The position numbers were made by a program, and so were the translations under genes. The notes under the pieces are model-generated. The model did not search any database. It had not been told where the DNA came from and worked only from the letters and a program-made list of their open reading frames with translations. From NCBI GenBank assembly GCA_015523565.1, contig WAKA01000008.1, positions 1 through 28,830 on the forward strand: a stretch of 28,830 nt of DNA. The letters run 5' to 3'. Numbering within the stretch: position 1 is the stretch's first letter; each line of letters opens with the position of its first letter. This stretch comes from Candidatus Heimdallarchaeota archaeon (GTDB taxonomy: Archaea > Asgardarchaeota > Heimdallarchaeia > Heimdallarchaeales > Kariarchaeaceae). This document shows, piece by piece, positions 1-28,830 of the stretch.

Positions 1-654
1 GAAATCAACCATAACACCCTTCAATTAAAGAAGATTGCAATTTTATCAAAAAATGCAGAAGCCACTGTTTTTCAGGGGTTATATCTCGGATTTCCAGTGA
101 TTATCAAAAAACGTGTTCCAAAGCCCTATAGGCATCCACAATTGGATCTAGAATTACGGAACTCCAGACTTTCCACAGAGGCTAAAATTCTCTATACTGC
201 ACGAAATTTAGGGGTGTCGGTTCCTTATGTATTTTTTGTTGATTATCGCACTTCCTCATTGATAATGGAATTTCTCAAGGGGTGTCAACTGAAAACATTT
301 ATTGAAAGAAAACAATTTAGCAATTCTTATCTTAAACTTTTAGGGAAGGAGATTGCCAAACTCCATGATGGGAATCTTATTCATGGGGATTTAACTACCT
401 CAAATGTAATTGTGAATGAAAATTCTCCTTTTCAGAGCATAACGATTATTGATTTTGGACTTGGACAATTTTCCACTTCCATTGAAGACAAGGCTGTAGA
501 TATCAATGTTTTTTACAAAACTTTACAGAGTACCCACCCATTGGTTTGGGAAGAGGCATGGCAATCTTTTTTGGAAGGGTATATGCATGTTAAAAATTTC
601 AACAATATAATTAAACGCTTCAAAAAGATTGAAGAACGTACTAGATACCATTAA
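1..654 (+). CDS. bud32: Bud32/PRPK family atypical kinase-ATPase (KEOPS subunit), 5' end outside window
   Basis: Frame 1 is open from base 1 (EINHNTLQLKKIAILSKNAEATVFQGLYLGFPVIIKKR), so the GTG at 97 is not the true start. Motifs: xAEA loop, KKRVPKPYRHPQLD, HGDLTTSN, IDFGLG, EDKAVD, and the C-terminal ERTRY (RGRY-like). Confidence 0.93.
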   Translation, partial: EINHNTLQLKKIAILSKNAEATVFQGLYLGFPVIIKKRVPKPYRHPQLDLELRNSRLSTEAKILYTARNLGVSVPYVFFVDYRTSSLIMEFLKGCQLKTFIERKQFSNSYLKLLGKEIAKLHDGNLIHGDLTTSNVIVNENSPFQSITIIDFGLGQFSTSIEDKAVDINVFYKTLQSTHPLVWEEAWQSFLEGYMHVKNFNNIIKRFKKIEERTRYH

Positions 655-664
655 TGGGTAATTG

Positions 665-1201
665 TCAATGGATTGTCAATAAAATCTTGACAACAAAAAT
701 GTTCATAATCGGAATCAAAAGGAGTGAAAAAGTCAATCCTATGAAAATTCCAGCTATCACATCTAAAAGATAATGTTGCTTTGAAACCACTCTTTCTATG
801 CATACAAGAACCCCCCATATTCCTATAACTACAAAGGCAATGAAATTCTGTTGAAAAACCATTGCAAATGCAAAAATTGCCCCTATCCTTGCTGAATGCC
901 CTGACGGAAAGGAATATTGATCAAAAATATGTTCTTCCCGTTCCTTTTGTTTTGGTCGTTTTCTTTTGACTTTGAGTTTCAAAACCATTAAGAATCCAGT
1001 CATCAAGGCAATTGAAATCGTAAGTTCTATAAGAACCCAAATTTCCACATTAAGTAAAAAATAGAAATAGAAAAGAATGAATGCAAATGATTTTTGATTT
1101 GCAACAAATTTAAGGTAAGCTAGTGGATGTTCAATTCTTTCCAATTTCTCTGCAATAGTACGGGATGTATGCATATCCCATGAGATTACCCTGTCGATCA
1201 T
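665..1201 (-). CDS. PAP2 (type 2 phosphatidic acid phosphatase) superfamily membrane lipid phosphatase
   Basis: All three PAP2 motifs are present: K-x6-RP (KLKVKRKRP), SFPSGH, and (E)R-x5-H-x3-D (ERVVSKQHYLLD). Several hydrophobic helices. Overlaps the upstream gene by 4 nt. Confidence 0.9.
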   Translation of the reverse strand: MIDRVISWDMHTSRTIAEKLERIEHPLAYLKFVANQKSFAFILFYFYFLLNVEIWVLIELTISIALMTGFLMVLKLKVKRKRPKQKEREEHIFDQYSFPSGHSARIGAIFAFAMVFQQNFIAFVVIGIWGVLVCIERVVSKQHYLLDVIAGIFIGLTFSLLLIPIMNIFVVKILLTIH

Positions 1202-2052
1202 AAACTCAACTTGATTTTCCCTTGGTTCACAAGAGACCTGACAAGATCCAACTGGTTTGGCTTATCCACGTCAAATCCCAAAACAGCATAATCTGAAACT
1301 ACTCCTTTTATCCTCGCATTGATTACCTTTGAGATTATCTTTTCTGCTTCAGGAATACTCACCTTATGCAACATGAATTTGAAAAATGCTAATGGCGAAA
1401 TAAAGAAGGCCTGCTTAATTACGCTTTTTCGATTATTCAGTATTTTTTCAATTATCTCCTTTCTTTCATTCGCCAAGGTATATCTAACCAATTGCAAATC
1501 TCCTCCACAGAATCTTCCCTCTTTCATATGTGCATAAGTTCTTTTGTTGTTTGGGAATTTTTGATTCATGGTTTCCTCCCTAATTATTGAAAAGAAAAAA
1601 TCTGCTTCATCAAGTCTGCATTTATCAATGAAATCATTGATTGCTTCTGGCGTAATGGTCGGGACGTCTCCGCCTATGAAAAGAGCATATTCTGTTTCGA
1701 GTTTTTGGTTCACTAGATATTTTGAAGCCTCAATAATTTTTTCTGCATGCGTTCCATCATTTTCAATAAAATTTATCGGTATTTTCTTGAACTCTTCTGG
1801 AATCTCCAATCTTTCTTCAGGTAGACCTACAATAAGGATTTCCGAAATTCTTCCACTATCCAAGAAGGATTTGATAAGATACAATATCATTGGTTTCCCA
1901 TTGATTTCAATAAGGGCTTTATAATCAATGTTGGCGTACTCCAAAAGCTTATCCTTCTTGAATTTTTTGCTTCCCGGTTTTTCAGTGCCTGCAAGTATCA
2001 CCAGTGGAAATCGTTTGATTTTATCATTCATGGCTTCTTCCTTCAAAATCAT
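1198..2052 (-). CDS. MobA/CobY-like nucleotidyltransferase (NTP_transf_3 type), substrate unknown; start may be the ATG at 2031
   Basis: N-terminal VILAG...YKALIEINGKPM nucleotide-binding signature, GDVP, and C-terminal DVDKP. Confidence 0.78.
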   Translation of the reverse strand: MILKEEAMNDKIKRFPLVILAGTEKPGSKKFKKDKLLEYANIDYKALIEINGKPMILYLIKSFLDSGRISEILIVGLPEERLEIPEEFKKIPINFIENDGTHAEKIIEASKYLVNQKLETEYALFIGGDVPTITPEAINDFIDKCRLDEADFFFSIIREETMNQKFPNNKRTYAHMKEGRFCGGDLQLVRYTLANERKEIIEKILNNRKSVIKQAFFISPLAFFKFMLHKVSIPEAEKIISKVINARIKGVVSDYAVLGFDVDKPNQLDLVRSLVNQGKIKLSL

Positions 2053-2117
2053 ATTGAAATGGGACTTTATTATTTCTTTTGTTCAATACTGTTTTTGCCA
2101 TTATGTGGCTGATTCTC

Positions 2118-3494
2118 CTAAAAATTCCAGTTAAGTTTCTCATTTCTTAATTTTCTCCATTTTTCCAATTCATTGGGGTTTTCAGGATATTGTGAATAAA
2201 TTTGTTTGACTACATCTATGCTTTTAATCATGCGTTGTAAGCTGAGAATTGAACCCCATTTTGGAAAAACCCTAAATACCCTTTTTAGTTGTTCAAACAC
2301 TGAAAGCTTAATTTTTTGACCTCTTACTAGTTTATCAAGATCCTCATTTGTGAAAAACTGTTTTCTAATTAAATACTCCAACCCATTACTTCCAATGTTT
2401 TCAAGGAATTGCCTGATTAAAAGACCTATCGCGTGTTTTTCTCCCAAATGATTCATGATCTGTCTATTGTATTGCCATAAGGAATTATCAGAGTAATCCC
2501 CCTTACTCAACGCATAATCACAAGCCAGTGCGCAGTAATACCCACTTTCTAAAGCAGGACCGTGCCCTTCCGCAGTTGTAGGATGAACCAAACATGCGGC
2601 ATCCCCGACCAAAGCTCCACCATTGAAAACCAACGTATCAAATGGCGGTCGAATGGGAATTTGTCCACCCCCCGATTTTAATACACGATACATGTCTTGG
2701 GAATAGTATTTTTTCATTTCCTTTAGAAATGCCTCTTTCAACGGTGGCATGTTCTTTTCACTTTTTAGCCATCCAATACCGATATTTAGTTGGTTATCTC
2801 CTTTTGAGAAAATCCAAAAATACCCTGGAATAGGAATTGATTTTTCGTAGAGGAGAACAATTTCATTCTTCCATTGATGGTATTTTACGCCCTCATTTAA
2901 TTCAATTATTTCTCGATATGTTGGCCAAACCATGTCTGGACTGATTTCTTTTGAAATAATCCCGTTATAACGCATACTTTCAGGGAGTTTTTTTCTGATG
3001 ACTGCATATGAGCCTGAAGCATCTATTGTTAAATGTGCCTTAAGTGACTTTTTCTCATTCCCTTGATAAAAAACCACACCACATAGCTGATTGTTTTCTA
3101 CAATTATGTCCCTTACTGGTGCCTGAGGAATTATGGTGACCCCTTCTTTCTCACATAGGTCCAATAGTCTCTTGGCATATTCCAACCTATCAACAACGTA
3201 ACCTGGTGCAGTTAATGTTGCTTTATTGTCAATGTTGTTGGCTGCAATGCTCATATATCTAATAATATCAGAAACTTCCTTGCCATGAGGCTCATCTATC
3301 CCTAAGTTTTCCTTGAGTAGGTCAACAGTTTGTTTGTCCAATGCATCCCCGCATGTCTTGTCTCCAATTCTATCTCTTTTCTTTTTGTCAAGCAATGCAA
3401 CAGAATGTCCTTTTCTAGCTAATGTAAAAGCACATATGCTACCTGCCGGTCCTCCTCCAACTACTATCGCATCATAGTCTACTTCTCGGCTCAT
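2118..3494 (-). CDS. Geranylgeranyl reductase family FAD-dependent oxidoreductase (digeranylgeranylglycerophospholipid reductase-like)
   Basis: VVGGGPAGS dinucleotide fold, KTCGDA, IDASG, PGYFWIF (YxWxF), and LVGDAA..VHP...EG. Confidence 0.88.
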   Translation of the reverse strand: MSREVDYDAIVVGGGPAGSICAFTLARKGHSVALLDKKKRDRIGDKTCGDALDKQTVDLLKENLGIDEPHGKEVSDIIRYMSIAANNIDNKATLTAPGYVVDRLEYAKRLLDLCEKEGVTIIPQAPVRDIIVENNQLCGVVFYQGNEKKSLKAHLTIDASGSYAVIRKKLPESMRYNGIISKEISPDMVWPTYREIIELNEGVKYHQWKNEIVLLYEKSIPIPGYFWIFSKGDNQLNIGIGWLKSEKNMPPLKEAFLKEMKKYYSQDMYRVLKSGGGQIPIRPPFDTLVFNGGALVGDAACLVHPTTAEGHGPALESGYYCALACDYALSKGDYSDNSLWQYNRQIMNHLGEKHAIGLLIRQFLENIGSNGLEYLIRKQFFTNEDLDKLVRGQKIKLSVFEQLKRVFRVFPKWGSILSLQRMIKSIDVVKQIYSQYPENPNELEKWRKLRNEKLNWNF

Positions 3495-3519
3495 CTGTAT
3501 TCCCTAAAACAAAAGGCTG

Positions 3520-3525
3520 TTTATA
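3520..3525 (-). promoter_or_regulatory. Candidate TATA box (TATAAA) for the GGR gene
   Basis: TATAAA on the minus strand, 26-31 nt upstream of the ATG at 3494 and directly after the tiaS stop. Confidence 0.45.
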
Positions 3526-4872
3526 TCAGTTGAGGTTTGAATTGTCGTCAAAACGAACCCTAATTTGATTTTTATCCATTTTTTCAAAAGAGAACCTATA
3601 ATTTCTTCCCATTCTTTCATATGGCTTTGTTAAATGCCTTTGGGCAGAAGGTACTGGCAATATCCGAAATTTCACTGGAAAATCATCCCTAATTTTTTCA
3701 ACCATCTCTGGATGATGATTTCTTGTTCCGCACAATTTGCATTTGTAACCCTTAAATTTTCCTGCACTTGTCATTCTTTTGGAACAGTTTGGACACAAAG
3801 GCGGTCTATTAGTTATCTGCTTTGACGTTTCTACTATAATCATTTCTTCAACAGCAATCGATTTTCCGAAAATAGTGTCTTTTACCCCTCCACTTATTTG
3901 ACATATATCACCTGGCATTAAATGTTGTGCAATTTTTGCAAGTGTCTTTGTTGGTTCAAAAAACATCAAGTGCACAATTGCAGATGAATAAAGACTTCTT
4001 GCAATAATTTTTGTGTGTCCTCCCTTAATTGTCATAGGGGGCGAAATTAATTTGACTAAGGCTGAAAAAACATGATAGGGTTTCAATGTAAACCTTCCTT
4101 TTCTCAAATGATCTCCTGTTCCTTGATTTGTCTTAAAAATCGTATAGCTATCTAGTGGTTCCTTGATTTTAAGTGAATGAAAAAACTTAATGAGAGTATA
4201 GGGGTCTTCCCCTCTTATTCCGCAAAAAACTGGATCTGGTCCAGAAGGAGCAATTAACTCCCTTCCTTCGACGAAATCAAAACTGGAAAATGTTGTATCC
4301 TTGAATTTTTTGACGGTTTCGATTAAATTTTGAACGGAAATAACTCTTTTTGTCCCATAATTCTCTTTTTTTCTGTATGCTAACAGTTCAAAAGTGTAAT
4401 CCTCATTTAATTCCGCAATAATTGCGCTAGTAGCGCCAACTAATCCTCTTGTTTCATTTTTGTACCATATCTTTGCATTTTTGAGTATGGATGTAAATAT
4501 CTTTGGACTTAAAACTTCTGTCAATGCCTTTTCATAGAAACTTCTCTTATGACTTATATTTTCATCCTCTATTAGTACTACACTTGGTTCACTGTCACCT
4601 GTTGCGATTCTTGCACTGTCATGTGAAACAATGTCAATTATGGTTTGAAACAATTCCTCCATATCCGTTTGTGTTGAGAAATGAATTGAAAGTCCACCAT
4701 TGCCTCTTGTTTTGAATGGGATATTTGGGTTGAACCTTATTAATTTTGGAAAATCCAACAAACAAAAATCAGGATCACTTTTTTTCAATTCATCAATTAC
4801 TGTGGAAAGTGTATATGTTGTACATCCCCCTGAATTCCCATCCGTATCATCAATTCCAAGATAAAGGTTCAT
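3526..4872 (-). CDS. tiaS: tRNA(Ile2) 2-agmatinylcytidine synthetase
   Basis: GIDDTD..GGCTTY, RFNPNIPFKTRGNG, TFELLAYR, GPDPVFCGIRGE, FKTNQGT..HL, OB-fold GGH/FEPT, Zn ribbon CPNC...CKLC, and RHLTKP. Confidence 0.96.
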   Translation of the reverse strand: MNLYLGIDDTDGNSGGCTTYTLSTVIDELKKSDPDFCLLDFPKLIRFNPNIPFKTRGNGGLSIHFSTQTDMEELFQTIIDIVSHDSARIATGDSEPSVVLIEDENISHKRSFYEKALTEVLSPKIFTSILKNAKIWYKNETRGLVGATSAIIAELNEDYTFELLAYRKKENYGTKRVISVQNLIETVKKFKDTTFSSFDFVEGRELIAPSGPDPVFCGIRGEDPYTLIKFFHSLKIKEPLDSYTIFKTNQGTGDHLRKGRFTLKPYHVFSALVKLISPPMTIKGGHTKIIARSLYSSAIVHLMFFEPTKTLAKIAQHLMPGDICQISGGVKDTIFGKSIAVEEMIIVETSKQITNRPPLCPNCSKRMTSAGKFKGYKCKLCGTRNHHPEMVEKIRDDFPVKFRILPVPSAQRHLTKPYERMGRNYRFSFEKMDKNQIRVRFDDNSNLN

Positions 4873-4967
4873 TCTAATTTTTTAGGATTCCAACTCCTTT
4901 AAATTTCTTGGATTCTTTATATGAAATTAGTAATCAAGAAATTTCAGTTGTAGGCGAAGATTAAAAA
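4873..4967. promoter_or_regulatory. Divergent promoter region between tiaS and the DUF4129-MoxR operon
   Basis: Minus strand: AAGAAA-TTTAAAG (BRE/TATA-like) about 25-37 nt upstream of the tiaS ATG. Plus strand: TTTATATG at 4916-4923. Confidence 0.4.
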
Positions 4968-5891
4968 TTGTCCAAACGAAGCAAAAAATATTCAATGTCT
5001 GTCGTTCTTTCAGAAATAGATCGTATCAAAATTGTGAAGGTTCTTTTGTTTATTCTTGCAGTCTTACTTGTCATTTCAAGATTGCAAAGAAATGGATTTA
5101 TTCTACTTCCAATTGTGAGTAATACTTACCAAGTTTTGATCCCCTTTTCACTTGTATTTTATTTTGTTTTACTTTCTTCCTTGCGTATGATGGGTGTGAA
5201 ATTGGATCGATTTGATGCTGTTTTCCTTCCTATTCTCCTTACTCTTGTTGTTGTCCTTGTGATTGGCTTTTATCGACCTGAAGATTTATTCAATGACCAA
5301 AGTCTGCCGTTGAACACATCAAGACCAGACGAAAAAAATTTAGAAAAGGTATCTACTGTAACAAAAGTTTCTGGCGCAATAGGAGGTAATCTTACAACAG
5401 TAACCCAAACCATTACTGTGACCGAGGCAGCTCCTTCTTGGTTGATAGGTTTCAGTAAGATTATTAATTTCGTAGTTGGATTGTTTATTTTGATTTTCGT
5501 TTTATTACTTCTTTTCTATGCCTTTCTTGCCACAAAGGAGCAAGCTGTCGAGCTAATTGAAGAAGATCTTTACAATACTCCTGTCAACAAGTTCCAACAG
5601 GATATCATTGATATCTATCGCAAAACATGTTACAGGATTGAGGGAAATCTGGGTAAAGTTCCAATTTGGTATACTCCTTCTAGGTTTTTATGGGATTTTG
5701 TTAAAGAGCTCGGATCTCCTGCATCTGACTATTTTAAAATCTTAACTGATTTATATGAACTGGCTCGTTTTTCGTCACACGAGTTGAATGATCGACATGT
5801 AGATGAGGCTTTAGAGGCAAGCAACCAAGTTATCTTTTATCTAAACTCACAGGTAGAAGATCAAATTGAAGAACATGAGGTGGAAACATAA
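4968..5891 (+). CDS. DUF4129-domain membrane protein (start probably the ATG at 4995)
   Basis: Four TM segments. The C-terminal IIDIY...YTPSRF...LTDLYELARFS pattern is typical of DUF4129, and it is the first gene of a MoxR/DUF58 cluster. Confidence 0.72.
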   Translation: MSKRSKKYSMSVVLSEIDRIKIVKVLLFILAVLLVISRLQRNGFILLPIVSNTYQVLIPFSLVFYFVLLSSLRMMGVKLDRFDAVFLPILLTLVVVLVIGFYRPEDLFNDQSLPLNTSRPDEKNLEKVSTVTKVSGAIGGNLTTVTQTITVTEAAPSWLIGFSKIINFVVGLFILIFVLLLLFYAFLATKEQAVELIEEDLYNTPVNKFQQDIIDIYRKTCYRIEGNLGKVPIWYTPSRFLWDFVKELGSPASDYFKILTDLYELARFSSHELNDRHVDEALEASNQVIFYLNSQVEDQIEEHEVET

Positions 5892-6409
5892 TGGCGGCAG
5901 AAGACCTTTTGATATTTTTGAAACTTTTTTTCAATGCTGCTTGGCTATGGCTGGTTGTATTGTCTTTATTGACTCTACAACTTTTCAACTATTTCAAAGC
6001 AAGGATGAATAAGCCTTGGGAACCTTATGATCAGTTGTTAAGCTCAGGCAGACATCCACGGATGAAGGCATATGAGGAATTAAGGTTTTTAAAAGAAAAT
6101 TTGGACAGTTCCACTGATGAAGGAAAAGTCATGATCGTGAGAACTGAACTTTCAAAAATACTTGCAGAACGTATCGGTGTAAATGATAGGGAATTTTTGG
6201 CAATAAGAAATGATCCTGAAAAGTTAAAACAATATTTCCCTGACAAAAACATCAGGCTATTCTTGAACCAACCCAAACTATGGTACAATTCTCATATGCG
6301 AAAACAGGGATTCTTCTCCCGAATTAGTCATCAAAGTAACATTGATGGTGCTCTCATTGATATAATTAAAAAAGTGAGTTTGTTCTATCCAATGGAGGCA
6401 AAATCATGA
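5891..6409 (+). CDS. Hypothetical single-pass membrane protein of the MoxR operon
   Basis: N-terminal hydrophobic helix. Translationally coupled to both neighbours (TAATG and ATGA overlaps). Confidence 0.7.
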   Translation: MAAEDLLIFLKLFFNAAWLWLVVLSLLTLQLFNYFKARMNKPWEPYDQLLSSGRHPRMKAYEELRFLKENLDSSTDEGKVMIVRTELSKILAERIGVNDREFLAIRNDPEKLKQYFPDKNIRLFLNQPKLWYNSHMRKQGFFSRISHQSNIDGALIDIIKKVSLFYPMEAKS

Positions 6410-7356
6410 AATTTGAAACAGCAACAGAAAAAATCAATACAATAATAAATGAAGTGAAAAAAGCCATTGTTGGCAAAGATGAAGTCCTAAAATATGTCCT
6501 TTCAGGTATACTCGCAAATGGGCATATCTTGTTTGAAGACCTACCAGGGTTGGGAAAAACTCTGATGATACGGACTTTTTCGCAGGCGATGGGATTAAAC
6601 TTCTCACGAATTCAATTTACCCCTGATCTTCTTCCAGCAGATATCAGTGGAGTTTCCGTTTTCAATATGAGTTCCAATCAATTTGAATTTCGGGAAGGTC
6701 CTGTATTCACAAATTTATTGCTTGCCGATGAAATCAACCGTGCCACTCCAAAAACTCAATCCGCACTTCTTGAAGCTATGCAAGAACGCACTGTCACTGT
6801 TGATGGCAATTCTTACAAACTTGATTCTCCTTTTATTGTGTTGGCCACCCAAAACCCCATAGAATATGAAGGTACATTTACACTTCCAGAGGCACAGTTG
6901 GATCGTTTCCTGATGAAATTAAATGTTGGCTATCCATCTAAAAAAGATGAGATCCAAATTGTCAAAAACCGTGTTGAAAGGAAAAAAGAAGAATTTGATA
7001 TCGACACTGTTGTCTCAAAACAAGATATCCTTGATCTACAATTTCTTGTTGAAAATATTCATGTTAGTGATCCGATTGTTGAATATGTTGTCTCAATCGT
7101 GGAAAAAACAAGAAATCATAGTCAAATCGCAGTTGGTGCAAGTCCAAGAGGGAGTCTCGGTCTAATTCAAGCGGCAAAAGCTTGGGCACTAATTCAGGGA
7201 CGGGATTTCGTCAATCCCCAAGACATTCAGGATGTTTTAATTCCCGTTCTTGGACACCGTGTTATCCTAAGGTCTGGAGATATTATCAGTGGAGTCACTT
7301 CGGAGACAATCCTTACTGAAATATATCATCGTATTCCAGCGCCTAGAATTCAATGA
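6406..7356 (+). CDS. moxR: MoxR family AAA+ ATPase
   Basis: GHILFEDLPGLGKT (Walker A), RIQFTPDLLPAD, LLADEINRA (Walker B), ATQNPIEYEGT..LPEAQLDRF, and GASPR. Confidence 0.96.
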   Translation: MKFETATEKINTIINEVKKAIVGKDEVLKYVLSGILANGHILFEDLPGLGKTLMIRTFSQAMGLNFSRIQFTPDLLPADISGVSVFNMSSNQFEFREGPVFTNLLLADEINRATPKTQSALLEAMQERTVTVDGNSYKLDSPFIVLATQNPIEYEGTFTLPEAQLDRFLMKLNVGYPSKKDEIQIVKNRVERKKEEFDIDTVVSKQDILDLQFLVENIHVSDPIVEYVVSIVEKTRNHSQIAVGASPRGSLGLIQAAKAWALIQGRDFVNPQDIQDVLIPVLGHRVILRSGDIISGVTSETILTEIYHRIPAPRIQ

Positions 7357-7365
7357 GGGTTTTGA

Positions 7366-8649
7366 ATGAAATTTTCATATGCGCTTGTTCCCGTCAGCGG
7401 TCTCATAACCTTTTCGGTGGTCTTGACAATTTTGACTGCGCAACCGTTTTGGTTGTATGGTGCACTTCTCATTGGTGGAGTTGTCTTCTTCAAACTTTCA
7501 CATAACCAAACTTTGGCAGAATTGTATGTTGAACGGGATGTTCCTCGAAAATATTATCATAACGAGAACAAAATTTGGGTAACTTTACGGCTGACAAACA
7601 AGGGTCCTGGCAAGTTCAGAGGTAACATTTTCGATAAAATTCCAAAATCCGCTCAGATTATGGATGGAACAAATAATTTTCTTACTTTTCTTAATGAAGG
7701 GGAAACCCAAGTGGTCAAATACTCATTCAGTTTATCATCTCTAGGCTCATTCAAAATTGGTCCCACTCGTATTTATCAACACACATTTTCAGAATCAATA
7801 GACAGGGTGGAAGAGCTTGCCAATTACTCTGAAATAGTGATTCTTCCTGTACCTGCTAAAATAGGTAAATCACCTTTCATCGCCAAATATTTGAAGTCAT
7901 TTGGAGGTCCTTTTACAACCAAATTAGTTGGCGATGGCTGGGATTTCTCAGGAATTAGGGAATATGTCCCTACAGATACAATGAAACGAATCAATTGGAA
8001 AGCTACTTCAAAATTTCATAAGCTACATTCAAACGAATTCCAAATCGACCAGTCTGCAAAAATTATCATTGCCATTGATATCACGCAAGGAAATGAAACA
8101 TTATTGGAAGAGACAAGCAAAACCGTTATGGGTTTACTTGATTTTTTCATTAACAATCAGTGCAAGACTGGCTTGCTGGTAATTGGAAATATTTCTGCAT
8201 ATTTCCCGCCTACATCAAACCGTAAAAAACTGTTCCAAATCAGTCATTATCTTGCTCATTCAAGACCCTCAAAAATTAAGGATTTTCATCTTTTCAAATT
8301 ACGCCTTAATGCAGTCTTGGAAAAAGTCGGATCCATGAATGAGGTTCTCTTGTTTTCTCCCCTTTCGGACAAAACTCTGAATGAGCCAATCTTAAGCACT
8401 CTTTCATTAATGGGTCGCCTAACTGTCTTCACTCCCTCTTATGAAGAATTAAAGCCTAAAGAGGGAGAGAACATAAATTTGAAAATAGCAAAGCTTTTGG
8501 TCAATATGAAACGGGAATCCATTGAAAATCTAGTAAAGAAACAAGGAATCACAATCATTAAATGGAATCCCCTTATTGGACTTGAACGATCCTTATCATC
8601 AAGAGACCGTAACATTAGAATTATGGAGAGATTACCATGGGTGAAATAA
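7366..8649 (+). CDS. DUF58 family protein (MoxR partner with VWA-like domain)
   Basis: N-terminal TM pair and Ig-like region, then G.DF.GIREY.P.D..KRINWKAT, followed by IIIAIDIT. Confidence 0.88.
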   Translation: MKFSYALVPVSGLITFSVVLTILTAQPFWLYGALLIGGVVFFKLSHNQTLAELYVERDVPRKYYHNENKIWVTLRLTNKGPGKFRGNIFDKIPKSAQIMDGTNNFLTFLNEGETQVVKYSFSLSSLGSFKIGPTRIYQHTFSESIDRVEELANYSEIVILPVPAKIGKSPFIAKYLKSFGGPFTTKLVGDGWDFSGIREYVPTDTMKRINWKATSKFHKLHSNEFQIDQSAKIIIAIDITQGNETLLEETSKTVMGLLDFFINNQCKTGLLVIGNISAYFPPTSNRKKLFQISHYLAHSRPSKIKDFHLFKLRLNAVLEKVGSMNEVLLFSPLSDKTLNEPILSTLSLMGRLTVFTPSYEELKPKEGENINLKIAKLLVNMKRESIENLVKKQGITIIKWNPLIGLERSLSSRDRNIRIMERLPWVK

Positions 8650-9311
8650 CCGCTTTCCAGAAATCACGGCTCAGCATGGATTTGATCCAACAGACAAGAG
8701 TTTTCTATACTCTCGCTCGTATGGTAAAAATTTTCCTTTTGATTATTATTTACTTCTCAAATATTCAAAATGCTATTTTCTTTTTGTTTGCGTTTGATGC
8801 TTCGAAAAAATTTTATGGAGGTCCCATTGTTCTCTTTAGCATCTTTTACATTATTATTGGTCTTATAGGTTTTGCATCCTCCATATTTGGCAATGAATTT
8901 TTCCGCGACCCTTTTTTCCATCGTCTTTATTTCTTCAGCATTATTGTCGGTTTTTTTGCTGGAATTGTTTATTCATCTTATTCGCTTTTCAGTTATTTGT
9001 TGATGTTCAACGGGCTTATTTTATTGAATGAGCTAGAATCTATCCAACGAAAAATTTTCTTCAGTAGAACAAGAGACTTTGAAAAAGACAATATCTCGGA
9101 CATTGAAGCTTATTATATTGAAGGCATTGAAAAGTACTTGAAAGATAGATGGTATTGGTTATTAGAGGTATCAATATTTTTAGTGATTATTGATGGCATT
9201 ATTTTGGCAATTAATGCATTTGTCGTTGTTGTCCCCTCAATCATTATTTCTTTTATTTTGATTACCGTTTTGCTGATTTTCTTTTATATTCTCTTAAAAT
9301 TACCCCGATAA
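8637..9311 (+). CDS. Hypothetical polytopic membrane protein
   Basis: About six hydrophobic segments. Overlaps the 3' end of DUF58, so it is probably the last gene of that operon. Confidence 0.7.
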   Translation: MGEITAFQKSRLSMDLIQQTRVFYTLARMVKIFLLIIIYFSNIQNAIFFLFAFDASKKFYGGPIVLFSIFYIIIGLIGFASSIFGNEFFRDPFFHRLYFFSIIVGFFAGIVYSSYSLFSYLLMFNGLILLNELESIQRKIFFSRTRDFEKDNISDIEAYYIEGIEKYLKDRWYWLLEVSIFLVIIDGIILAINAFVVVVPSIIISFILITVLLIFFYILLKLPR

Positions 9312-9375
9312 AAAATTGAATAACAACAGAAACATAGGGATGTATTAATAAAAGTGTATTTTCCTGAAGAAATTA

Positions 9376-10470
9376 ATGTCAGAACAAATAGTCAAAAGAG
9401 GAAGACGAAGGCGCTTCAGGTATCGCCCCCTCAAAAAAGAATATTTATTGGGGAAAATCCATAACAGGGACTCACAAACATTCATGAGAAAAATCCCCGC
9501 CAACTTTGTCTCTTTAACACTTACTCGTCCTCCCACTCCTGACGACGTTATTCTGGCAGGTCGTAGTGAAACCCAAAAGAGACCCCTTTGGAACAATTAT
9601 GAAGAATATCTTCAATTCATGGGACGGATTTTAAGATTATTGTATAGGGTTACAAAAGATGGCGGTATGGCTGTTATCTCATGTGAAAATATCCCTATTG
9701 TAGATGAAGAGGGTGCAATAAATGGTTATTATCCTGTAGTTGCCGATATAACTAACCTTGCAATCTCACATGGGTGGAAACTTTGGGATCAAATTGTTGT
9801 TGTTCAACTTCGGGATGAGACTGAAGACAAACTTATCCATTATGCACCAAATGTTCAAAACTCCAAGATTCACAGTAATTTATTGGTTTTCAAAAGATCT
9901 GACAAAAACAGAAGATGTAAAGGAAAGAGAAGGCGTCCACATTACCTCAATTCTGTCTGGACAATTGATGGTTATCAATTTGCAGAGGTAAATGGGAAAA
10001 AGATCAAACAGTTCAGTGAACACTTGGTTAAAAGAGTTTTTGCACTTTGGTCATGCACTCGGGATGTTGTTTTCGATCCTTTTGCTGGAACTGGTCAAAT
10101 TTTGCGAGTTGCAAAGAAATATCGAAGATTGGGCTTTGGTGTTGAAATAGATTCCAATTATATGGATCATTGGACTGATCTTTTTGACATTACAGACCTT
10201 CAATCCATTGAGGAAGAGAACAAAAAATCAAGAGAGGAAATCACTGAAGATGTTCAAGGACTGACTGAAAATGATGAAAAGGAACTTGATTCTTCAGAAG
10301 AAGAAATAGATGGGGAAACTTCTACAGAAAATAAAGAATCTTCCGATACTATCCTTTCTGTGGATGAATCTTCTGATGAAGAAAGTTCTAGATCAAGCTC
10401 TGAAATTTCTGATGAAGTAAATGAAAATGTGTCTGAAGAAAGTGAATCAAATACAAATGAAAGTGAATAA
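9376..10470 (+). CDS. Beta-class N4/N6 methyltransferase-like protein with a degenerate catalytic motif and an acidic C-terminal tail
   Basis: IHNRDS...VSLTLTRPPT aligns with the usual GD....VDLxxTSPPY. Also RVTKDGG, SVWTI, an intact VFDPFAGTG and GFGVEID. The last ~97 aa are D/E/S-rich. Confidence 0.75.
   Translation: MSEQIVKRGRRRRFRYRPLKKEYLLGKIHNRDSQTFMRKIPANFVSLTLTRPPTPDDVILAGRSETQKRPLWNNYEEYLQFMGRILRLLYRVTKDGGMAVISCENIPIVDEEGAINGYYPVVADITNLAISHGWKLWDQIVVVQLRDETEDKLIHYAPNVQNSKIHSNLLVFKRSDKNRRCKGKRRRPHYLNSVWTIDGYQFAEVNGKKIKQFSEHLVKRVFALWSCTRDVVFDPFAGTGQILRVAKKYRRLGFGVEIDSNYMDHWTDLFDITDLQSIEEENKKSREEITEDVQGLTENDEKELDSSEEEIDGETSTENKESSDTILSVDESSDEESSRSSSEISDEVNENVSEESESNTNESE
10183..10467 (+). 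repeat. Low-complexity GAA/GAT/TCT-rich segment encoding an acidic, Ser-rich tail
   Basis: About 37 of the last 97 residues are D/E by manual count. No fixed repeat unit. Confidence 0.7.
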
Positions 10471-10600
10471 TGTTTGATGGGCTAATGATCAAATCTGATA
10501 GGTTTCATTGACTGAATAACTTTTGAATAAAAGGCAGACAATAATTATTTTTTCAAATTTGAAAGAAACTAATAAATTTACATGATGAAATGCAATATTA

Positions 10601-11542
10601 ATGGGAACAGGAACTCCCTTAAGGTCAAAAATTCTAAAAGACATGATGTACCTTTCTTTTAAAATAATTGAAGAGAAGAAGGATTATTTGGATTCAATAA
10701 ATGTATTTCCCGTTCCAGATGGGGACACAGGGATCAACATGTACTTAACACTCAAGTCTGTCTGTAACCAGCTTGACAAAGTGAAATTAGTTAATAAGAA
10801 TACTGTCTGCCAAGCAATTATCGATGGGTCTTTTATCGGGGCAAAAGGGAATTCAGGAACGATTCTTTCCCAATATCTGAATGGGTTTGCCAATTCTTTG
10901 AAAAATTCTAGAGAAATCACCCCAATCTCTTTTGCAGAAGCACTAAAAAAAGGAACGGAAAAAGCATATGACTCTGTTTTTAACCCAAAAGAAGGAACAA
11001 TGCTTACGGCATTCAAGAAAGTATCTGAAAAGGCACAAGTGGTTTTAGACCTTCCTTGGTCAGAATTTATGCATGAATTGTTTAAAACGGCACAACAAGC
11101 AACCTTGGAAACAAGGGAAATGCTTGAAGCCCTTAAAAAAGGAGGTGTGGTGGATTCTGGTGCAATGGGCTTCGTCTATATTTTTCAAGGATGGACAGTC
11201 ACCATTGAAGAGGCAGTGAATCATAATCAACATGAAGAAACCTTGATTTCTGGATTGGAAGGACTAAAAAGCCATATTGATCTACAGGAAGTCACTAATG
11301 ACACAAAGTTCAGATATTGTACTGAAGCTCTAATAGAAATCTCACAGGATTTTAACAATAATGTAAAGGATCATTTCAAGGCTTTTGGTGAATATCTTAT
11401 GATAACAAGGGATAACTCTCTATTGAAATTACATATCCATACAGATGAGCCATCCAAAGTCTTGAACGAATTTGCAAATTTCGGAAGAGTGAAATCAATT
11501 AAAGTGGATGATATGGTTTCTCAAGCTGTGCTATCAGACTGA
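10601..11542 (+). CDS. DAK2-domain protein, FakA/YloV-like (N-terminal and middle domains only)
   Basis: INVFPVPDGDTG.NM, GAKGNSG.ILSQ, EGTMLT, GVVDSGA.G, FRYCTE, LHIHT and KVDDM. Confidence 0.88.
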   Translation: MGTGTPLRSKILKDMMYLSFKIIEEKKDYLDSINVFPVPDGDTGINMYLTLKSVCNQLDKVKLVNKNTVCQAIIDGSFIGAKGNSGTILSQYLNGFANSLKNSREITPISFAEALKKGTEKAYDSVFNPKEGTMLTAFKKVSEKAQVVLDLPWSEFMHELFKTAQQATLETREMLEALKKGGVVDSGAMGFVYIFQGWTVTIEEAVNHNQHEETLISGLEGLKSHIDLQEVTNDTKFRYCTEALIEISQDFNNNVKDHFKAFGEYLMITRDNSLLKLHIHTDEPSKVLNEFANFGRVKSIKVDDMVSQAVLSD

Positions 11543-11617
11543 TATTTATGCATTAATTCAACAAATTTTCTTTTTCATTACCGATTAATATTAAAAAAGA
11601 TTGAAAAAGATGGGCTA

Positions 11618-13306
11618 ATGAAAAATCAGGATCAAGTCTTATCTTTGTCCAATTATTTGGATGGCTATGATATTGCTACATTTAAGAAATTATACATAAT
11701 TGGACTTATTATTGGTTTTATTCTTCGAATGATTTATTCTTTGACTGCTATTGGCATTTATCATCCTGATGAAATCTTTCAATCAATTGAAATGGCTCAT
11801 TATCTGGTATATGGATATGGTTTCATCCCTCCAGAGTTTAGAACCTCAAATAGTATCACTCCTTCATATGCTAAGGCAAGGTCTTGGATCATTCCGTTGT
11901 TTATTGCCTTTTACTTTAGATTTGCTGAGTTTATGGGTTGGTCCTATTGGGGCGTTACACTTCCAATCCTTCGTGTGTTAATCGGTTTCAATTCTTTTCT
12001 AATGATTCCTTCAACCAAATCACTTGCCGAATCAATTAGCAAAGATAAAAGGGTTGGATATGTTAGTGGCTTTTTTGTTGCTATCTGGTGGAAAATTGCA
12101 TATATCACTTCAAGACCACTGTTCAATGTTTTTTTCCTTCCAATTTACTTATATGCAATTTCATTGTTTTATAGGCGGTTGAGTTCACATCAACAAACAA
12201 AATTAACAATTAAAGAATGGATTGTATATTTTTTTGGGTTCGGAATAAGTACTTATGTAAGGTTGGATTTCTTAATACTTCTATTTTCTTTTACCATTGT
12301 CAATTATTACTTTGAAAGAAAAGCAAACAGGACTGATTTGTTTTTCAATCAAATCAATACTGCCCTAATTACTGGCATTCTAGGATGGTTGTTTGGTATG
12401 GCAGTTGATGCCCAAATGTATGAGGGTTGGAAGGATTTTGGTGTTGTTCCTATTCACTGGTTCCAATTTAATATTGTTGAAAGCAAATCTGATGGGTTTG
12501 GGGTAGTTCCATTTGGCTGGTATGGCTATCGCCTAATTGTAGTTAGTGGATTGATAACTATCACCTTAGCATTATTGCTTTTTGGAGGAATTTTGGTTTA
12601 TCTCCACAAAAACAAACCAGAACAAATTCCTGTTCTTTTCCCAAATCGCACACTTCTTTTTGAGTTTGAAAAACTATTTCTCGTTGTTATACTTGCTTGG
12701 ATAATTTATGAGACGCCATGGCGTGCAGGTCTCTTGTTTTGGCTCTCAAAAAGCCATAAGGAAGAACGATTTGTCATGAATCTCTATTTTATTTATTTTA
12801 TTCTCCTTGCAATGATGGTTGTTCTTCTTGCTGAATTCCTTGAAAGATATCTTGATCAATCCAAAACCCATATTCCAAAACATTTCAAAAAAAGACTAAC
12901 TCCTCAGATGTCTTACAACTTAACAATTTTTCTTTTTATCGGACTTATCACATTTTCATCACTTCTGAATATCCTTTTTGTGCCTAGTCAACAATATGGG
13001 GCGGATATCACGAAAGCGATTGTTTATGTTGGTCGTCAAGAAGATGTTACTGGTGTCATCATTGTCGAAAAATGGTATTTAACTACATCGTATTCTTATC
13101 TGCATAAGGATGTGCCTCTTTATTGGATAAATTATGATCTTCCGAAGGAATTCAGTGATTTAATACAAAATACGGTTGTTAACTATATTATTGTACCTAA
13201 ATACAAATATGCTTTAATTTCCAATCTATTTCAGGAGCTTGTTGACAATGGTTTTCTGATAACAAAAATCATTGACGGAACCACTGAAATTTGGTTCCGT
13301 GCTTGA
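11618..13306 (+). CDS. GT-C fold mannosyltransferase of the Alg9/PIG-B (GT22) family
   Basis: HPDEIFQSIEMAHYLVYGYG matches the PIG-B luminal-loop motif PDExxQxxExAH...GYG. Also has the following RS and HKEERF (HKExRF family motif). About 10-12 TM helices. Confidence 0.85.
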   Translation: MKNQDQVLSLSNYLDGYDIATFKKLYIIGLIIGFILRMIYSLTAIGIYHPDEIFQSIEMAHYLVYGYGFIPPEFRTSNSITPSYAKARSWIIPLFIAFYFRFAEFMGWSYWGVTLPILRVLIGFNSFLMIPSTKSLAESISKDKRVGYVSGFFVAIWWKIAYITSRPLFNVFFLPIYLYAISLFYRRLSSHQQTKLTIKEWIVYFFGFGISTYVRLDFLILLFSFTIVNYYFERKANRTDLFFNQINTALITGILGWLFGMAVDAQMYEGWKDFGVVPIHWFQFNIVESKSDGFGVVPFGWYGYRLIVVSGLITITLALLLFGGILVYLHKNKPEQIPVLFPNRTLLFEFEKLFLVVILAWIIYETPWRAGLLFWLSKSHKEERFVMNLYFIYFILLAMMVVLLAEFLERYLDQSKTHIPKHFKKRLTPQMSYNLTIFLFIGLITFSSLLNILFVPSQQYGADITKAIVYVGRQEDVTGVIIVEKWYLTTSYSYLHKDVPLYWINYDLPKEFSDLIQNTVVNYIIVPKYKYALISNLFQELVDNGFLITKIIDGTTEIWFRA

Positions 13307-16300
13307 CCTTTCTTCTTAAAACAACTAGCATTGGCAATATGAAAATCCAATATTTGGCATAGGCAAGAAATGCATTTTGGGTAACAGATGTAATACTTAC
13401 TGTAGTTGGTCCAATCGCATTTACTATAAAATCTGCCTGTGCACTATTGTTTCCTTTGTCAACAATTTTAATTTCATACTTATATTTCCCTGGTGTTCCT
13501 TCAATTATCTCTAATGTAATTGAATTTACTTGACTACTCGTATTGTAAACAAGCTGTCCATTCTTTTTGATGGTCACTTCTTGGACAAACTTTTCTTCCC
13601 ATTCCCATTTTACGGTTCTTTTTTCTCCAATATTAATTTGAAAATCACTTATTTCATTGATTTTAGGGGCTGTAAGATCTTTCCATATAATGGTGGAACT
13701 AAAATTGAGGATATTTTCAGACGTGTCCACAATATCCACTTTAAGTTCTGCTTGCGTGTTTGGTACTCCTGAAACTATTATTGGAAATGCCGATCCATTC
13801 CATGGGCGTAAAAATGCAAGCACGGTATCGTTATAAGTCACTTTGATAGAATATGGAAATGGTTCATTCACATTAAACAAGATTTCCTGAATTTCTGTGG
13901 CGTCTAATTCTATATTGGAAGATAGGTCAATAATAGGCGCAAGTTTGTCTATTCCTGTAATAAATATTGTATTGGTGGCACTTTTCCCATCTGTTGATAA
14001 AACCTGCGCTGTTACATTAAAGGTTTTCAAATCTGTTGGGGTAAAGGAAAAAACAATATTTGAACCATTCCACGCATTTTCTTCAGCAATATTCCCGTCA
14101 ACAAATATCCTGTATTTCTCAGGTTTGTCAGCACCTGCCTTCCACTCAATATTGACACTTTCAAAGGCTTGCACTTCCAATATCTCTATGTTACTTGTTA
14201 TAAAAATTTCATTGGCGAATGTTACCGTTGCAACATCTGACACTGTATTCCCTGCAAGGTCTTCTGCAACTACCTTGAACTCATAAATCCCTGGAGGTTG
14301 AATTGAAGGGTCAATAATGAGTGTACCTGATCCCTGTGTGGATTCAGCAAGAATAGATGTTCCAATCATGGCACGAACTGATTTTATTCCTGAATTGTCA
14401 TTTGCGGTATATGAGATGGCAAACTGCTGATCCACTGTCATGTCTGTCAGGTTTGTTGTCAATGATGGCAAAACTGTATCAATTGTAAAAGAAAATGTCT
14501 TGTTGTCTTTTTGTTTTGTAATTGCATTGCTTTCTTCCAAAGAAATTGTATGTAGTCCATCACCCAATCCCGTCACTACATATCCACTGGAAATAATCCC
14601 CAAATCATTTCCATCAATTGTGGCATGTACTCTATTGGTGACAGATTCAAATGTAATGGGAAGATCATTTAAATTAACGAATCCATTGATTTCTGGAAGG
14701 ATTGGTGTTACAGATGGTATAAAATCACGGCTTAATACAACTAAATGGACATTATCGATGTTGTTTATCGAATCCCGCAATTTTAAAGAGAATATAAATT
14801 CTGTTGTTGAATTGACCAATATTGATATGTTTCCAACAGCATTTCCCGCTGACGCATCAACAAATTTGTGGCTAACTATTTGTGGATCCCCTGTTGATGT
14901 TGGTGTTCCTGAAATAACAAGTAAGTCCACTTTAGCTCCTTTTGGAACAGTTGCCCAAAAGTCATATTGTTGACCCGTTTGCAATGAGACCCTTATGGAT
15001 GCACTGTTTTGAATGTATGGATTTTCTAAACTCAAATCTGCTTTAATTGGCTGGTTTGCTTGCTTTACTGTGGAAATAATATCTAATGCCATTTTTGCAT
15101 TGACAATTCCCCATCCTTCTACATAGTCTTTAGTTGTAGGGGTAATGGGTGGATTCTGTTTAGTGCCTCCCTGTAATTGTTCTCCTCCATTGTATATGTT
15201 TCCTGCTTCATATGCGGTGGAAAGGATGGCCTGCTTTATTTTTTTCACGTCTTCCACTGAATGTGTCCATGACGATTGCATTTTCAATTTCTGATACATT
15301 AACATTGCGAGACCAGAAATATGCGGTGCGGCCATACTTGTTCCTTGCAGTCCTTCTAATGTTTGACCAGTGAACCAACTTGTTTCCCCTGAAGCCGCTG
15401 ACAGGATTAATCCATTGCCTTCTTGATATCCTGATAAATCTCCCAAAGCTGGAATTGCAACAGATCCTCCTGGAGCAAGAATATCTGGTTTCACAAATGT
15501 ATTTACATTAGGGTCCCCATTGCTAGAATAATATGCAACCTCATTAACCCTATTGACCGCACCCACTGTCAATGACATTTCTGCTGAACCTGGGGATCCA
15601 ATCCCTCCAGAATTGACCCCCTCATTTCCTGCTGAAGAGACAACCAAAATTCCAGCATTTGCCAAGTCTGCAACGGCAGAATCAACAATGGCAGATATTG
15701 TGTCTGTTCCAAGACTCATGTTAACAACTGTAATATTATAGGTATCCTTATTGTTGAGCACCCAGTCCATTCCTGCGATTAAAGTTCCTGAATCTCCGTT
15801 TCCTAGATCATCAAAAACCTTGACTGAGACAATGCTGGCATCTGGTGCTACCCCTCTGTAAGAACGATACGTATCTTTCGGTAATTGCATATCATCGGGT
15901 ATTGTTGTGATTATCTCAAATTTTTGACCTTCAGGATCTCCTGTTGATGTTGAAAAACTGCCTACCCATAAGAAATAATCTCCTGCATCAAGTGTTATGA
16001 TGTCTGAATAATTCCCACTTGTGTCTGTTTGGGAAAATGCAATTGCATTGTTGATGTCATCTACAGTAGTCACCAAGACAACAATGGATGTGCTTGGATT
16101 ATCCTTTCCTTGATTTCCCCAATCTATTGTATACTCAATCTTTGTCTGCGCTGGAATATTGGGCAAACTTTCTACAATTCTGAAAAAGCCTTTCTGTGGA
16201 ATTGTTCCTTTAACAATTTGCAATGGTCTATCCAGTCCCACACCTGCTGCAATTCCTGCAACATGGGTTCCATGTCCATTTTTGTCTATAGGTTCTAGGT

Positions 16301-16871
16301 ATTCGTCTCCTGTCACAGATGATGATACTCCAGCAACATCTTTCCAAACAATGTTCTTTCCTTTAAACATCGGATGTGTTGCATCTATCCCTGTATCTAA
16401 AATCGCTATGGACTGACTGGGATCTCCTTCTATTCCAAGATCCCAAATATTTGTTCTTACTCCCATTTGAGGGACGGAATATGCTAAGTGAGTTTTAATT
16501 TTCTCAATTCCTTCAATTATCAAAATCTCCTGACTTTTTGCCAAATCAAAAAGATTCTTCACCCTTCCATCAACTATTACAGTAGAAAATGCATTAAATA
16601 CAGATTCAATTTGCAAATTGAAACTTTTCAGAAGATTTACATTTACTTCTTTGGCAAATTTCACTAGAAATCTTCCTGATATCATTTTTTCAATATTATC
16701 GGCAATCTTGTTTCCATTCTTGTCAATGAGTTTCACTTTGTTCTGAATTTCATTTGGTATTGCTGATTTCTTGTCGATTTCCTGATGGATGATCCTTTTT
16801 TCACCAATTGAATTTGAAGAAATTGGTGTTGCCAGCATCAACACAATAAGACATATTATCTTTAACTTCAC
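13269..16871 (-). CDS. Secreted, C-terminally anchored subtilisin-like (S8) serine protease with Ig-like C-terminal domains
   Basis: Signal peptide and propeptide. Catalytic motifs ILDTG, HGTHVAG, SAGNEG and GTSMAAP. Repeated D..AP / Y...V.D.AGN beta-sandwich motifs. Ends in a hydrophobic helix plus RRKVK. Confidence 0.93.
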   Translation of the reverse strand: MKLKIICLIVLMLATPISSNSIGEKRIIHQEIDKKSAIPNEIQNKVKLIDKNGNKIADNIEKMISGRFLVKFAKEVNVNLLKSFNLQIESVFNAFSTVIVDGRVKNLFDLAKSQEILIIEGIEKIKTHLAYSVPQMGVRTNIWDLGIEGDPSQSIAILDTGIDATHPMFKGKNIVWKDVAGVSSSVTGDEYLEPIDKNGHGTHVAGIAAGVGLDRPLQIVKGTIPQKGFFRIVESLPNIPAQTKIEYTIDWGNQGKDNPSTSIVVLVTTVDDINNAIAFSQTDTSGNYSDIITLDAGDYFLWVGSFSTSTGDPEGQKFEIITTIPDDMQLPKDTYRSYRGVAPDASIVSVKVFDDLGNGDSGTLIAGMDWVLNNKDTYNITVVNMSLGTDTISAIVDSAVADLANAGILVVSSAGNEGVNSGGIGSPGSAEMSLTVGAVNRVNEVAYYSSNGDPNVNTFVKPDILAPGGSVAIPALGDLSGYQEGNGLILSAASGETSWFTGQTLEGLQGTSMAAPHISGLAMLMYQKLKMQSSWTHSVEDVKKIKQAILSTAYEAGNIYNGGEQLQGGTKQNPPITPTTKDYVEGWGIVNAKMALDIISTVKQANQPIKADLSLENPYIQNSASIRVSLQTGQQYDFWATVPKGAKVDLLVISGTPTSTGDPQIVSHKFVDASAGNAVGNISILVNSTTEFIFSLKLRDSINNIDNVHLVVLSRDFIPSVTPILPEINGFVNLNDLPITFESVTNRVHATIDGNDLGIISSGYVVTGLGDGLHTISLEESNAITKQKDNKTFSFTIDTVLPSLTTNLTDMTVDQQFAISYTANDNSGIKSVRAMIGTSILAESTQGSGTLIIDPSIQPPGIYEFKVVAEDLAGNTVSDVATVTFANEIFITSNIEILEVQAFESVNIEWKAGADKPEKYRIFVDGNIAEENAWNGSNIVFSFTPTDLKTFNVTAQVLSTDGKSATNTIFITGIDKLAPIIDLSSNIELDATEIQEILFNVNEPFPYSIKVTYNDTVLAFLRPWNGSAFPIIVSGVPNTQAELKVDIVDTSENILNFSSTIIWKDLTAPKINEISDFQINIGEKRTVKWEWEEKFVQEVTIKKNGQLVYNTSSQVNSITLEIIEGTPGKYKYEIKIVDKGNNSAQADFIVNAIGPTTVSITSVTQNAFLAYAKYWIFILPMLVVLRRKVKHGTKFQWFRQ

Positions 16872-16927
16872 AAAAGAGAGTTACATTTATTCTAATAAAT
16901 TAATTCATTATTCTGTCTGAACTTTTC

Positions 16928-18775
16928 CTATTTTTCACCTTTCTTTTTTAGAAGTATGATGGGAAGCAACATTGCCAAAAATGCCAATATTGATAGAGGG
17001 GTTGTATTGTTGGTCGCCCTGCTACTTGTCGGTACTGTAATTGAAACTGTTTGGGTAATTCTTATAATGTTTCCTGCTTTGTCCTTGATAATCAATCTAA
17101 TGTCGTAATCTCCTGATTTCCTATATTGATGTGACACTGAAGTTTTATTAGTTACGTCTTCCACTAGTCCGTCTCCCCATTCAATATATGCGGAAAGTAC
17201 TCCTGATCCGCTATCTGATGCTGAAAGACTGACTGAGGCAGTTCCATTATTCGCTATGATATCTAACGTTCCTGTTGGTGTTGTGTGATCAACAAGCAAA
17301 TAAACGGTATAAGCTCTTGTTTTATTCAATGTATTTGTTATGTTCAATATGATTGTATAATTTCCTTCAGTGGATAATGTCAATGTTGTATTGGCTTTTT
17401 TATCCAAATTTTCAGATCCCTTTATGTTAATGCTTGACAAGTTATCATCATTCAATCCATAAAAGATAAATGCGTCTTTAATTTTACCCTTTTCCGTTTT
17501 TGCACTGAAGAAGATTACTAACTCTGTCTTATTTGTAATGGAATTATTTGCCATGAACAATTTTCCAGATGGTCTTGAATCCACGATTTCAAATAATTTT
17601 TTATTTAAATATTCAGTATAGTTTCTGTTTTTCACGTATGGCTGGAATTCAACCTTTTGGTCGAATTTTAAGGTTTGATTCAACTCAAATCTATATTCGG
17701 TCACTAATGTAGTGGCAACTGTTACATTGTTGACTGTCTTGTTTACCTCATATGGTGTCGTAATGTTGAACAATCGGACGTCAGTCCAGTTTGTCGGTTC
17801 ATTGTCTGTTAAATTGTCGTAGAACCTATAACGGACATAGACCAAATCTTCGTTTGTTTGGTTATATGTTGTCACATTAAATCCTATTTTATCCAAATCT
17901 GTGAATTCTCTTTTATCAAAATCATACAAGGTGGAATTAAAGATGAAATAGCTGGATAATTTATGGACAATTCCTGCTGTGGAATCTTGTGCTTTTCTTT
18001 CCCACCCCTTGGAATTAAAGGCAGAGAAGAAAACCACCCGTGTTTTCAAGGTATAATTGAATGCAAATGTTGTATAATTTGTCTGTTTGTCAAATTTGAC
18101 AAACGTCATGTTGTATTGCACTGAGCTGGTTTTATTGTATATGTTTGTATTATTGTCACTAAATGCAATGACTGCATTTGTCTTATTGTTAGGATCATAT
18201 ACTCTGTAATTGATGGTGACTGTTTCACCAAGCTGTGTTACGTAATCCTTTATTGACCCTTCCTGAAAGGTTGCATTACGAATTGAATCAAACTCTGGAT
18301 AACGTTCTCCTTGTTTTACCCAAAGATATCTATATGCATTTCCATTTTCCCTGTCTTGATCAATTGTCGTGAATTCTTCCCTTGTCCCATTAGTTACACT
18401 TCCAGACCAAGCCCATGCATAATATTTTGTGAATTCTGTTACATTCAACTCTATTGAATAATAACTAAAAGCCTTAAACTTTCTATCAAGCGTGAAGGAG
18501 AAGTTCAATGTCTTGGCAAGCTGGACATCCTCTGTCAGATTACTTCCTTGCCCCAAGAGCAATATACCGTCCACTGCAAATCTATCTGCCTTATATGAAA
18601 TTTTGACAGTGGTATTGACATCAAATACGTATCTCTCAACTGGAACGTTGTCAACACTTACTCTTTCAAATATTGGGGCAGGCACTGTCCCGTCTGATTG
18701 TGCATAGGTATGGGCTGGAACAAGCCCACCAACCATTGATACCAAAATCATTAAAACGATAATCCTTCCTTTCAT
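16928..18775 (-). CDS. Secreted cell-surface glycoprotein with a C-terminal PKD domain and membrane anchor (start probably ATG 18775 or 18787, not TTG 18871)
   Basis: Signal peptide MKGRIIVLMILVSMVGGLVPAHTYA, about 33 N-x-S/T sequons, PKD motif IEWGDG...SHQY...GDY.IRL...D, and a C-terminal hydrophobic helix plus KKK. Confidence 0.8.
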   Translation of the reverse strand: MKGRIIVLMILVSMVGGLVPAHTYAQSDGTVPAPIFERVSVDNVPVERYVFDVNTTVKISYKADRFAVDGILLLGQGSNLTEDVQLAKTLNFSFTLDRKFKAFSYYSIELNVTEFTKYYAWAWSGSVTNGTREEFTTIDQDRENGNAYRYLWVKQGERYPEFDSIRNATFQEGSIKDYVTQLGETVTINYRVYDPNNKTNAVIAFSDNNTNIYNKTSSVQYNMTFVKFDKQTNYTTFAFNYTLKTRVVFFSAFNSKGWERKAQDSTAGIVHKLSSYFIFNSTLYDFDKREFTDLDKIGFNVTTYNQTNEDLVYVRYRFYDNLTDNEPTNWTDVRLFNITTPYEVNKTVNNVTVATTLVTEYRFELNQTLKFDQKVEFQPYVKNRNYTEYLNKKLFEIVDSRPSGKLFMANNSITNKTELVIFFSAKTEKGKIKDAFIFYGLNDDNLSSINIKGSENLDKKANTTLTLSTEGNYTIILNITNTLNKTRAYTVYLLVDHTTPTGTLDIIANNGTASVSLSASDSGSGVLSAYIEWGDGLVEDVTNKTSVSHQYRKSGDYDIRLIIKDKAGNIIRITQTVSITVPTSSRATNNTTPLSILAFLAMLLPIILLKKKGEK

Positions 18776-18940
18776 AAGAAACGCCATCTTTGAATTCTCA
18801 ATTCTTCCGCCTGAAAAATTATTAAAAAGTAATTCTATACGTTTACCTCTTGAAGCATGATTCTTTTTCAAGCTGATGACGCTTATCTGATAATGCTTGT
18901 CTTTTTTATTTCCATGCCCAATATCAAAGGTCTGATCTTC

Positions 18941-21028
18941 TTATAATTTAAGAGGCGCCTCAATGGAAATGAACTGGTTTAGCCTTAATCTCATCTTACA
19001 AATTGGGCATTCTCCCTTAAGATTCAACCATTCCTCCAAATGTTCTGGATGGGCAAGATTCTGGCAAGTCGGACATTTCAATACTGAATCAATTGCATTA
19101 ATGGCTCCCCTGCAGACTGTGCAATGTATTGGTAAATTCCCGCAATTTGGACATGGCTCATTGATATCCTCCAATTTTTGATTGCAGAAATAGCAGTATT
19201 GGTCAACAGTGAACTTGATGTAAGTACGGGTGACTTGAAAATTGTTTCCCTTTAGTTTTCCGATCAAAAATCCATTTGCAACAAGATAGAGAATGGTCTG
19301 AACGACAATTCTTGTATCTTCTTTCAATTCCTTGGCAAGCTTCTTTATTGAAACCTTTTTTCCGATCCCTTCATCCAACAAATGGGCTAATGATTGTACA
19401 AATGTTGATTTTTGTGAAATGGATGCATGTGGTTCCTCAATCCTGACTCTTTTTATTGTAAAACGTTGTTTGTGCTGTTGTGCAACCAAAAGACCAGATC
19501 CTATCAAAAAATACACTTTAGAAAGAATATTCACTCTTGGCTTTCTGAGAATTGTTTTTGCTTCCTTCAGATTTGGATTGGTTGCTGATGCCAAATATCC
19601 CAAAAGCACTTGATCCTCATAAGATAATTCATCAATTGTAATCAAAGGTGGGAGATTTGGTGTTTCAGTCATGACCAACCTTTTTTCATTAAAGATCTGG
19701 ATGTTCCCGATATTTTTTGCAACCATTGAATAGGCAATGGTTATTGCATTTTCTCTGTCAATTTTCAATAATGCTCCAATCTCTGGCCAAGTCAATGATT
19801 TTGTTGCTATCAATGCTCCTATTATTATCCGTTCTTCATCAGTAAGTGTCCCCGATTGCAAATCATCAGATTTACGTATAGTTTTAACCACAAACTCTTC
19901 TGTTGAAAGCAATCTTCCTTTTAGGTGACCCTCAAGATAAAGATCTACAATTCTTCGAAGCAATTCTTGCTTACTGATTCTCATTTTTTTTGCAAGTTGC
20001 TTAAGGCGAACCCTCTTTTGTGTTGAAATTCTTCCAAGTAATTCCTTGTAATTAAAGAAATACAAATGTTCCATATCTTGCAATGTTTTATTTGGGGAAA
20101 AATTAGGAAGGTCTTCTACAAATATGTCCTCATTAAAATTCATCAAGAATCGGTATTGGGTCATTGCTGTCATATTGCATAAAATTTCAATTATTCGTGG
20201 TCTTGGCAGTCCTGTCAGTGAAATCAATCTGTCAATTGCAATTTTTTCGCTTAAGGCTACAATTCCTAACACTAACCTTTGCTGTTCATTAAGTGCTTCA
20301 ATGGACTTTTGGGGAAAAGTCACATTTGCTTGCCTAATTTTTAATGAGAGAGTATTTTCTCTCAAAAAATTTTTCTGGTAATCAAAGTAACAAATGATGG
20401 TTTCTGAAAGCAAAAGGTCAACTAAGACAGAAAGTACTTTATGGTTTGGGATATCTAAGTCAAGAGAAATTTCTTCAATGGTTGTCACTCCCTTGAGCAA
20501 AAGGTATCCAATAAGTTGGATGTCCAGAAAACTTAATGTTTCTACCGTTTTTCGTTCTTTTCGATATTTGACAATGAAAAAGTAATAGTCTTCCTCCTGT
20601 TGAATAATCTCAATCATTCCTCTGCAAACAAATATGGCGACTTTCTTCATTGCTTCTGAACTTTTGATTTCAAAGACTTCTGCAATTTCCCTTAAACTAA
20701 GTTTATGTCTTGCCTTAATGTATGAGATGAAGAATTGATCTTGGACTGTTAATTGCTTAACTTCAAGTTTTGGTTTAAATGTGGTTCGTATAATTTTGTA
20801 TTCCAACCCCTTGAATTCAATAATGAACAACCCACTTTGGATCAATCTACCAAGCATTTCTTCAATTTCAATGTGTTTCAACCCTATTGTTCTGGCAAGT
20901 GTTTTAACATTTCCTTCTTTTAAGATGATCAATAATCCAATCAATGCCTCAATATCCTCTTCTGATGTTTCCTCATCAAAATATGGCTTGACGAACTTGA
21001 CTGGATCTATGATTCTTTCTGTAACCAT
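18941..21028 (-). CDS. Tandem winged-helix (PCI-like) repeat protein with a C-terminal Zn ribbon and RING-type finger
   Basis: About eight 75-80 aa repeats of the form L(S/T)xx(D/E)xxhhGxh...hxEhAxxh...hxxLhxxG. Then CxxC-x10-CxxC, followed by C-x2-C-x12-C-x2-C-x4-H-x2-H-x3-W-x6-CPIC. RBS-like GTGAGGT upstream. Confidence 0.75.
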   Translation of the reverse strand: MVTERIIDPVKFVKPYFDEETSEEDIEALIGLLIILKEGNVKTLARTIGLKHIEIEEMLGRLIQSGLFIIEFKGLEYKIIRTTFKPKLEVKQLTVQDQFFISYIKARHKLSLREIAEVFEIKSSEAMKKVAIFVCRGMIEIIQQEEDYYFFIVKYRKERKTVETLSFLDIQLIGYLLLKGVTTIEEISLDLDIPNHKVLSVLVDLLLSETIICYFDYQKNFLRENTLSLKIRQANVTFPQKSIEALNEQQRLVLGIVALSEKIAIDRLISLTGLPRPRIIEILCNMTAMTQYRFLMNFNEDIFVEDLPNFSPNKTLQDMEHLYFFNYKELLGRISTQKRVRLKQLAKKMRISKQELLRRIVDLYLEGHLKGRLLSTEEFVVKTIRKSDDLQSGTLTDEERIIIGALIATKSLTWPEIGALLKIDRENAITIAYSMVAKNIGNIQIFNEKRLVMTETPNLPPLITIDELSYEDQVLLGYLASATNPNLKEAKTILRKPRVNILSKVYFLIGSGLLVAQQHKQRFTIKRVRIEEPHASISQKSTFVQSLAHLLDEGIGKKVSIKKLAKELKEDTRIVVQTILYLVANGFLIGKLKGNNFQVTRTYIKFTVDQYCYFCNQKLEDINEPCPNCGNLPIHCTVCRGAINAIDSVLKCPTCQNLAHPEHLEEWLNLKGECPICKMRLRLNQFISIEAPLKL

Positions 21029-21112
21029 TTACCTCACATGGATTGATATATCTACTCTTCTCATAGTGTAATAAAAACCTCGTTGAACTTACATAAATGG
21101 TTGAAGAAATCT

Positions 21113-21733
21113 TTACTGATATGTGTTTTCAGAGATTATTTTCAAGAAGTACTTGTGCACTCCATTATTTCCTGAAAGCTCTGGGTGGAATGTGGATGCA
21201 ATAATATTGCCTTGTTGAACAAATACTGGTTTTCCACCAAATTCTGCAAGGACTTTTAATTCTTCTCCCGTTTTTTCAATTATTGGTGCACGGATAAATA
21301 TGGCCTCTATTTCGTCAACAATTCCCCTTATAGGAAGCTTGACAGCAAACGAATCCTTTTGCCTTCCATACCCGTTCCGCAGGATTGTTTGGTCAAGTAT
21401 TGGAAATGCTCCTTCTGTAATCTCGCTATGGGCGTCCCTTTTGACTCGCTTTGAAAGGAGAATTGCTCCTGCACAAGTTCCAAATGCAGGAAACCCATCT
21501 TCAAGTTTATTACGAAGTGCTTGGAGAAGTCCGCTCTTTTTCCCTTGTTTGATCATTGCCGTGCTTTCCCCCCCAGGCATGATGATACCATGTAATCCCT
21601 CTAGGTCTTCTGGCAAAAGCACTGTATGAATATCAAGTTGAATGCCCAATGCCTTTGCCGCGGATCTAACACTTGCTTCATGTTCTTCGATGGCTCCTTG
21701 AAGCCCCAATAGACCAATATTTATTTCTTTCAC
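21113..21733 (-). CDS. pdxT: Pyridoxal 5'-phosphate synthase glutaminase subunit
   Basis: LQGA..EH, PGGEST, FGTCAG, RNGYGRQ.DSF, FIRAP and FHPEL. Confidence 0.96.
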   Translation of the reverse strand: MKEINIGLLGLQGAIEEHEASVRSAAKALGIQLDIHTVLLPEDLEGLHGIIMPGGESTAMIKQGKKSGLLQALRNKLEDGFPAFGTCAGAILLSKRVKRDAHSEITEGAFPILDQTILRNGYGRQKDSFAVKLPIRGIVDEIEAIFIRAPIIEKTGEELKVLAEFGGKPVFVQQGNIIASTFHPELSGNNGVHKYFLKIISENTYQ

Positions 21734-22675
21734 TTACAGATTCGCACCTCTAAGCTGTAACTTCTTTTCTTCTTTCATTGTTGAAATATCCAATCCTGGC
21801 ATTGACTTTCTCTCACTGACCATTGATTGGGCCTCAGCTACTTTTTCTGGATTGTTCCAATGCGTAACTGCCATCACGATTGCTTCTGCCCTCATTTCTG
21901 GGTCTTCTGACTTATAAATGCCTGAACCGACAAAAACCCCGTCACAATTCATTTGCATCATCATGGCTGCATCCGCTGGAGTTGCAATTCCTCCTGCGGC
22001 AAAGTTAACGACAGGTAATCTTCCCAATTCTGCAACCTTTAGCACTGTTTCATAGGAAACTTTCATTTCCCTTGCCAAAATCATTAATTCTTGGGGATTG
22101 TCTTTTGCCGCGACCACTTGTCTTATTCCATTGTTAACCATTCTCATGTGCCTGATTGCTTCTGCCACATTTCCAGTTCCCGCCTCTCCTTTAGTTCTAA
22201 TCATCGCACTGCCTTCCTCTATTCTTCTCAGGGCTTCCCCTAAATCCCTGCAACCATTGACAAATGGCACTGTGAAATCCCATTTCCACACATGGGATGC
22301 TTCATTTGCAGGTGTGAGAACTTCTGACTCGTCAATCATGTCAACACCAATTTCCTCAAGCAATCTGGCTTCCATTGTATGCCCTATCCTACATTTTGCC
22401 ATTATTGGGATACTTACTGTTTCCATAGTCTCTTTTATTGCTTGGATTGTAGCCATTCTGGCAACTCCTCCACGGGCTCTTATGTCCGCTGGAAGTTTAT
22501 CAAGAACCATGACCGCAACAGCCCCTGCATCCTCTGCAATTCCAGCCTGTGTTGGATTTGTGACATCCATGACAACTCCATGTTTAACCATTTTTGCAAA
22601 TCCACGTTTGAGGTTTGTTGAACCTAAAGTAATTTCAACATCCCCATACTCCTTGAGGACTTTTCTTTCCTGCAT
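21734..22675 (-). CDS. pdxS: Pyridoxal 5'-phosphate synthase lyase subunit
   Basis: [55 protein letters not shown] and GVFVGSGI. Confidence 0.97.
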
Positions 22676-22696
22676 AAGTTGTGTTACTTAAATCTC

Positions 22697-22703
22697 TATT
22701 TAA
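22697..22703 (-). promoter_or_regulatory. Candidate TATA box for pdxS-pdxT
   Basis: TTAAATA on the minus strand, 22-28 nt upstream of the pdxS ATG and preceded by the purine-rich AAAGAGA. Confidence 0.4.
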
Positions 22704-22749
22704 TCTCTTTTACTTTGGATAGTTTTGAAATGTTTGGAATCATGGTTGG

Positions 22750-23178
22750 TTACTCACTTTTTTCCAAATGCTCTTTGCTTACCTCCGCTTCATATGCGGC
22801 AATTCCAAAAGTTCCACCAAACACAATGCCGAGATTAAAAAAGGGCGTTCCAATAGGATCTGCTCCAATGATCAATGAAATTGCCATTTCAAAAATTATT
22901 ATCCAAAGGAACCGCATCAGAAATTTTGGAACAACCAAATGTAAATCCCATTGCTTGTTTTTGTAATCCCTTAATAACAAAATAATCGCGATTATTATTC
23001 CCAAAAAAATTCCCAAAAAAAGATATTTCAAAACTAATTGAATCTGGGATATGAAGTTTTTCTGATCTTGTATTGCAAATGTTAACGTAAAAAAGCTAAT
23101 GACAATAATTCCAAATTGAATAACCAGAAAAATAGAAAGAAATCTTCCGTATTCTATTTCATTCCATTTCCCCAGCAT
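22750..23178 (-). CDS. Hypothetical 4-TM membrane protein
   Basis: Four hydrophobic segments. 9-nt gap to the upstream gene on the same strand. Confidence 0.68.
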   Translation of the reverse strand: MLGKWNEIEYGRFLSIFLVIQFGIIVISFFTLTFAIQDQKNFISQIQLVLKYLFLGIFLGIIIAIILLLRDYKNKQWDLHLVVPKFLMRFLWIIIFEMAISLIIGADPIGTPFFNLGIVFGGTFGIAAYEAEVSKEHLEKSE

Positions 23179-23187
23179 CTTTCCAAC

Positions 23188-24444
23188 CTATTCTTTGTTA
23201 GCAATTATTGCTGTAATTTGAAGCCCGATCCAGGCAAACAACACATTCCAGATTAATGTCATCCAAATTTCATTGAAATATATTGGATAGAGGGTTTGGT
23301 CAATGTATGTCCCTCCAGGATATGCTAAATTCTGCAATGGTTGTAATCCAGCTACAATAAAAAGCACTAAGAAAAATGCAGGGAAAAACAATACTATGTC
23401 GAATCCTCCTTCTACCCATGCCAAGGTATCTTTTTTCCTGCCCAGCATTCTAAATATTGTTCCTAATCCAAATGAAAGCGTTGTAATCGGAATTATGTAA
23501 TATATGTTGAATGGATCAACAATAACACTGGCGGAAGACGTATGTGTGAAAAGGTCAAACAAAGGCTCAAGAATGTTTGGCTGTGCCAAACCCGCCATTT
23601 GACTGGAAGAAAGCCTTTTGACAGAAACGAATGCTCCAACCAAGGAAACTAAAAATCCGAAGAGAATTGCTATTGTTCCTATTATGAAGAGTTTATTTCC
23701 TGTATCACTAGAATATATTCGTTCACCACTTGTTTTCAAATAAACAATAATCAATATTATCAAAAGCAAAACACTCGCGGCTATGTCCATTGTTGGAAGT
23801 AATCCTCCTGCCATTTGAATTTCAACTCCTGGAATGGCGCCACCAACTCCGACATTTATTCCCTGTTGTCTGTATTTAGGTAATGCAATTCTTGCAAAGT
23901 GTGCAAATGAGAATGAAAAAATGATAATGACTGCTTCGTAACCGATAATGAATTTAATCCAATTTTGTATCGATGAAAATTTTGCGATTAATATTCCTAC
24001 AATAAGGCTAGTGAGGAGAAGCACTATAAAAAATGACTCGAAAAATGAAATGAACGGTGAACCAAAAGCATTCGTCATTCCTAAAAGGAAACTAAATACC
24101 ATGAGAAGTGTTGATCCAAGATTTTTAGTGTAACCGATCACAAAAATCAGAACAGCATAATTAAACAATAAAATAGTAGGTGCTACTGGTATTCCAATAG
24201 CTATCTCAAGGTCAAACCACAATGGTCTGAAGACACCAAAAATATATGTTAATATCATGCCCAAAACAGTAATTATCAATTTATCACGAGATTCTAATAA
24301 TAAGTCTAGATCACGAAACCGGTGTCTTAGTGTTGTACTCATTAACTGTTTTACTATCTGATTCATTATTAACTCTATGTAGAAAATAGTATCCGCTTGA
24401 ACAAAAAGCGGTTCATTTTTTTTGTAAATCATTTTCATATTCAC
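23188..24444 (-). CDS. Hypothetical polytopic membrane protein (about 10-11 TM); start uncertain (ATG 24366 or 24342 plausible)
   Basis: Long hydrophobic ORF filling the gap, with no recognised catalytic motif. Confidence 0.7.
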   Translation of the reverse strand: MNMKMIYKKNEPLFVQADTIFYIELIMNQIVKQLMSTTLRHRFRDLDLLLESRDKLIITVLGMILTYIFGVFRPLWFDLEIAIGIPVAPTILLFNYAVLIFVIGYTKNLGSTLLMVFSFLLGMTNAFGSPFISFFESFFIVLLLTSLIVGILIAKFSSIQNWIKFIIGYEAVIIIFSFSFAHFARIALPKYRQQGINVGVGGAIPGVEIQMAGGLLPTMDIAASVLLLIILIIVYLKTSGERIYSSDTGNKLFIIGTIAILFGFLVSLVGAFVSVKRLSSSQMAGLAQPNILEPLFDLFTHTSSASVIVDPFNIYYIIPITTLSFGLGTIFRMLGRKKDTLAWVEGGFDIVLFFPAFFLVLFIVAGLQPLQNLAYPGGTYIDQTLYPIYFNEIWMTLIWNVLFAWIGLQITAIIANKE

Positions 24445-24486
24445 AACATCCCAGAATTTTAATTAAAGAAAAATCTGGATTGTCTA

Positions 24487-25047
24487 ATGAAATCCATCCG
24501 TTTTGTCACCTCAAATACACACAAATTTCAAGAGGCACGGGAAAAATTTTCCCAAGCAGGGATGGCAATTGATCATGTTGCAATGGCTTATCCAGAAATC
24601 CAAGCGATGACTATGAAACAAGTGGCAATACAAAGTGCTTCTACCCTCACAAGTTACCTTGACCCTCCTTTTTTCATAGAGGATTCAGGAATGACTGTTG
24701 ATTCGCTCAATGGATTTCCTGGACCTTATAGCTCTTATGTCTTTAAAAAAATAGGATGGCAGGGCATATTGTCCCTGTTATCCGATAAGGAAGACAGACG
24801 CGCAACTTTCTATTCTGTTATTGTTTATATTGACTCTAATTCAGACTTGCATGTTTTTGAAGGAATTCAAAATGGGATAATCAGTAAAGAGGCACGAGGA
24901 ACAGGTGGGTTCGGTTTCGACCCTATATTTATCCCAGAAGGTTCTTCTCATACATATGCTGAGATGTCAATTAAAATGAAAAATCAACAGTCTCATCGTG
25001 GAAAATCACTTCAGCTCTTTCTCAATTCTCTCTTAAATAAAATGTGA
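24487..25047 (+). CDS. rdgB: Non-canonical purine NTP pyrophosphatase (XTP/dITP diphosphatase, HAM1/RdgB family)
   Basis: FVTSN.HK, PEIQ, EDSG, LNGFPGPYS, GFGFDPIF, TYAEM and SHRG. Confidence 0.95.
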   Translation: MKSIRFVTSNTHKFQEAREKFSQAGMAIDHVAMAYPEIQAMTMKQVAIQSASTLTSYLDPPFFIEDSGMTVDSLNGFPGPYSSYVFKKIGWQGILSLLSDKEDRRATFYSVIVYIDSNSDLHVFEGIQNGIISKEARGTGGFGFDPIFIPEGSSHTYAEMSIKMKNQQSHRGKSLQLFLNSLLNKM

Positions 25048-25057
25048 TGAAAAATAG

Positions 25058-25528
25058 ATGTCTGTAATTATTGCAATAATTCTTCAGATTTCAATAAGGC
25101 TTTTATCTCTTTATTTCGGATTTGGGTATATGGGTACATTTGGAACTGTTTTAGGATCAATTTTGGGTGTTGGAGGATTAGTGGTCACAATTTACACAAC
25201 TGCTGTATTGACATCTGGATTTCTTCCATTTCTTTGGTTTGCATTGTTTGGATTTATTGGGGGTGCCGCCCTTGGCGCATTGAACTCCCAAAAAGCGAAG
25301 AGACAAGCGAAATATAAGAATGAATATGTGTTCTACGCATCTTCTGCATTTGTTGCCACCATTGCTTTAACAATTTATTATCTGGCTTTTGCCATAGATA
25401 AAGTGCAAGCTAAGGTTGTCGACCCATCTGTCTTTGGAGCAACTGCTTTGATTTTCTTCACTGCTGGCGCTTCACTTGCCATGATGGTTGGTTTTGGATT
25501 GGTAATTGCAAATTCATTGGAAAGCTGA
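25058..25528 (+). CDS. Hypothetical Gly/Ala-rich membrane protein (4-5 TM)
   Basis: Hydrophobic helices with GxxxG-like spacing. Same strand as, and between, rdgB and serS. Confidence 0.68.
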   Translation: MSVIIAIILQISIRLLSLYFGFGYMGTFGTVLGSILGVGGLVVTIYTTAVLTSGFLPFLWFALFGFIGGAALGALNSQKAKRQAKYKNEYVFYASSAFVATIALTIYYLAFAIDKVQAKVVDPSVFGATALIFFTAGASLAMMVGFGLVIANSLES

Positions 25529-25578
25529 AAATCAACAAAAGGTTTTTAGGACTTTGAAATTTTGAATTAAACAATCGT

Positions 25579-26859
25579 ATGCTAGATCCAAAACTGTTAA
25601 GAGAAAATCCTGATTTTGTCAAGGAAAACCTTGCAAAACGACAAAATGATGAATATCTGCAAATGGTGGATGAGTTTCTTGAAGTGGATGATCGTTGGCG
25701 AAAACTCATCAAACAGGTGGAAGAACTAAGAAAAAAACGAAATCAATATGCGAAACAAATTTCCAAATTGAAAGGGGACGAAAAAAAACAATCCGTGCAA
25801 AAGGTTCAAGAGATCAAGCAACAGTTGGAAAGGTTGGAAAAAGATTTGGTTGATGCAGAGACAAAAAGACAATGGCTTCTTGACCGTATTCCTAACCTTT
25901 TGCATGAGACTGTTCCTTTCGGGGAAAGTGATGAAGACAATGTGCCTATCCGCTTTTGGGGAGAGAAGCCTGAATTTTCTTTCGAACCAAAAGATCATCA
26001 TGAACTGCTTGAAATAAATGATCTTGCTGACATTGAAAGGGCCCGTAAAGTTTCTGGCGCTCGTTTTTATTACCTAAAAAATGAAGCTACTCTATTGGAA
26101 TTGGCGCTTGTTCAATATGCCCTCAATATCCTAAAAGAAGAAGGCTTTAATCTGTTTACTCCTCCAACTTTAGTAAGGGAACGCGCTCTTTATGGCACTG
26201 GTTTCCTGCCTACAGGAAAAGAAGACATTTACAAAATCGAAGGGGAAGACCTAAACCTAATTGGGACAAGTGAAGTGGCTCTTGGTGCCTTTCATATGGA
26301 TGAAACTCTTTTGGAGGAACAACTGCCCCTAAACTATTGTGGCATATCCAGTTGTTTTAGAACTGAAGCATCCGCAACAACAAAGGATGATAAAGGCATA
26401 TTTCGGGTACATGAGTTCAAGAAGGTTGAAATGTTCAAGTTCGTTCATCCTGAAAAGTCTTGGGATGAGCAGGAAGAAATGATCCGAATTGCAGAGAAGG
26501 TATTTCAAGGTCTAGGACTTCACTATAGGGTAGTCAATATTTGTACTGGTGATATTGGCGCAGTGGCTGCAAGAAAATATGATATTGAAGTATGGATGCC
26601 TGGACAGGGAAGATACAGGGAAGTCGTATCATGCTCCAATTGTACTGATTATCAAGCACGTCGTTTGAATGTAAAATATAGGGAAAAAGAAGGTATGCCA
26701 CCAAAAGGTTTTGTCCATACTCTAAATTCAACGGCAATTGCAACAACCCGTGCAATAGTTGCCATTCTTGAGAACTATCAACAGCCTGATGGGTCTATAC
26801 TTATTCCAGAAAAACTACAGAAATACACTGGATTTGACAAAATTAGTCCTAAACATTAA
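25579..26859 (+). CDS. serS: Serine--tRNA ligase (standard type)
   Basis: MLD...LR, N-terminal coiled coil, IPN, SGARFYYL, GTSE, CFRTEA, GIFRVHEF.KVE, KYDIE.W.P, EVVSCSNCTDYQARRL, HTLNST and ILEN.Q. Confidence 0.97.
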   Translation: MLDPKLLRENPDFVKENLAKRQNDEYLQMVDEFLEVDDRWRKLIKQVEELRKKRNQYAKQISKLKGDEKKQSVQKVQEIKQQLERLEKDLVDAETKRQWLLDRIPNLLHETVPFGESDEDNVPIRFWGEKPEFSFEPKDHHELLEINDLADIERARKVSGARFYYLKNEATLLELALVQYALNILKEEGFNLFTPPTLVRERALYGTGFLPTGKEDIYKIEGEDLNLIGTSEVALGAFHMDETLLEEQLPLNYCGISSCFRTEASATTKDDKGIFRVHEFKKVEMFKFVHPEKSWDEQEEMIRIAEKVFQGLGLHYRVVNICTGDIGAVAARKYDIEVWMPGQGRYREVVSCSNCTDYQARRLNVKYREKEGMPPKGFVHTLNSTAIATTRAIVAILENYQQPDGSILIPEKLQKYTGFDKISPKH

Positions 26860-28717
26860 ATTTCTTTTTCTTTTTCATTACTATTCCAAAAAGCAACATT
26901 GCAAAAACTGATATCGTTAGATTTACTGTTGCTTGACTTTCTTGTGTATCATTATTGACTACACTATTCACGGCTTCCCCATCCACTTTTGTCGCGGCTA
27001 TCTGTGATGCAACTTCTGTTACACCAGTATCTGTTTTTTCTTTGAGAATTTCAGATAAGATCATTGAAGTAAAGTTTGGAATCAATAGACCATATTTAAT
27101 GCCAATTTCAACAATCTCGCTTTTTATGCTTGGGTCTGGGTCTTCATTGTATATTTTCTGCAATTGGTTTACTTTTTGTAAAGCCCAAAGCAGTTCTGCA
27201 TGTTGATATCCTGTTTCATTCAAAAACGCAACTTCTTCCGAATGGTAGGTGGAATTTCCAATTAGGAAATCTGCAGTCAACCTAATTTTATTTGCCTTGA
27301 ACATTCCTGTAATAATGATTTCTGATCCATTCTGCAAGTCGGCAACTCCTTGTGTCAAATTAATGTTAAGGGTTGAAACGATAATGCCATCAGAAATTCC
27401 AATAACAATCTGCTTGATTTTAGGTATCGTTAACTGACCAAAAAGTCCTACAACAGCATCATTCATGTCTTCATCATTTTCAACAAAGACGTAGACCCCA
27501 CTATTGTCTGATGCGATATTTTCCAATAATTCTTGATCTGCTCCAGAACCGATTGCTATTGTAGATATCTGTACATTCAATGTATTTGTCTCTTTTACAT
27601 GTTCCCTGATAACACTTGAATTTGTTGACGTTCCTGCTGTTGCTTGTCCATCTGAAATGAAGATTAGAAGTTTCTCTCCTTGAGATGGGTAAAACAGGTT
27701 TAAAGATTCTGTAAATGCTCCATAAATATTTGTGGAACCACCAGCACTCAATGAAGTAATGAACTCACTTGCGCTTTGCTTGTTATCTTCAGTTGCTGGA
27801 CGAACCTCATCCCACATGGTATCGACATTTGAATTAAAGATGACTATGTTGAACTCATCATTTGGAGATAAGACTTCAATAATGTTCAACAAGGCATTTT
27901 TCGCTTGGCTTATTCTGGTACCTGCCATAGATCCAGAAACGTCGAGTGTAAAGATTATTTGGCGTGACATGTTTGCTGACTGTACCTCGACCTTTGGAGC
28001 CAAAAAGAAGGCAAAATAACCAACTGATCCATTTGAATAGGAAATTAAGGATGTTCCAACGTCATAATCATTTGTGACATAGATAAGTTTTGCATATGAA
28101 TCTAAGCCCATTATGAATTTATTCACTTTTATGTGATAACCACCATCAATTATGTCAAAAATGCCGCCTTGAATTCCGTCCATCTTTACTGCAATAATTT
28201 CTGAAAGGTGGGAAATCACCTTCAAGTCAACAGATAATTCTATTCCTGAAACGTACTCTGGTGCACTTGGTGTAAACTTAAAAGAATACTGTCCAAATGA
28301 TCGTTGCAATGACCCTTCCATAAATAATTTCACATTCAGTTTCTCATTTACGGGATTATTTATTTTCAACAGGATTGCTGATTGCTGAAATTCAATAAGC
28401 ATTCCTATTCTTTTTTGGGTAACTGTTTCATTGTAAATTTCCTGTGCTTCCTTTGCCTCAACTACTTTGCCCCATAATGTCACGTTTGAATTGTAAAGTG
28501 TTGCATTGCTCAAAAACAATCCTTTCTGTCTTGGGAGGTAAAAATCAAAATCTTCAGTATTAGGGTCTATTGCAAGAGAATAGGTAATATTTACATAATT
28601 GTCAACTATTGACCCTTCTACACTGACAGAAAGTAATGGTGCCGCATTTGGCATGTTCGGGAAATATCCTGATAATAACAAAATTATCCATAATATGGTT
28701 AACTTTTCCTTTTTCAT
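26849..28717 (-). CDS. Secreted VIT + VWA domain protein (inter-alpha-trypsin inhibitor heavy-chain-like architecture) with C-terminal anchor
   Basis: Signal peptide, VIT-like F.LP...F.S...GKV.E..EA..IY, GYFAFFLAP, an intact MIDAS (DVSGSM, GGSTN, SDG), LWA...FTSMIL, and a C-terminal hydrophobic helix plus KKKKK. Confidence 0.87.
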   Translation of the reverse strand: MKKEKLTILWIILLLSGYFPNMPNAAPLLSVSVEGSIVDNYVNITYSLAIDPNTEDFDFYLPRQKGLFLSNATLYNSNVTLWGKVVEAKEAQEIYNETVTQKRIGMLIEFQQSAILLKINNPVNEKLNVKLFMEGSLQRSFGQYSFKFTPSAPEYVSGIELSVDLKVISHLSEIIAVKMDGIQGGIFDIIDGGYHIKVNKFIMGLDSYAKLIYVTNDYDVGTSLISYSNGSVGYFAFFLAPKVEVQSANMSRQIIFTLDVSGSMAGTRISQAKNALLNIIEVLSPNDEFNIVIFNSNVDTMWDEVRPATEDNKQSASEFITSLSAGGSTNIYGAFTESLNLFYPSQGEKLLIFISDGQATAGTSTNSSVIREHVKETNTLNVQISTIAIGSGADQELLENIASDNSGVYVFVENDEDMNDAVVGLFGQLTIPKIKQIVIGISDGIIVSTLNINLTQGVADLQNGSEIIITGMFKANKIRLTADFLIGNSTYHSEEVAFLNETGYQHAELLWALQKVNQLQKIYNEDPDPSIKSEIVEIGIKYGLLIPNFTSMILSEILKEKTDTGVTEVASQIAATKVDGEAVNSVVNNDTQESQATVNLTISVFAMLLFGIVMKKKKKFNV

Positions 28718-28755
28718 ACTAATTTATATTTTTGTAAAAACTCTAATAATACAGT

Positions 28756-28774
28756 AGGGTGAAAATTTCACCCT
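28756..28774. promoter_or_regulatory. Perfect 9-bp inverted repeat AGGGTGAAA-A-TTTCACCCT (candidate operator)
   Basis: Read directly from the sequence. Its near edge is 39 nt upstream of the VIT-VWA start, in intergenic DNA. Confidence 0.6.
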
Positions 28775-28830
28775 GATAAGAATTAATTCTTATTCTAGAA
28801 AAAGTTGAATGACAACAGAAAAATATAATA

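Follow-up and report, generated by a model that had tools for sequence, protein, structure and literature searches.

An Asgard archaeon of the Heimdall group (Candidatus Heimdallarchaeota archaeon, WAKA01000008.1) has a genuine relative of the endoplasmic reticulum (ER) mannosyltransferases ALG9, ALG12, and PIG-B. The gene lies in a 28,830-nucleotide stretch of DNA (hereafter, the window) and encodes a 562-aa membrane protein of glycosyltransferase family GT22. Taken as a whole, the observations are best explained by an active GT22 enzyme, encoded by a stand-alone gene, that mannosylates an N-glycan at the outer face of the membrane using dolichol-phosphate-mannose (Dol-P-Man), a reading to which we assign a probability of roughly 55%. 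The relevant features of the window are as follows:

10601-11542, plus strand: Dak2/FakA-like half protein (PF02734, 128.9 bits; PF21645, 67.4 bits)
11618-13306, plus strand: gene for the GT22 (Alg9-like) GT-C mannosyltransferase, 562 aa (PF03901, 98.8 bits)
11762-11821, plus strand: HPDEIFQSIEMAHYLVYGYG, from residue 49; opening helix of the first outer loop, bearing D51/E52 as putative catalytic acid
12755-12772, plus strand: HKEERF motif, from residue 380
12995-13303, plus strand: C-terminal alpha/beta domain, predicted to be extracytoplasmic, approximately residues 460-562 (AlphaFold model, profile alignments)
13269-16871, minus strand: S8 subtilase, 1200 aa, with an N-terminus resembling a signal sequence and, at the C-terminus, a hydrophobic stretch and then RRKVKH (PF00082, 157.5 bits)
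16928-18871, minus strand: PKD-domain surface glycoprotein with C-terminal TPLS, transmembrane (TM) segment, and KKKGEK (PKD_4, 33.8 bits); the real start is probably the Met at 18787 or 18775

The 562-aa protein is a member of CAZy family GT22 (Pfam Glyco_transf_22, PF03901): it scores 98.8 bits against a family cut-off of 23.8, with model positions 6-414 of 414 covered, and possesses the GT-C(A) fold, the loop acid, and the HKE-x-RF motif. The first-pass annotation had assigned the ORF to GT22 on the strength of the acidic outer-loop motif at 11762 and HKEERF at 12755; translation reproduced these coordinates, and the Pfam match bears out the assignment. The gene is present in a single copy in this genome. 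Among 44 homologues, D51 of the loop motif and K381 and R384 of HKEERF are invariant, as are D264 and Y302, and E52, Q55, E58, and H61 in the loop and H380, E382, and F385 in the second motif are conserved in at least 90%. Profile alignment with hhalign matched HKEERF to the HKE(E/F)RF of PIG-B, ALG9, and bacterial GT22 proteins.

The AlphaFold model of the protein (pLDDT 92.8) places helix 51-65 directly after the first TM helix and the last TM helix at 429-454, with strands and helices beyond it. This C-terminal domain aligned over its full length with the bacterial GT22 counterpart, and the PIG-B counterpart was aligned at its start. The catalytic base of ALG9 (D82) and of ALG12 (E35) is carried by the helix that opens the first outer loop; both enzymes also contain a lumenal C-terminal domain (PMC13503287). 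In a Foldseek search, the best PDB folds were chicken ALG12 (9s6t) and human ALG9 (9s6u and 9s6s), with E-values of 1e-9 to 1e-8, TM-scores of 0.56-0.71, and 14-16% identity, ranking above STT3/AglB/PglB, Pmt4 (rank 22), and ArnT. By homology to ALG9 and ALG12, the enzyme should work at the extracytoplasmic face with a polyprenol-phosphate mannose donor.

GT22 was found in 47 of the 301 Asgard genomes sampled, and the clade to which the window's protein belongs is confined to Heimdallarchaeia in this sample. The class holds 42 of the 46 positive genomes besides the window's own; the four matches outside it are weak (at most 24.8 bits). Broken down by Heimdall family, the gene is present in 10/10 genomes of f1, the window's own family, 3/3 of f4, 11/11 of f6, and 1/2 of f7, but in merely 12/29 of f2 and 5/21 of f5, so that it appears dispensable in the latter two, although part of these absences may stem from incomplete MAGs. 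Some archaeal GT22 homologues are labeled "glycosyltransferase family 39" by NCBI.

The first-pass annotation had further described the enzyme as PIG-B-type and suggested a phylogeny as a check. Our trees included archaeal and bacterial GT22 sequences along with PIG-B and a few ALG9, and thus cover two of the four eukaryotic GT22 subfamilies (ALG9, ALG12, PIG-B, and PIG-Z/SMP3). PIG-B and ALG9 form a clade (support 100/99) with the Heimdall GT22 outside it, and bacterial GT22s form a separate clade (98/95). Constraining the Heimdall protein to be the sister of PIG-B alone cost 21 lnL units and gave a bp-RELL of 0.027. With an AU p of 0.10, obtained under LG+F+G4 with fast searches, however, this constraint is not formally rejected. 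The profile of the Heimdall GT22 resembles that of PIG-B (hhalign score 200.8, E 2e-25, columns 45-499) more closely than that of ALG9 (80.7), and to this extent the PIG-B comparison stands. The highest score, 438 (E 6e-57), was obtained with uncharacterized bacterial GT22s and extends over the whole length, including motifs of the C-terminal domain; the bacterial profile itself scored 342 with PIG-B, above the value for the Heimdall protein. These bacterial relatives are approximately 480-520 aa long and come from cyanobacteria, Acidobacteriota, Bradymonadales, and Alphaproteobacteria. They also carry the PDE..Q..E..H motif, which is therefore ancestral and not diagnostic of PIG-B. Orthology with PIG-B is thus rejected on the basis of the trees and the profile scores, although the AU p of 0.10 falls short of significance.

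The best trees, read as unrooted, split PIG-B plus ALG9 and the Heimdall clade from the other archaeal and the bacterial GT22s; with the root placed among bacteria, the Heimdall GT22 clade becomes the sister of the eukaryotic enzymes. It is therefore possible, although we hold this only tentatively and on balance doubt it, that the heimdallarchaeial clade is the closest prokaryotic relative, and thus the vertical ancestor lineage, of the ALG9/ALG12/PIG-B/PIG-Z family. If so, Dol-P-Man-dependent extension of lipid-linked glycans at the outer face would predate the ER, being already in place in the archaeal ancestor, and would also be older than the split of the GPI and N-glycan branches.

The neighbors of the gene are those that had been noted previously. 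The GT22 gene overlaps by 38 nt, in convergent orientation, the 3' end of the gene for the anchored S8 protease, which is followed by the anchored, sequon-rich glycoprotein; the latter contains 34 N-x-S/T sequons (N-x-T in 30 cases), compared to 10.2 +/- 2.7 in shuffled sequence, whereas the protease is not enriched (14 vs 13.3 expected). The GT22-protease adjacency, again with convergent overlaps, recurs in loci L002 (11 nt), L003 (6 nt), and L006/L049 (4 nt), in all of which collinearity with the window extends across the full 20 kb; it was found neither in L004, L005, and L048 of the same family nor in any other family. A functional linkage of GT22 with the protease and the glycoprotein was accordingly rejected, the adjacency that the annotation had proposed to test in relatives being limited to close, fully collinear ones. 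The most persistent neighbor is the Dak2/FakA-like gene, which adjoins GT22, though not always in the same orientation, in the window, L002-L007, and L053. No conserved partners or glycosylation genes were detected beside GT22 in the Heimdall and bacterial loci examined, and no aglB or other glycosyltransferase genes were found near it.

The tails of the surface proteins in the window end in RRKVKHGTKFQWFRQ, KKKGEK, and KKKKKFNV, and those of orthologues in RKRLRL, KTRKKS, LRRRT, KKRKP, and KRKSRF. GPI signals terminate in a hydrophobic stretch, with no cytoplasmic basic tail; the tails of the GT22 neighbors, which end in Lys/Arg, are thus unlike GPI signals. An alternative, known route for C-terminal processing is offered by the heimdallarchaeosortase encoded in the same genome (NF045528, 217.2 bits vs a cut-off of 130); the archaeosortase model PF09721 gave a false negative here and missed the Haloferax control as well, whereas TIGR04178 and NF045528 succeeded. 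Genome-wide, about 88 of the 2570 ORFs have a TM segment followed by a K/R tail, and in 33 of these 88 the motif [ST]P[AILFVM] occurs with constant spacing to the basic tail, compared to 3.6 +/- 1.7 in controls. Within the window, this motif is present in the tail of the PKD protein alone, being absent from those of the protease and the VIT-VWA protein, and none of the window tails reached threshold with the NCBIfam C-terminal signal models. Many surface proteins encoded in this genome are rich in sequons (2.28 vs 0.62 per 100 aa), and the linkers preceding the anchors contain 32% Ser+Thr, compared to 12% genome-wide. Judging by these sequence features, the neighboring surface proteins fit a sortase-type system, with C-terminal signals that would suit the heimdallarchaeosortase.

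The Ser/Thr-rich stalks before the anchors could themselves be the target, with GT22 glycosylating protein directly, for example by O-mannosylation or O-glycan extension. GT-C relatives (PMT, GT39) do O-mannosylate proteins using Dol-P-Man, and the family 39 label on some archaeal homologues points the same way. However, the Pfam assignment is GT22 and not PMT, ALG12 and ALG9 lead the structural matches with Pmt4 in 22nd place, and the acceptor of every characterized GT22 is lipid linked; a further GT-C-like ORF (G000:C29), which is below the threshold for PMT_2, also speaks against this possibility, and we consider it improbable.

A quite different role had been put forward in the first-pass annotation, namely, a proto-GPI route in which the C-terminal tails of the neighboring protease and glycoprotein would be exchanged for a mannosylated glycolipid made by GT22. 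The relative closeness of the profile to PIG-B and the position of GT22 beside a pair of proteins with C-terminal anchors, seen in four related genomes, are compatible with this idea, as is the Asgard ancestry of eukaryotic GPI-pathway proteins reported in 2026 (PMC12872458). The searches that the annotation had suggested, for PIG-A, PIG-M, and C13/PIG-K-like genes, gave no match in the window's own genome, which is 90% complete, and neither did those for PIG-C, PIG-V, PIG-W, and PIG-U; the Pfam models of GPI enzymes are built from eukaryotes, and no control genome matched those for PIG-A, -C, -W, -M, and -V. Specifically, the PIG-A domain (PF08288) and PIG-V (PF04188) were searched in the own genome only, without a match; PIG-M (PF05007) was absent from it and from three congeners, with one marginal match among 11 other f1 genomes; PIG-U (PF06728) was absent from the genus, with two marginal matches among 11 elsewhere in f1; PIG-C and PIG-W (PF06432 and PF06423) were found in none of the 12 f1 genomes, including the own one; and the C13 transamidase PIG-K (PF01650) was found neither in the own genome nor in the 11 others of f1. 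Thus, f1 has GT22 in 10/10 genomes, yet C13, PIG-C, and PIG-W each in 0/11. Other Heimdall families do have C13-like and marginal PIG-M- and PIG-U-like matches, which would favor such a route, but in f2, C13 is matched in 7/12 GT22-positive and 11/17 GT22-negative genomes (counted from the listed rows), so that GT22 and C13 do not co-occur. Considering also that the PIG-B and ALG9 clade (100/99) shuts out the Heimdall protein, that the tails end in K/R-rich sequence in a genome with a heimdallarchaeosortase and some 88 proteins with the same tail, and that the genes are convergent and separated in L004, L005, L048, and all other families, a proto-GPI role is very improbable. Nothing ties the Heimdall GT22 to the GPI-anchor pathway, and a GPI route is not visible.

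Under the preferred reading, mannosylation of an N-glycan at the outer face, we infer the donor, membrane face, and acceptor as follows. The N-terminus of the protein would be cytoplasmic, the acidic HPDE motif would lie in the first outer loop, and the C-terminal globular domain would be outside the membrane. By homology to ALG9 and ALG12, mannose would be taken from Dol-P-Man at the outer face of the cytoplasmic membrane and added to the glycan with inversion, yielding an alpha linkage. The most likely acceptor would be a flipped dolichol-(pyro)phosphate-linked N-glycan precursor, with transfer by AglB afterwards; mannosylation of a lipid-linked N-glycan, which the earlier annotation had listed as an option, is plausible. 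Alternatively, the acceptor could be an N-glycan already bound to protein, as for Haloferax AglS. Searches for the other genes named in that annotation, AglB, Dpm1, and archaeosortase, were successful: besides the heimdallarchaeosortase (217 bits), the genome encodes one STT3/AglB (167.8 bits) and a DPM1-like GT2. Among PDB structures, this GT2 is matched best by the Dol-P-Man synthase of Pyrococcus (5mlz, E 3e-29), although its product could be another Dol-P-hexose. An ALG3-like partner was not detected at the Pfam cut-off in the own genome. GT22 itself would be a stand-alone housekeeping gene, its place beside the protease and PKD glycoprotein reflecting local synteny and neither an operon nor a dedicated system. 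Against the preferred reading, no prokaryotic GT22 is known to have an established substrate, the surroundings of the gene lend no backing to an N-glycan role, and GT22 appears dispensable in f2 and f5. An archaeal precedent for Dol-P-Man mannosylation at the outer face is Haloferax AglS (cited in PMC4973528).

The acceptor could also be a non-protein glycoconjugate instead of an N-glycan, such as a glycolipid or lipoglycan of the membrane (mannosylated archaeol or a mannosylated inositol lipid, for instance) or an intermediate of a secreted polysaccharide. GT22 acceptors are all lipid linked, that of PIG-B being a glycolipid; the nearest profile is that of bacterial GT22s (438), and most of the bacteria bearing them are not known for protein N-glycosylation. 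A stand-alone gene with patchy presence in f2 and f5 would also be compatible with such a role. Nevertheless, glycolipid-synthesis genes are absent from the GT22 neighborhood, Asgard lipoglycans are not known, and this genome clearly invests in N-glycoproteins, all of which leaves a glycoconjugate acceptor a serious but rather unlikely alternative.

The lumenal mannosyltransferases involved in building the GPI anchor and the core of N-glycans have long been held to be eukaryotic inventions, and Heimdallarchaeia is the class considered nearest to eukaryotes. Lombard (2016) did not find prokaryotic homologues of these enzymes by BLASTp (PMC4973528), a 2024 phylostratigraphy preprint dated ALG3/9/12 to the origin of eukaryotes, and a 2026 Nature paper assigned Asgard ancestry to the lumenal mannosyltransferases in bulk (PMC12872458). 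The Heimdall GT22 locus provides a concrete, intact example for this already published claim and removes a tempting over-reading, given that GPI anchoring leaves no sign in the genome and that the neighboring surface proteins fit a sortase-type system. The Dol25-P-Man and lipid-linked oligosaccharide (LLO) substrates already in use for ALG9 and ALG12 could serve for the Heimdall enzyme.

Compared to known systems, the neighboring proteins share with those of archaeosortase and heimdallarchaeosortase systems the tripartite tail, consisting of an S/T linker, a hydrophobic stretch, and a basic end; they differ in that the curated C-terminal signal models are unmatched by the window tails, sorting being predicted here from sequence. 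The uncharacterized bacterial GT22s show the top profile similarity to the Heimdall protein, yet form a separate clade and have no gene context in common with it. PIG-B/Gpi10 (GPI mannosyltransferase 3) has the PDE-x2-Q-x2-E-x-AH..GYG form of the loop motif in common with the Heimdall protein but groups with ALG9, and its GPI pathway partners were not found in the Heimdall genome. AglS of Haloferax volcanii, which uses Dol-P-Man to mannosylate an N-glycan already attached to protein, offers a functional analogy for the proposed mechanism; no evident sequence kinship of AglS to eukaryotic lumenal glycosyltransferases is reported (PMC4973528). The ER lumenal Dol-P-Man:LLO alpha-mannosyltransferases ALG9 and ALG12 are distant in sequence (14-16% identity, with an hhalign score of 80.7 for ALG9), and ALG9 belongs to the eukaryotic clade outside of which the Heimdall GT22 falls, but they are like it in Pfam family, fold, outer-loop acid, HKEERF motif, and C-terminal extramembrane domain.

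The protein that the first-pass annotation had described as a PIG-B-type mannosyltransferase is a member of GT22, because its sequence, predicted fold and motifs all agree with this family; its donor and acceptor are putative. A whole-genome search found a single GT22 copy in its own genome, and both motifs lie exactly where they had been placed:

11618-13306, plus strand: GT22 ORF, 562 aa, Glyco_transf_22 (PF03901), 98.8 bits across the whole Pfam model
From 11762 (residue 49), plus strand: HPDEIFQSIEMAHYLVYGYG motif in the translation
From 12755 (residue 380), plus strand: HKEERF motif in the translation

The nearest PDB folds to the AlphaFold model (mean pLDDT 92.8, with 44 homologues as input) were chicken ALG12 (9s6t) and human ALG9 (9s6u, 9s6s), above STT3/AglB/PglB, Pmt4 and ArnT. 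Among 44 GT22 homologues, D51, D264, Y302, K381 and R384 are invariant, and conservation reaches 90% or more at E52, Q55, E58, H61, R88, H380, E382 and F385. In lumenal loop 1 of ALG9 and ALG12, the first helix holds the catalytic base (D82 and E35, respectively), and each enzyme has a C-terminal domain in the lumen (PMC13503287); in the model of the window protein, helix 51-65 comes after TM1, and the last TM helix is followed by an alpha/beta domain at about residues 460-562.

Close homologues are few, every one from Asgard MAGs; a profile search of the whole library returned 2771 relatives, of which about 50 belong to the protein's own clade and are full-length. In hhalign comparisons, this Heimdall clade scored 438 against bacterial GT22 proteins of no characterised function, over the whole length including the C-terminal domain, versus 200.8 against PIG-B and 80.7 against ALG9; bacterial GT22 scored 342 against PIG-B. 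The PDE..Q..E..H loop motif, previously read as closest to PIG-B, also occurs in bacterial GT22 proteins and is thus ancestral rather than PIG-B-specific. Two trees were built, one of 80 rows and a careful one of 45 rows (LG+C20 PMSF), with PIG-B and ALG9 as the eukaryotic subfamilies (ALG12 and PIG-Z were not included, and a partial Elysia sequence, P0013, was left out). PIG-B and ALG9 form a single clade (support 98 in the 80-row tree, 100/99 in the 45-row tree) to the exclusion of the window protein, which belongs to an Asgard clade (96/91). Another archaeal clade (95/88) pairs weakly (88/72) with a bacterial one (98/95), so that the unrooted tree splits eukaryotic PIG-B and ALG9 plus the window's clade from other archaea and bacteria. 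The earlier label 'PIG-B-type' is not supported as orthology. AU tests (LG+F+G4, fast searches) leave the deep GT22 nodes open: p was 0.10 (dlnL 21) with PIG-B constrained as sole sister to the window's clade, 0.11 with eukaryotes joined to bacteria and 0.36 with eukaryotes joined to the second archaeal clade. Judged from these comparisons, the window protein would be a pre-duplication or parallel GT22 lineage.

The trees also contained a clade of uncharacterised GT22-like proteins from invertebrates, each about 690-870 aa long (P0015, P0016, P0058, P0059, P0061, P0067, P0074 and P0146), from Haliotis, Gigantopelta, Sinanodonta, Mactra, the nemertean Tubulanus and the scorpion Centruroides; the contigs that encode these range from 2 to about 130 Mb. 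This clade is nested within the Asgard GT22 clade, apart from PIG-B/ALG9; monophyly of all eukaryotic GT22s was not rejected (AU p 0.17). It could be a product of horizontal transfer or an old paralogue.

PF03901 was present in 47 of the 301 Asgard genomes sampled. With the window's own genome not counted, 42 of 46 positive genomes belong to its class, Heimdallarchaeia, and the other four matches are weak, scoring 24.8 bits at best. Large Asgard families outside the class gave 0/76, 1/68 (sub-threshold) and 0/19. Within the class, the counts were:

Family f1 (the window's own): 10/10 genomes
Family f2: 12/29 genomes
Family f4: 3/3 genomes
Family f5: 5/21 genomes
Family f6: 11/11 genomes
Family f7: 1/2 genomes

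The window is contig C8 of a genome of 3.57 Mb (233 contigs, 90% complete). The gene layout is as first described, with the GT22 gene overlapping the 3' end of a protease gene (by 38 nt) and a sequon-rich anchored protein next to it:

10601-11542: Dak2 and FakA-middle-domain half protein (domain matches)
13269-16871, minus strand: S8 subtilase, 1200 aa, convergent with GT22
16928-18871, minus strand: PKD-domain protein (domain match)

The PKD protein has 34 sequons versus 10.2 +/- 2.7 in shuffled sequence, and the protease 14 versus 13.3 expected; each has a hydrophobic stretch and then Lys/Arg at its C-terminus. The remaining genes were classed as housekeeping and encode PAP2, an NTP transferase, a geranylgeranyl-reductase-like protein, TiaS, MoxR/DUF58, a methylase, the Dak2/FakA-like protein, PdxS/T, Ham1, SerRS and a VIT-VWA protein. 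The GT22-protease adjacency proved to be confined to collinear loci. Among the related loci, which come from MAGs labelled Heimdallarchaeota, L002, L003 and L006/L049 alone share with the window the S8, PKD and winged-helix-RING genes after GT22, and there the entire neighborhood is collinear; none of these genes adjoins GT22 in L004, L005 or L048 of the same family, or in f2, f4, f5 or f6. The neighbor that persists most is the Dak2/FakA-like gene, which adjoins GT22 in either orientation in the window, L002-L007 and L053. In none of the archaeal or bacterial clades compared is GT22 flanked by glycosylation genes.

At a distance of some 8 kb from GT22, PAP2 phosphatase, MobA-like NTP transferase and geranylgeranyl-reductase-like flavoprotein genes lie in tandem (665-3494, minus strand), the last two being kept at the left end of L002, where that locus ends. 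This trio may be related to polyprenols or a lipid carrier. The VIT-VWA protein (26849-28717) has an inter-alpha-trypsin-inhibitor-like architecture, a signal peptide, 14 sequons versus 6.9 expected, and a C-terminal TM followed by a KKKKK tail.

Anchoring of the neighbors was examined through their tails (13269-13421, 16928-17080 and 26849-27001). An archaeosortase gene is present in the genome, found by TIGR04178 and overlooked by PF09721, which gave no match:

Contig C4, about 11172-11936, minus strand (L064:1393-2157): heimdallarchaeosortase, NF045528, 217 bits (cut-off 130)

Of the 2570 ORFs in the genome that reach 150 aa, 88 combine a hydrophobic segment at the N-terminus with one C-terminal TM and a basic tail. 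In 33 of the 88, [ST]P[AILFVM] occurs 14-21 residues ahead of the basic tail, compared with 3.6 +/- 1.7 in controls, and this looks like a heimdallarchaeosortase sorting signal. The PKD protein fits the pattern, the protease and VIT-VWA protein less well; curated sorting-signal models gave no match to the window tails. The class comprises 3.4% of ORFs, and therefore such a neighbor beside GT22 is unremarkable. Its sequon density is 2.28 per 100 aa versus 0.62, and its linkers contain 32% Ser+Thr versus 12% genome-wide; direct O-glycosylation of such Ser/Thr stalks by GT22 is improbable.

In GPI signals, the hydrophobic segment is the C-terminal end, whereas the tails of the window proteins and their orthologues finish in K/R-rich segments. 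The proto-GPI route originally proposed found little to sustain it: the window's own genome, 90% complete, had no match for the PIGA domain, PIG-M, PIG-V or C13 peptidase, and its PIG-L-family matches are generic deacetylases. Across family f1, C13, PIG-C and PIG-W were each found in 0/11 genomes, PIG-M in 1/11 (marginal) and PIG-U in 2/11 (marginal, none in the genus); the models used for PIG-M, PIG-V, PIG-C and PIG-W were built from eukaryotic sequences and matched no control genome. Partial C13-like matches in f2, f5 and f6 do not track GT22 (in f2, 7/12 GT22-positive versus 11/17 GT22-negative genomes, counted from the listed rows). A GPI-like role for GT22 is thus very improbable, and sortase-type sorting would be the better account of the neighbors' anchors.

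In other Heimdall families (for example at G238:C321, G133:C112, G217:C1 and G145:C103), the partial C13 matches cover the caspase-like core, and certain genomes have ORFs, mostly of about 410-450 aa, that match PIG-M or PIG-U marginally; the window's genus has no C13, PIG-M or PIG-U match. These C13, PIG-M and PIG-U matches may be the Asgard GPI-pathway relatives reported previously (PMC12872458).

The own genome encodes one AglB/STT3, many sequon-rich surface proteins and a DPM1-like protein:

Contig C232, about 75325-76023 (L056:1477-2175): DPM1-like GT2, 232 aa, soluble, no TM helices

Its catalytic domain has as top PDB match Pyrococcus Dol-P-Man synthase (5mlz, E 3e-29), and, like metazoan DPM1, the protein lacks a membrane anchor of its own. 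By analogy, GT22 would take mannose from Dol-P-Man at the outer face and add alpha-mannose either to a flipped lipid-linked N-glycan or to a protein-bound glycan, for which Haloferax AglS is a precedent (PMC4973528). The most economical reading is that mannose is added at the outer face to an N-glycan precursor or a protein-bound N-glycan (probability about 0.55); a glycolipid or lipoglycan acceptor is rather unlikely. Another long ORF with multiple TM segments (804 aa or more; contig C29, within about 14959-17370, L054:1-2412, minus strand) gave sub-threshold matches to PMT_2 (24 bits) and ALG3 (18-20 bits) and may be another GT-C glycosyltransferase.

Lombard (2016; PMC4973528) found no prokaryotic homologues of lumenal glycosyltransferases by BLASTp, and a 2024 preprint had these enzymes arise with eukaryotes. 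Asgard ancestry has since been reported for lumenal N-glycan transferases and GPI-pathway proteins (Nature 2026; PMC12872458), in agreement with a 2026 preprint. Because this ancestry is already published, the window GT22 adds a member to a known family rather than a new system; intact and Heimdall-restricted, it is a useful test case.

Follow-up and report, generated by a model that had tools for sequence, protein, structure and literature searches.

The archaeal ubiquitylation operon of Caldiarchaeum subterraneum consists of genes for ubiquitin, E1, E2, and a small RING protein (Hennell James et al. 2017, PMC5654768). That RING is stand-alone and is encoded inside the operon. RING-H2 E3s such as Arkadia/RNF111, RNF165/ARK2C, RNF24, RNF38, and EL5 have a treble-clef fold with C-x2-C ... 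H-x2-[H/C] ... C-P-x-C spacing, a hydrophobic residue after the first Cys (C1), a Trp, a Pro, and a basic residue after C8. In UFL1/DDRGK1 (UFBP1), a tandem winged-helix (WH) array, single-chain or composite, serves as an E3 platform; UFL1 itself lacks a RING and functions together with UFC1/UFM1. PCI subunits of the proteasome lid, CSN, and eIF3 carry one WH each after N-terminal helical repeats, and Nse1 of the Smc5/6 complex joins two WHs to a variant RING in one chain. The C-termini of WDR19/IFT144 (IFT-A) and of WDR24, WDR59, and MIOS (GATOR2) consist of a tandem Zn ribbon + RING cassette downstream of β-propeller and α-solenoid regions. In these proteins, the C-terminal Zn domains are mainly structural junctions.

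The window, i.e., the whole 28,830-nucleotide stretch analyzed here from a Candidatus Heimdallarchaeota archaeon, contains an ORF of 695 aa (P0001) at positions 18941 to 21028 of the minus strand, stop codon included. It encodes eight WHs followed by a C4 zinc ribbon and a RING finger, and is referred to below as the 8xWH-RING protein. As in C. subterraneum, an archaeal RING occurs together with a eukaryote-like E1 and E2, and such an operon is present on contig C104 of this genome; however, the RING described here forms the C-terminal end of the 695-aa WH-array protein, whose gene lies outside that operon. The tandem WH array is shared with UFL1/DDRGK1, but the 8xWH-RING protein has a RING. 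WH5, WH8, and WH1 resemble the WHs of PCI subunits, whereas eight WHs, and not one, are present per chain together with the RING. The order WH7-WH8-(Zn ribbon)-RING resembles that of Nse1, which has no Zn ribbon and six fewer WHs. The cassette is shared with WDR19 and the GATOR2 proteins, but it stands behind a WH array, and its E2-contact residues are conserved. Unlike in the RING-H2 E3s, the ligands are of the C4H2C2 type, His-4 being replaced by a Cys that lies three residues before C3, and a C4 zinc ribbon is fused directly before the RING, with the eight WHs upstream. No description of this family or architecture was found in a full-text literature search.

The eight repeats start at aa 26, 93, 165, 246, 325, 395, 468, and 540, with a spacing of 67-81 aa. 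When sub-alignments of the repeats were compared by hhalign, 28 of 28 pairs matched with probabilities of 89-98.6% and E values from 2e-6 to 1e-15 (WH7 against WH2, E 1.2e-15), and the homology among the eight repeats, judged from these alignments, is far beyond chance. AlphaFold2 (AF2) run on the single sequence gave a useless model (pLDDT 35.8), and a usable one was obtained only with a 52-row alignment of relatives (pLDDT 91.7, pTM 0.75). This model contains eight H-(b)-H-H-b-b winged-helix units, then the two Zn modules. No helical-repeat (TPR-like) region was present in the model before the WHs, which were joined by short linkers. Thus, the first-pass annotation, which had proposed eight tandem WH repeats in this ORF, was borne out: the repeat starts and the PCI-like strings that it quoted were found, and AF2 and VIA agree on the WH folds.

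We next describe the individual WHs, all on the minus strand. WH1 (20777 to 20971, aa 20-84) is TrmB-like and acidic. Its modeled secondary structure is H23-36/H41-48/H52-65/E68-73/E76-82, its match to Pfam TrmB (E 4.6e-8, 33.3 bits) exceeds the cut-off of 25.6, and VIA aligned it with WH domains of the proteasome lid and CSN2 at Z 8.5-8.6. WH2 (20564 to 20755, aa 92-155; AF2) is DDRGK1/FeoC/PafC-like, with a Pfam DDRGK match (E 1.6e-5, 25.0 bits) under the cut-off of 27.8 and a profile match to DDRGK1 chains at E 4e-4. WH3 (20321 to 20539, aa 164-236), MarR-like with a long wing, aligned by VIA over 72-75 residues with MarR-family chains (Z 9.1-9.3), and WH4 (20111 to 20296, aa 245-306) with the Csa3 WH, Z-alpha, MarR, and DDRGK1 (8oj0_C) at Z 9.0-9.3. 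WH5 (19871 to 20059, aa 324-386) is basic and PCI-like, with a Pfam PCI match (E 1.2e-7, 32.2 bits) over the cut-off of 22 and a profile match to CSN2 at E 2e-3. The PCI match was present in 32 of 52 relatives; the same Pfam model also fires in 4 of 14 control genomes, and the DDRGK model in 5 of 14 control prokaryotes. WH6 (19658 to 19849, aa 394-457), delimited by alignment, AF2, and VIA and followed by a conserved PxxPPL linker (aa 458-466), matched CadC, Csa3, and the UFL1/DDRGK1 chain 8c0d_E at Z 8.4-8.8 by VIA. WH7 (19439 to 19630, aa 467-530), basic by net charge, was delimited by AF2 and hhalign. WH8 (19217 to 19414, aa 539-604), directly N-terminal of the Zn modules, is PCI-like by VIA and matched CSN chain 9efq_B (Z 9.4, rmsd 2.0, 61 aa), proteasome-lid chain 8usc_X (Z 9.1), and the N-terminal WH of BirA (Z 9.8).

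The PCI likeness previously noted for repeats 5 and 8 was therefore confirmed, by Pfam for WH5 and by fold (Z 9.1-9.4 to CSN and lid WHs) for WH8; superposed on WH domains of the CSN and the lid, WH8 and WH1 gave Z 8.5-9.4 and rmsd 1.5-2.0 Å. Single WHs matched DDRGK1 and UFL1 chains at Z 7.8-9.0 by VIA. However, every WH also matched DNA-binding wHTH regulators at Z 8-9, equal to the PCI or DDRGK1 matches, so the fold cannot settle protein versus nucleic-acid binding. When the whole 695-aa model was submitted to VIA, single-WH matches were obtained and no global multi-domain match. The best whole-array Foldseek matches were to UFL1/DDRGK1 (8b9x_A, E 5e-6; 8qfc_B, E 2e-5), although the global superpositions on these were poor (TM 0.09-0.22).

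The two Zn modules, placed at 18998-19195 by the first-pass annotation, were located exactly there (C612 to C629, then C636 to C677). The C4 zinc ribbon (19133 to 19207, aa 608-632; C612, C615, C626, C629) gave weak Pfam Zn_ribbon/DZR matches only and is defined by its invariant ligands. The RING finger (18983 to 19132, aa 633-682), assigned by profile and VIA, has the pattern C636-x2-C639-x12-C652-x2-C655-x4-H660-x2-H663-x10-C674-x2-C677, which was invariant in 19 of 19 and 40 of 40 sequences. All 12 metal ligands were invariant across 19 full-length relatives with 20-65% identity. The RING profile matched RNF24, Arkadia, and RNF165 at E 3e-8 and active RING-H2 ligases including RNF126, EL5, RNF38, Hrd1, RLIM, and RNF4 at E 3e-8 to 1e-5, while the Pfam zf-RING_2 score of the protein (19.4 bits) was under the cut-off of 27.3. 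In the alignment to Arkadia/RNF24, ligands 1, 2, 5, 6, 7, and 8 occupy canonical positions. The canonical His-4 position is N/S/H/Y/Q, the upstream Cys652 serves instead, and ligand 6 is His; the finger is therefore C4H2C2 and not canonical C3H2C3. The predicted ligand spacing is compatible with a cross-brace (sites 1, 2, 5, 6 and 3, 4, 7, 8). Over aa 611-690, AF2 gave pLDDT 84-94 with a strand at 649-651, a helix at 661-671, and a RING treble-clef fold, and VIA aligned the RING with the RING/U-box chain 3lrq_D (Z 8.3, rmsd 2.7, 66 aa). The RING named in the first-pass annotation thus holds as a RING-type finger in sequence and fold, but not as a canonical RING-H2.

Residues predicted to contact an E2 are V638, W667, and P675, with K678 directly after the last Cys. 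Among 49 relatives of the array, V/I two residues after C1 was found in 49, the Trp in 47, and the Pro in 48; K/R follows the last Cys in 46. When the cassette (40-row alignment, 3 Zn) was co-folded with the operon E2 (P0154, 15 rows), the score was 0.00, which speaks neither for nor against the pair. The RING-E2 pairing is textbook knowledge, and a positive co-fold would itself have drawn on solved structures.

The genome, which is ~90% complete, was also searched for ubiquitin-system genes, as the first-pass annotation had suggested, and ubiquitin-like genes, an E1, two catalytic E2s, and a JAB protease were found. On contig C104, two ubiquitin-like genes share an operon with genes for a ThiF E1, a UQ_con E2, JAB, and a RING; the operon closes with a TPR+WH protein (RPN7-like match) beside the JAB protein. 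The E1 of the genome is encoded at L079:1957-3213 and its ubiquitin-like proteins at L079:1125-1550 and L079:1604-1924. A second E2, in which HPN and the catalytic Cys are present, is encoded on another contig (C204), and a UQ_con E2 over the cut-off was present in 47 of 47 genomes of the order. By contrast with the UFL1 system, this ~90% complete genome gave no Ufm1 match, and its sole UFC1 match (E 0.038) lay in a frame with stops. The 8xWH-RING protein had no match to Pfam E3_UFM1_ligase (PF09743), and its match to DDRGK (PF09756) was under the cut-off; of its relatives, P0033 exceeds the DDRGK cut-off with 40.1 bits, and P0031 reaches 19.4 bits on PF09743, under the cut-off of 23.2. A role in UFMylation was dropped because the genome yielded no match to Ufm1, UFC1, or E3_UFM1_ligase. 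The label "scaffold-type" given earlier is the term used for the RING-less UFL1 ligase, whereas P0001 has a RING.

Homologues were collected by an exhaustive HMMER search; a word-indexed search gave only three close relatives. The protein, full or near-full (~690 aa), was found in 44 of 47 genomes of its order and in three more distant genomes. One orthologue is that of Ca. Heimdallarchaeum aukensis (L060:10094-12064). Its near-universal presence in the order and its constant length of ~690 aa indicate purifying selection on the whole array. WH5 and WH6 were the most conserved repeats (mean pairwise identity of WH5, 0.32), and the PxxPPL linker had an identity of 0.43. Elsewhere in Asgard archaea, only the Zn ribbon-RING cassette is found again, behind many other N-terminal architectures, the pattern expected if a catalytic module is combined with diverse recognition parts. 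Some carriers of the cassette are ~1000 aa long, and a protocoatomer-like reading of these was rejected for P0056, a type-I membrane protein with a cytoplasmic Zn ribbon-RING. No ubiquitin-system gene adjoined the 8xWH-RING gene in the ~38 loci examined; its neighbors were PdxS/PdxT, GlnA, an ABC ATPase, and a PKD surface protein. The last lies 0-4 kb from the gene in two families and was considered as an operon partner; however, the wider region (ABC ATPase, a 107-aa ORF, SerRS, PdxS/PdxT) is also syntenic, which points to residual synteny and not to a functional pair. A defense-system reading was also set aside, as PADLOC gave no match for the protein and three neighbors.

Taken together, we consider P0001 a candidate RING-type ubiquitin E3 ligase whose WH array would act as the target-binding scaffold, with a probability of about 60%. 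The eight WHs would have arisen through internal duplication and may form a long single-chain platform keeping a substrate or partner assembly near the RING. The C-terminal cassette would bind three Zn ions, and its RING would recruit a ubiquitin-charged E2 through V/I after the first Cys, the Trp on the central helix, and the Pro in the last CPxC; the K/R behind the last Cys may, from its conservation, activate the E2. The functional core would comprise WH5-WH6, the PxxPPL linker, and the RING, the most conserved parts. Since few basic positions in the array are conserved, a specific DNA site is a less likely target than a protein or a large nucleoprotein particle.

It is unlikely, though arguable, that the protein is a non-catalytic scaffold in which the Zn ribbon-RING is a structural or oligomerization module and the WH array organizes a complex, for example, by docking PCI-type WH proteins. 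The cassette profile matched the C-terminal Zn domains of WDR19, WDR24, WDR59, and MIOS at E 1.5e-7 to 5e-5; the match to WDR19/IFT144 (E 1.5e-7) covered positions 5-86 of 89 and both Zn modules, and VIA aligned the cassette with the WDR19 domain over 85 residues (Z 8.6, 27% identity). The pTM of 0.75 points to several domains packed into one fixed body, and the TPR+WH protein beside JAB in the ubiquitin operon shows that PCI/MPN-like partners exist. However, the three E2-contact positions and the K/R are conserved at 94-100%, which is unexpected for a purely structural finger, and the best sequence matches of the RING are active RING-H2 ligases. We likewise regard as improbable a nucleic-acid-binding factor comparable to TFIIIC tau138, RPC82, ORC, or SelB, acting in chromatin, transcription, or RNA processes, with a RING for local ubiquitylation or stability only. 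Foldseek matched the array to TFIIIC tauB (E 1e-4), SelB WH1-4 (E 1.8e-4), and RPC82/RPC62, but these superpositions were globally poor (TM 0.1-0.25, rmsd 15-30 Å). At the level of single repeats, WH1 passes Pfam TrmB, and WH3 and WH4 match MarR, Z-alpha, and Csa3 at Z ~9. The charge of the array bears on this reading in both directions. Net charges were +11 for WH5, +7 for WH7, and -3 for WH1; WH5, WH7, and WH8 are net basic, variably, with family means of +2.8 to +4.6, and the full-length pI is mostly 7.5-9.4 across the family. By contrast, WH1-WH3 are acidic to neutral, the net charge of one repeat ranges from -4 to +11 between orthologues, and each WH has 0-3 conserved basic positions (at least 60% K/R), which do not cluster on the recognition helices or the wings.

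Far less probable is an Nse1-like "kite" subunit, with tandem WHs that clamp the kleisin of an SMC complex and a RING directed at targets bound to the chromosome. The C-terminal WH-WH-...-RING order is that of Nse1, and Foldseek matched Nse1 (5hvq_C, E 3e-3; 7dg2_A, E 1e-2; ~250 columns) and ScpB chains (3w6j_E), but these fold matches were weaker than those to UFL1/DDRGK1. In addition, neither SMC_Nse1 nor an Nse1-type RING was matched when Pfam was scanned at E up to 10, the protein has eight WHs and not two, its RING is preceded by an inserted Zn ribbon, and no SMC or kleisin gene is present in the neighborhood.

P0001 may also bear on the origin of eukaryotic ligases, although we hold the following reading, taken as a whole, to be doubtful. 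P0001 and its relatives with four to eight WHs would be survivors of the stock behind eukaryotic WH-array ligase scaffolds. UFL1/DDRGK1-type E3s would have begun as true RING ligases holding a large particle, e.g., the ribosome, and would have lost the RING once UFC1/UFM1 took over; the single-chain PCI-like WH array would be a prokaryotic precursor of the multi-subunit PCI horseshoe.

To our knowledge, almost nothing is known about the targets recognized by archaeal RING ligases. The 8xWH-RING protein is a candidate ligase, near-universal in its order, whose recognition part is an eight-domain WH array, and the nearest structural analogues of this array are eukaryotic ligase or regulator scaffolds, namely UFL1/DDRGK1, PCI proteins, and Nse1. 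The fused Zn-ribbon/RING cassette connects archaeal candidate ligases with the Zn domains at the C-termini of IFT-A and GATOR2 subunits. The published proposal that UFL1/DDRGK1 are older than UFM1 can be tested with this protein, which is concrete and expressible and would also serve to study substrate selection in pre-eukaryotic ubiquitylation.

The gene for P0001, the 695-residue protein under study, is a single open reading frame on the minus strand of the window (positions 18941-21028). Repeats were found to start at residues 26, 93, 165, 246, 325, 395, 468 and 540, and two zinc modules lay exactly at nucleotides 18998-19195, confirming the eight repeats and two modules of the first-pass annotation. 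The 84-bp spacer 5' of the ATG contains a TATA-like box and a GTGAGGT Shine-Dalgarno motif, so the gene may be transcribed from a promoter of its own.

The structure of P0001 was modeled with AlphaFold2 from a 52-row alignment of relatives. The model (pLDDT 91.7, pTM 0.75) consisted of eight H-(b)-H-H-b-b units: WH1 (residues 20-84), WH2 (92-155), WH3 (164-236), WH4 (245-306), WH5 (324-386), WH6 (394-457), WH7 (467-530) and WH8 (539-604). Superposition of each unit on canonical winged-helix (WH) domains gave Z scores of 8-9.8 and rmsd values of 1.5-3 Å, and the proposal that the repeats fold as winged helices was thus borne out. All 28 pairs of WH sub-alignments matched each other (hhalign E 2e-6 to 1e-15), indicating that the array arose through internal duplication. 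Structural matches were PCI WHs of CSN and the proteasome lid for WH8 and WH1; MarR, Csa3, Z-alpha and DDRGK1 for WH3 and WH4; and DDRGK1/UFL1, CadC and eIF3 for WH5 and WH6. The Pfam cut-off was passed by WH1 (TrmB) and WH5 (PCI), and WH2 scored slightly below that of DDRGK; among the 52 relatives, PCI was matched in 32, TrmB in 10 and DDRGK in 8. Since the same WH models also matched ordinary prokaryotic genomes in control scans, the "eukaryote-like" flavor of these domains is suggestive, not proven. With the whole model, Foldseek ranked a UFL1-DDRGK1 chimera at the top (E 5e-6), with UFL1 on the 60S subunit, TFIIIC tauB, the four-WH tail of SelB, Nse1 and RPC82 among the other top matches, all at low TM-scores. 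None of the solved chains compared with the model matched the whole array globally; as judged from the model, what P0001 has in common with these matches is a succession of WH domains, with no shared rigid shape.

The array is followed by a C4 zinc ribbon (C612, C615, C626, C629) and an eight-ligand RING finger (C636, C639, C652, C655, H660, H663, C674, C677), both encoded on the minus strand. The finger aligned to RING-H2 ligases, with C636/C639 as ligands 1 and 2, C655 as ligand 3, H660 as ligand 5, H663 as ligand 6 and C674/C677 as ligands 7 and 8. The canonical His-4 position is a non-ligand in P0001, and the upstream Cys652 stands in its stead, giving a C4H2C2 pattern. The family profile of the finger matched RNF24, Arkadia/RNF165, RNF126, EL5, RNF38, Hrd1, RLIM and RNF4 (E 3e-8 to 1e-5). 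All 12 ribbon and RING ligands were invariant, and the classical E2-contact positions were kept (V/I in 49/49, Trp in 47/49, Pro in 48/49), with K/R directly after the last Cys in 46/49. Mean pairwise identity was highest in the RING and the WH6-WH7 linker (0.43), followed by WH5 and WH6 (0.32), and was lowest in WH1 and WH8 (0.22).

The search for ubiquitin, E1 and E2 genes that the first-pass annotation had proposed revealed genes for ubiquitin-like proteins, E1 and E2 in the genome. Contig C104 carries a complete ubiquitin operon (L079:1125-7680) encoding ubiquitin-like proteins of 141 and 106 aa, a ThiF-type E1, a UQ_con E2 (P0154), a JAB/MPN protease, a 388-aa RING protein and a 679-aa TPR and winged-helix protein with an RPN7-like match; at its end, a PCI-like protein stands beside an MPN protease. 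A second E2, on C204, has the HPN motif and the catalytic Cys. No ATG, GTG or TTG occurs upstream of helix 1 in its gene (L080:5283-5750), in which an in-frame peptide, IQILPEDDYWARLAIEANE, lies before the first Met; therefore, either translation starts at a non-canonical codon or the ORF as called is cut short, probably. ORFs of 118 and 1036 aa lie 3' of it. The third UQ_con match, on C32 (L081:4446-7775), is a 266-aa UEV-like protein with HPN but without the catalytic Cys, followed by genes resembling ESCRT-I/II components and a Vps4-type AAA ATPase, an ESCRT operon. An E2 above cut-off was present in all 47 genomes of the order. In the assembly (3.57 Mb, 233 contigs, GC about 35%, about 90% complete), searches for members of the UFM1, UFC1 and UFL1 families gave no match.

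When 400 genomes of the phylum were searched with the profile, 44 of the 47 from the same order proved to have an orthologue of full or nearly full length, mostly of about 690 aa (E 1e-135 to 1e-264); the other three are fragmentary assemblies. Named carriers are Candidatus Heimdallarchaeota MAGs, among them AB_125 as well as the complete Ca. Heimdallarchaeum aukensis and endolithica genomes. Outside the order, three genomes of two other families carry an orthologue (E about 1e-90), and in the remaining lineages the match was limited to the last ~85 residues. An exhaustive representative search gave 701 matches: about 18 were full-length (identity 22-36%), a further tier (586-892 aa) had WH5-WH8 and the ribbon-RING cassette, and hundreds shared the cassette only. 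It occurs in membrane receptor-like, FG-GAP/TSP3, beta-helix/NosD, solute-binding and DUF2341 proteins, and an HMM search found it in 11 other ORFs of the same genome (loci including C6:10474-11403, C203:28993-30270, C44:14533-17535 and C104:4410-5573). The ribbon and C4H2C2 RING cassette is a mobile C-terminal module of Asgard archaea. Cassette-bearing relatives include P0054, P0131, P0100, P0105 and P0056, the last of type-I membrane receptor-like layout (signal peptide, ~680-aa ectodomain, one TM helix, cytoplasmic ribbon-RING). Family members are annotated in public records as "hypothetical protein" or "RING-H2 finger protein."

The remaining genes of the window are ordinary for an archaeon, with housekeeping or surface roles: TiaS, geranylgeranyl reductase, MoxR/DUF58, Alg9-like GT22, subtilase, a PKD surface protein, PdxS/PdxT, Ham1, SerRS and a VWA protein. 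The MoxR AAA+ ATPase with its DUF58 protein (6406-8649, plus strand) and the VIT-VWA protein (26849-28717, minus strand) are common chaperone-like partners without link to the WH-RING finding. Besides a C-terminal TM helix and a tail rich in Lys (KKKGEK), the PKD protein (16928-18871, minus strand; 647 aa) carries numerous N-x-S/T sites. Gene order was PdxS-PdxT-gene-PKD-subtilase in the window's own family and PKD <-> GlnA -> gene -> 107-aa ORF -> ABC ATPase in the AB_125/Heimdallarchaeum family, and neighbors differed elsewhere. No ubiquitin gene adjoined the orthologues at the loci examined. Despite rearrangement, two families have kept a PKD gene 0-4 kb from the WH-RING gene (L039-L064, L065-L069, L076); this probably reflects residual synteny because the ABC ATPase, 107-aa ORF, SerRS and PdxS/PdxT also stay near.

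The ribbon-RING unit (residues 604-695; window 18944-19219) also matched the C-terminal domain of WDR19/IFT144 of IFT-A (E 1.5e-7, Z 8.6, 27% identity) and those of GATOR2 WDR24/WDR59/MIOS. These matches would fit a structural scaffold with a non-catalytic RING, as in GATOR2 and IFT-A, a role we consider unlikely. It is equally doubtful that the multi-wHTH array serves to bind DNA or RNA. WH5, WH7 and WH8 are net basic and WH1-WH3 acidic to neutral; conserved basic positions are few, which would argue against a fixed DNA-reading surface. That P0001 is a kite subunit like Nse1 is highly improbable. Most economically, P0001 is a predicted RING ubiquitin ligase with the WH array as its recognition and scaffold part (probability about 0.6). 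The E3 ligase proposal of the first-pass annotation is thus partly supported, by the RING with its kept E2-contact positions, the WH fold and the ubiquitin-like, E1 and E2 genes, whereas ligase activity, E2 choice and target are what we infer.

RING proteins are numerous in Asgard archaea. Archaeal E1/E2/RING cascades are established (PMC5654768). No description of the eight-WH, zinc-ribbon and RING architecture was found in the literature searched. That protocoatomer-type C-terminal domains are tied at the sequence level to an archaeal ligase module may merit separate study. In the P0001 family, a RING is carried by Asgard proteins with DDRGK/PCI-like WH arrays, which suggests, though without proof, that the earliest role of such scaffolds was that of ordinary RING ligases.
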